NCBI RefSeq assembly: GCF_028641065.1
Contig: NC_073387.1
Span: 22,010,001-22,074,000, forward strand
Origin: Leucoraja erinacea
Lineage: Eukaryota
Direction of reading: 5' to 3'
Length of the DNA stretch: 64,000 nucleotides
Part shown: piece after piece, positions 1 to 64,000 of the stretch
Layout of the letters: every line of letters starts with the position of its first letter
How positions within the stretch are numbered: position 1 is the first letter of the stretch
Translations under genes and position numbers: made by a program
The notes under the pieces: model-generated
Told to the model about the DNA's origin: nothing
What the model saw: the letters and a program-made list of their open reading frames with translations, nothing else
Database searches by the model: none

Positions 1-1688
1 GAAACAATTACCGGCGCGTTGTCATTTTGATCCAGGATGATGACATTCACCGTGGCGCTGCTGCTTAACGGAGGCACCCCACCATCACGGGCTTGTACAT
101 TGATCTGGAAGTTCTTGAGTTCCTCATAGTCGAAAGAACGCAGCGCGTAAATAGTACCGTTCATTGGGTTAATAGACAGGTAAGTGGATACTGGCAGGGT
201 TTGGATCCGATTGTCCCCAAAAGAGTAAGAGATATAGGAATTCTGCTCCTGATCAGCATCTAGTGCAATTAGTGCAAAAATGGATGCACCCGGAGCACTA
301 TTCTCCGTCACATATACGTTGTAGGATGATTCAGAAAACCGCGGGGCGTTATCGTTTATATCGGTTATTGCAATATGTATAGTTTTATTTGACGACAGTG
401 AAGGCGATCCCAAGTCCCATGCTGAAATTGGTAATGTGTACTCAGAAATTACTTCACGGTCCAACGTTTCACTGGTAACCAATTTATAATGGCTCGATGC
501 TGTTTGTAGTCTAAAAGGAACATTCTGAGGCAACTCGCAGCGGACTTGACCATTCACTCCAGAATCACGATCAATAACATCAATGAACATAATGAATGTT
601 CCTGGTGGAGCATTTTCCGGGATTTTGGTGGAGGCTGATGTCAGCTTTATCTCGGGTGCGTTATCATTCACGTCAGTTATTTTGATCAGCACATTTGCGT
701 GCCCAGTAATTGGAGGTGAACCATTATCCATAGCTTGAATATCGAGAGAATAGCTAGTTGCTTCTTCAAAATCCAGCGGTCCTTCTACACGGATCTCTCC
801 ATTATGTGGGTCTAATCTGAATAAATTACCCACTCTTCGCAAAGTAACATCACTAAAAGTGTACGTCAGCTCCGCGTTCAGACCTTCGTCCGCGTCATTT
901 GCATTGACTTTCATCACAATGGCACCTTGCCGAGCGTTCTCACTTAAGCTGCCCCTGTAATTATCTCGATCGAACACTGGTGGATTATCATTATTGTCCA
1001 ATACAGTAATGAGAACTTGAGCTGTGCCTGATCTCTGAGGTATCCCACCGTCAGTCGCCGTAAGCAAGAGTTGATATGATGATTGGACTTCTCGGTCTAA
1101 ATATTTCTCTAACAGTAACTCAGCTACCATAATACCATCTTCTTTTGTATGCGTTTTTATACTAAAGTGCTCATTGGAACTGATTGTGTAGGCGGTGACA
1201 GTATTTATTCCAATATCGGGATCGTCCGCGCTCTCAAGGCGGAAACGTACTCCGGGTGCAATCGCTTCAGATATCTGCAAGGCGATGCTTCCGTCATCGA
1301 AATTGGGAGGATTGTCATTTACATCGAGAATCTCTACTTCCCCGCGGTACACCTCCGAGGGATTTTCTAGTGTTGTTTTAAAATATATAGTACACATTTC
1401 GGTGTGCCTACAAATACCTTCCCTGTCGATTCTTTCACGAATAGATAATACCCCATTGTCTAAACCAACCTTCATGTACCGTCCACCGTCATCAGAGCCG
1501 AGTCGCAATTTGCGAGCTGATAATTGCCGCACGTTCAGACCCAGATCTTGTGCGAGATTTCCAACAAAAGCGCCTTCTTCCATTTCCTCCGGAATAGAAT
1601 AACGAAGTTGCCCGGTGATTAGATGCGGTGCACATACCAGTAACATACACGTAAACACATTGCAGGCAAACCTCAGTAGGTACGCCAT
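1..1688 (-). CDS. Protocadherin variable-type exon V1 (partial; signal peptide to end of EC5, runs off window)
   Basis: Manual translation from ACAATGGCG at 1688 gives MAYLLRFACNVFTCMLLVCAPHLITGQLRYSIPEEMEEGAFVGNLAQDLGL...LDVNDN...LDRE...ILDQNDNAPVIV. The frame is consistent down to base 1. Confidence 0.93.
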   Translation of the reverse strand, partial: MAYLLRFACNVFTCMLLVCAPHLITGQLRYSIPEEMEEGAFVGNLAQDLGLNVRQLSARKLRLGSDDGGRYMKVGLDNGVLSIRERIDREGICRHTEMCTIYFKTTLENPSEVYRGEVEILDVNDNPPNFDDGSIALQISEAIAPGVRFRLESADDPDIGINTVTAYTISSNEHFSIKTHTKEDGIMVAELLLEKYLDREVQSSYQLLLTATDGGIPQRSGTAQVLITVLDNNDNPPVFDRDNYRGSLSENARQGAIVMKVNANDADEGLNAELTYTFSDVTLRRVGNLFRLDPHNGEIRVEGPLDFEEATSYSLDIQAMDNGSPPITGHANVLIKITDVNDNAPEIKLTSASTKIPENAPPGTFIMFIDVIDRDSGVNGQVRCELPQNVPFRLQTASSHYKLVTSETLDREVISEYTLPISAWDLGSPSLSSNKTIHIAITDINDNAPRFSESSYNVYVTENSAPGASIFALIALDADQEQNSYISYSFGDNRIQTLPVSTYLSINPMNGTIYALRSFDYEELKNFQINVQARDGGVPPLSSSATVNVIILDQNDNAPVIV

Positions 1689-1896
1689 TGTTCCGTAGTC
1701 AGCGAATGTCCAAAACCAAGCCTCTCTTCGGGTAATCCGTAAAAAAATTCTTATTACAAGATAATGTAAGTCATATATATTCTGAAAGCCGTAAGGAAAC
1801 ACACTGTAAATCTATCTTCCCCAGCTTGATCCCACCATCAAAACGCAGGCACTGCTCGCCTTTCTCGTCGCGTCTGACGTTTTTGTTCTGGGCAGT

Positions 1897-1997
1897 GGGA
1901 GGGGCAATGGATCCATCTATGCACTTGAGCTTCTCATTGGTAGACAGCGACACGACCAGTTCTTTTTAATAACTACAGTTGCAATTCTTAAAGCTGG
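1897..1997 (-). promoter_or_regulatory. V1 promoter: CSE-like CGCT box, CCAAT and flanking conserved motifs
   Basis: Minus strand reads CTTTAAGAA...TGTAGTT...GTGTCGCTGTCTACCAAT...GATCCATTGCCCCTCC. The same layout precedes 8 exons. Confidence 0.8.
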
Positions 1998-3299
1998 ACT
2001 GTTCCCCAAAATATTTAACTGTGAAAAACCATAAACGCTAATTCCTGCAAATAACAGGTTGATTTGTTTTCCGCGTTGAACCTAGAAAGTCAAAGCAGAC
2101 ATGTTTTGGTGGCATTGTGACCTGAAAATGCTTCATACCATCTGAATAGATCCATTCACTCAAAAAATGTACAGATAGGTTGCATCATTACATCTGGGAT
2201 CCAATATACCAGACGGAAAAATACTCCCTACAACATGAGCCAGAGTCTGGCAATTGCCGTTAAGAATTGAATCAAAATATATTTATTTGGAAACTTCGTA
2301 CCTTTTTGTTCTTCGCTGCTGGGGTAGATTAATGGAAACATAAGAAATTGCCGTCGCATTAATCTTAAGCAAAATACACAGTGCTGGAGGAAAGCATGGT
2401 GCGCAGCATCTGCAATATATCGAAAAAGGGTCCTGGACACGACACGTTGACTGTCCATTTCTCCGACAGATGCTGCCAGATCCGTTGCGTTCCTCCAATA
2501 CTTTGTGTTTTGCTAGAGTTCCATATTGTTCTTGCACTACTAAACAGGCAGCAATGCATATTTGAGGAGATATTATTATAAAGCTACGAATTCATTACAA
2601 GCGAACACGAAGAACTAGATGATGGTATGAGAAATAGAATGCAAGCAAAGAAGTATAATCCTTTTTTGGGGGGTGATTGACTGATAATCCTGGACATGAG
2701 CCCCAGCAAGTTTTTAGTTGCTGAATTAAGTTTAAACTTAGTATTAGTTATACCACAAGATGTGGATGTTCTTTCGAAATCACTTCGGTTGCAGAAAGAC
2801 ACAGAACCAGCTTCAAGCCTCAATTGACCCAAGTATTAAATATCATCAATAAGGGAAAACAACACAAAAGGCTGCAAACATTCATCAGCTCAACGATTAT
2901 CTAAGGAAAGAGATCAATTAAATAATCAGGCCTGGGCCCCTTCGTCGTAATTGTCAACCATTGAAAATAAGTTTGTTTTCATTGGTAATCTGAATGGGAA
3001 GTGGGGGATAGAAAATACTAATATCTTTCAGAAGTTTAAACCAAATGCGTATTCGCAGCGGCAGGGTGGCATTTACGATAAGATTATACTTCGTCGTTTC
3101 TGATGTACTTTGCACGACATTTCTCATTTGTGAGCCCTGTAGACATACGACAATCAGTGAGTGGCAAAGTCTTGCACGGAATTCGAGGACCTAAGGATAT
3201 TTTGGGGGTATAAAAATTAGTTATTTATAAATGGGGAGCACGGGTAAGCAGGGTGGTCACGTTCGCATGTGGCACCCTTGCCCTCATTGGCCTAGGTGC

Positions 3300-3700
3300 G
3301 CAGCAAAATAGTTCAGATATCGTGCAACGGCTGAACAAAATATTGCTTCGGCCTCATTTGAATGATTGTGCACAATTCAGGTCTGAGCGACATAGGAATT
3401 GTGTGATTAAGCAAGGGAAGGTGCATGAAAGATTACAAGGTATGTGGTCTCAATTGGATGGCTGATGAGACGCCCACTTCGCCAAACAGTTGCAGTTAGA
3501 CCACCAGAGCCAACTAGAACTCCTGATTACAACATCTTCAATTCACATTCCAATGCAGATCTCTCTGTCCTCATTTTTTCTCCATACTCAGAGAGGCCAC
3601 ATACAAACTGAAATACAAGCACCCATATATTGAGCTTGCGTGGTCTACAACCCAAAGGCATGAACATTGAATTTTTCAAGTATAGATTACCGCCCATCCA
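3300..3700 (+). mobile_element. Decayed CR1-like fragment followed by a Penelope-like 3' fragment
   Basis: Degenerate similarity to the better preserved CR1 (63163-63964) and Penelope (62760-63160) copies, e.g. ctacaacccaaaggcatgaacattgaattttt. Confidence 0.45.
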
Positions 3701-3819
3701 CCACCTTCTCCTGTGGATCTACACGGCTGCTCTCGCGTACATATTTTATTTCCACTCCTCGTCTACTCATCTTTCAGCTGTTCCAGATCTTCCTTCTGCT
3801 CGTCATCCACCACTGCATC

Positions 3820-4112
3820 CCGGCAAGAGGGCCTGAAAACATCGGACTGGCTGAGGAGGCCACAAATAGGCCCCGACCTCGGATGGACTATGAGGAAGAG
3901 GAGAACTGGACTTTTTGGTGCCTTCCCTCACTGGGGTTTCTGCTGTGGGTAGACGTTTCATTTTAAATCCTATAGTTTACTGTGTCGTTTTTCTTTTTTC
4001 TTTTATATGGGTGTATGGAAATATAATTTATTCTCTGAAAAGCACTTTGACTTCAACGTGATTTGATTTAAAAGTGCTATATAAATAAAAAATACTTACT
4101 TACTTACTTACT
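3820..4112 (+). mobile_element. Short non-LTR/SINE-like insertion with AATAAA and (TTAC)n tail
   Basis: Absent from the paralogous flank near 11350. Shares ggaggcc..aataggccc..gaactggactttt with 45960-46221. Confidence 0.5.
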
Positions 4113-4643
4113 ATAACAACACCCAGCCTCTGCAAACAACCACCCAAGAACCCTGCTTGCCTATACTTCTATATATATGTTTCTAATTTCCCCTTCTTAT
4201 CGGATTCCATCATCTCATTCTTTTTCACCTATTAACTCCCGCAATCCGTTGTTTTGCATCTGTCAACCAACGCATTCCTTTGCTGGATTCCACTTGCCTC
4301 ACCACTTACGTTCACCTCTTTCTAACAGTTAATACTCCATTAGTCCAGATTGGAGGAAGAGTGTCTACCACAAACGTTATCTGTCCATATCCAAGCTCAA
4401 TTGGTGGCCCATTTGACGAGTTTCCAAACACCTCGTTTTATTTTGTACAATATTTTAGGATCCGCAGTCTCTCGTGATTCGGGTTCATTTTATATTTTAA
4501 TTCTCGTCATCTAAATTTGTTATTTGGTTACGTGCTCTGTTCATATCAGCGCTTCAAATGGAATATGCTGAGGACGAACGTCTTTCGCGTGTATTTTAGT
4601 TTAAGCAAGTAAATGGATTCAGCATCCTTAATGTAATTGATCT

Positions 4644-4644
<1 letters not shown>

Positions 4645-4679
<35 letters not shown>

Positions 4680-4908
4680 TTTATTTATAGAGCACTTTAA
4701 AAACAAACATAGCTGCAACAAAGTGCTGTACATCACTAATCATTGACAAAAAAGTTAATACACACCAAAAATAACAATCAAAAGAAATAGTAGGAAAAGA
4801 CATGTAAAATAAAGAAACATCAAAAACACCACAAACAGAAGCAAAGCCTCAGGCATGGTCAAAAGCCAGGGAGTACAAATGCGTTTTAACACTGGATTTG
4901 AAGATGGA
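4645..4908 (-). mobile_element. Non-LTR element 3' end with (AAT)n tail
   Basis: Interrupts gatc(c/t)tata|cagtgtatatttg, which is contiguous in the paralogous flank at ~11960-11980. (AAT)n at 4645-4679. Confidence 0.55.
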
Positions 4909-5159
4909 CAGTGTATATTTGTCCGTCGTTCAATGATAAGCAATAAGACATTTTAGATTTGACAGATCCAACACTCATTCGATTGGACTTTATTTGCTGA
5001 AAGTTATATATTTTAACCATTACAACAAATGCACTATTTAAACGAAAGCGTAAAAATGGATCAAAATAATATTTTCCTAAATATTTCACTCACGAATGAT
5101 TCACATTCCTTGATATTATAATTACCCCAAATAAGATACCCCTTCCAAGGGGTTACGCA

Positions 5160-7535
5160 TCATTGCGCCTGAGACGTGGGAGCGCCGCATGGCTTCAAGA
5201 AGAGAAAATCACTTTTCGCTGACTCTGGAGACAGGCAGACCGAGTATTGATGCGGTTCCGGCACACGGACAACCCGTCCTGTCCCGGGATAGCGTAAAGT
5301 TTCCTCCATGGCAGGCCTTCCATTAAACGTGCCCTGCGAATCTCCGCGATTGTAACAATAACTGGGGGTGTTATACCCTTGGATGATACTTCTATCCTGT
5401 TTACACTTGATCCCAATCAACAGAACGATGATCAGAAGGAAGACAACGGAGGTGCAACTGAAAATGATGATTAAGTAAACATTTGGATCAGATAAATATC
5501 CCGAATTTTTCACCAAGGTACTGCTTTCCGTGATTCCTTCAGTACTGTTCTCCAAAACGCTAATGTTCATTGTAACTGTACTGGACAGGCTTGGCTGCCC
5601 ATTGTCCTTCACCAAGATGACCAGCGTGTGTACAGAAATATCTGTCTGCAAAATACTGCGCGCTGTTCTGATTTCACCTGAATTTTTCGTAACGGTGAAC
5701 AAAGTGGGATCGGTAGATTTCACCATCTGATAAAAGAGCCGTGCATTCTGACCAGAATCTTCATCAGTTGCCATTATCTTGGTGACCAAATACCCTTGAC
5801 CCGCTGACCGGCGCAAAACCTCTGCTGATCCACTTTGTTCTGAAGGTGAAACAATTACGGGCGCGTTGTCATTTTGATCCAGGATGATCACATTCACCGT
5901 GGCGCTGCTGCTCAATGGAGGCACCCCAGCGTCTCGGGCTTGTACGTTAATCTGGAAGTTTTTGAGTTCCTCATAGTCAAATGACCGCAACGCATAAATG
6001 GTACCGTTCATGGAGTTAATGGCCAGGTAAGTGGACACTGGTAGATTTTGGATGAAATTGTCCACCAAAGAGTAAGAGACATAGGAATTCTGCTCCAGAT
6101 CAGGATCTAGAGCAGTTAGTACGAAAATCGATGCGCCGGGTGCATTGTTCTCCATCACATATACGTTATAGGTTGATTCAGCAAACCGCGGGGCGTTATC
6201 GTTTACATCGGTTATTGTAATATGGATGGTTTTATTTGACGTCAGTGAAGGCGATCCCAGGTCCCGGGCTAGAATTGGTAATTTAAACTCAGAAATTGTT
6301 TCACGGTCCAACGTTGCACTGGTAATTAATTTATAATGGTTCGATGATGTCTGTAGGCTAAATGGGATATTCTTGGGTAGCTCGCAGCTGATTTGACCGT
6401 TCTCTCCAGAATCCCGGTCAATAACATCAAAGAACGTTATGAATGTCCCTGGCGGAGCATTTTCCGGGATTTTGTTGGAAGCTGATGTCACCTTAATCTC
6501 AGGCGCGTTATCGTTCACGTCAATGACCTTGATCAGCACGTTAGAATGTCCGGCCATTGCGGGTGAACCGTGGTCCACAGCTTGAACAGCAAGAGAATAG
6601 CTGTTTGCTTCTTCAAAATCCAGCGGTCCTTCAACTCGAACCTCCCCACTATATGGGTCTAAACTGAATAAATGACGCGCTCTTCGCAAATCAACATCAC
6701 TGAAAGAATATGCTATCTCAGCATTCAGCCCTTCGTCCAAATCATTTGCTTTGACTTTCAGCACCAAGGTACCATGTGGTGCATCCTCGCTTACGCTGAC
6801 CCTGTAAATGTCATCATCAAACACAGGCGCATTATCATTGAAGTCCAAAACAGTAACAAGAATCTGAGCTGTCCCTGTTCTCTGAGGAGTGCCACCGTCT
6901 GTCGCAGTGAGCAAGAGCTGAAAAGAAGATAGCAGCTCTCGGTCCAGTGACTTATCTAACAGCAACTCTGGTATAAGAACATCGCTCTCGGTTCTGTGTG
7001 TTTTGATACTAAAATACTCGGTGAAACTGATTGTGTAGGCGACGACAGTATTTATTCCAATATCAGGATCTTCTGCCCTCTCGAGACGGAAACGTACCCC
7101 GGGTGCACTCGCTTCCGATGTCTGTAATACGATGCTGCCGTTTCCGAAAGTAGGTGGATTATCATTGACATCAAGAATCTCTACTACACCGCGGTACACC
7201 TCTAACGGATTTTCCAGTGTTGTTTTAAAAGACACGGTACACATTTCCGCTTGCCTACAGATACGTTCTCTGTCGATTCTTTCACGAATAGATAATATTC
7301 CATTGTCCAAACTAACCTTCATGTATCGCCCTCCGTCATCGGAGCTCAGTCGGAATTTGCGAGCTGACAATTGCCGTACATTCAGGCCCAGATCTTGAGC
7401 GATATTTCCAACAAATGCCCCTTCTTCTTTTTCTTCGAGTATAGAATAACGCAATTGCCCGGAAATTAGATCCGGTGCACATATCAGAAGCATGAATGCA
7501 ATCTCGTTAAAAGGAAACCTCGGTCCGTACGCCAT
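5160..7535 (-). CDS. Protocadherin variable-type exon V2 (complete, stop-terminated)
   Basis: ORF 5160-7637; likely start ACAATGGCG at 7535 (MAYGPRF). Six EC repeats with DRE/DxNDN/AxDxG motifs, TM segment, YSVCLSPESAKSDFLFLKP tail. Confidence 0.95.
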   Translation of the reverse strand: MAYGPRFPFNEIAFMLLICAPDLISGQLRYSILEEKEEGAFVGNIAQDLGLNVRQLSARKFRLSSDDGGRYMKVSLDNGILSIRERIDRERICRQAEMCTVSFKTTLENPLEVYRGVVEILDVNDNPPTFGNGSIVLQTSEASAPGVRFRLERAEDPDIGINTVVAYTISFTEYFSIKTHRTESDVLIPELLLDKSLDRELLSSFQLLLTATDGGTPQRTGTAQILVTVLDFNDNAPVFDDDIYRVSVSEDAPHGTLVLKVKANDLDEGLNAEIAYSFSDVDLRRARHLFSLDPYSGEVRVEGPLDFEEANSYSLAVQAVDHGSPAMAGHSNVLIKVIDVNDNAPEIKVTSASNKIPENAPPGTFITFFDVIDRDSGENGQISCELPKNIPFSLQTSSNHYKLITSATLDRETISEFKLPILARDLGSPSLTSNKTIHITITDVNDNAPRFAESTYNVYVMENNAPGASIFVLTALDPDLEQNSYVSYSLVDNFIQNLPVSTYLAINSMNGTIYALRSFDYEELKNFQINVQARDAGVPPLSSSATVNVIILDQNDNAPVIVSPSEQSGSAEVLRRSAGQGYLVTKIMATDEDSGQNARLFYQMVKSTDPTLFTVTKNSGEIRTARSILQTDISVHTLVILVKDNGQPSLSSTVTMNISVLENSTEGITESSTLVKNSGYLSDPNVYLIIIFSCTSVVFLLIIVLLIGIKCKQDRSIIQGYNTPSYCYNRGDSQGTFNGRPAMEETLRYPGTGRVVRVPEPHQYSVCLSPESAKSDFLFLKPCGAPTSQAQ

Positions 7536-7736
7536 TGTTCCGCACTCAAATAATGTTGAAAAACAGGCCTCTCCTCGATTAATCGGTAACACTGTTCTTA
7601 CCACGATGTAGAATATATCTTCTAATTGCCTAGTCAAAACAGGCAGGGTATTATATACTCCGCAGCTTAATAATACGATAAAACGCAGTGACTGCTCGCC
7701 TTTCTGTCGGGTCTGGCGTTTTTATTCTGGGATGTA

Positions 7737-7836
7737 GGAGGGGCAATGGATCCATCTGTGTACTTCAGCTTCTCATTGGTAGACAGCGACACAGCCAGTT
7801 TTTTTTAGACAACTGCAGCTACGGTTCTTAAAGCTG
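7737..7836 (-). promoter_or_regulatory. V2 promoter (CSE-like)
   Basis: TGCAGTTG...GTGTCGCTGTCTACCAAT...GATCCATTGCCCCTCC on the minus strand. Confidence 0.8.
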
Positions 7837-9021
7837 TATGGTAGACTTTAAATTGTGGCATACAACCAGAACATGTATCAGTCAATGCTTCATTTTTGTT
7901 TTCAGCATATATCTTCGAAAGTCATCGTAGGCGTTTTGAGGCATTTTGACATAAACTATCAAAGTTTCACTCAGATTGTTTGAATTGTTATTATTGCTCC
8001 GTAAATACCTTCTAGTTTGATAAAGCATGTTGTAGAGATAAATCTTCATTGTTGTTCCATCAGCACACTTGCAGTCAACCGTGAAATTAATGGTTTCAGG
8101 GAATGAAAGGGTGTAATGGTTAAAATATATTCAGTTCAAGATAATAAAAAGGGGTATACATTTCTACAGACTATTTTAACGGGGCTGAAGTAAACTTGAT
8201 AAATAAATGCGTAAAGCAGGACTCTAGAAAACATTGAAGACTGTGCGTTTTTGTTCGTTCATGGAGAAGGCACGCGGAGCCAACAATGGAGTGCTACATT
8301 GGTCTACCTTAGATTCTTCAATATCCATTTGGGAACATCAAAATGGTGAATTTTGGTGAATTGTGAATTTGGAAAATGGTGAATTGCTTAACGTTTCGTC
8401 GACTCGGACTATCCTTGCTGACTTTACTTTCAACTGAACGTTATTCCCTTATCATGTATCTATGCACGGTAAATCGATTGAATGCAATCTTGTATTGCCA
8501 TTTTGCTGACTGGTTAGCATGCAACAAAAACTTTTAACTCTATCTCAGTACACGTAACAATAAATTAAACTGATCTGACTAAACTGAACGAAACAAATAG
8601 TGAATTGCTAATATCTTTTCTCGGCATCAGTTGATTTCTTGGTTGGAATTAAATTAGAGGCGAAGAAATGCCAAAGTATCCAAGATATATTCAAATAAAG
8701 TGAGTTCGGTATTCCGACTGTGCATGCCCGGTCATAGGTCACCAGCTATAAACAGTCTCGGCAACGGTGGTGCTGCATTGTATGCAGGCTTGCGTTTCGG
8801 CCGTGGGCGGGGTCGGGCCCGGCTCTCCGTCGCTGCGGGCGCTGTTGAATTGCTGCTGGACAGTCCCCATCTGAACCCCGGTGTCCCGTCCCTGTCCGGG
8901 GTGGCCCTGAGCTGGCTGGGCAGCCCCGGACTTGCAGCCGGTGCTGCAGCTGCTGGCTCCAGCTCGGCTCTGCCTGTCCCGCCCGGTTGGCCTGCAGCAC
9001 TCTACCTCCAACCCCCTCCCG

Positions 9022-9700
9022 TCAGTCCGACACCGAGGTCCTACTGAAGATGGGCATGCGCCAGCCGTGCTCGAAGGGGCGACTCGGAGCCTGGTCGGAG
9101 AGTCTGCGGACGGGCTCCTGCCGGCCATGGGCAGACCGGGCGCCCGCTGGAACTGCTGGTCCTGCTGGTGGTGCTGGCGGTAGCAGGAAATTCCGCCCCC
9201 TTCACTTGCCCAGCCCCAAACCCAGACTCCGGGCTAGCTCTAACTCCAGGTCGAGGCTGAAAGCCGCCCGCAGCGCAGCCCAGGAGGCCGAGCCCAGGTT
9301 GGCGCTGACGCAGGCGAGGCCCTCGCTCCTCCTCTGGGTTGTGGATGAAGTGGCAGCGGGTACCGTAGGGGCTGAAGCCGGTAGTTTGCACGTAAGGTGG
9401 CTTGTACTTGCGGTGGCTTGTAATTGAGGAGCGCAGCTCGGCCAGGCCATGGGGGAACTGGCACTTGTCGCCGTAACGGCCCATCGGGGAGCGGGTTCCC
9501 CTGTTGTTGGAGCGGGATTGAGCTGGAATTGCCGCTAGCTGTGCGCTGATTCACCGTGCTGGCTGTTGGTCTGGGGCTCCTGGTGTCGTTGGTCCGGGCT
9601 GTCAGTTGACCCGGCGGGAGAGACGGTGAGCTGGGTTTGGCGCTTCTGTGCGCTGACGGGGCCTAGGAGCCGGTGTCCCGTCGGCCTGGACGTCTCCGGC
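9022..9700 (-). pseudogene. ZFP36/TIS11-family (tandem CCCH zinc finger) pseudogene fragment
   Basis: Pieces in shifting frames: DVQADGTP..RLSRR (cf. DRKAVGTP..RRHS); RYGDKCQFPHGLAELRS..HRKYK..GFSPYGTRCHFIHNPEEE; GSESPL; C-terminal RMPIFSRTSVSD* (cf. RLPIFNRISVSE / RLPIFSRLSISD). Zinc ligands are lost, with frameshifts and deletions. Confidence 0.88.
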
Positions 9701-9750
9701 CGACCCCCGGGCGGTCGATCCTGTCTGCGGATGAGGCGGATGAGGCGGAT

Positions 9751-9810
9751 CTCCCCCCCCCCCCCCCCCCCCCCCCCCACCCCCCCCCCCCCCACCCCCC
9801 CCCCCCCACC
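9751..9810 (+). repeat. Interrupted poly-C tract
   Basis: About 60 bp of C with sporadic A. Confidence 0.9.
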
Positions 9811-10555
9811 TCCCCTCGCATCTCCCACTCGCATCTGCCCTCTCTATCTGCCCCCTGACAAATACAAACTTGAAAAAGCTACACTCACTGAATCTACAGC
9901 ACTTCGATCGATGTTTATTCGGAGTACCGAACTCGCTTGTTACTCTGACTAAAATGAGCGCAACTTGGAATGGAAGCATACGTTTGTGGTGGTGAAGTAG
10001 GCTAATATTCTTCCAAAGACACCTTGCAGAGATGAAAGTGATAAAAGATTCTGAAAATTGATTTTATTTTTTTCGGCACATCATTTAGGGTCTGTCTGAT
10101 CTACTCAGATTCCCATATCCAACAACCTATGTCCTATGATAGGTGAGGTTTCGGGTCGGGACCTTTCTTTAGACAGTATGAAGAAGAGTCCCGACCCCAA
10201 ACGTCACCTATCGAAGGTGGACAAAAATGCTGGGGAAACCTTTCTTCGGGCCGAAACCTTTCTTCATTTAATCCAGCATTTTGTGTCTTTCCTTGGTAAA
10301 CCTGCATCCGCATTTCCTTGGTTCTAACTTTTGCCATTATTCTGTGTATGCTAGAGATGCTTCTTGTGTTCTGACTGTAATCTGCTCCTTTGACATTGTT
10401 GATGGAGCCACTGAGTATATCCGCTGCTGTCCATCGAACATTTCTCGTGAATTTGAAAGCACGGGTGCACTAGGGAATCAGATAAAGGCTTCAAAATATT
10501 CCAGTGTTGTTTCTACTACCATCACTCAGCAATGTTTATATTCGGATTGATTTGG

Positions 10556-11185
10556 TCAGGCGCAGCGGTAGAGTTGCTGCGGAGCAACACCAGCCATCAG
10601 GGTTTGATCCTGACTACGGGTGCTGTCTACACGGAGTGTATACATTCTCCCTGTTACCATGTGGGCTTTCTCGTTGTGCTATGGATATCTCCCACATCCT
10701 AAAAAAACGGTCTAAATAGACAATAGACAATAGACAATAGGTGCAGCAGTAGGCCATTCGGCCCTTCGAGCCAGCTCCGCCATTCAATGTGATCATGGTT
10801 GAGAATCCCCAATCAGTACCTCGTACCTGCCTTCTCCCCATATACCCTGACTCCGCTATCTTTAAGAGCCCTATCCAGCTCTCTCTTGAAAGTATCCAGA
10901 GAACTGGCCTCCACCGCCCTCTGAGGCAGAGAATTCCACAGACTCACAACTCTCTGTGTGAAAAAGTGTTTCCTCATCTCCGGTCTAAATGGCTTACCCC
11001 TTATTCAGGAACTGTGGCTCCTGGTTCTGGACTCCGCCAACATCGGGAATCGTTTATTGGCTTCTGTAAATTATGTAAATTGTCCCTTGTGTGTAGGATA
11101 GTGCTGGTGTACGGGGTGAACGATGGTTGTCGTGGACTCCGTGGACTGAATAGCCTGTTTCCACGCTGTATCTCTAAACTAAAAC
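10556..11185 (+). mobile_element. tRNA-type SINE interrupted by a CR1 3' fragment (10716-11049, minus strand, (TAGACAA)n tail)
   Basis: A/B-box-like ggcgcagcggtagag...gggtttgatcc and 3' tgtatctctaaactaaa. The paralogous SINEs at 15487, 25034 and 31734 lack the insert. Confidence 0.7.
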
Positions 11186-12218
11186 AAAAGTATTTGCGCA
11201 CATTCGAATCCAGTGGACGCTGACGTTTATTGTGGAAGGTCACGATCTACACGGGTCATCAAGTACACGCACACATTTTATATCCGCTCCTCCTCTACCA
11301 GTCATACAATTCATTTTCACTCACCCAGCTCCTCCTTCTGCTCATCATCCACCACTACCTCCTCTCTAATCCCTCCAAACCCCCCCCCCCCACCCCCCCC
11401 CCCAACCCCCCCCACCCCCCCCCTCAACCCTCAATTGCCAACACGAACCTTGCTTGCCTATACTTTATTTTATCTTTCCCATTTTACATTCTTATCGGTT
11501 TCCATCATCTCATTCTTTTTCACCTGTTAACTCCCGCTCTGTGACCATCCCCATCCTTTGGTTTGCATCTGCCAACCAACACTTCCTTTCCTGGATTCCA
11601 CTTGCTGACACTTGCCTCGCCACTTTCATTCACTTATTTCTACCAGCATAGTCCAGTTTGGAGGAAGGTTCCCGACGCGAAAGATTATCTGTCCACATCC
11701 CCGCACAGTTGTTTCCCCACCTGATGAGTCTCCCGCCAGCTCGTTTTATATTGTACTATATATCAGCATCCGCATCGTGTGTTTCTGGTTCGTTTTATAT
11801 ATTAATTCCCATCATCCATGTTTGTTATTTAGCTATATCCTCTGTATCTATCAGCACTTCAAATGGTATATGCTAAGGACGAACTTTGTTCCAGTATTTT
11901 CTTTAAACCAGAAAATTTACGGTAACAAGCAAATTGATACAGCCAAATTAATGTAATTCATCCTATAGCAGTGTATATTTGTCCGTCGTTTAATGATAGG
12001 CAATTTCTCAGTTGACTAATCCCACTATCAGGCGATGGTACTTTATTTGCTAACAGTTATATATTTTTTTAACCATAATAACAAATGCACTATTTAAACG
12101 AAAGAGAAAAAAAATGCACAAAATGAATATTTCCTTAAATATTTTACTTACGAATGATACACATCCCTCGAGATAAAAATGACACCCAAATAATATGCCC
12201 CTTCCCTGCGGTTACTCC

Positions 12219-14612
12219 TCATTGCGCCTGAGACTTTAGGCCCGAGTCGGGATCGCCGCGTGGCTTCAAGAAGAGAAAATCACTTTTCGCTGACTCTGGA
12301 GACAGGCAGACCGAGTATTGATGCGGTTCCGGCACGCGGACAACCCGGCCTGTCCCAGGATAGCGTAAAGTTTCCTCCATCGCATGTCTTCCATTAAACG
12401 TACCGTGCAAATCTCCACGATTGTAACAATAACTGGGGGTGTTATACCCTTGGATAATACTTCTGTCCTGTTTACACTTGATCCCAATCAGCAGAACGAT
12501 GATGAGAAGAAAAACAACGGAGGTGCAACTGAAAATGATGATTAAATAAACATTTGGATCTGAGAAATATCCCGGATTTTTCACCAAGGTGCTGCTTTCC
12601 GTGATTCCTTCAGTACTGTTCTCCAAAACTCTAATGTTCATTGTAACTGTACTGGACAGGCTTGGCTGCCCATTGTCCTTCACCAAGATGATCAGAGTGT
12701 GTACAGGAGTATCTGTCTGCAAAATACGGCGCGCTGTTCTGATTTCACCGGAGTTTCTCGTAACTGTGAACAAAGTGGGATCGGTAGATTTCACCATCTG
12801 ATAAAAGATCCGTGCATTCTGACCAGAGTCTGCATCAGTTGCCATTATCTTGGTGACCAAATACCCTTGACTCGCTGAGCGGGGCAGGCCCTCCTCTGCT
12901 GCTGATCGACTCTGATATGAAGGTGAAACAATTACCGGCGCGTTGTCATTTTGATCCAGGATGATAACATTCACCGTGGCGCTGCTACTCAACGGTTGCA
13001 CCCCAGCGTCCCGGGCTTGTACATGGATCTGGAAGTTTTTGAGTTCCTCATAGTCAAAGGATCGCAACCCATAAATGGTACCGTTCATGGGGTTAATTGC
13101 CAGGTAAGTGGACACTGGTAGATTTTGGATGAAATTGTCCACCAAAGAATAAGAAACATAGGAATTCTGCTCCAGATCAGTATCTATAGCAGTTAGTACG
13201 AAAATCGATGCGCCTGGTGCATTGTTCTCCATCACATATACCTTGTAGGTTGATTCAGCAAACCGCGGAGCGTTATCATTTACATCGGTTATTGTAATAT
13301 GGATGGTTTTATTTGAGGACAGTGAAGGCGACCCCAGGTCCCATGCTGAAATTGGTAATCGATATTCAGAAATCCCTTCACGGTCCAATGTTTCACTAGT
13401 AACCAATTTATACAGGTTCGATGATGTCTGTAGTCTAAATGGGATATTCTTGGGTAACTCACAGCGAACTTCACCGTTCTCCCCAGAATCACGATCCACA
13501 ACATCAATGAAGGTTATGAATGTACCAGGCGGTGCATTTTCCGGAATTTGTTTGGAAGCCGATGTCACCTTAATCTCGGGTGCGTTATCGTTCACGTCAA
13601 TGACCTTGATCAGCACGTTAGAATGTCCTGTCATTGAGGGTGAACCGTGGTCCACAGCTTGAACATCAAGAGAATAACTGATGGTTTCTTCAAAATCCAA
13701 GGGCCCTTCAACTAGAATCTTCCCACTATTTGGATCTAAACTGAATACATTACGCGCTCTTCGCAAATCAACATCACTAAAAGAATATGTTATCGCAGCA
13801 TTCAGCCCTTCATCCAAATCATTTGCTTTGACTTTCATCACCAAGGTACCATGTGGCGCGTCCTCACTTACGCTGACCCTGTAAATATCACGATCAAACA
13901 CCGGCGCGTTGTCATTAATGTCGAACACAGTTACAAGAATCTGAGCTGTTCCTGTTCTCTGAGGAGTGCCACCGTCTGTCGCAGTAAGCAAGAGCTGAAA
14001 GGAAGATTGCAGCTCTCGGTCCAAAGGTTTATCTAACAGCAACTCTGGTATGAGAACATCGCTCTCTGTTCTGCGTGTTTTTATACTAAAGTACTCGGTG
14101 AAACTGACCGTGTAAGCGGCGACGGTATTGATTCCATTGTCGGGATCTTCCGCCCTCTCGAGACGGAAGCGTACCCCGGGTGCACTCAGTTCCGATATCT
14201 GTAAGACGATGCTGTGGTCTCCGAAAGCGGGGGAATTATCATTGACATCAAGAATCTCTAATTCCCCGCGGTACACCTCCGAGGGATTTTCCAGTGTTGT
14301 TTTAAAAGACACGGTACAGATGTCTGCTTGCCTACAGATACGTTCCCTATCGATTCTTTCACGAATAGATAATATTCCATTGTCCAAACTAACCTTCAAG
14401 TAGCGCCCTCCGCCATCGGAGCTCAGTCGGAATTTGCGAGCTGACAATTGCCGTACATTCAGGCCCAGATCTTGAGCAATATTCCCAACAAATGCCCCTT
14501 GCTCCATTTCCTCGGGAATAGCGTAACGAATTTGCCCGCAAATTAGATCCTGTTCACATATCAGAAGCATGAATGCAAACACGTTGAAAGGAAACCTCGG
14601 TAAATACGCCAT
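12219..14612 (-). CDS. Protocadherin variable-type exon V3 (complete)
   Basis: ORF 12219-14672; likely start at 14612 (MAYLPRF). Six EC repeats, TM, tail with a 4-aa insertion near the C-terminus. Confidence 0.95.
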   Translation of the reverse strand: MAYLPRFPFNVFAFMLLICEQDLICGQIRYAIPEEMEQGAFVGNIAQDLGLNVRQLSARKFRLSSDGGGRYLKVSLDNGILSIRERIDRERICRQADICTVSFKTTLENPSEVYRGELEILDVNDNSPAFGDHSIVLQISELSAPGVRFRLERAEDPDNGINTVAAYTVSFTEYFSIKTRRTESDVLIPELLLDKPLDRELQSSFQLLLTATDGGTPQRTGTAQILVTVFDINDNAPVFDRDIYRVSVSEDAPHGTLVMKVKANDLDEGLNAAITYSFSDVDLRRARNVFSLDPNSGKILVEGPLDFEETISYSLDVQAVDHGSPSMTGHSNVLIKVIDVNDNAPEIKVTSASKQIPENAPPGTFITFIDVVDRDSGENGEVRCELPKNIPFRLQTSSNLYKLVTSETLDREGISEYRLPISAWDLGSPSLSSNKTIHITITDVNDNAPRFAESTYKVYVMENNAPGASIFVLTAIDTDLEQNSYVSYSLVDNFIQNLPVSTYLAINPMNGTIYGLRSFDYEELKNFQIHVQARDAGVQPLSSSATVNVIILDQNDNAPVIVSPSYQSRSAAEEGLPRSASQGYLVTKIMATDADSGQNARIFYQMVKSTDPTLFTVTRNSGEIRTARRILQTDTPVHTLIILVKDNGQPSLSSTVTMNIRVLENSTEGITESSTLVKNPGYFSDPNVYLIIIFSCTSVVFLLIIVLLIGIKCKQDRSIIQGYNTPSYCYNRGDLHGTFNGRHAMEETLRYPGTGRVVRVPEPHQYSVCLSPESAKSDFLFLKPRGDPDSGLKSQAQ

Positions 14613-14807
14613 TGTTCCGCATTCAATTAATATCGAAAACCAGGCCTGTCCTCGATTAAACGGCAAAACCACGAAATAGAAACATATATATTCTAATTGC
14701 CTAGTCGAAACAGACAGGGGATGTATCCTTTGTAGCTTGATAACACGATAAAACGCAGAGACTGCCCGCCTTTCTCTTCGGGTCTGCCGTTTTTATTCTG
14801 GGATGTA

Positions 14808-14906
14808 GGAGGGGCAATGGATCCATCTGTGGACTTCAGCTTCTCATTGGTAGACAGCGACACAGCCAGTTTTTTTCGGCAACTGCAGCTACAATTCTTA
14901 AAGCTG
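14808..14906 (-). promoter_or_regulatory. V3 promoter (CSE-like)
   Basis: Same motif set as V1 and V2. Confidence 0.8.
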
Positions 14907-15486
14907 TACAGTAGTCCTAAATACAGCGCCATGGAATGTATAATTGAACGCTACAATTTTGTTTTCAGGATAAATCCTCAAAAGTCCTAGTATGTGCGAT
15001 TACGGGGCAGTTTGACCTGATATGTTACAATGTTGCTTCACACAGAGTTTATGAATTTTTTCCTTGATTCTTATATGACTATATGGGTAAATCTTCAGTG
15101 GTCCTCCATCACCATTCTTGCTGTTGTTCATGGAATTAATGGTTTCAGGAACAACGTGTAATGGCTTAAAATAAATTAGTTCGAGATACTAAAAAAGGAT
15201 GTACAGTTACGGGACTGGTGTAAACGTGTAAACGATAATTGCGTAAAGAAGGGCCCCAGGAAAGACCAAACATTGAAGACTATGTGCGCGTTTGTTCATT
15301 CATGGGGAAAGCAAGGCGGAGACTACAATGGAGTGCTATATTAGTCTAACTTAGATACTTCAAAATTCATTTGGGAACATCGAAATGTGGAATTGCCTGT
15401 GGAATTCAAATGATCGCTTCAAAATATCCCAGTGTTGTTTACACCGCCACCATTCAGCAATGTTTAGATTTTGATTGATTCGGTCA

Positions 15487-15789
15487 AGGTGGCACAGAGG
15501 CAGAGTTGGTGCCTAACCGCGCCAGAGACCCGGGTTCAATCCTGACTACGGGTGCTGTCTGCATGGAGTGTGTACATTCTCCCTGTGACCACGTAGGTTT
15601 TCTCCGCTGCTCCGGTTTCCTCCCATATCCCAAAGACTTACAGGTTTAAAATCTAAATGGCTTCTGCATAAATTGAATATTTTCCCCCGTGTGTAGGATA
15701 ATACCGGTGTACGGGGTGATCGGTGCTCGGGTGAGCTCGCTGGACCAAAGAGCCTGTTTCCACGCTGTGTCTCGAAGCTAAAACTAAAG
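15487..15789 (+). mobile_element. tRNA-type SINE
   Basis: ggtggcacagaggcagagttggtgcc..gggttcaatcctgactacgggtgctg..ctaaaactaaa; multi-copy in the window. Confidence 0.75.
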
Positions 15790-16104
15790 TCAGAATTGCG
15801 ACTTTTATGCACATTCGAACCCAGTAGACGACGAAATGTGGAATTGCTTAACCTTTTGTCGACTCTTTTGTTTCGCGATTTGTCAGTTTGACAGTGTAAA
15901 GAAGTGAATCTGACACACTTGTAACTTTACTTAACTCTTTAATAAACACACATGATCCAGCACTAACTGCACGCAGTCCGTCACTGTGCTGGATAGAGAG
16001 AGAGATAGGGAGAGAGAGTGTTATTATACTTGATAACTAAGGCGTGGTTAGTGGTACTGAGGTAGCTACATTATTAGTTGCATGCATAAACCATCAACAG
16101 ACAG

Positions 16105-16372
16105 TTTACTTTAGTTTCGCAACACCGCGTTGACCTGAGATCTCTGCACATTAACACTATCCTACACACACATTGGGGACAATGTACAATTTTACCAAGG
16201 CAATTTGCCTACAAACCATTACGTCTTTTGAGTATGTAAGGAAAACGGAGCGCCCGGAGAAAACCTGCACAGGTCACGGCAAGTACGTTCAAACTCTGTA
16301 CAGAGAGCACCCGTAGTCAAGATCGAACTCGGGTCTCTGGCACTGTAAGGCAGCAACTCTGCCGATGTGCCC
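16105..16372 (-). mobile_element. tRNA-type SINE (reverse)
   Basis: Reverse complement of the same family (gatcgaactcgggtctctggcactgtaaggcagcaactct). Confidence 0.7.
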
Positions 16373-17009
16373 TATATACTTGCTATCTATATATTACTAA
16401 ATCTCTGTTCTTGACCGCCTTTGGCCGTATGTGCTGCGATTTCCGAGAGAACGCTTTTTACTTCCACATCTCGTCGCCCCTTAAGATTGTTCCTTTCCGC
16501 TTCTCCAGCTCCCCCTTCTGCCCATTATCCACTACTACATTACTGTGATCTCAATGATCACCCCCCACAACAAATAACACTCACCCACGAACCCTGCTCG
16601 CCTATATTTCTATATTGTCTTTCTCATTTCACCTTCTTATCGGTTTCGATCATCTCATTCTTCTTTTTCATCAATTACCTCCCGCCTTTGTGACCATCTC
16701 CATACGCTGTTTTGCAAACTCCCGATTCAATTAGGAAGAATGGATCGGTGACACCTCTGCGATAGGGAATATGATTCACATTTTCAAGCTTCCATTATAA
16801 ATCTTGAAATTTTGGGCGATGCGTTGTACAGAGCTGCTCGTTGCTAGCAACGATTTGTTTTGCAAATGTTCTGTATAAAGCTCATTGGCTATCAAGGACT
16901 CCATAATCATTTGGAGCTCAGCCTCTGGATACATGTGGCGGCGGTGTCTACATAGTAAACCTCAATGACTGCGGTTGGTGTGACCTAAATGGGGGGAGAA
17001 TCCATAAAT

Positions 17010-17840
17010 CGGATATGTACAAAGGGACTTGGGAGTGCTGGTGCAGGATTGCCTAAAACAATCTGCCAATTGAATTGATAATAAAGAAAGGAATCGCAAT
17101 GCTGGCCTCCATTTCGAGAGGGCAAGTATACAAAAACAAGGATGTAATGCTGAGGCTCTATCAGGCGCTGATCAGACGTATTTGGAACATTGTGGCAATT
17201 GTGGGCACCATATCTGAGGAAGAATGTTGCTGGCTCTTGTGAGGGTCCAAAGGAGGGTTTCAAGAATGATCCCAGGAATGAGAAGGTTAACAGATCTTTA
17301 AGAAAGAACTGCAGACGCTGAAAAAAAATCGGTAGACACAAATGCTGAACTCAGCGGGTGAGGCGGCAGCCTTAACATATGATGAGCGTTTTACGGCACT
17401 GGGCCTATGTTCGCTGGAGTTTAGAAGAAGGAGGGGGGGGGGGGGGCTTATTGAACCGTACAGAATAATGAAAGGCTTCGATAGAGTAGATGTGGAGAGG
17501 ATGTTTGCATTAGTGGGAGCGTCTAGGACTAGATGTCATAGCCTCAGAATTAAAAGACCTACCTTTAGAACGGAGACGAGGAGGAATTTCTTTAGTCAGA
17601 GGATGGTGAATCTGTGGATTTTGTTTGCCACAGAAGGCGGTGGAGCCAACGTCAGTGGATATATTTAAGGCAAAGATAGATAGATTCTTGATTAGTAAGG
17701 GTGCCAGATGTTATGAGGAGAAGGCAGGAGAATGGGGTAAGGATGGAGAGATAGATCGGCCATGATTGAATGGGGGGGGGGGGGGGGGGGTATACTTGAT
17801 GGATCGAATGGCCGAATTCTACACCTATCACTTATGATCT
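17010..17840 (+). mobile_element. Decayed CR1-like LINE 3' portion, duplicated with the cassette (paralogues at ~26010-26805 and ~32655-33490)
   Basis: YKNKDVMLRLYQALIRPYLEYCEQFW..., LGLCSLEFRR..., RRNFFSQRMVNLW: typical CR1 ORF2 C-terminus. Confidence 0.8.
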
Positions 17841-18209
17841 TATGGTCTGCCAACCAACACTTCGTTTGCTGATTTGCACTTCCATCGCCACTCACATTCA
17901 CCTCTTTCTACAAATCCTTTCATTCACATCTTCTTCTAATATTCCCCTAGTCCAGTTTGGATGAAGGTTCACGACCCGAAATGTTATCTGTCCCTATCCC
18001 TGCACATTTGGTGGCTCAGCTGACGCGTTTCCCGCCCGCTCGTTTTCTTTTCTACAATATTTTAGAATCCGCAATTTCTTGTGTTTCTGGTTCATTTTAT
18101 ATTTTAATTTGCGTCATCTAAATTTATTATTTAGGTATATGCTCTGTAGTTGTCAGCACTCCATATGGAATATGCTGATAACGAAGTTTTTGTTTCTTTA
18201 CTTACTTTA

Positions 18210-18645
18210 AACATAGAAACATAGAAACATAGAAAACAGGTGCAGGAGTAGGCCATTCGGCACATCGAGCCTGCACCGCCATTCAATATGATCATGGCTG
18301 ATCATCCAACTCAATATCCTGTACCGGCCTTCTCTCCATACCCCCTGATCCCTTTAGCCTCAAGGGCCACGTCTAACCCTCTTAAATCTAGCCAATGAAC
18401 TGGCCTCAACTACCTTATGTAGCAGAGAATTCCACAGATTCTCCACCCTCTGTGTAAAAAATGATTTTCTCATCTCGGTCCTAAAAGACTTCCCTCTTAT
18501 CGTTAAACTGTTGTTCTGGACTTCCCCAACATCGGGAATAATTTTTCTGCGTGTGGCCTGTCCAACCCCTTAAGAATTGTATAAGTTTCAAAAAGATCCC
18601 CCCCCCCCCCCCCCCTCTCAATATTCTAAATTCCAGCGTGTACAA
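18210..18645 (-). mobile_element. CR1-like LINE 3' end with (ACATAGAA)n tail
   Basis: Unique to the V4 3' flank; absent at ~27160 and ~33815. Similar to 62491-62746. Confidence 0.75.
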
Positions 18646-18955
18646 GTACATTTACTTGTACAAGCGTGTACAAATAAATGGATACAGCATCCTGAATGTA
18701 ATTGATCCTACAGTAATGTATATTTGCACGTCGTTCAATGACTTATTTCACAGTTGACTGATTCCGCTCTCAGAAGATGGGAATTTATTTGCTAAGAGTT
18801 ATATATTTTTAACCATTACAACAAATGCATTATTTAAACAAAAGCGCAAAAATGCACAAACTGAATATTTTCTTAAATATTTCACTCACAAATGATTCAC
18901 ATGCCCAGAGATTAAAATGATCCCAAATAATATGCAACTTCTTTATGGTTACGCA

Positions 18956-20937
18956 TCATTGCGCCTGAGACATGGGAGCACCGCATGGCTGCAAAAATAG
19001 AAAATCACTTTTCGCTGACTCTGGAGACAGGCAGACCGAATATTGATGCGGTTCCGGCACGCGGACAACCCGGCCAGTCCCAGGATAGCGTAAAGTTTCC
19101 TCCATCGCATGTCTTCCTTTATACGTATCTTGCGAATCTCCACGATTGTAACGATACCTGGCAGAGTTATACCCTTGGATAATACTTCTGTCCTGTTTAC
19201 ACTTGATCCCAATCAACAGAACGATGATCAGAAGAAAGACAACGGAAGTGCAACTGAAAATGATGATTAAATAAACATTTGGATCAGAGAAATATCCCGG
19301 ATTCTTCACCAAGGTGCTGCTTTCCGTGATTCCTTCAGTACTGTTCTCCAAAACTCTAACATTCATTGTAACTGTACTGGACAGGCTTGGCTGCCCATTG
19401 TCCTTCACCAAGATGACGAGAGTGTGTACAGGAGCATCTGTGTGCAAAATACTGCGAGCTGTTCTGATTTCACCTGAATTTTTCGTAACGGTGAACAAAG
19501 TGGGATCGGTAGATTTCACCATCTGATAAAAGATCCGTGCATTCTGACCAGAATCTGCATCAGTTGCCATTATCTTGGTGACCAAATATCCTTGACCCGC
19601 TGAGCGCGGAAGGCCCTCCTCTGCTGCTGATGCACCTAGTTCTGAAGGTGAAACAATTACCGGCGCGTTGTCATTTTGATCCAGGACGATCACATTCACC
19701 GTGGCGCTGCTACTCAGCGGAGGCACCCCAGCGTCACGGGCTTGTACATGGATCTGGAAGTTTTTGAGTTCCTCGTAGTCAAAGGATCGCAACGCATAAA
19801 TGGTACCGTTCATTGAGTTAATGACCAGGTAAGTGGACACTGGTAGATTTTGGATGAAATGGTCCACAAAAGAGTAAGAAACATAGGAATTCTGCTCCAG
19901 ATCAGGATCTAGAGCAGTTAGTACGAAAATCGATGCGCCGGGTGCATTGTTCTCCATCACATACACGTTGTAGGTTGATTCAGCAAACCGCGGGGCGTTA
20001 TCGTTTACATCGGTTATTGTAATATGGATGGTTTTATTTGAGGATAATGAAGGCGACCCCAGGTCCCATGCTGAAATTGGTAATCGATATTCAGAAATCC
20101 CTTCACGGTCCAACGTGTCACTGGTAACTAATTTATAATGGTTCGATGATGTCTGTAGTCTAAAGGGGATATTCTTGGGTAACACGCAGCGAACCTGACC
20201 GTTCTCCCCAGAATCCCGGTCAATAACATCAATGAAGGTTAGGAATGTTCCTGGCGGTGCATTTTCCGGAATTTGTTTGGAAGCTGATGTCACCTTAATC
20301 TCAGGTGCGTTATCGTTCACGTCAATGACCTTGATCAGCACGTTAGAATGTCCTGTCATTGCGGGTGAACCGCGGTCCACAGCTTGAACATCGAGCGAAT
20401 AACTGTTTGTTTCTTCAAAATCCAAGGGCCCTTCAACTCGAACCTCCCCACTATCTGGATCTAAACTGAATAAATGACGCGCTCTTCGCAAATCAACATC
20501 ATCGAAAGAATATGTTATCTCAGAATTTAGCCCTTCGTCCAAATCATTTGCTTTGACTTTCATCACCAAGGTACCATGTGGTGCGTCCTCACTTACGCTG
20601 ACCTTGTAAATATCACGATCAAACACCGGCGCGTTGTCATTAATGTCGAACACAGTAATGTGAATCTGAGCTGTCCCTGTCCTCTGAGGAGTCCCACCGT
20701 CTGCCGCAGTAAGCAAGAGCTGTAAAGAAGATTGCAGCTCTCGGTCCAGTGACTTATTCAACAGCAACTCTGGTATGAGAACATCGCTCTCGGTTCTACG
20801 CGTTTTTACACTAAAATACTCGGTGAAACTGATCGTGTAGGCGGCGACGGTATTGATTCCAATGTCGGGATCTTCCGCCCGCGCGAGACGGAAACCTATA
20901 CCGGGTGCACTCGCTTCCGATATCTGTATGGCGATGC
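18956..20937 (-). pseudogene. Protocadherin exon V4, 5'-deleted (no promoter, signal peptide or EC1; EC2 to tail frame open)
   Basis: Homology to paralogues stops at IAIQISE (start of EC2) and jumps to spacer sequence (cttagatacttcaa) that lies ~740 bp upstream of the ATG in V3. Confidence 0.85.
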
Positions 20938-21025
20938 AAACTCTTAGATACTTCAAGATGTGCATTGGAAACATCGAAATGTGAAATGCCTAACCTTTTT
21001 TCGACTCTTTTGTTTCGCGATTTGA

Positions 21026-21341
21026 CTTAGTTTACTTTAGTTTCGAGATATAACGCGTAAAAAGGCCCTTTGGCCCACCAACACCGCGCTGACCAGGGAT
21101 CTCTGCACACTAACACTATCCTACACACACATTGGGACTATTTACAATTTTACCAAGGCAATTTGCCTACAAATCATTACATCTTTTGAGTATGGAAGGA
21201 AACCGGAGCGCCCGGAGAAAACCTGCACAGGTCACGGCAAGTACGTACAAACTCTATACAGAGAGCACCTGAAGTCAAGATCGAACTCGGAACTCTGACG
21301 CTGTAAGGCAGCAACTCTACAGGTGCGTCACCGTGCCGCCC
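21026..21341 (-). mobile_element. tRNA-type SINE (reverse); paralogue at ~30685-31000
   Basis: Ends caccgtgccgccc on the + strand; ttagtttactttagtt tail. Confidence 0.75.
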
Positions 21342-21889
21342 TGTACACTTGCTATATAGATATAAAGGTCCCGGCTAATGTTAACAAACCAAATATTTAA
21401 TTACTAATATCATTTACTTTTTTCGGCCGCCGTTGATTTCTTGGATGGAATTAAGTTCGAAAAGTGAAGAAACACCAAAGACTGAGCACGACTGCGCAGA
21501 TATATTCTTCAAATTACTTTGACTGCAGTGAGCCCAACTTGGAATGGAAGCATGCGTTTATCGTTGTCAAATCGAAGGTTAATATTCTTCCAAAGACACC
21601 TTACAGTGATCAAGGTGATGTAACATTCTGAAATATTTTTTCGGCATGTTATTTAGGGATGGTCGGCTCTCCTGAGATTGAAATACCCAACAACTTATGT
21701 CCTTTGATATGTGATGTTTCGGGTCGGGACCATTCAACAAACAATATGAGGAAGAGACCAGACCCGAAACGGCACCTATCCAAGTTCTCTCGGGATGCTG
21801 CCTGACCCATTGATATACTCTGGCGTTTAATGTCTTTCCTTGGTAAACCAGCAACCGCATTGCCTTGTTTGTAACCTCTGTCATTATTA

Positions 21890-22610
21890 CCATATAATAA
21901 CCATATAACCATATGACAATTACAGCACGGAAACAGGCCACCTCGACCCTTCTAGTTCGTGCCGAACACGTATTCTCCCCTAGACCCATATATCTGCGCT
22001 CAGATCATAACCCTCCATTCCTTTCCCGTCCATATAACTATCCAATTTAAGTTAAAATGATAAAAAACGAACCTGCCTCCACCACCTTCACTGGAAGCTC
22101 ATTCCACTCAGCCACCACTCTCTGAGTAAAGAGGTTCCCCCTCATGTTACCCCTAAACTTCAGTCCCTTAATTCTCAAGTCATGTCCCCTTGTTTGAATC
22201 TTCCCTACTCTCAGTGGGAAAAGCTTATCCACGTCAACTCTGTCTATCCCTCTCATCATTTTAAAGACCTCTATCAAGTCCCCCCCCCCCCCCCCCCTTA
22301 ACCTCCTGCGCTCCAAAGAATAAAGCCCCAACTTGTTCAACCTTTCTCTGTAACTTAGTTTGCTGAAACCCAGGCAACATTCTAGTAAATCTCCTCTGTA
22401 CTCTCTCTATTTTGTTGACATCCTTCCTATAATTAGGCGACCAACATTGTACACCATACTCCAGAATTGGCCTCACCAATGCCTTGTACAATTTAACATT
22501 ACATCCCAACTTCTATACTCAATGCTCTGATTTATAAAGGCCAGCACACCAAAAGCTTTCTTTACCACCCTATCTACATGAGATTCCACCTTCAGGGAAC
22601 TGTGCACATA
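21890..22610 (-). mobile_element. CR1-like LINE 3' part with (CCATATAA)n tail
   Basis: [54 protein letters not shown]. Same family as 63163-63964. Confidence 0.9.
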
Positions 22611-23422
22611 AACCTCTTTCTCCAGCGCCGGGAACAGTGGAGGCTGGAACCCGTAGGCACACTGGAAAGGGGAGAGCCCAGTGGCCGAGCTTGTCAGGGT
22701 GTTGTGGGCGTACTCCACCCACAACAACTGCTGGGACCAGGAGGAGGGATGCTTGGACACCATACACCGCAGCGCCGTCTCCATCTCCTGATTCTTCCTC
22801 TCAGTTTGGCCGATGGACTGGGGATGAAATCCGGACGTCAGACTCACGGTGGCCCCCACAAGCGTGCAGAACTCCCTCCAGAACACAGAGGCAAACCCGG
22901 TTGGAGACCACATCGACGGGGAGACCATGGAGTCTGAAGATGTGGAGTAACATGAGCTCAACAATTTCCTTGGCTGACGGAAGCTTGGGCAGAGGCACGA
23001 AGTGAGCCATCTTGCTAAATCTATCAACCACGATCAGGATGGTGGTGTGACCACTGGATGGGGGGCAGGCCGGTAACGAAGTCCAGGGAGATGTGCGACC
23101 ATGGTCGATGGGGTACAGGCAGTGGAAGCAGATGACCCGCAGGAGCTTGGTGTGAGACCTTGTACTGGTTGCAAACGGGACAGGCGTTGACAAACTCCCG
23201 AGTGTCCTCCTCCAGCGATGCCCACCAGAACCTCCGTAGCACCATCTCCTTGGTCCGCTGAATGCCGGGATGACAGGTGAGTCGAGAGCTGTGGGCCCAC
23301 TGAAGGACGTCGGACCGCAGGGCAGAAACCACAAACAGACGATCAGGGCATGCGCTGGTCCCGGCTGGTTCTCCAAGGCCGCCTTGACCTTCTCCTCCAC
23401 TTCCCAGGTGAGGGAGGCAACC
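22611..23422 (-). mobile_element. Ty3/Gypsy integrase fragment (inverted relative to its LTR)
   Basis: [19 protein letters not shown] (HHCC), [60 protein letters not shown]; frameshifted. Confidence 0.92.
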
Positions 23423-24085
23423 CAGGAGGTGTGGCTGTCGACCCAGGGTCACCCTTGAGGGTGAAGTCCAAGACGTTGGCACCCAAGTTCATCGGTCCCT
23501 TTGAGATCCAGAAGGTCATCAACCCAGCGGCTGTGAGGCTCACGTTGCCTCGTTCCATGCGGGTCCATCCAACGTTCCACGTGTCCAGAGTAAAGCCAGT
23601 CCGGGAGAGCCCCCTGGTCCCCGTAGTCCCTCATCCTCCACCTCCTCATCTCATCGACGGAGGCCCCGCATTTACGGTGCACCACCTCCTGCGCTCCCAC
23701 CGTCGCGGGAGGGGTCTCCAATACCTGGTCGATTGGGAGGATTACGGTCCAGAGGAGAGGTCCTGGGTTCCTGCTCGGCACATTCTGGATGCCTCCCTCA
23801 TCAGGGAGTTTCACCGGCGTCATCCTGACCAGCCGTCCAAGTCCGCCACTCCTAGAGGGGTCGCCGCTCCTGAGACTCGGTCCCCTCTTCCTCTGATGCC
23901 ATGGAGGAGGATGCGGACATGGATGGCTCGGACGAATATTAGCCCTCCTCCGGTCCCCCTCCTCCCACCCACCTCTGCGTGGGATTGGGATTTTCTTTAT
24001 TGTTTTATTTTTGTTTTGGGACGTCAGGAGCCGTCCCTTGAGGGGGGGGGGGCGGGGGAGGGGTGGGGGGGGGGGGGGGGGGTTC
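23423..24085 (+). mobile_element. Ty3/Gypsy (chromovirus-type) GPY/F and chromodomain C-terminus, 3' UTR and polypurine tract
   Basis: [53 protein letters not shown]; G-run PPT at 24040-24082. Confidence 0.92.
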
Positions 24086-24762
24086 TGTCACAGTCTGCCC
24101 TCTCCTTATTCTCATCCACTTCACCTCCCAGTGCTTTTCCACCGGTCCCTCCTTCTCCTCACCTGCCTGCCTGCCACTCCCCTCTCATCAGCCCAACTCT
24201 CCTCACCTGTTGCACTCAGTTGCCTCTGATCACCAATTAACCCGGTATATAGACTCTCCTCACCGTTCACACACAGTGCCAGATTGTTCTCAGCATTCAT
24301 GCAAGACTCTCCAGCGATTTCCCGACTGCCTACCCGGATTCGAACCTGCCTGCCCCTGATCATTCCGTCCTGTCGTCTTCCCGGATATCGCCTCAGCCTT
24401 CTGTCCCCGACCACGGCCTTCATCCCATACCTGGTTTCTGTCTGCCTCTCTCCTGGGCTGTTTGGTGTATCCCTGCAACGGCTCCTCGACTTCCTGCCTG
24501 GCTTCGACTTTCCTTTCGTCTGTCCCTCGCTGGTTTGTTTGCATCGTGTGTTGGATCTCCTGGTTACCAGACTTTCCGCTACCCCGACTACGTCTCTTGC
24601 CTGCCCCTCTTCGGAACCCTCGCTCAATCCTGAGCCTCTGTGTGAGTACGGTGTACCCATTCCTGTGTTGCTACTCTGTGTTACAGTATCGTAATAAAGT
24701 GCATGACCAATTATACCTGCCTGATTCTGTGCTGCTATTGGGTCCAAGCTGTACCCGTTACA
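24086..24762 (+). mobile_element. Gypsy 3' LTR
   Basis: Begins TGTCA just after the PPT and ends TTACA. TATATA at ~24246 and AATAAA at 24693. Confidence 0.8.
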
Positions 24763-24833
24763 TATGTATCCTTTCCATTAATTTGCCCACCACTGACGTC
24801 AAACTAACAGGTCTATAATTGCTAGGTTTACTC
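24763..24833 (-). mobile_element. CR1 RT N-terminal stub (5' end of the disrupted LINE)
   Basis: Translates SKPSNYRPVSLTSVVGKLMERI. Confidence 0.8.
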
Positions 24834-25033
24834 TTATTCCCGGTATCCTGGAGATGCTTCACGTGTTTTGACAGGAATCGGCTCTATTGGCCTTGTTGAT
24901 GGAGCATTGACGATATCCGCTGCTGTCCATCGAACGTTCCTCGTGAATTTGAGCGTATGAATGCACTAGGAAATCAAATGATCGCTTCAAAATATCCCAG
25001 TGATGTTTACACCGCCACCATTCAGCAATGTTT

Positions 25034-25347
25034 AGATTATGATTGATTCGGTCAAGGTGGCACAGAGGCAGAGTTGGTGCCAGAGAACCGGGTTCAATCC
25101 TGACTACGTGTGCTGTCTGCATGGAGTGTGTACATTCTCCCTGTGACCGCGTAGGTTTTCTCCGCTGCTCCGGTTTCCTCCCATATCCCAAAGACTTGCA
25201 GGTTTAAAATCTAATGGCTTCTGTAAAAATTGAACATCCCCCCCCCCCCGTGTGTAGGATAATACCGGTGTACGGGGTGATCGATGGTCGGGTGGGCTCG
25301 CTGGACCGAAGAGCCTGTTTCCACGCTGTACCTCAAGGCTAAAACTA
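25034..25347 (+). mobile_element. tRNA-type SINE; paralogue at ~31734-31990
   Basis: Same family as 15487-15789. Confidence 0.75.
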
Positions 25348-27463
25348 GTCAGAAATGCGTCTTTTATGCACACACGAACCCAGTAGACGAGGAAGTATAT
25401 CGTGGAATGCCGCGATCTGCACGGGTCCTCACACGCACATATTTTATTTCCACACCTCGTCGACCCGTCAGATTGTTCCTTTCCGCTTCTCCATCCCCCC
25501 CTTCTGCCCATTATTCACTTCTACACTACCGTGATCTCCATGATCAATCCCCATCACCCCCCACAATTAATAACACTCACCCACGAACCCTGCTTGCATA
25601 TACTTCTATATTTTATTTCTCACTTTACCTTCGTGTCGGTTTCCATCATCTCATTCTTCTTTTACATCAATTAACTTCCGATTTTGTGACCATCTCCATC
25701 CGCTGTTTTGCATACTCCAGATTCAATTAGGAAGAATGGATCGGTGACACATCTGCGATAGGGAATGTGATTCACATTTTGAAACTTCCATTATAAATCT
25801 TGAAGGTTTGGGCGATTGCGTTGTACAGAGCTGCTCGTTGGTAGCACCGATTTGTCTTGCAAATGTTCTGTATAAAGCTCATTCTCTATCAAGATTCAGA
25901 GCAGGAGTCCATAATCATTTGGAGTTCAGCCTCTGTATACATGTGTCGACGTTGTCTGCACAGTAAACCTCAATGACTGCGGTTGGTGTGACCTAAATGG
26001 GGGGGGATCTATAAATCGGATGTGTACAAAGGGACTTGGGAGTGCTGGTGCAAGATTGTCTAAATGTTAATCTGCAGGTCGACTTGGTAGTAAAGAAATC
26101 AATCGCAATGCTAGCCTTCATTTCGAGAGGGCTAGTATACAAAAACAAGGATGTAATGCTGAGGCTCTATCAGGCGCTGATCAGGCCGTATTTGGAATAT
26201 TGTGAACAATTTTGGACACCATATCTGAGGAAGAATGTTGCTGGCTCTTGTGAGGGTCCAAAGGAGGTTTACAAGAATGATCCCAGGAATGAGAAGGTTA
26301 ACAGATGTTTAAGAAAGCACTGCAGACGCTGGAAAAATAGTAGACAGGTAGACATAAATGCTTAACTCGGCGGGTGAGGCAGCAGCCTTAACATATGATG
26401 AGCGTTTTATGGCACTGGGCCTATATTCGCAGGAGTTTAGAAGAATTAGGGGGGGGACCTTATTGAATCGTGCAGAATAGAGGCTTGGATAGAGTGGATG
26501 TGGACAGTCTAGGTCATAGCCTCAGAATTAAATGACCTACCTTTAGAACGGAGACGAGGAGGATTTTTTTAGTCAGAGGGTGGTGAATCTGTGAATTTTG
26601 TTTGCCACAGAAGGCGGTGGAGTCAACGTCAGTGGATATATTTAAGGCAAAGATAGATAGATTCTTGATTAGTAAGGGTGCCAGAGGTTATGAGGAGAAG
26701 AAGGAGAATGGGGTAAGGATGGAGAGATAGATCAGCCATGATTGAACGGCGGGGTAGTCTTGATGGATCGAATGGCCGAATTCTACACCTATCACTTATG
26801 ATCTTATGGTCTGCCAACCAACACTTCGTTTGCTGGTTTCCACTGCCATCGCCACTTTCATTCACCTCTTTCTACTAATCCTTTGATTCACTTCTTCTAA
26901 TATTCCCCAAGTCCAGTTTCGAGGAAGGGTCACGACCCTAAACGTTATCTGTCCCTATCCATGCACATTCAGTGGCACACCTCCCGCCCGCTCGTTTTCT
27001 TTTGTACAACATTTTAGAATCTGCAATGTCTTATGTTTCTGGTTCATTTTATATTTTAATTTGCGCCATCTACATTTATTATTTAGTTGTATGTGCTGTA
27101 CTTTTCAGCACTCCATATGGAATATGCTGTTGACGAGGTTTTTGATTCTATATTTACTTTAAACAAGTAAATTGATTCAGCATCCTGAATGTAATTGATC
27201 CCACAGCAATGTATATTTGTACGTCGTTCAATGATAGGCAATATGACTTATTTCACAGTTGACAGATTCCCCTCTCAGAAGATGGGAATTTATTTGCTAA
27301 AAATTATATATTTTTAGCCAATACAACAAATGCATTATTTTTTCTTTAAAAGCGCAAAAATGCACAAACTGAATATTTTCTTAAATATCGCACTCGCAAA
27401 TGATTTACATTCCCCGAGATTAAAATGATCCCAAATAATATGCAATTTCTTTATGGTTACGCA

Positions 27464-29845
27464 TCATTCGGCCTGAGACATCGGAGCACCGTATGGCTGT
27501 AGAAAAAGAAAATCACTTTTCGCTGACTCTGGAGACAGGCAGACCGAGTATTGATGCGGTTCCGGCACGCGGACAACCCGGCCTGTCCCAGGATAGCGTA
27601 AAGTTTCCTCCATCGCAGGTCTTCCTTTATACGTATCTTGCGCATCTCCACGATTGTAACAATAACTGGGGGTGTTATACCCTTGGATAATACTTCTATC
27701 CTGTTTACACTTGATCCCAATCAACAGAACGATGATCAGCAGAAAGGCAACGGAAGTGCAACTGAAAATGATGATTAAATAAACATTTGGATCTGAGAAA
27801 TATCCCGGATTTTTCACCAAGGTGCTGCTTTCCGTGATTCCTTCAGTACTGTTCTCCAAAACTCTAATGTTCATTGTAACTGTACTGGACAGGCTTGGCT
27901 GCCCATTGTCCTTCACCAAGATGACCAGAGTGTGTACAGGAACATCTGTCTGCAAAATACGGCGCGCAGTTCTGATTTCACCTGAATTTTTCGTAACGGT
28001 GAACAAAGTGGGATCGGTAGATTTCATCATCTGATAAAAGATCCGAGCATTCTGACCAGAATCTGCATCAGTTGCCATTATCTTGGTGACCAAGTAACCT
28101 TCACCCGCTGACCGGGGCAGAACCTCCTCTGCTGCTGATCCACCTAGTTCTGAAGGTGAAACAATTACCGGCGGGTTGTCATTTTGATCCAGGATGATCA
28201 CATTCACTGTGGCGCTGCTGCTTAGCGGAGGCAACCCAGCGTCACGCGCTTGTACAAGGATCTGGAACTGCTTGAGTTCCTCATAGTCAACGCCACGCAA
28301 CATGTAAATTGTACCATTCATTGAGTTAATAGTCAGGTAAGTGGACACTGGTAGGTTTTGGATGTAATTGTCCAAAAAAGAGTAAGAAATATAGGAATTC
28401 TGCTCCTGATCAGGATCCAGTGCTGTTACTGCGAAAATGGATGCGCCCGGAGCGTTATTCTCCATCACATATACGTTGTAGGATGATTCAGAAAACCGCG
28501 GGGCGTTATCATTTACATCGGTTATTGCAATATGAATGGTTTTATTTGACGACAGTGAAGGCGATCCCAAGTCCCATGCCGAAATTAGTAATTTATACTG
28601 AGAAATCACTTCACGGTCCAACGTTTCACTGGTAACCAATGTATAATGTTTCGATGCTGTTTGGAGTCTAAAGGGAACGTTCTTGGGTAACTCGCAGCGG
28701 ACTTGACCGTTCTCTCCAGAATCACGATCGATAACATCGATGAACGTTATGAATGTTCCTGGTGGAGAATTTTCCGGGATTTTGTTGGAAGTTGATGTCA
28801 CCTTAATCTCGGGTGCGTTATCGTTCACGTCGATTACCTTGATCAGCACGTTAGAATGTCCGGTCATTGAGGGTGAACCGTGGTCCACAGCTTGAACATC
28901 AAGAGAATAGCTGGTTGTTTCTTCAAAATCCAAGGGCCCATCGACTCGAACCTCCCCACTATCTGGATCTAAACTGAATACATTACGCGCTTTTCGCAAA
29001 TCAACATCACTAAACGAATATGTTATCTCAGCATTTAGTCCTTCGTCCAAGTCATTTGCTTTGACCTTCATCACCAAGGTACCATGTGGCGCGTCCTCAC
29101 TTACGCTGACCCGATAGATGTCATTATCAAACACAGGCGCATTATCATTGAAGTCCAAAACAGTAACGATAATCTGAGCAGTCCCTGTTCTCTGAGGAGT
29201 GCCACCGTCTGTCGCAGTAAGCAAGAGCTGAAAAGAAGATTGCTGCTCTCGGTCCAAAAATTTATCTAACAACAACTCTGGTATAAGAACATCGCTCTCG
29301 GTTCTGCGTGTTTTTATACTAAAATACTCGGTGAAACTTATCGTGTAGGCGGCGACGGTATTGATTCCAATGTCGGGATCTTCCGCCCTCTCGAGACGAA
29401 AACGCACACCAGGGGTACTCGCTTCCGATATCTGTAAGGCGATGCTGCCGTCTCCGAAAGTGGGGGAATTATCATTGACATCAAGAATCTCTAATTCCCC
29501 GCGGTACACCTTCAAGGGATTTTCCAGTGTTGTTTTAAAAGACAGAGTACACATTTCCGCTTGTCTACAGATACGTTCCCTATCAATTCTTTCACGAATA
29601 GATAATATTCCATTGTCCAAACTAACCTTCATGTAGCGCCCTCCGCCATCGGAGCTCAGTCGAAATTTGCGAGCTGATAATTGCCGTACATTCAGGCCCA
29701 GATCTTGAGCAATATTCCCAATAAATGCCCCTTGCTCCATTTCCTCTGGAATAGAGTACCGAATTTGCCCGGAAATTAGATCCTGTTCACATATCAGAAG
29801 CATGAATGCAAACACGTTGAAAGGAAACCTCCGTAGGTTCGCCAT
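27464..29845 (-). CDS. Protocadherin variable-type exon V5 (complete, 793 aa)
   Basis: ORF track; signal peptide, six EC repeats, TM, conserved tail. Confidence 0.96.
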   Translation of the reverse strand: MANLRRFPFNVFAFMLLICEQDLISGQIRYSIPEEMEQGAFIGNIAQDLGLNVRQLSARKFRLSSDGGGRYMKVSLDNGILSIRERIDRERICRQAEMCTLSFKTTLENPLKVYRGELEILDVNDNSPTFGDGSIALQISEASTPGVRFRLERAEDPDIGINTVAAYTISFTEYFSIKTRRTESDVLIPELLLDKFLDREQQSSFQLLLTATDGGTPQRTGTAQIIVTVLDFNDNAPVFDNDIYRVSVSEDAPHGTLVMKVKANDLDEGLNAEITYSFSDVDLRKARNVFSLDPDSGEVRVDGPLDFEETTSYSLDVQAVDHGSPSMTGHSNVLIKVIDVNDNAPEIKVTSTSNKIPENSPPGTFITFIDVIDRDSGENGQVRCELPKNVPFRLQTASKHYTLVTSETLDREVISQYKLLISAWDLGSPSLSSNKTIHIAITDVNDNAPRFSESSYNVYVMENNAPGASIFAVTALDPDQEQNSYISYSFLDNYIQNLPVSTYLTINSMNGTIYMLRGVDYEELKQFQILVQARDAGLPPLSSSATVNVIILDQNDNPPVIVSPSELGGSAAEEVLPRSAGEGYLVTKIMATDADSGQNARIFYQMMKSTDPTLFTVTKNSGEIRTARRILQTDVPVHTLVILVKDNGQPSLSSTVTMNIRVLENSTEGITESSTLVKNPGYFSDPNVYLIIIFSCTSVAFLLIIVLLIGIKCKQDRSIIQGYNTPSYCYNRGDAQDTYKGRPAMEETLRYPGTGRVVRVPEPHQYSVCLSPESAKSDFLFLQPYGAPMSQAE

Positions 29846-30050
29846 TGTTCCGCATTCAATTAATATCGAAAACCAGGCCTGTCCTCGATTAATCGGTAAA
29901 AAATGTTCTTTCCACGAAATAGAAACATATATATTCTAATTGCCTAGTCGAAACAGACAGGGGATGTTTCCTCTGTACCTTGATAACACGATAAAACGCA
30001 GAGACTGCCCGCCTTTCTCTTCGGGTCTGCCGTTTTTATTCTGGGATGTA

Positions 30051-30150
30051 GGAGGGGCAATGGATCCATCTGTGGACTCGAGCTTCTCATTGGTAGACAG
30101 CGACACAACCAGTTTTTTTTCTGCAACTGCAGCTACAATTCTTAAAGCTG
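30051..30150 (-). promoter_or_regulatory. V5 promoter (CSE-like)
   Basis: Same motif set as V1-V3. Confidence 0.8.
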
Positions 30151-33100
30151 TACAGAAGTCCTAAATACAGCGCCATGGAACGCTTCAATTTTGTTTTCAG
30201 CACATATCTTCTAAAGTCCTGGTATGTGCGTTTACGGGGCAATTTGACCCGATATGTTAAAACATGTTTCACACAGAGTTTATGAATTTTTATTCTTGAT
30301 TCGTAAATGACTTCTAGCATGATAAATCATGTTATAGATGTAAATCTTCAGTGGTCCTCCATCACCACACTTGCCGTTGACCATGGAATTAATGGTTTCA
30401 GGAACAGTGTGTAATGACTTAAAATAAATTAGTTCGAGATACTAAAAAAGGATGTACAGTTACGAGACTGGGGTAAACGTGTTAAGTAATTGCGTAAAGA
30501 AGGATCCTCGGAAAGACCAAACATTGAAGACTATGTGCGCTTTTGTTCATCCATGGGGAAAGCAAGGTGGAGACTTCAATGGAGTGCTACATTAGTCTAC
30601 ATTACATACTTTAAGATTAATTTGGGAACATCGAAATGGTGAATTGCCTAACGTTTCGTCGACTCTTTTGTTTCGCGATTTGACTTCGTTTACTTTAGTG
30701 TCGAGAAATAACGCCTAAAAAGGCCCTGTGGCTCACCAACACGGCGCTGACCAGCGATCCCCGCACACTTACACTATCCTACCCACACATTGGGGACAAT
30801 GTACAATTTTACCAAGGCAATTTGCCTACAAACCATTACGTCTTTCGAGTATGGAAGAAAACCCGAGCGCCGGAGAAAACCTGCGCAGGTCACGGCAAGT
30901 ACGTACAAACTCTATACAGAGAGCACCCGTAGTGAAGATCGAACTCGGGTCTCTGACGCTGTAAGGCAGCAAGTCTACCGATGCGTCACCGTGCCGCCCT
31001 GTATACTTGCTATATATATATATAAAGGTCCCGGCTAATGTTAACAAATCAAATATTTAATTACTAATATAATTTTCTTTTCTAGGCAGCCGTTGATTTC
31101 TTGGATGGAATTAAGTTCGAAAAGTGAAGAAACGCCAAAGACTGAGCACGACTGCGCAGATATATTCTTCAAATTACTCTGACTGCAGTGAGCCAACTTG
31201 GAATGGAAGCATGCGTTTATCGTGGTCAAATCGAAAGTTAATATTCTTCCAAAGACACCTTACAGTGATCAAAGTGATGTAACATTCTGAAATATATTTT
31301 CGGCTTATTATTTAAGGATGGTCGGAGCTCCTGAGATTGAAATACCCAACAACGTATGTCCTTTAATATGTGATGTTTCAGGTCGGGACCATTCAACAGA
31401 CAATATGAGGAAGAGTCCACACCCGAAACGGCGCCTATCCAATTTCTCTCGGTATTTAGCGTCTTTCCTTGGTAAACCAGCATCCGCATTGCCTTGTTTG
31501 TAACTTCTGTCATTATTCCCTGTATCCTGGAGATGCTTCACGTGTTCTGACAGGAATCTGCTCAATTGGCCTTGTCGGTAGAGCCACTGACGATATCCGC
31601 TGCTGTCCATCGAACATTCCTCGTGAAATTGAACGTATGAATGCACTAGAAATTCAAATGCTCGCTTCAAAATATCCTAGTGTTGTTTACACCGCCACCA
31701 TTCAGCAATGTTTAGATTATGATTGATTCGGTCAAGGTTGCACAGAGGCAGAGTTGGAGCCTAACAGGGAGTGTGTACATTCTCCCTGTGACCGCGTAGG
31801 TTTTCTCCGCCTGCTCCGGTTTCCTCGCGCATCCCAAAGACTTACTGGTTTAAAATTTAAATGGCTTCTGTAAAAAATGAAAAATGTCCCCGTGTGTAGG
31901 ATAGTGCCGGTGTACGGGGTGATCGATGGTCGGTGGGCTCGCTGGTCCGAAGAGCCTGTTTCCACGCTGTATCTCGAAGCTTAAACTAAAGTCAGAAATG
32001 CGACTTTTGCGCACATTCGAACCCAGTACACGATGACGTATATCGTGGAATGCCGCGATCTGCCCGGGTCCTCTCACGCACATATTTTAATTCCACACCC
32101 TGTCGACCCGTCAGATTGTTCCTTTCCGCTTCTACAGCTCCTCCTTCTGCCCATTATCCACGATTACATCCCCTGTGATCTCCATGATCATCCCCCATCA
32201 CCCCCCACTATAAATAACACCCACCCACGAACCCTGCTCGCCTAAACTTCTATATTTTCTTTCTCACTTTACCTTCTTATCGGTTTTCATCATCTCATTC
32301 TTCTTTTTCATCAATTAACTCCCGCCTTTGTGATCATCTCCATCCGCTGTTTTGCAAACTCCAGATTCAATTAGGAAGAGTGGATCAGTGACACCTCTGC
32401 GATAGGGAATGTGATTCACATTTTCAAGCTTCCATTATAAAAACTTGAAAGTTTGGGCGATTGCGTTGTTCAGAGCTGTTCGTTGGTAGCAACGATTTGT
32501 CTTACAAATGTTCTGTATAAAGCGCATTGGCTGTCAAGCTTCAGGGCAGGAGTCCATAATCATTTGGTGCTCAGCCTCTGGATGCATGTGTCGACGTTGT
32601 CTGCACAGTAAACCTCAACGACTGCGGTTGGTGTGACCTAAATCGGGGGAGAATCCATAAATCGGATATGTACAAAGGGACTTGGAAGTGCTGGTGCAGG
32701 ATTGCCTAAAACTTGTTCTGCACATCGAATTGGTAGTAAAGAAAGCAATCGTAATGCTAGCCTTCATATCGAGAGGGCTAGTATACAAAAACAAGGATGT
32801 AATGCTGAGGCTCTATCAGGCGCTGATCAGGCCGTATTTGGAATATTGTGAGCAATTTTGGGCACCATATCTGAGGAAGGATGTTGATGGCTCTTGTAAG
32901 GGCCCAAAGGAGGTTTACAAGAATGATCCCAGGAATGAGTAGGTTAACGGATCTTTAAGAAAGAACTGCAGACGCTGGAAAAATCGAAGGTAGATAAAAA
33001 TGCCGCTCAGTCGGCGAGGTAGCAGCCTTAACATATGATGAGCGTTTTAGAAGAATAAGGGGGTGGGGTTGGGGGGGGGGGGGGGGGCTGGGACCTTATT

Positions 33101-34124
33101 GAAACGTACAGAATAGTGAAAGGCTTGGATTGTGTGGAAGTGGAGAGGATGTTTCCACTAGTGGGAAAGTCTAGGACTGGAGGTCATCGCCTCAGAATTA
33201 TAAGACCTACCTTTAGAACGGAGACGAGGACGAATTTCTTTAATCAGAGGGTGGTGAATCTGTGGATTTTGTTTGCCACAGAAGGCGGTGGAGTCAACGT
33301 CAGTGGATATATTTAAGGCAAAGATAGATAAATACTTGATTAGTAAGGGTGCCAGATGTTATGAGGAGAAGCAGGAGAAAGTTGTAAGGATGGAGAGATA
33401 GATCAGCCATGATTGAATTGGGGGGGGGGGGGGGGGGGTAGACCTGATGGATCGAATCGCCGAATTCTACACCAATCACTTATGATCTTATGCTCTGCCA
33501 ACCAACACTTCGTTTGCTGGTTTCCATTTCCATCGCCACTCTCATTCACCTCTTTCTACTAATCATTTCATTCACCTCTTCATCTAATGTTCCCCTATTC
33601 CAGTTTGGAGGAAGGGCCACGACCCTAAACGTTATCTGTCCCTATCCCTGCACATTCGGTGGCACACCTGACGCGTTTCCAGCCCGCGTTTTAATTTTAA
33701 TTTTATATTTTAATTTGCGCCATCTACATTTATTATTTAGTTATATGCTCTGTACTTTTCAGCACTCCATATGGAATATGCTGTTGACGAAGTTTTTGAT
33801 TCTTTATTTACGTTAAACAAGTAAATGGATTCAGCATCCTGAATGTAATTGATCCCACAGCAATGTATATTTGTACGTCGTTCAATGATAGGCAATACGA
33901 CTTATTTCACGGTTGACAGATTCTGCTCTCAGAAGATGGGAATTTATTTGCTAAAAGGTATATATTTTTAACCATTACAACAAATGCAAAATTTAAACAA
34001 AAGCGCAAAAATGCGCAAAAATGCACAAACTGAATATTTTCTTAAATATCTCACTCACAAATGATTCACATGCCCCTAGATTAAAATGATCCCAAATCAT
34101 ATGCAACTTCTTTAAGGTTACGCA

Positions 34125-36506
34125 TCATTCGGCCTGAGACATGGGAGCACCGCATGGCTGCAAAAATAGAAAATCACTTTTCGCTGACTCTGGAGACAGG
34201 CAGACCGAGTATTGATGCGGTTCCGGCACGCGGACAACCCGGCCTGTCCCAGGATAGCGTAAAGTTTCCTCCATCGCAGGTCTTCCTTTATACGTATCTT
34301 GCGAATCTCCACGATTGTAACAATAACTGGGAGTGTTATACCCTTGGATAATACTTCTGTCCTGTTTACACTTGATCCCAATCAACAGAACGATGATCAG
34401 AAGAAAGACAACGGAAGTGCAACTGAAAATGATGATGAAATAAACATTTGGATCTGAGAAATATCCCGGATTTTTCACCAAGGCGCTGCTTTCCGTGATT
34501 CCTTCAGTGCTGTTCTCCAAAACTCTAATGTTCATTGTAACTGTACTGGACAGGCTTGGCTGCCCATTGTCCTTCACCAAGATGACCAGAGTATGTACAG
34601 GAGTATCTGTCTGTAAAATACTGCGCGCTGTTCTGATTTCACCTGAATTTTTCGTAACGGTGAACAAAGTGGGATCGGTAGATTTCACCATCTGATAAAA
34701 GATCCTTGCATTCTGACCAGAATCTGCATCAGTTGCCATTATCTTGGTGACCAAGTACCCTTGACCCGCTGACCGGGGCATAACCTCCTCTGCTGCTGAT
34801 CCACCTAGTTGTGAAGGTGAAACGATTACCGGCGCGTTGTCATTTTGATCCAGGATGATCACATTCACCGTGGCGCTGCTGCTTAGCGGAGGCAACCCAG
34901 CGTCACGCGCTTGTACAAGGATCTGGAACTGCTTGAGTTCCTCATAGTCAATGCCACGCAACAGATAAATGGTACCATTCATTGTGTTAATAGTCAGGTA
35001 AGTGGACACTGGTAGGATTTGGATGTAATTGTCCACAAAAGAGTAAGAAATATAGGAATTCTGCTCCTGATCAGGATCCAGTGCTGTTACTGCGAAAATG
35101 GATGCACCCGGAGCGTTATTCTCCATCACATACACGTTGTAGGATGATTCAGAAAACCGCGGGGCGTTATCATTTACATCGGTTATTGCAATGTTGATGG
35201 TTTTATTTGACGACAGTGAAGGCGATCCCAAGTCCCATGCCGAAATTAGTAATTTATACTGAGAAATCACTTCACGGTCCAACATTTCACTGGTAACCAA
35301 TGTATAATGTTTCAATGCTGTTTGTAGTCTAAAGGGAACGTTCTTGGGTAACTCGCAGCGGACTTGACCGTTCTCTCCAGAATCACGATCGATAACATCA
35401 ATGAACGTTATGAATGTTCCTGGTGGAGCATTTTCCGGGATTTTGTTGGAAGTTGATGTCACCTTAATCTCGGGTGCGTTATCGTTCACGTCAATGACCT
35501 TGATCAGCACGTTAGAATGTCCTGTCATTGAGGGCGAACCGTGGTCCACAGCTTGAACATCAAGAGAATAGCTGTTTGTTTCTTCAAAATCCAAGGGCCC
35601 ATCGACTCGAACCTCCCCACTGTCTGGATCTAAACTGAATACATTACGCGCTTTTCGCAAATCAACCTCACTAAAATAATATGTTATCTCAGCATTCAGC
35701 CCTTCGTCCAAATCATTTGCTTTGACCTTGAGCACCAAGGTACCATGCGGTGCGTCCTCGCTTACGCTGACCCTGTAAATGTCATCATCAAACACAGGTG
35801 CATTATCATTAATGTCGAACACAGTAACAAGAATCTGAGCGGTCCCTGTTCTCTGAGGAGTGCCATCGTCTGTCGCAGTAAGCAAGAGCTGAAAAGAAGA
35901 TTGCAGCTCTCGGTCCAAAGATTTATCTAACAGCAACTCTGGTACAAGAACATCGTTCTCGGTTCGGCGTGTCTTTATACTAAAATATTCGGTGAAACTG
36001 ATCGTGTAGGCGGCGACGGTATTCATTCCAATGTCGGGATCTTCGGCCCTCTCGAGACGGAAACGTACACCTGGTGCACTCAATTCCGATATCTGTAAGA
36101 CGATGCTGCCGTCTCCGAAAGTGGGGGAATTATCATTGACATCAAGAATCTCTAATTCCCCGCGGTACACCTCCAAAGGATTTTCCAGTGTTGTTTTAAA
36201 AGACAGAGTACACATTTCTGCTTGCCTACAGATACGTTCTCTATCGATTCTTTCACGAATAGATAATATTCCATTGTCCAAACTAACCTTCATGTAGCGC
36301 CCTCCGTCATCGGAGCTCAGTCGAAATTTACGAGCTGACAATTGCCGTACATTCAGGCCCAGATCTTGAGCAATATTCCCAACAAATGCCCCTTGCTCCA
36401 TTTCCTCGGGAATAGAGTAACGAATTTGCCCGGAAATTATATCCGTTGCACATATCAGAAACATGAATGCAAACATCTTGAATGGGAACCCCGGTAGATA
36501 CGCCAT
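34125..36506 (-). CDS. Protocadherin variable-type exon V6 (complete)
   Basis: ORF 34125-36575; likely start at 36506 (MAYLPGF). Confidence 0.95.
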   Translation of the reverse strand: MAYLPGFPFKMFAFMFLICATDIISGQIRYSIPEEMEQGAFVGNIAQDLGLNVRQLSARKFRLSSDDGGRYMKVSLDNGILSIRERIDRERICRQAEMCTLSFKTTLENPLEVYRGELEILDVNDNSPTFGDGSIVLQISELSAPGVRFRLERAEDPDIGMNTVAAYTISFTEYFSIKTRRTENDVLVPELLLDKSLDRELQSSFQLLLTATDDGTPQRTGTAQILVTVFDINDNAPVFDDDIYRVSVSEDAPHGTLVLKVKANDLDEGLNAEITYYFSEVDLRKARNVFSLDPDSGEVRVDGPLDFEETNSYSLDVQAVDHGSPSMTGHSNVLIKVIDVNDNAPEIKVTSTSNKIPENAPPGTFITFIDVIDRDSGENGQVRCELPKNVPFRLQTALKHYTLVTSEMLDREVISQYKLLISAWDLGSPSLSSNKTINIAITDVNDNAPRFSESSYNVYVMENNAPGASIFAVTALDPDQEQNSYISYSFVDNYIQILPVSTYLTINTMNGTIYLLRGIDYEELKQFQILVQARDAGLPPLSSSATVNVIILDQNDNAPVIVSPSQLGGSAAEEVMPRSAGQGYLVTKIMATDADSGQNARIFYQMVKSTDPTLFTVTKNSGEIRTARSILQTDTPVHTLVILVKDNGQPSLSSTVTMNIRVLENSTEGITESSALVKNPGYFSDPNVYFIIIFSCTSVVFLLIIVLLIGIKCKQDRSIIQGYNTPSYCYNRGDSQDTYKGRPAMEETLRYPGTGRVVRVPEPHQYSVCLSPESAKSDFLFLQPCGAPMSQAE

Positions 36507-36710
36507 TGTTCCGCATTCGATTAATGCTGAAAACCAGGCCAATCCTCGATTAATCGGTAAAACTGCTCTACCCACGAAATAGAAACATATATATTCTAAT
36601 TGCCGAGTCGAAACAGACAGCGAATGTATCCTCTGTAGTTTGATAACACGATAAAATGCAGAGACTGCTCGCCTTTCTCTTCGGGTCCGACGTTTTTATT
36701 CTGGGATGTA

Positions 36711-36799
36711 GGAGGGGCAATGGATCCATCAGCTTCCCATTGGTAGACAGCGACACAACCAGTTTTGTTCGACAACTGCAGCTATAATTCTTAAAGCTG
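36711..36799 (-). promoter_or_regulatory. V6 promoter (CSE-like, 10-bp spacer deletion)
   Basis: ggatccatc|agcttcccattggtagacagcgacac lacks the tgtggactcg/tgtggacttc present in V5/V3. Confidence 0.78.
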
Positions 36800-37399
36800 T
36801 ACTGTCCTAAACATTTAGTTCTGCATAGCCATGAAACGTATCATTCCCCGCTTCAATATTAGTTTTAGTACATATCCTCAAAAGTCATAACAGGTGTGTT
36901 TGCAGTGTATTTTGGCCTGAAGTGGTAAAACCGTTCGTTCACTCGAAGTTTATGATGTTCCTAGTATATAGGATAGTGGCGGTGTACGGGGTGATCGATG
37001 GTCTGCGTGGATTCGGTGGACCGAAGAGCCTGTTTCCGCACTGTATCTCTAAACTAAAACTAAAGTCACGAACACCACTTTTGACCAGCAAGAAGTTAGT
37101 CGCGGTAAACTTGATTATTTTGAATTCCCGTTTGCTTTCAGAATCTGCGTGCTTTCATTCCAAGGGGTCCCTGGTTGCAAATCTCAAAGATACGATTCAA
37201 TTGCGCATTGGTTCATAGATAATTTCTCCTTTAAAACTTGCCTGAGTAAAATCGAATCTCTCGTTACCACGAGAGGTTTGCAGGTACGAATTGGCAGCAG
37301 CATTTTAATGGGTCATTCATTTATTGCGCACGAAATCATAACCTACACCCGATGGTTTCGATATATATTCGTTAACTGGAACCCGCTGCCAGAGAATAT

Positions 37400-38830
37400 T
37401 AAGCATAGAACAGTAGAGCGCGGGATAAGGTATTTCTGCCCACAATGTCCGTGCTGAAAATGATGCCAAGTTAACTTCTCTGCCTGCACGTGATCCCTAT
37501 CCCTCCATTCTCTGCGTGTTAATATGCCTATTTAAATAGTTCTTGAATGCCACTATCGTATTTGCAAACATAACCATCGTCACAAAGCATTCCAGTCAAC
37601 CACCCCCGTGTGTGTAAAAAAACGTGCCGCGCACAACTTATTCAAAGTTTACCCCTCTAGCCTTCAAGCTCTATCCGTTCGACATTTACATTTACTCCCT
37701 GGGAAAGTAGTTCCGTCATGATCACGACTATTCTATTTATAAATTCTACTCTTTATTTCTAACTCCCTACTCTCACCTTACAACCTGTTTTTCATTACTC
37801 CATGTATATATTCGTCCTAAAAATACTCAAAATGAATACCAATGACTCGTAGTCACCCTCGAATCATACAAAATGAGTACGTTTAAGAGGAATTTAGACA
37901 CCAAAAATAAACAGAACATGGACGCATATGGTCTTAAAGCGGTCAAGTAAAATTCGTGTTGATACGTCTAAAGGTTATGGGTGATTATCCCATCTATGCC
38001 TCTCATGGTTTTATAAACTTATATCAGGCCTCTTCTCATCCTCCAATGCACAAGACAAAGCAATCCAAGTTTGTTCAGCTTTCGCCTATAGCTAATAGTC
38101 TCAGATCTAGGCAGCAACTGGTAAACATAATCTGCATGATCTCCACAGTACAACACCGCAATAGGCCCTTTGTTCCACAATGTTGGGCCAAAAATGATAC
38201 GAAAGTTAAACGTCTGAATATGATCCATATTCCTTGCACTTTCATGCGCCTATCGATAAGCCTCTTAAATGCCATTATTGTTTCAGCCGCCGCCACCAGC
38301 CCTGACAACGTGTATCAGACCCTCAACACTCTCTGTATAAAAGATGTGCCCCGCAAACGTATGTCTTCATTAAATATCTTCCCTCTTATCGTAGAGCTAT
38401 GCCCTCTAGTGTTGGACATTTCGACCCCGGGAAAATGGTTCTGAATGTTTACTCTATCTATGCCTCTCGTGATTTTATTTTACTTCTATCAAGTCGCCGA
38501 AGTTTCCGAGAAAACAATTAAAATTCACCACTTGTAACTGAAACCCTCTAATCCAAGCAGCATTCCGGTAAACCTCCTCTGCACCTTCTCCAATGCCACC
38601 CAACCAAAATTACAAGCAACACCCCATATGCTGCCTAACCAAAGTCTTATAGAGTTGTAAGATGGCTTCCAGACTTGTGCGTAATGCCCCTAGCACTGAT
38701 GGCAAGGATACCATATGTTTTCTTTACCATCATGAGGTATAAACGTCGACTCCAAGACCCCTCTGCACATCAGTACTATTGAGGCTCTTGCTATTAACCT
38801 CACATTGAACCTCCCAAAGTGCTAAACGTC
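37400..38830 (-). mobile_element. Several old, nested CR1-like fragments
   Basis: ISYRRKLNKLGLLCLVHWRMRRGLI and other degenerate CR1 3' signatures. Confidence 0.55.
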
Positions 38831-39374
38831 ACACACTCTCCACATGCTTCAAGTAATGGGTAATCAGAAACGTAAAGTATAGTCTATTTGCGACCTAAGC
38901 AATATGTGTTTTAACAGCTTGACATTATGTCCTTAGTACTCAATGTCCGTTCCCTTCTCACCATCCATGTATCCAATTTTTGTTTTGGTTTAACAACAAT
39001 TCATTTATATTTCTTCCAATATGTTGCACGATACTCAATGCTCGAAATATGTTCACTTCTACTTTGAAGAAACCAAATGTCGATTATTTGAAGTATCTTC
39101 AAAACGATATCTTCAAAAGTATCTTCCGTCAGTCCGCAAAATGAGCCTGTTTCCAGTCGCATTTCGCTTTAGTTCTCACCCCCACTGTAACTATATTCTC
39201 CCTGGTTTATCATCCTGTTATGTTGAAACCCCAATTACGCAGAGCGAAGGCAATTAGATTGTATCTGAACTGGCCAATTCGGTTCAAATGTGAACAACCT
39301 AACGCACTACATGCTTTTCTGTCCGTTCTCCTATCTACAGCAATTGAGTGTTCAGTTCGTTTGTGCGCTGCTGC

Positions 39375-40015
39375 CACCGTCACCACCACCATCATTATCA
39401 TCATCAGCATCATCAATGATCACTCGAAGTTGAGTATGATATCCTCCTGATTGTTCATGCCTGTTGGGCTTGAAATGGCCGAAGAGACCGATCCCGGAGC
39501 AACTAACTTTAGTCCTACAGGTGAACGGCTGTGCATGACATATTTTAACATGGGGAGACTGATGCATTGAGATTCATCATAACGGTTCTCGACAGAGGCA
39601 AACCAGAGTCCAATGGCATGTACTCCACAACAGTTCGGAGCCTCTCCCTGCTGCAATCCTATTCCGACTTCTCAGCAGTGGTAGTGCTCCACCTGCTGGC
39701 CAGTCACCATTCATGCGCCTGTTCCATCGTTGAAGTTTTCCTCTTCGTTCGAGCTTTGTCAAGGGTGACCCTATTACCCTGCTCGGAGTGCTCACGCGGT
39801 TTCTCAGGATTTTTGTGTACACAAGCTTCTGCACGATAAGGTGGCAACTCTCGGAGAATTGCGGCTGTACTGCATGCCTCTGTTTTTGCTTTCATTTGTT
39901 CTTGGATTAACTATTCATCTCCTTCATTTTGCATGTCACCGAGACGAGTTGTCTCCATCAACAAGCCCTATCTTAGCCCAGCACACCAGTTTGTGTCATG
40001 AACTTGGCATCAATC
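39375..40015 (-). mobile_element. Decayed RTE-like LINE 3' end with (GAT)n tail
   Basis: C..SGIGLFGH resembles the RTE terminal zinc-finger RIGLxSH; it is followed by catactcaacttcgag and a (GAT)n-like tail. Many stops. Confidence 0.55.
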
Positions 40016-40138
40016 ACATTTGTCCTATGCCTATCTAACCCTTCCCCTCGCACGCCGTGGGCCTTTACACAGATTTATTTTTGTTTCATGTTTAGCATTG
40101 GAGATCTAACCTTCACTCTAATTAAGATCATAGTCGTT

Positions 40139-40581
40139 GTATGTTGAATTATGACACATCAACTTCTCATTTCCTTTTTGTATTCCAGCGTACTATTCAC
40201 TTCTGCAAAGATCTATTCGTCTCTCCTTATGCGTTCGAACAAAGTACATGACTTCTTGCACATCTCAGCAGTAAATTCATTCAGCTTTGTCTGTCCATTA
40301 TGCCTGCCTATAAAAGTATTCATGCAAACCTTTGCTTACCGTTTACGATGCTCTCTAGCCTTGTGAATGGTATGTTGAATTATACACATCAACTTTCATG
40401 TGGTTCTGTTCCAGCGTGCTCATTGCAAAGATCTAATGGTCTCTCCTTATGCGAACAAAGTACATGACTTCTTGCACACCTCAGCAGTAAATTCATTCTG
40501 CTTTGTCTGTCCATTATGCCTGCCTATAAAAGTATTCATGCAAACCTTTGCTTACCGTTTACGATGCTCTCTAGCCTTGTG
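40139..40581. repeat. Local ~220 bp tandem duplication followed by poly-C (40615-40720)
   Basis: gtatgttgaattat...ctctctagccttgtg occurs at 40139-40365 and 40370-40581. Confidence 0.85.
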
Positions 40582-40636
40582 TCCCCCAAACTTCAGAATT
40601 CTACCCTGCACCAACCCCCCCTAAGTTCCCCCCCCC

Positions 40637-40670
<34 letters not shown>

Positions 40671-42062
40671 ACCCCACCCCCCCCCCCCCCCCCCCCGCCC
40701 CCCCCCACCACCACCACCACCGCCGCCACCATGGCTATAGATGTATACACCGAAACACATACCCCCGACCATGTATCAGCCCAATACTGATTAATTTCTT
40801 CGCATGACACGTGTCACACACTTCACTTTCTTCCCCCTTTGTCGTCCAAGCAACCATATATTTCTCTCATCTCTGGCTCTTGTGAGAACATGTCAAGGAA
40901 CAAAAGGCATGCAATGGAAATTTACATTCGAACATGCACACTATTAATGCTTCATGGAGAACTCGCTTAGATGTTAAAAGGACCTTTAATTGTTTTTCTT
41001 CACGTTAACATTAAAGACACACGCCACCCTCTATTATTCTCTCCATACCTGAAGCCAGGATATTTCCTGCATTTGTATAATCTAGCAAATATTATTCATT
41101 TTCGTCCATTGATTCATTCTCGTGTCTTTGCTAAGCAATTTCAACTGAACAACATAGAATTGTAGAAATATTTCCGTATAAATATCATTCCAGCCAACGA
41201 CAGTTCATTTTAAGGCTAGATCATCAGTTCTAGTTTCCAAAACGTGTCTCATGATCGAACAACTAAATCCATCGATGCCTATCGAATTCCCTTTTGTGGG
41301 TAGAGATTTATCTTTCCTTCGTGGCCTTAGAGACCCCTTCACTCTCTCAGAATATTCGAATAACATTTGAATTCTTTTGAATAATGGACATCATCGTCCA
41401 TGCATTTATGTTCCATAATGCTCATTGCAAAAGTACAGTTTCGCTCTATTGTCTCTACTTATACTTTCGAGCATGCACACTAAATTTCCATTCTGGTATG
41501 CACACTATTACCACTATTAACACTCTAATTAGCATTATTGGATGCTGATAGGGCCTTTAGTCCTTTTTTCCCCTTACGTTGGAAGTTAAAGACTTACATG
41601 TGGCCACTATATCTCCGAGATTTCAAGCAACTGACATGCGATTAGCAACACAATTGGGAGAGTACGTTAAAAAAAAAATGACCGGCAGCTCACTAACAAG
41701 TAAAACAAACACCTAAGTCGGACGCCGATGTTACTTATTACGGGAAACATCTATCCTTCATTTTGTCTTTTTGGGCATCAATATTTATATTGCAGCACGA
41801 ACTGGGTTCTTTAAGATAAATGGACTTGTTTTACTGCCATGCTGGAATCTTGAGCGAAACCCAAAGTACCGTAGTAACCCAGCGGGTCAGGCAGCATCAG
41901 TGGAGAACATGGAGAGGCCGCGTTTCGGGTCGGATTCATTTTTACGTCTCTGGAATTTTGGGGCTTTGTTACCATCAGTTTTTAGAACTTAATTTTCACC
42001 GATTCCATTTCCTGGATTTAAAAACAGAAATCCAAGATTTGATGTCACCGGGCCTTTACAGA

Positions 42063-44448
42063 TTAACACTGGAGCTGAGATATCGGCGTTGGGAATGGCT
42101 TCAAAAAAAGGAAATCACTCTTCGCTGATTCTGGAGTCAAGCAAACAGAATAGTGTTGAGTGTCTGGCATGCAGACCATCGCGCTTGCCCTGGTATCATC
42201 GAAGTATTCCTTCACTTGGGCTCTTGGACGTAAGTTGTCGTTCGAATCTTCCAGGCTGCAGCAACAACTGGGAGGATTGTAATCATGGGTGACATTTCTC
42301 TCTTGGTTACACTTGATGCAAATCAACAGAATGATGGTCACAAGAAACAGGACGGAAGTGCAACCGAAAATGACGATTAAATATAGATTAAGATCAGAAT
42401 TTTTTTCGGGATGCGTTACAAAATTACTGCTTCCAGTGGTTCTTTCAGAAATGTTCTCCATAATGTTAAGGAACATTGTAACCGTGCTGGAAAGGCTGGG
42501 TTGCCCATTGTCCTTAACTAAGATGACGAGAGTTTGTCTGGCTTTATCGGACTCCAAAATATTCCGAGTTGTTCTAATTTCACCCGAGTTTCGCCCAACA
42601 TTGAATAAACTGGGATCAGTAAATTTCTGCATTTGGAAGGAGAGCCGCGCATTCTGACCAGAATCTGCATCAGTTGCCATTATCTTGGTGACCAAGTACC
42701 CTTGGCCCGCTGACTGAGGCACGATCTCCACTGTTGTTGATCCACTCTGTTCTGAAGTTGAAACAATTACCGGCAGGTTGTCATTTTGATCCAGGATGAT
42801 CACATTCATTGTGGCGCTGCTGCTTAGCGGGGGTACCCCGGCGTCACGGGCTTGTACGCGGATCTGGAAGTGTTTTATATTCTCGTAGTCAAAAGAGCGC
42901 AGCGCGTAAATAGTACCATTTATGGGATTAACGTTGAAATAGCTTGACACCGGCCAGTCTTCGACAAGGCTCTCTATAATAGCATAAGAAACATACGAGT
43001 TCTGGTCCAAATCAGGATCTGAAGCAGTTACTGCGAAAATAGAAGCACCAGGAGCGTTGTTCTCCATCACGTACATGGTGTAGGAGGGTTGGGCAAACCT
43101 GGGGGCGTTATCATTTATATCGGAAACCCACACCTGGATAGTTTTATTTCCTGATCTCGGCGGAGACCCCGAATCCCAGGCTAACAGAGGAATATTGTAT
43201 ACTGCACAAGTTTCACGGTCTAACGAGTCATTGGTAATTAGTTTATAATGATTACCGGGAGATGTCTGCAACTTAAAGGGAATTTTCACTGGAATCTGAA
43301 AGTTCACGTCTCCATTCCGTCCAGAATCGCGATCGATGACATTGATCAGTGCGATCAGTGTCCCGCTCACGGCATTCTCTGGAACCTTGGGTGTCACTAA
43401 ATTCACTTCTATTTCCGGCGCGTTATCATTTACATCAGTTACTTTGATCTGGACTTTGCAGTGCCCTGCAATAGCTGGCGCACCTTTGTCCACAGCTTCA
43501 ACGCCCAGAGTGTAGCTGCTTGCTCCTTCGAAGTCGAGCGTTCCTTTAACTCTCATCTCTCCTGTCCACTGATCCAAATTGAACAATTCTTGCACTTTCA
43601 GTGAAGCGAGGCTGCTGGAAGAATATGTTACCTCTGCGTTCAGGCCTTCATCTGCATCCGAGGCGTGCACAGTGACCACAGCGGTGTCACTGGGTGAGTT
43701 TTCCATCAGGCTGGCTTTGTACAGCTTCCGATCGAAAACCGGCGCGTTATCGTTGCTGTCCAACACAGTAATGACAACCCGAGCTGTCCCGGACCTCCGA
43801 GGGCTTCCTCCGTCAACGGCGGTCAGCACCAACTGAAAAGATGACTGTCTCTCACGATCCAAGGGTTTCTCCAATAATAACTCCGCAATTGTAATGCCCT
43901 CTTCCGTGGTCTCCGTTTTCAGGGTAAAGTGTTCATTACGGCTGATCAAGTAAGTGGTGACTGCATTTACCCCCACGTCCGGATCGAGGGTGCTCTCTAG
44001 CGGAAAGCGAGAGCCTGCTGCAATGGATTCAGCCATCTGCAAGCGAACGGCGCCTTCCGGGAAACTGGGCGAATTATCGTTTATATCGACAATCTCCACT
44101 TCACCGTGGAATATTTCTGGCGAATGCTCAATCACAATTTGAAACGAAAGAATACAGGTAGGGATTGGTCCACAAAGCTTCTCTCTATCCATCCTCTCGT
44201 TGACAAACAAACCCCCATTCTCTAAATTTAACTCCGCGTATGGCTTAATATCGCCGGAGACAAGCCGGCCTCTGCGAGTCAGCAATTCTCCAACGTTCAA
44301 ACCCAAATCTTCAGCGATGTTACCGATCTCTGCTCCTCGTTCCAGCTCTTCGGGAACCGTGTAGCGAATCTGTCCGAAAACCCATGTCTAATGCACTGAC
44401 AATTACAGCGAAAGACAGCAGGGCGTTCTTGCCGTGCACATTCGCCAT
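42063..44448 (-). pseudogene. Protocadherin exon V7 (divergent subtype), frameshift in the signal peptide
   Basis: The conserved ACAATGGCG at 44448 (MANVHGKNALLSFAVIVSALD) is out of frame with VFGQIRYTVPEE... and stops at 44320-44322. The rest (EC1 to tail) is open. Confidence 0.8.
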
Positions 44449-44646
44449 TGTTGCGGGTCCGGTTTAATTCCAAGAAGGACGAATTTATTTCGTCACACGT
44501 TTGCGCAACACAACAGCCAATATGTCTATCAATACCTCGTCCAGCAGAAATGACAGTCGTGTCCTCTGTCCTTCAAAAAAAGGTCGCGCAAAATAAATAA
44601 GACACCGAGTCTCCTCCGTGTGATTCTGCTTTCGTTCAATGGCGCG

Positions 44647-44746
44647 GGTGGAGCAATAGATCTCTCGTTACAGTCCGAATCTTGATTGGTGGATAGCGAC
44701 ACAGGGAGTTCTTCTCAATAATTAAACCAGGAATTCTTAAAGCTGG
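44647..44746 (-). promoter_or_regulatory. V7 promoter (CSE-like)
   Basis: CTTTAAGAA...GTGTCGCTATCCACCAAT...GATCTATTGCTCCACC. Confidence 0.75.
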
Positions 44747-45959
44747 ACGGTTCCACTGACAGCGGCGGGCTCCTTTTTAAGAGTGCGCAAAAAATAAGTT
44801 CCCTTCAAATGACGAAGGAAGATGCTCAGATGTCTGCAGGTCTATAATCGTCGCCACAGCCTTGAATTGTTAAATTTGTTGAAAAGGTTCCCTAGCCACG
44901 TCAATTGCATATGGATTTTCGTCAATAATTTCCCTTCAAATTAAACAGAAAGCTACACATTAAAAAAACCCCATATTCTTATATTTAAAAAACGTGCCAT
45001 CTCGACAATAGCCATGGACTTTTCTGAGAACCTTCTCACCCTCAACTACTCTGAGTTTGAGTTTAGTTTATTGTCATTTGTACCGAGGAACAGTGAAGAG
45101 CTTTTGTTGTGTGCTAACCTGTCAGCAGAACGACAATACAAGGTTACGATCGAGCCATTCGCTGTATACAGATACATAATAAAAGAAGGAACGTGAATAA
45201 CGCTCAGTGCAAGATAAAGCCAGTGAAGTCCGATCAAAGGTAGACCGAAGGTCTCAATGAGGTAGATAGTAGTTCGCGGCTGCTCTCTGATTGTAGTAGG
45301 GTGGTTAAGATGTATTCCCCAAGTCGAGTATGCGCAGTGTGGCATTCTGTATCCCAGTTCTAAAATAAGTGCCTGAGAACAATTTAATCCACAGTGGCAC
45401 ACAGTCAACGCTATAAAATCAGAGCCGGCACTGATACGGTCTGGCCTTATTTCGCCTCCACCCCGACCACTACTTTCAGTCTGAAGAAGGATTCCGTCTC
45501 GAAACGTTACCTACTACTTTTCCCCAGAGATGCTGCCTATCCCACTGCGTTACTCCAGCATTTTGTGTCTATGTTCGGTATAAACCAGCATCAGTTGTTC
45601 CTTGTGTATATGTTAATACATAAAACTATATTGATACTGTTGGCTCCAACCTATATGTGTGTGGGGGGAGGGGTCAACAACAGTGAAACCTCCTTGAGAG
45701 TATAGTCATAGTCATACCAACACCGACCAACATGTCCGTCCCATCTCCACTGGTCCCACCTGCCTGCGTTTGGCCCATATCCATCTGAATCTGTCCTATC
45801 CATGTACCTCTCTAAATGTTTCTTAAACGATGCAATAATACCTGCTGAGGTACCTGATGGGTCAATAAGTTCACGTCGTCTTTGTTATAGTCATGTTTTC
45901 TGACAGGTTGCTCATAATATTTTACAATGATAATAATCGGATGTATGGTCAGAAACCGC

Positions 45960-46221
45960 CTTGGGGGCTCTCCCGACGCCGGAGCACCATCACCCGGCGA
46001 GAACATCGGGCGCCGTGGCGGCGACTGTGGAGGCCTCAATAGGCCCGACTTTGGGTGGACAAGAGGATGGGGACTGGACTTTTGGTGTTGAATTTCTTCT
46101 TGAATGTTATGTTGTATTTTTATTAGTGTGCTGCAAGGACATCTGAATTTCCCCTGAATAAGGGGATTAATAAAGTCTAATCTAATCTAATCTAATCTAA
46201 TCTAATCTAATCTAATCTAAA
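45960..46221 (+). mobile_element. Short non-LTR/SINE-like element with AATAAA and (TCTAA)n tail
   Basis: Microsatellite at 46176-46220; body similar to 3820-3930. Confidence 0.5.
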
Positions 46222-47227
46222 CTATTTATTGAACATATACACACATGAACCGTGCTCAAGGCACTATGCTAGCCAATTAAATTAAGTATGCAAGAGGCGT
46301 TATGGGTCTGGGATGCGAACCAAAGGTTGGTTGTCAAACTTAAAACCATACTATGATCTAAATATTGTTCACAATGAAGGGAGTTTTTGGAATAAAAACA
46401 TGGAAAACCTGAAAACAGAAACCTGAAAAACAGCATTGTGAATATATTCTTTTGGATGGTCAATATATTACCTTCAGTGTCGTATCGGCACATAGGAAAG
46501 GAAGTGAATGGATAGACAAAACAAGTCCCAATGAAAATGACCAACAAATAGTGGAAAATAAAAGGATGTGTATTACAAAATGCTTGACTTTTTTTTTTTT
46601 TTAAGAGCAGATTAATAATCGTGAAAGATTTCAATCAGATCCAGATTAATTTGGCATCATCTTCAGCACAGGCATTGTGAGCCGAGGGAAGAGGGAGGGG
46701 GGGGGGGGGGGGGTGGGGGGTCCAGTTGTATGTTCTATGTTCTATACACTGGCTCCAGCATAGATGTACAATAGAAATTCAGAACAACTCCTGCATAGTA
46801 TGTATCAGATCCACATGGAAACAGAAGACGTTGGGAGGATAGAAATAAACTTTCGGGCGGTACCCGCGGAAAGAGAAAGCGAGTTAATGTTTCCAGTAAA
46901 TAACCTGTCATCAGAAAGTCAAATTTAATTCCCACTTCACTGTTTCTGCCTGAATACTTCCAGCATTGTATGCACTTCTTGAAATATCCAATATCTGAAG
47001 CACCTTTATTTTTTTTATCTGACCCACAATCTGAAAGCACTCAACAATAATGTTTGAGAACTTGCTTTGTTTGCTTATCTACCAATAACACATGTAGCCA
47101 GAGTAGATAAGCCAACAAAGTGCGGGAAACATAAAGTTTGCCGAACCTGGACACTGGAGCAAGAAAACTGCTGATTGAACTCAATGGAACAGGCAGCACC
47201 TCTGGAGAAAAGAGTTTCATTTATTTT

Positions 47228-47629
47228 TTGAGATTCAGCGCGGAAACAGGCTATTTGGCCAACGGAGTCTGAGCAGACCAACGATCCCCTATACTAGCAC
47301 TATCCTGCACACTAGGGGCAATTTACAACTTATAATTTTTAATTGTAACAATAAAAATTGTACAATTTAAAAAAAATAATGTAGTACTATTAAAATTAAT
47401 TATAAGTGCACAATTGTTTTTTTTATTTACAATTTTAACGAAGCCAATTAACCTGCAAACCTACACGTCTTTTGAGGAGTATTGGAGGAAGCCGGAGCAC
47501 CCGGAGAAAGCGCACGCGGTCAAAGGGAGAACGTGCATACTCGGTATAGACAGGACCCGCAGTCAGGATCGAATCCGGGTCTCTGGTGCTGTAAGGCAGC
47601 AACCCCACCACTGCGCCACCGTGCCGCCC
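47228..47629 (-). mobile_element. tRNA-type SINE with an AT-rich internal insertion
   Basis: Head ends caccgtgccgccc on the + strand; AT-rich block at ~47330-47425. Confidence 0.75.
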
Positions 47630-50042
47630 AAGTAAGGACAACGCATATTTCAGGTGCAAACCTTTAATCTGGCAAGGAATATATGTAAGCAATGTAACAG
47701 ACCACGTACAGGAATATATATTTGCCCTTTCTTGTAATTGGCACGATTCATAGTCACATTTGTCTACTTATTGAAAAGTCTTCAATGTTGCACTTAATGA
47801 TCAAAGAGAGGGGACTGTAGCGGCTGTCCCACTGTTCATACTCCGACAACAACCCAATAAACCACACATATAGATAGGCACGCTTACATCTATGCACATT
47901 TTACGTATGGCCCTTGGTCAAACAAGGGTTTGTGTAAACACTGAGACTGAGAAACTACAGCTGAGGAAACAGTAAGTTAATAAAACCAATGTTGTATATT
48001 ACAGAACGTTTCCTTAATTTGGCAAAGAGAAATTAGCTGATAAAGGGCAGCACAAAATATTGTAACGGGTGAAGTTTTCAGGTTGTCTGTTAATGAGATG
48101 TAAAGAACTTACAAAGATAGAGTTCGAGTTTTAAAGTATTCTTTTATAAATACATTTTAGAAGAATCAAGCACCAAGTATTAATATGGAAATGGGAGAGG
48201 AATTGAACTGTGCGCGTGGGGCGGAGAAGGATATGTTTCATAGCCCTAAAACATAATAAAGGCGAACACAATACAGAAAGATTTAATAACCATTTCAGGA
48301 AAATATTGATCAGAATGATTTACGAAACTGACAGTAAAACAGAAGAATGCATAGAGCGCTTACGTGAGATTTAAGATTGTGACAAGTTACTTAAAATTAC
48401 ACAGAATTAAACGTGCTCCAAGTGAGCGCATTCACGCATTGTGGGGGGAAAAGGATAGTAGAAATAGCACATAGAATACACGCACGTGATAATTGCCTTT
48501 AGGGGGTTGATTGCCAATTATTTCGAATTTTCTGTTTAAAAGTCTAAACAGAACTGGTGAACGTTTTACTAGAATCCTTTCTGATAATGGTAAGAATTGA
48601 ACTGATGGGTACAATGCTGAGGACTATATTGCGCACACGGTATCTCCCCCTTGCTCTACCTACTTTACTTATGTTCGACTTGATTGTATTTATGAATGGT
48701 ATTATCTGATATGAATGGACAGCATGCACAACAATGCTTCTCATTATACTTCGGTACCCGTGAAAATAATAAACATAAATCTATACCTAAAAGTAACATA
48801 ATATTTGCTGAAGATTCTCCAAAATAGGAAGATATCAGGAAAAGTGATCACTGTGAACTTGAAAGGCTCCACGTGAGCTGTAAGATGATAACATCAGATA
48901 ACATTAGAGCATTAGACCAACCTTAATTATGTCATTGGAGAGTAACAAGGTTTATGAGGGAAGGTAGAGGGTGCTACATTTCTGCTGGGCTTTCTTAAAG
49001 TTCCCATGTGGAATTATGGCAAACATTAGAGAATGCGATTTAAATTGATCTGTAGCAAAACGAATCTAGCTATAATGCTCAAAATATACAATAGATAACC
49101 AAGTCAGCAAACGTTTGAAAAGCGTCTGAATCAGGATCCCGACCCCAAATATCACCCATCCTTTATCTCCAGAGATGCTGCCTGATCCATTGATCCGGGG
49201 GTGGTGGAGTCAATACTAGAGATCATACATAAAGAGTCAAGAATAGGTCCTCAATTAATTAATGAGAAACCATTGCACCGAACTGCTGTGCTAACGATCA
49301 CAACTGGTAACGGAGATTAATTATATTAATATATTTAATGGGAAATTTGACAAGCACAAGAGGGAAATATAAAATATGCTGATAGAGCGAGGTAAAATCT
49401 ATGACCATTGTGTGATGCATGAAAGACATTACCCGATTGGAACAAATCTCCGGGTCTGAAACGATACACGATCTAAAACATTAATTACAGCCAACATAAT
49501 ACAAGAGATACAAATAGTTGGCAAAATAACATCTCATTTATCGAATGTTGTAGGCTACAATGTATGCATTACGCTATTTTCTCTATTATGTTTTAAACTG
49601 CTGTTTAATAAAATGGAAATGACTAAATAACTCCAATACATGGCACGTCCCCTTATCAAATTTAAAAGTGACTTTCTTCAGAACCATGGAATAATTTTTC
49701 CTCGTTATTTTTTATAGCTTCAGGTGTAAACCCTGGCCACCTCATATATTGACTATTCTGTTTTAGCAATCTAACATATCAACTAGATTGTCTGCAAACA
49801 GTCTGCATTGGTGAGTGCTAGGGCAAGGTTATCATAAATTACAGACGGGTAGAACATTACACTCATATACTGGCTGTTTCATTTTGATTACAACGTTAGT
49901 GTCAAAATTACATATATGTTGGGCGGGATTAAACGATTTGAGATAGTTGTCGGGAAAAATATATTCGAACGAAACTTGCTAACTCGTAGCATGATATAAA
50001 CAGGAAGAAAGTCCATCCTTGGAGTCACCATAATCTTCTTCG

Positions 50043-52433
50043 TTAACAAGTGCCTTTAGTCACGGCTCCACTGTAGGGTTTCAAGAAAAGAAATTCGCTC
50101 TGGGATGATTCCGGTGACAAACAAACCGAGTAATGGTAACTCTCACGGAAGGGTAGAGTTTGATCCGCTGTACTACAGTTCAAATGATCTCGCTGCGTAG
50201 AACCCCGAGGTAAGGCTTCCTTCGAATTCCTTAGCTTGCAACAACAAACTGTGCACCCGTCAGTTTGAACGATGCCCATATCGTGTTTACACTTCAATAC
50301 AACCAAGAAGACGATGGTCAAAAGGAACAAAACCGAAGTTGATCCGAAGGTGACAATTAAATAAAGATTTATATCGGAGGTATGTCCAGAATCACTTTGC
50401 AACTCCATGTCTTCTGATATTTTCTCACTAACGTTGCCCAAAATCGACATGCGGATTGTAGCTGTACTTGACAGGCTCGGTTGTCCATTATCACTCACCA
50501 AAATGACCAGGGTTTGAGAGGTATCATCATGATCTAAAATGCTTCTCGTTGTTCTGATTTCGCCTGAATTCCGCCCCACGCTGAATAGAGGGGGTTCGGC
50601 TGCTTGAAGTATCCGGAAAGAGAGTCGTGCGTTCTGACCAGAATCTGCGTCGGTTGCCATTATCTTGGTGACCAAGTACCCCTGGCCCGCTGACTGGGGC
50701 ACGATCTGCACGGCTGGTGATCCATTCTGTTCTGAAGGTGAAACAATTACCGGAGTGTTGTCGTTTTGATCCAGGATGATTACATTCACCGAGGCGCTGC
50801 TACTTAATGGAGGCGCCCCGGCGTCACGGGCCTGAACTTGAATCTGGAAGGTTTTGAGCTTCTCGTAGTCAAAGGAGCGCAGTGCGTAAATGGTGCCATT
50901 CATCGAGTCGATACGGAGGTAAGTGGGCTCCAGAGAATCCTGAATATTCCCTCTGAAGGAATAGGAAATGTAGGAGTTCTGGTCCAAATCTGGATCAAAC
51001 GCAGTCGGTGTGAAAATAGAAGCACCCGGAGCGTTGTTCTCCATCACATATAATGTGTAAGAGGATTGGGAAAATTGTGGCGCGTTGTCATTCACATCAG
51101 AAACCGATATCTGGATAGTTTTATTTGTTGACAAGGGGGGAGACCCAGAGTCCCAGGCTATGATATGTACGTTATATAGTGAGGTGATTTCCCGATCTAA
51201 AGCACGACTGGTGGTGACTTTATAATGGTTGGTCTGAGAGGATTGAATTTTAAAGGGAACGCCCATTGTAATGTGACAGTGAACTTGTCCGTTTTCTCCA
51301 GAATCTCGATCAGTAATGTCCATCAAAGCCACCACCGTCCCGGGCGCAGCATCCTCTGAGACCTGCCCAGACAGGGAGGTGACCTTTATCTCCGGGGCAT
51401 TGTCATTTACATCAATTAATTCAATCAGCAATTTGGAATGTCCTGTAATTGCCGGCGAGCCATTATCTACCACTTGGACGTCAAGTTCATAGCTATTGGT
51501 CTCTTCAAAATCCAGCTGTCCTTGAACTTTGATCTCTCCAGTTTCTGGACCTAAACTGAATAACTCACGCACCCTCCGTGGGACAATATTAAGGAAGGAA
51601 TATTTTAACTCGGCGTTAGTACCTTGGTCCAGATCGACAGCTTTGATTTTGCTCACCAAGGTTCCCACGGGTACATTTTCTTCCAATCTTGCCGTGTATA
51701 TTTCCTTCTCAAACACCGGTGCATTATCATTGATGTCTAATACACTGATGTTGATTTGAGTTGTCCCGGATCGCGGAGGGTTCCCGCCATCGACGGCCGT
51801 CAATAGAAGCTGGAAAGATGCTTGATGTTCGCGGTCCAAAGATTTCTCCAACAATAACTCTGCTGTGACTGTATCCTTTCTGGCATGCACCTTCAAACCA
51901 AAGTGCTCATTGGGACTGATAATATACTCATTGACCGTATTTGTCCCCACGTCTGGATCTAGTGCGCTCTCTAGTGGGAAACGAGAGCCCGGTGCAATAG
52001 ATTCGGCCATTTGCAAGAGAATAGCGTTCTCTGGGAAAGAAGGCGAATTATCATTTATATCGACAATCTCCACCTCACCCCGGTACATTTCGAGAGGGTT
52101 TTCTAATATTAACTGGAAGGCAAGCGTACAGGAAGGGCTTTGTTCACAAAGTTCCTCTCTGTCTATTCGGTCCCTGACAAATAGAACGCCGGTCTGTATA
52201 TTTATCTCCAAATACCGTCTTCCGTCAGCAGATGCCAGATGGCATTTTCGAGCTGATAATTCTTCAACGCTGAGTCCTAAATTTTCGGCAATATTCCCAA
52301 CAGAAGAACCATAGTCCAGTTCCTCCGGAACAGAATACCGAATTAGACCCAACCCCTGGTTCGATAGGCAAACAATGAAAATAAAAATCAGCATCAGACG
52401 CATCAAGGCGTTGCTGCTCTGCGAATTCGCCAT
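50043..52433 (-). CDS. Protocadherin variable-type exon V8 (complete, 796 aa)
   Basis: ORF track; six EC repeats, TM, YSVCLSPESSQSEFLFLKP tail. Confidence 0.96.
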   Translation of the reverse strand: MANSQSSNALMRLMLIFIFIVCLSNQGLGLIRYSVPEELDYGSSVGNIAENLGLSVEELSARKCHLASADGRRYLEINIQTGVLFVRDRIDREELCEQSPSCTLAFQLILENPLEMYRGEVEIVDINDNSPSFPENAILLQMAESIAPGSRFPLESALDPDVGTNTVNEYIISPNEHFGLKVHARKDTVTAELLLEKSLDREHQASFQLLLTAVDGGNPPRSGTTQINISVLDINDNAPVFEKEIYTARLEENVPVGTLVSKIKAVDLDQGTNAELKYSFLNIVPRRVRELFSLGPETGEIKVQGQLDFEETNSYELDVQVVDNGSPAITGHSKLLIELIDVNDNAPEIKVTSLSGQVSEDAAPGTVVALMDITDRDSGENGQVHCHITMGVPFKIQSSQTNHYKVTTSRALDREITSLYNVHIIAWDSGSPPLSTNKTIQISVSDVNDNAPQFSQSSYTLYVMENNAPGASIFTPTAFDPDLDQNSYISYSFRGNIQDSLEPTYLRIDSMNGTIYALRSFDYEKLKTFQIQVQARDAGAPPLSSSASVNVIILDQNDNTPVIVSPSEQNGSPAVQIVPQSAGQGYLVTKIMATDADSGQNARLSFRILQAAEPPLFSVGRNSGEIRTTRSILDHDDTSQTLVILVSDNGQPSLSSTATIRMSILGNVSEKISEDMELQSDSGHTSDINLYLIVTFGSTSVLFLLTIVFLVVLKCKHDMGIVQTDGCTVCCCKLRNSKEALPRGSTQRDHLNCSTADQTLPFRESYHYSVCLSPESSQSEFLFLKPYSGAVTKGTC

Positions 52434-52596
52434 TGTTGCTGCGGCAGATTATTCTTTATTATTCGGCCAAAATGTTTCGTGGGTATCTCGTAATAAAACC
52501 TTCTGAGCGATGCGTCTTCGTGCAAAATTTACAAAGGCCGTTTCAGTCGGAGCTGTCCTCTGCAAGCTCAATGGGAAGTCTTTCGGTCTCCAATGG

Positions 52597-52695
52597 GGAG
52601 GGGCAATGGATCTCCCGCGGAGGCTGCGCACCTATTGGTTGCCGGCAACACAACGAGCCCCTGTCAATCAGTACCGAATACAATTCTTAAAGGCA
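52597..52695 (-). promoter_or_regulatory. V8 promoter (variant CSE)
   Basis: GATCCATTGCCCCTCC, CCAAT and CTTTAAGAA are kept; CGCT is replaced by the palindrome GTTGCCGGCAAC. Confidence 0.75.
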
Positions 52696-53159
52696 GACTG
52701 TTCCCGAGAAAATGCGGCGTACAACTAAAATACAGAAATATTGTTAAAAATCATCTGCATTTATACTTTCCATCGAACCTTGGTAAACATTTCAATATGT
52801 TTGCATTTTTCCAGATGGGTCATTTTATGTTATTGATCAATAGTTTTCCAAACAAGCTGTCGCAAAATATACCATTACTTTGGTAGCTTGATTAGTTACG
52901 CAACTACTCTTTGCTGGAAGGATCTATGATCGGTTGATCTGTAAAGGCAACATTTTGGCTTCAGTCTATGCAGGATTTCAGCATGTAAAGCTTTACGGCT
53001 TGGTATATTCTTTTAAGAATACAACGTGGAAAATCTGATTAGACTTAGATGACTGCATGTTCAACCGTGGTCTCAATTACAAGTATTCGCCTTATGCCGT
53101 GACTTGTTATACAGTTACCATATAACTATATCATGTACGCCAACATTCTTGTCATAGGA

Positions 53160-53193
<34 letters not shown>

Positions 53194-53817
53194 GGGGGGT
53201 TCCAAATGCTATTTATGGTAATTAATATTTCTGGAGAGACAGCGAATATCAAGTGTCAAATAAACGATGATTGAGCTTCTGAAAATATCTACACCAGTCA
53301 AGAATATAGTTCATTGTAATATTTCTGTTTAAAAAAAGGGAGAATAAATCCGGTATCACTCATCGTGGCTGAATAATGTTAAAGATTTACAAATGGAATT
53401 CAAGGAGTACACTTAAATTATTTGACAAATTTTATGCCCGAATTCTGAAAGTCACATAACATGCTGGAAAACGCAACAGACCAAGCAGGACATGTGAAAA
53501 GAAAAGGACTTAGAATTTCATTGAGATAGACACAAAAAGCTGGAGCAACTCACCGGGTGAGACTGCATCTCTGGAAAAAATGAGAAAATAATTTTCTCCA
53601 GAGATGCTGCCTGACCTGCTGTCTGACCCGCTGACTTGCTCCATCTTTCTGTTTCTATTTTCAGTTTGAATCAGCATCTACAATTCTTTCCTACACATTC
53701 GTTTCATTATCTAGACGTGATGCTTTTTTGCTTTATTTGCATAAATGCTGCTTTTCTAGTTTGTCTTTTGTGTTTAAGGATAGTAGAAGAGAATACAGGG
53801 AAATCAAGAAACAACAA

Positions 53818-54183
53818 GGCAGCACGGTGGTCCAGCCGTGGAGTTGCTGCCTTATAGCGCCAGAGACCTGGATTGGACGATGCTGTCTGTACGAAGTTTA
53901 TACGTTCTTCCTAGTGTAGATGGTGGCTGGTGTGGGCAAGTTGGGCCGAAGGGCCTGTGTCCACGCTGTGTGAATCATTCCCGTACACTGCCACATTCTA
54001 GCCAATTAACCTATACATTTGTACGTCTTTGGCATGTGGTAGGAAACCGGAGCATCCGAAGAAAGCCCACGCGGTTCTAGGGAGAATGTACGATTCTATA
54101 CAGACAGTACCCGTAGTCAGGATCGAACCAGCGTCTCTGGCGCTGTAAGGCAGCAACTCTGCCGCCGCACCTGTGTGCAGCCC
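53818..54183. mobile_element. Two tRNA-type SINE remnants, tail-to-tail
   Basis: Plus-strand head ggcagcacggtggtccagccgtggagttgctgcc at 53818; reverse head ending ~54183. Confidence 0.65.
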
Positions 54184-54427
54184 GGGTGTTTCTCAGTTTA
54201 TTTGTATTCGCTTCCCCTATCCACGAAAACAAAATAAAAACTGGAAATGTTCAGCAGATTAGGCAACATTTGTGGAAATAACGCATTAAAGCATCACGTA
54301 GGTGACCTGAAACTCAAACTATTTGTGTTTGCACAGGTGCTGATATGATGAATGAGGTTTGACAGGCAATAGTTTTAAAAAACATGGCATCTTGTAAAAG
54401 CCTTTCAGTTTCGCAAACCTTTGTTCT

Positions 54428-56812
54428 TTAGCATCGCCATTGAGAGGCAGATGGATTGTAAGGTTTCAGGAAAAGGAATTCACTCTGGGGTGATTCCCGT
54501 GACTGGCAAGCCGAGTAATGATAACTCTCAGGGAAGGGCAGAGTTTGACCTGCTGCACTACAGTTCAACTGATCTCGCTGCGCAGAACATCGAGGAAATG
54601 CTTCCTTCGAATTCCTTGGCTTGCAACAACAAACTGTGCGCCCGTCAGCTTCCACATCGTGTTTACACTTCAATACAACCAATAGGACTATGGTCAGCAG
54701 GAACAAAACCGAAGTTGATCCGAAGGTGACAATTAAATAAAGATTTATATCGGACGAATGACCAGAGTCATTGTGCAAATCCATATCTTCAGATATTTTC
54801 TCACTAACGTTGCCCAAAATCGACATGCGGATTGTAGCTGTACTTGACAGGCTCGGTTGTCCATTATCACTCACCAAAATGACCAGGGTTTGCGAGGTAT
54901 CATCATGGCCCAAAATGCTTCTCGTTGTTCTGATTTCGCCTGAACTCCTCCCCACGCTGAATAGAGTGGGATCGGCTGCTTGAAGTATCCGGAAAGAGAG
55001 TCGTGCGTTCTGACCAGAATCTGCGTCGGTTGCCATTATCTTGGTAACCAAGTACCCCTGGCCCGCTGACTGGGGCACGATCTGCACGGCTGGTGATCCA
55101 TTCTGTTCTGAAGGCGAAACAATTACCGGAGTGTTGTCGTTTTGATCCAGGATGATCACATTCACCGAGGCGCTGCTACTTAGTGGAGGCGCTCCGGCAT
55201 CACGGGCCTGAACTTGAATCTGGAAGGTTTTGAGCTTCTCGTAGTCAAAGGAGCGCAGTGCGTAAATGGTGCCATTCATCGAGTCGATACGGAGGTAAGT
55301 GGGCTCCAGAGAATCCTGAATATTCCCTCTGAAGGAATAGGAAATGTAGGAGTTCTGGTCCAAATCTGGATCAAACGCAGTCGGTGTGAAAATAGAAGCA
55401 CCCGGAGCGTTGTTCTCCATCACATATAATGTGTAAGAGGATTGGGAAAATTGTGGCGCGTTGTCATTCACATCAGAAACCGATATCTGGATAGTTTTAT
55501 TTGTTGACAAGGGGGGAGACCCAGAGTCCCAGGCTATGATATGTACGTTATATAGTGAGGTGATTTCCCGATCTAACGCACGACTGGTCGTCATTTTATA
55601 ATGGTTGTCCAGAGAGGATTGAATTTTAAAGGGAACGCCCAATGTAATATGACAGTGAACCTCTCCGTTTTCTCCAGAATCTCGATCAGTAATATCCATC
55701 AAAGCCACCACCGTCCCGGGCGCAGCATCCTCGGAGACTTGCCCAGACAGGGAGGTGACCTTTATCTCCGGGGCATTGTCATTTACATCAATCAATCTGA
55801 TCAAAATCTTGGAATGTCCAGTAATCGCAGGCGTACCATTATCCTCAGCTTGGACATCAAGTTCATAGCTGTTCGTCTCCTCAAAATCGAGCTGTTCTTG
55901 AACTTTGATCTCTCCACTTTCAGGATCCAAGCTGAACGGCTCACGTACTCGCTCTGGAACAAGATTAACGAAGGAGTATTTTAATTCAGCATTCGTACCT
56001 TGATCCAGATCGATAGCTTTAATCTTGACCACTAAAGTACCCACAGGTGCGTTTTCTTCTAGGTTTGCCGTATACACTTCGTTCTCGAATACGGGCGCAT
56101 TATCATTGTTGTCCAGTACGCTGATGTTGATCTGTATGGTCCCGGATCTCGAAGGCGTGCCTCCATCAATGGCCATCAGGGCAAGCTGAAAGGATGCCTC
56201 CTGTTCGCGGTCCAATGATTTCTCCAACACCAGCTCCGCAATTTTTGTGCCATCCTCTCTGACGTTCACGTTCAACCCGAATTGGTCATTGCGACTGATA
56301 GTATACTCAGTGACCGCATTTGTCCCCACGTCTGGATCGAGCGCTCTCTCCAGTGGGAAGCGAGAGCCCGGTGCAATAGATTCGGCCATTTGCAAGAGAA
56401 TGGCGTTCTCTGGGAAAGAGGGCGAATTATCATTTATATCGACAATCTCCACCTCACCCCGGTACATTTCGAGGGGGGTTTCTAATATTATCTGGAAAGC
56501 AATTGTACAATAAGGACTCTGTGCACAAAGCTGCTCTCTGTCTATCCGACTACTGACAAACAAGACGCCAGTGTTCACATTTACCTCCAAATACTGCCTT
56601 TCTTCGGCGGAGACCAGGCGACATTTTCGAGCTGATAATTGTCGAACGGTTATTCGCAAATTTTCAGCGATATTCCCAACAGAGTAGCCATATTCCATTT
56701 CTTCAGGGATTGAATAACGTATCAGTCCAAGCCCCAGGTGCAATGCATGTAGAATGAAAATTAAAACCATTGCCCTAAATTCCAAGGCGTTGTTTTGCTG
56801 CGAATTCGCCAT
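54428..56812 (-). CDS. Protocadherin variable-type exon V9 (complete)
   Basis: ORF 54428-57043; likely start ACAATGGCG at 56812 (MANSQQNNAL). Confidence 0.95.
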   Translation of the reverse strand: MANSQQNNALEFRAMVLIFILHALHLGLGLIRYSIPEEMEYGYSVGNIAENLRITVRQLSARKCRLVSAEERQYLEVNVNTGVLFVSSRIDREQLCAQSPYCTIAFQIILETPLEMYRGEVEIVDINDNSPSFPENAILLQMAESIAPGSRFPLERALDPDVGTNAVTEYTISRNDQFGLNVNVREDGTKIAELVLEKSLDREQEASFQLALMAIDGGTPSRSGTIQINISVLDNNDNAPVFENEVYTANLEENAPVGTLVVKIKAIDLDQGTNAELKYSFVNLVPERVREPFSLDPESGEIKVQEQLDFEETNSYELDVQAEDNGTPAITGHSKILIRLIDVNDNAPEIKVTSLSGQVSEDAAPGTVVALMDITDRDSGENGEVHCHITLGVPFKIQSSLDNHYKMTTSRALDREITSLYNVHIIAWDSGSPPLSTNKTIQISVSDVNDNAPQFSQSSYTLYVMENNAPGASIFTPTAFDPDLDQNSYISYSFRGNIQDSLEPTYLRIDSMNGTIYALRSFDYEKLKTFQIQVQARDAGAPPLSSSASVNVIILDQNDNTPVIVSPSEQNGSPAVQIVPQSAGQGYLVTKIMATDADSGQNARLSFRILQAADPTLFSVGRSSGEIRTTRSILGHDDTSQTLVILVSDNGQPSLSSTATIRMSILGNVSEKISEDMDLHNDSGHSSDINLYLIVTFGSTSVLFLLTIVLLVVLKCKHDVEADGRTVCCCKPRNSKEAFPRCSAQRDQLNCSAAGQTLPFPESYHYSACQSRESPQSEFLFLKPYNPSASQWRC

Positions 56813-56986
56813 TGTCTCTGCTGCACTTTGTTTCAAATCTGGCAAATCCTTGCAAGCGCTGTCCCAGCAACGGGATAAACTGACCGATTGTACGTGCTTG
56901 CTAACAAACCTCAACCTGCGTTTATATTTTTTCGACCTGTATATAGCATTCCGAATTGGAGTCCTTTTCGGTTTATTCACCAAAGG

Positions 56987-57085
56987 GGAGGGGCAATGGA
57001 TCTCCCGCTGAACGCGGCTGGCTATTGGTTGCCTGCGACACAACGAGCCCCTGTCAATAACGGCAGACTGCGTTTCTTAAAGCTG
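56987..57085 (-). promoter_or_regulatory. V9 promoter (variant CSE, CGCA)
   Basis: GTGTCGCAGGCAACCAAT...GATCCATTGCCCCTCC; CTTTAAGAA upstream. Confidence 0.75.
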
Positions 57086-58329
57086 GTATTATCCCGAATT
57101 GCGCTTTTCAACCAAAATTTGCCATCGTTGATATAGTCGGCTGCACTGAATCATTTGAAACATTTTATACCGAATTCGGTTTCATCCTTCTTTCGATATT
57201 ATTTATCAGTTGCAAATTGTAACGGGTATTTTGCCCCCCTAATTACCAACAGCTGCTATTTCCACCAACCAGTTGGATGTTCAAAGGTAACATGTAACCT
57301 GTATTCATTAATGATTTTGTATTTGAAGCTTTTCAGAATAATCCATTCTAACACCAAAAGGCAATGACAGCTCTGATGAGCCTTTGGAGACATTACAATT
57401 AATTCATGTCCAAATAGTCCAAAGTGTCCAACAAGACATGAAAGTATTTGGACCATTCCATTTAGCCTTGGTTAATATGCACATAAATCCCTTCTGGGTA
57501 CTATATTGCAAATAATTGCAAAGATATATTTTTAAAGAAAATCAGCATAAAGAGAATAGTATAAAATGCCGAGCAAGATCACAACACAGTTGACGCTAAA
57601 TTAAAGGTGGACTCAACATTCTGGAGTAACAGCGGGACAGGCAGCATCTCTGGAGAAAATGAATCTTCTCCAGAGATGCTGTCTGTCCCGTTAAGTTACT
57701 CCAGCATTTTGTGTCTATCTTCGATTTAAACCAGCATCTGCAGTTCTCTCCTGCAGTTACATTAATATGCACTAATAGTTGCGATTAATAAGTTATAAAA
57801 CTGATAGATCGTGTAGGAACTGGGGTAGATGAAGAATATCATAGCAAGTTTAATATTCCTAAGAGTCCACAGAGTCAGGAGTCAAGAATATTTATTATAA
57901 TGTGTCCCTAAACGGAGTAATGCAATTCATACTTGAAGCAGCACGACAGTTATGCAAACATAGTATTTAGTTGATACCAAAATAACCTACAAAAAGAAGT
58001 ACAATGTTTCAAATATATACATATATGTATGGTGCAAAACAAAAACAAACCTCGAATTCATTTGTGAAATTATGGTAGTTCGTAGTTCGGAGTTAAATTA
58101 GAGTTCGTAGTGTTCAATAGCCTGATGATTGTTGTGAAAAGGCTATTCCTGAAGCTGGGCATTGCAATTTTCAGGCTCCTATACCCTCTTCCAGTTGGCA
58201 GGAGTGAAACGAGAGCGGAACTTTATGGAATTCCTTAACTAATTATTCCAACAGTTTTTAAACGGGGAGATATAATATCCATAATTGTATTTATGTAGGT
58301 TAGCCAGATGAAAATATGGGCCTAATCCC

Positions 58330-59490
58330 TACCAGTTCCCTCCCACTGATTCCTATACCTGTGTGGAACTCGTCAACTTTAATAACATTGTCACCAATTG
58401 TCACCCTACCCTCAAATTCACCTGGACTATCTCTGACATGTCCCTGTCTTTTCTGAACAGCCCCATTCCATAACACATTCTATCTCTCGATATTTGATAT
58501 AAATCCATGAATTCCCATAGCAACGACTACACCCACCCCACCCCACCCTCCAGCTTGCTCCCTGAAATGACAGCACCGCATTTTTTCTCAGTTACTCAGT
58601 TTCCCCAGCTGCATCTGTTTCCAAGATAATGTTTTCTATTTGAGGATTTCTGAAATGTTCTCCATCTGCCAGAAATGTGGATAGAAGCTAAATGCTGGTG
58701 TAACTCAGTGGCTCAGGCAGCATGTCTGGAGGAAAAGAATAGGTGACATTTCAGATCGGTACCCTCCTTCGGTGTGGGGCTTTCCCTCTGCCATTCTTGA
58801 TGCATTTCCGCACACTTTCCTCTATTTCCTGCACATCTGCTCTCGTGTTCTCCCGTCACAGAGAGAGCACGGACAGCGTTTCCTTGGTTCTCACTGTGTA
58901 CCCCCACTACCCTCCTAGCGCGGCATATCATGCTTCGTCGTGTTCATCAGCAACAATGGGGTCGCGCCACCGAAGCAGCCATTCGCTCCCACCTGTTTAT
59001 TCTTTCCACAGGGACCACTTCCTCCACTCCTCCTCTCCCAGCAACCCATGGCGCATCTTCTTGCAACAGTAGGCGTTGCAACACTTGGCCTTTCATCATC
59101 TCACTCACCACCATCCATTGATCCAGATGACTCTTTGAGGCAAACTATCACGTCCAACATTCAGTGCTCACTGTGCGGCCTCCACTACAATGTACTTCAG
59201 TACTGGGCGACTGTTCTGCAGATCACCTGTGTTCTGTCCATGATGGCAATCCCGAGCTTCACATTCCATGGTATTAAACCCCTTTCCTCCATCCATACTG
59301 ACGTTGGTCTTCTCCACCACCAATGTGTCTCTTTACAATGAGATGCCGCGCATTCGTGCACCACAAGTAAGGTGCTACACGCTGATTGTACCCATCTGCC
59401 AATTCACCCTCCCTCGCCTGTACCCACCTATCACTGCCAGTCTTTGTCCTGACCCGCTGAGTTCTTCCAGCTCTTTGTGTGTTTGCTTAA
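58330..59490 (+). mobile_element. Decayed Penelope-like element (RT C-terminus and GIY-YIG remnants)
   Basis: ELVNFNNIVTNCHPTLKFTWTISDMSLSFL resembles Penelope RT; the downstream sequence resembles 62760-63160. Confidence 0.6.
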
Positions 59491-60907
59491 CGATTGAGGC
59501 AGATACAATTTATTATGTCAGGAACGTCATAATTAATCGTGTAAACTTTGACGATGATTTTCCCCGAAGTACGCTGCCACAATAAAATTATTTGGCCAAA
59601 TTTGCGATACAAATAGCCGAGAAACTTCATCCATTTCAGTAATTCCAAGATTTTTCCCACTCACGTGACCATTGCCAATTTTTATCCGCAATTAAATAAA
59701 TGTATTACGGTTAAAAAATATTGAAGATCGTTGAATAAAAGAAGACCAAACACAAACGTCATAATTAAGGCCAAAATTTAACATTGGAAGAAAATGCAGA
59801 ACGTCGGCTCTTTGAAATCAGAAATAACAAAGAATAACGTTTGGGGACAAGGAAATACGTACTGGAAATAGGAGAGCGGATTTTAGCTTATGGCGAGAAA
59901 TGAGACTAGAACGTCTCCGAATTAACTAATTTTTATCACGACTATCTGTTCCATTTCCAGAATCCTTTGGACATATTTTTTGAAGATTTAACGTTGGGAC
60001 GTGGAACCTAAAATCGTGAAACACGGGAATGCCATTCTGGGGGTATGTTTTCAATCACCATTCCAGCACCTTTACCGCTTCAAGTTTGTTTGTGCTTGCA
60101 GTACATATTGCTGCAAGTCCACTGCACCTGATCAGCGACCATTCTGAACATATCCACAATGTGTGGATGAATGTACCGTCGCCCGAATACAAGATTAATC
60201 TGCCTTGATGCTTTCCCTGGTCTTGTGTATCCTTACAATGAAAAGTCACGCACCCAACAACCACAGGTATGATGTTACCTTCTGTAATCTGACCTCTGGT
60301 TCAAAAATCTGCGAGTTTGGAAACGTACGATGAGAAGTGAAAATTACATATTTAAAGATGGATGAATGGTCAGTTTAAGATATATTGTAGACTATGGATT
60401 TTGTAAAGAAGATGTGAGGGGTGCAATAATGGAGACTCTGACAAACACGTTATAATTCTTTCTCGCGACTGTCGTAGCGCAACAGATTACGAAGAACTAT
60501 TAATCCTGTTCAAAAAGTTAAAAAAGTATTATTACACTCAGTAGTCGAATAATAGGGATGGGGGGAAACGAAACACACATTATATGCACGACGATGGAAA
60601 GTTTTGACTAACTTATGATTTTCTTTAAGAGAAGAATAGAGAATGAAGTTGATATGAATTTCGTTTGGAAGGAGGAACTTTTGATATGAAGGAAGAATGG
60701 TCGGATCTTTGAATAAAACAACAGACAATGAACACGGAATTCGGATGTGGAAAATTATGAGCACCTGGGTAAAATGGGCAGGAGGGCTCCAAATAAATTG
60801 GCAGAGAGGCCACACGTATGCGAGGCTTCATGTGAGATGTTCTTCATAATGGGGAAAGAAGTGGAGGAGGGTTCTGGACTTCTCTGGCGAAAAAAAAAGT
60901 AATTCGG

Positions 60908-61322
60908 TAGTTTAGTTCAGTTCAGTTTAGTTTAGTTTAGTTCAGTTCAGTTTAGTTTAGTTTAACTTCGTTGAGTTTAGTTTAGATTAGTTACGTTTAG
61001 AGATGCAGCATGGCCACAGGCCCTTCGGCCCATCGAGACCACGTCGACCACTGCTCGCACTTTCGCCCAAGTCCTATGTTATTCCATTAATGCATTCACA
61101 CTTTTACGCACTAAAGGCACTTTTACGCATTTAAAGGTATAATTAACATCCAGACCGCCATGTTTCTAGGATGTTGTGGGTGTGGGGGTGGGGTGGGCGG
61201 GGAACCCACGTGTTCGCAAGAAGCACGCGCAAACCTCGCATAGTCAGCACCCCAAGTCAGGATCGAACCCGAGTCTCTAGCACTGTTAACTGGCAACTGC
61301 GAGATGCGCCACTGTGTCGTCC
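60908..61322 (-). mobile_element. tRNA-type SINE with expanded (TTTAG/TTCAG)n tail
   Basis: Microsatellite at 60908-61000 abuts the SINE 3' end. Confidence 0.65.
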
Positions 61323-62490
61323 ATGGATCCCTGGCAAAGTTTGGGTTAATCGGATTGTAATGGGGGCAGTTGTGAGAGAACCTGACAGATCGCGAAGTGT
61401 ACAGTTGGAAAACTTAAGTATAAACTGTTCCAATTCGCAGACGGGTCAAGAACATAGAAAGCACAGAATGTTACCAAACCAAAAGTTGCATAAGGAGAAT
61501 TTTATTTTCCGCAATTCATCGGTAGGGTCTGGGGTGCACTGATAGTGATGGTAACTAGATTACGATATTCGATTTAGGAATCAATACCTTTATAGGATAT
61601 TGGTATTAGTGAATTAAATGGCCCTGATGTCAAAGAAGAGTTAAGAGTGTTTTATTGTCAGTAGCCCCGAAACAGAACAATGAAATTCGTATTTGCAGCA
61701 GCACAACAGATATATAAATAATTGCAAATTGTCCCTTGTGTGTAGGATAATGCTAGTGTACGGTGTGATCGCTGGTCGGCGCGGACTCGGTGTGCTGAAG
61801 GGCACGTTTCCGCGCTGTATTTCTAAAGTCTAAAGTCCAAATGTAGAAATTCCTCCATAAGGAGGCATGAATTAACTGTCGTACATAGGGATGGCAATTT
61901 AGGCGTTGTGAATTTACGTCATGAAATGTTGTGAAATACATAAGCTTTATTGTGTGGACTGGTTACAAGAGTTATTGACCATAAGGTATGACAGCCTGGC
62001 AAATACCATTACGTAAACGATGATTCGATGATGTTTCTTCCAAGGGCAAAGTATCTCGAACTCGTCGACTTAAAGTGTTAATTGCATTTATTTCATTCAC
62101 AGTATTGCCCGTGGACATTTCAAGCACAATCTGCTTTCTTTTTAATTTCACATTCCAGCATCTGCAGATCTTGATCGTCGATTTTTATTCAAAGTCTTGT
62201 TCATCTTTTTTTACACACTGCATATGGTTATTGTCCACGTTTTAGGATTGTAAAATTCACAGCAAATATATGGAAACCTGCGAGATTACAGATACAACTT
62301 CATATGCCGCAAACAGATATATATGATGCAAACAAAAATAAATTGTGGGTTGAGCCATAAACCATCCGCGGGCTATAGTCACACAGCGTGGAAACAGCCG
62401 CGTCAGACCAACTTCCTCACAACGACCAACATGTCGCATCTACACAAGTCCCACCTGCCTGCGTTTGGCCCGTCCCTATAAACCTGTCTG

Positions 62491-62746
62491 GTCACACAGA
62501 GAGTGGTGAATCTCTGGAACTCTCTGCCACAGAGGGTAGTTGAGGATTGTAAAGTTCATTGTTTATATATTAAGAGGGAGTTAGATGTGGCCCTTGTGGC
62601 CAAGGGGATCAGAGGGTATGGAGAGAAGGCAGGTACGGGATACTGAGTTGGATGATCAGCCCATGATCATATTGAATGGCGGTGCAGGCTCGAAGGGCCG
62701 AATGGCCTACTCCTGCACCTAATTTCTATGTTTCTATGTTTCTATG
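62491..62746 (+). mobile_element. CR1-like LINE 3' end with (TTTCTATG)n tail
   Basis: agagagtggtgaatctctggaactctctgcc...gaatggcctactcctgcacct. Confidence 0.8.
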
Positions 62747-62759
62747 TCCTATCCATGTA

Positions 62760-64000
62760 AACACAAAATGCTGGAGTAACTCAGCGGGACAGGCAGCATC
62801 TCTGGAGAGAAGGAATGGGTGACGTTTCGGGCCGAGACCCAAATGGGAGAACTGGGAAACGGGAGGGGGATGGAGAGAGAAGGAAAGCAAGGGCTATTTG
62901 AAGTTAGATAAGTCAATGTTCATACCGTTGGGGTGTAACTAAGTTACACAAGCGAAATATGAGCTGCTGTTCCACCAATTTGCGCTGGGCCTCACTCTGA
63001 CAATGGAGGAGGCCCAGGACAGAAAGGTCAAATTGGGATGGGAGGGGGAGTTAAAGTGCTGAGCAACCGGGAGATGGTAGGTTAAGGCGACTGAGCACAG
63101 GTGTTCAGCGATATGATCGCTGAGCCTGCGCTTGGTCTCCCCGATGTACAGAAGTTGATGCCTATATAACCATATAACCATATAACAATTACAGCACGGA
63201 AACAGGCCATCCCGGCCCTTCCTGACCGTGCCGAGCACTTACTCTCACCTAGTCCCATCTACCTGCACTCAGACCATAACCTTCCATTCCTTTCTCGTCC
63301 ATATACCTCTCCAATTTATTTTTAAATTATAAAATCGATCCTGCCTCCACCACTTCCACTGGAAGCTTATTCCACACAGCTACCACTCTCTGAGTAAAGA
63401 TGTTCCCCATCATGTTGCCCCTAAACGTATGTCCCTTAATTCTCAAATCGTGTCCTCTTGGTTGAATCTTCCCTACTCTCAATGGAAAAGCTTATCCACA
63501 TCAACTCTGTCTATCCCTCTCATAATTTTAAAGACCTCTATCCCCCCTTAACCTTCTGTGCTCCAAAGAATAAAGACCTATCTTGTTCAACCTTTCTCTA
63601 TAACTTAGGTGCTGAAACCCAGGCAACATTCTAGTAAATCTCCTCTGTACTCTCTCTAATTTGTTGACATCTTTCCTATAATTTGGCGACCAAAATTGTA
63701 CACCATATTCCAGAATTGGCCTCAGCAATGCCCTGTACAATTTTAACATTACATCCCAACTTCTATACTCAATGCTCTGATTTATAAAAGCCAGCACACC
63801 AAAAGCTTTCTTTACCACCCTATCTACATGAGATTTCACCTTCCGGGAACTATGCACAGTTATTCCTAGATCCTCCGTTCTACTGCACTCCTCAATTAAC
63901 TACCATTTACCTTGTACATCCTATTTTGATTTGTCCTGCCAAGATGTAACACCTCACACTTATCACATGGGAGAGCGGATACAGTAGATGAGGTTGGAGG
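62760..64000 (-). mobile_element. Penelope-like GIY-YIG endonuclease 3' end, split by a CR1 insertion
   Basis: SNLIYCIR (63965-64000) | QLLYIGETKRRLSDHIAEHL..LPVAQHFNSPSH (to ~63160). Confidence 0.8.
63163..63964 (-). mobile_element. CR1-like LINE 3' part with (CCATATAA)n tail
   Basis: ORF 63528-63857 [49 protein letters not shown]. Confidence 0.9.

Follow-up and report, generated by a model that had tools for sequence, protein, structure and literature searches.

An insertion between protocadherin exons

The stretch of little skate (Leucoraja erinacea) DNA analysed here, a 64-kb window, is a clustered protocadherin array containing eight long minus-strand frames, and Pfam identifies the two frames nearest the insertion described below as cadherin exons. 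One frame of the array (18956-20989, minus strand) encodes 677 aa starting mid-ectodomain, whereas its neighbours run for ~800 aa from an ATG; frameshifting of the exon or a fault in the assembly may account for this. The window also holds a Ty3/Gypsy remnant of chromovirus type (22610-24762), in which the minus strand encodes an integrase zinc-binding domain and the plus strand SH3 and chromo domains, indicating an internal inversion. This remnant retains a purine run and one TG...CA LTR (~24086-24762), and it presumably sits inside a LINE fragment.

Upstream of a protocadherin variable exon, ~1.16 kb from its ATG at 7535, the spacer is interrupted by a block of 1,244 nt (8697-9940), whose ends are uncertain by 1-3 nt. 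Its flanks (8575-8696 and 9941-10100) can be aligned without a break to two paralogous spacers, at ~21514 and ~31174, in which the block is missing; identity is 82% (225/273 and 225/272). The corresponding empty sites lie at 21506-21525 and 31166-31185 (plus strand), and the two spacers are 94.5% identical to each other. This comparison of one filled with two empty sites upholds the 1.24 kb block delimited in an earlier, sequence-only reading of the locus. The junction motif that this reading quoted as uninterrupted in both spacers is exact at 31168 and carries one substitution at 21508. The body of the insertion is 66-70% GC, as compared to 35-42% in the flanks, in keeping with its earlier description as GC-rich. 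It includes a poly-C run (9753-9815, plus strand, 94% GC), the length of which may be an assembly or slippage feature. The window has further long stretches of C or G at 11380-11430, 24040-24082, 40627-40730 and 53161-53200. These may reflect assembly slippage, so that some of the element's single-base indels could stem from sequencing error. To the right of the poly-C run is a subterminal segment (9816-9918), AT-richer from 9859 on, that is probably the element's own sequence; no second copy of it was found in the 64-kb window. Outside the insertion, the spacer contains an imperfect 85-nt palindrome (10133-10217; 42-nt arms, 81%) that is kept in the paralogues (21701-21780 and 31360-31439). 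It is probably an old repeat fragment, and its Rfam matches are far under threshold, as are all five weak matches returned by an Rfam scan of 8400-10400, which lie far below the gathering score.

The insertion is bounded by terminal inverted repeats (TIRs) of 20 nt. The left arm (8698-8717, plus strand) and the right arm (9919-9938, minus strand) match at 18/20 positions, and both start within 1-2 nt of the breakpoints. A window scan allowing up to three mismatches gave 2 matches, as compared to 0.00 expected from 100 shuffles, and this was the sole pair in the window; by the same rule, 18/20 was reached by 1 of 19,935 random position pairs. The inverted repeats reported previously at the ends are thus beyond chance. 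A 12-nt palindrome, TCGG-n4-CCGA, lies inside each arm (8706-8717 and 9918-9931). The small hairpin described at the right end is therefore present, but it is not specific to that end, as it also occurs within the left arm. Just inside the left TIR (8729-8755, plus strand), and antisense to the gene fragment that the element carries, GGTCA-T-AGGTCA is followed by a TATA-like CTATAAA; the former resembles a DR1-like nuclear-receptor site, and the whole arrangement may be a matter of chance. The element ends read AAAG and CTTGT, with the arms starting AAG. No second copy of either end was found in the 64-kb window, and the short TIR motifs are absent from the supplements of PMC4482050 and PMC11417382.

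A ZFP36-family fragment joined to non-parental sequence

The minus strand of the insertion carries a fragment of a ZFP36-family gene (9022-9478). In a frameshift-aware alignment, 9478-9025 corresponds to the C-terminal (3') half of an elasmobranch member of the family, with 117/149 aa identical to Rhinoraja P0090 and 121/149 to P0001. Over the 17 proteins compared, the alignment scores were 463 and 460 for Rhinoraja longicauda P0090 and P0001, versus 373 for Pristis, 310 for Mobula, and 168-232 for sharks, ZFP36L1 and ZFP36L2. The cargo begins in the middle of finger 1, contains four frameshifts and ends in RMPIFSRTSVSD and a stop codon (9060-9022). Pfam detects a zf-CCCH remnant (E 1e-4, above cut-off), so that the finger remnants and the C-terminal ZFP36 motif named in the sequence-only reading were both recovered. 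The C-terminal motif of the family is its NOT1-binding domain (PMC12350847). The window copy encodes no working ZFP36, and the element is devoid of ATTTA (ARE) motifs.

The source of the cargo was placed by a quick tree of 28 rows, which has a long cargo branch, is without tetrapod ZFP36/TTP and includes one ZFP36L2. The cargo groups with Rhinoraja, P0001 and the little skate protein P0192 (see below) at 100 SH-aLRT, within an elasmobranch clade (99 SH-aLRT) that stands apart from ZFP36L1 and L2. A second little skate protein, P0191, covering 16% of the columns, fell unresolved among rays. A GLGLGK insertion is present in the cargo and in two skate-type sequences and is absent from Pristis and Mobula, which indicates that the capture is later than the split of skates from other rays. 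The intact parental gene is seen in Rhinoraja and other elasmobranchs, on contigs of 15.6 Mb (Rhinoraja), 19.6 Mb (Pristis), 149 Mb (Mobula) and 95 Mb (Narcine). It is without the Tis11B N-terminal domain and is probably a TTP orthologue, although the tree is without tetrapod TTP and, in PDB, ZFP36L2 (126 bits) outscores TTP (110 bits) as a match to its finger domain.

On either side of the cargo lies GC-rich sequence. Piece A (8718-9021, minus strand) follows the cargo stop codon, is common to P0191 down to at least 8748, and is either parental 3' UTR or element sequence. Piece B (9485-9752, minus strand) is also CpG-rich, is common to P0192 from 9690, and is not parental N-terminal coding sequence on either strand. 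It meets the cargo in mid-finger 1 at a chimeric junction (9479-9484, minus strand), where no splice acceptor is present. The ATG that opens the cargo frame (M-G-R-Y) comes from this piece. Piece B contains a 31-nt direct repeat (9519-9549 and 9627-9656, 84%). At 9725-9752 (minus strand), immediately upstream of the piece, sequence rich in pyrimidines and closing with CAG resembles a splice acceptor. Pfam searches of 13 further frames from pieces A and B gave only a poly-Pro match (E 0.88), and the ESM Atlas had no usable match for one piece A frame. The missing parental N-terminal half (118-120 aa) was also sought in both pieces on both strands, as a test for deletion or a twin-priming inversion. 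Seven of eight tests scored at or below the shuffle maximum, and the eighth was marginally over it (45 vs 42) in a low-complexity alignment with only 12 shuffles; a hidden N-terminal half was accordingly rejected.

A dead, 5'-truncated and intronless coding fragment is what processed pseudogenes of the ZFP36 family look like, and skate repeats are described as LINE-dominated in the accessible account of the genome (PMC10115646), so an ordinary LINE-made retrocopy with inverted repeats placed by chance has to be considered. The locus differs from such pseudogenes in being TIR-bounded and chimeric and in having neither of the LINE hallmarks, a 3' poly-A or a long target-site duplication (TSD). 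In agreement with the earlier reading, the element contains no poly-A, the longest A run on the cargo strand being 3 nt. The captured part of the ZFP36-family gene falls within one exon, which makes the missing introns uninformative. Upstream of the cargo are ~460 nt of non-parental sequence, part of which is common to another copy, and the TIRs exceed chance. A retrocopy is also contradicted by the B junction that the copies have in common, and we regard it as extremely improbable.

Further copies of the chimeric unit in the little skate

A near-length protein search gave 26 matches from 327 candidates, of which P0191, P0192 and five intact ray or skate orthologues were aligned to the element and the other 19 were left out. 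P0191 and P0192 are NCBI-annotated Leucoraja erinacea proteins, named 'ZFP36-like' and 'ZFP36L3-like', on contigs of 87,982,229 nt and 139,679,016 nt, respectively. P0191 matches the element at 151/229 aa over 9484-8748 and P0192, which has an intact second finger, at 82/123 aa over 9690-9302; jointly they cover ~940 of its 1,244 nt. The matches extend beyond the coding fragment. P0192 aligns to piece B at 41/64 aa (score 147; highest of 60 nulls 55), and P0191 aligns to an off-frame reading of piece A at 50/84 aa (score 196; highest of 60 nulls 56), with homology that reaches to ~30 nt from the left TIR arm. Both proteins contain the junction between piece B and the finger, as P0191 starts at M-G-R-Y and P0192 crosses the join. 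Because this non-parental junction is common to P0191, P0192 and the window copy, the unit must have spread after capture. Between 9128 and 9018, P0191 also stays in one frame with the window copy (26/32), whereas aligning the intact gene over this interval requires two frameshifts and an 8-aa gap. Such derived lesions, common to P0191 and the window copy, argue for one damaged master and against independent retrocopies. In the finger region where they overlap, P0191 and P0192 are identical at 46/57 positions (80.7%), which together with their different contigs shows that they represent two loci. One of them could be the orthologue of the window locus. Mobula and Narcine carry intact orthologues on large contigs, so contig size alone is no marker of a dispersed copy. 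When a finger-free reading of 9662-8742 was compared with 1.84 billion representative proteins, the one match was P0191 (E 2e-18); P0192 was missed. That search of a finger-free frame revealed neither a different cargo nor a copy in other species, and gene models catch few such copies.

In the parts of Tan et al. (2021, PMC8277862) available to us, most animal Pack-TIRs are single-copy products of gap filling, and multicopy ones amount to 4 cases (1.4%) in 100 reference genomes. As gap filling is the commonest origin in that account, a tiny TIR element (~130-200 nt) might have inserted first and later been gap-filled from a multicopy ZFP36 chimera that spread otherwise, by retroposition or segmental duplication, so that the TIRs are local and were not the vehicle. 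The TIRs of the other copies, known as proteins, are not visible, which leaves room for this scheme. It requires two separate mobile processes, however, and gap-fill donors mostly lie within 15 kb or on the same chromosome according to the same text, while the window contains no donor. The homology of P0191 to ~30 nt from the left arm likewise speaks against it, and we consider gap filling unlikely while giving it some weight. We instead favour spread of the loaded element itself, in which case P0191 and P0192 would have the TIRs of the window copy and occupy distinct target sites.

Target site and relation to known elements

To examine the target site, all cut positions and lengths of duplication were set against the empty site. 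The number of changes needed is one for a TSD of 0-1 nt, two for 2-4 nt, three for 5 nt, four for 6 nt, six for 8 nt and seven for 9 nt. The 1-nt model duplicates T, and the models of 2-4 nt correspond to AT, ATT, TTA and ATTA. In place of the ATT of the empty site, ATA and GTT adjoin the two arms, and a decayed 3-nt duplication therefore fits without an indel. The element is ~10% decayed, an estimate from the 117/149 aa identity set against a rough calibration, and the proxies for the empty site are 18% diverged; TSDs of 0-4 nt are thus possible and TSDs of 8-9 nt are excluded. The sequence-only reading had described insertion at T|T without a clean TSD. Its observation is accurate, as no clean TSD is present, but this does not establish that a TSD was absent, given that a decayed duplication of 2-4 nt needs just two changes. 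Nearly all cut-and-paste elements make a TSD, and the lack of a clean one counts against a Pack-TIR origin.

An unclassified TIR element might instead integrate at T|T without duplication, using the palindromic TIR cores as binding or nicking sites of a recombinase-like or HUH-like enzyme. The zero- and 1-nt junction models need the fewest changes (one vs two), the 12-nt palindrome is found in both arms, and the ends differ from the Spy consensus and target and from the Crypton layout. Against this, there is a single decayed junction with proxies only 82% identical, at ~10% decay it is not surprising for a 3-nt TSD pair to have two substitutions, and palindromes inside TIRs are common. We judge an element of this kind to be quite unlikely; for the Pack-TIR interpretation, a short target duplication of 0-4 nt would fit.

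The ends were compared with those of described groups. The hAT, MULE, P and Merlin elements, with TSDs of 7-9 nt, need five or more changes at the junction and were rejected. The TSD lengths of hAT and Merlin are as stated in PMC4482050 and that of MULE as given in PMC8277862. The short TIRs and the AT-rich target of 0-3 nt resemble those of the PHIS superfamily as outlined in PMC4482050 and PMC4122938 (PIF/Harbinger TWA, ISL2EU A|AT|T, Pangu ANT, Spy AAA|TTT). The empty site holds AATT, ATT and TTA, and the targets of PIF/Harbinger, ISL2EU and Pangu (TWA, AT and ANT, with TIRs that begin with A or G) each need two changes. The skate arms start with AAG, unlike the GG or AG of the PHIS groups as described in these sources, none of which fits exactly. 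Spy was set aside, as neither its GGANNNNG termini nor its AAA|TTT target (per the description in PMC4122938) is found, as were Cryptons, which in the account of PMC3212892 have 4-6 bp terminal direct repeats and no TIR, whereas the skate element has TIRs. Helitron1 (HLE1) elements, outlined in PMC11417382 as having a 5' TC, a 3' hairpin with CTRR and an A|T site, were also rejected, because neither orientation gives TC...CTRR.

A Helentron-derived non-autonomous element (HINE/HLE2), with the gene piece captured during rolling-circle transposition, was the other option raised in the sequence-only reading. Insertion at T|T without a TSD is among the most parsimonious junctions, and in the portions of PMC4067079 and PMC11417382 at hand, HINE, DINE-1 and HLE2 elements combine a T-rich target, no evident TSD, palindromic end repeats, internal repeats and gene-fragment capture. 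The subTIRs of mite HINEs are palindromic with T-rich insertion sites, and HINEs can hold microsatellites and central repeats, as does the insertion here (PMC4067079, as far as its text was accessible). The architecture is nevertheless different. HINEs are asymmetric, in that 38-60 bp separate the 3' subTIR from the end and a distinct stem-loop palindrome follows it, according to the same two sources; the skate element is symmetric, its arms come within 1-2 nt of the breakpoints, leaving no room for a distal stem-loop, and its only terminal hairpins are inside the arms. Moreover, Table S10 of HELIANO records detection in 4/8 chondrichthyan genomes, little skate among them, and all of its chondrichthyan rows are HLE1, though HELIANO calls a family only when an autonomous copy is present. 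Repbase contains Amblyraja families. A Helentron origin is not supported by the layout, and we hold it to be very unlikely. At the level of titles and abstract openings, with few subscription papers covered, the literature gave no report of this element, which Repbase or Dfam may already hold.

Taken together, the element is probably a decayed, multicopy, non-autonomous, TIR-bounded DNA transposon of skates of the Pack-TIR type. It has TIRs at both boundaries, host-derived non-TE sequence inside with the parental gene elsewhere, and, as for multicopy Pack-TIRs, one chimeric structure at several loci (P0191 and P0192); it fails no Pack-TIR feature that was tested. The multicopy animal examples presented by Tan et al. 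(PMC8277862), Pack-hAT-N8_XT of frog and Ssk-FB4 of Drosophila, are likewise non-autonomous and TIR-bounded, with a host gene inside and dispersed copies of one chimera, and DNA-level capture in a TIR element followed by spread is the account given there for such elements. As presented there, they differ from the skate element, whose cargo comes from the coding part of a gene for a post-transcriptional regulator and has a broken frame common to the copies. The skate element also has 20-nt TIRs with a palindromic core and no clean TSD. The supplements of that study include one cartilaginous fish, the elephant shark, with 0 Pack-TIRs, and contain no match for skate or ZFP36. The earlier proposal of a Pack-type mobile family that spread ZFP36 pieces, as opposed to an ordinary retrocopy, thus gains two more copies of the chimera, a non-parental junction and, in one copy, derived frameshifts, and it loses its Helentron option. 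An autonomous partner with the same ends, also envisaged there, did not emerge: neither a transposase nor a RepHel was found in the 82 window frames scanned (including 59 further ORFs). The window has 102 ORFs of at least 95 aa; those outside the scan belong to the Gypsy remnant, as overlapping frames, or to six protocadherin exons, counting frames within or opposite these exons.

The following course of events would account for these data. After skates split from other rays, a ZFP36-family piece starting in mid-finger 1 was joined to the non-parental piece B. The join may have arisen through template switching or gap repair acting on DNA within a short TIR element. Two copies show that a master had acquired frameshifts and, close to the C-terminus, a deletion by the time it was copied. 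The loaded element, whose dispersal is observed, may have been mobilised by a transposase acting in trans on the 20-nt TIRs and carried to what would be several chromosomes, with one copy entering the protocadherin array. This copy has decayed by roughly 10%, leaving no functional ZFP36.

The element would stand outside the described cut-and-paste groups should further copies prove to be flanked by no TSD. In a more speculative extension, to which we attach an outside chance, the vehicle would be a vertebrate DNA element of an unclassified kind that has 20-nt TIRs with palindromic cores and integrates without target duplication, and it would have spread a ZFP36 minigene (a new ATG, one finger and the NOT1-binding tail) in skates, some copies of which may be transcribed as CCR4-NOT decoys or regulatory RNA. 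If the acceptor-like stretch at 9725-9752 is real, transcripts of the minus strand, those of protocadherins or others, could take up piece B and the cargo as a spliced exon. Among animals, multicopy TIR transposons with a gene cargo are a rarity. The skate case is traceable, with coding cargo from an mRNA-decay regulator and common lesions by which the copies can be ordered. On their sequences, the two little skate 'ZFP36' gene models are likely broken (frameshifted) copies of the chimeric unit and not real paralogues, which bears on counts of the gene family.
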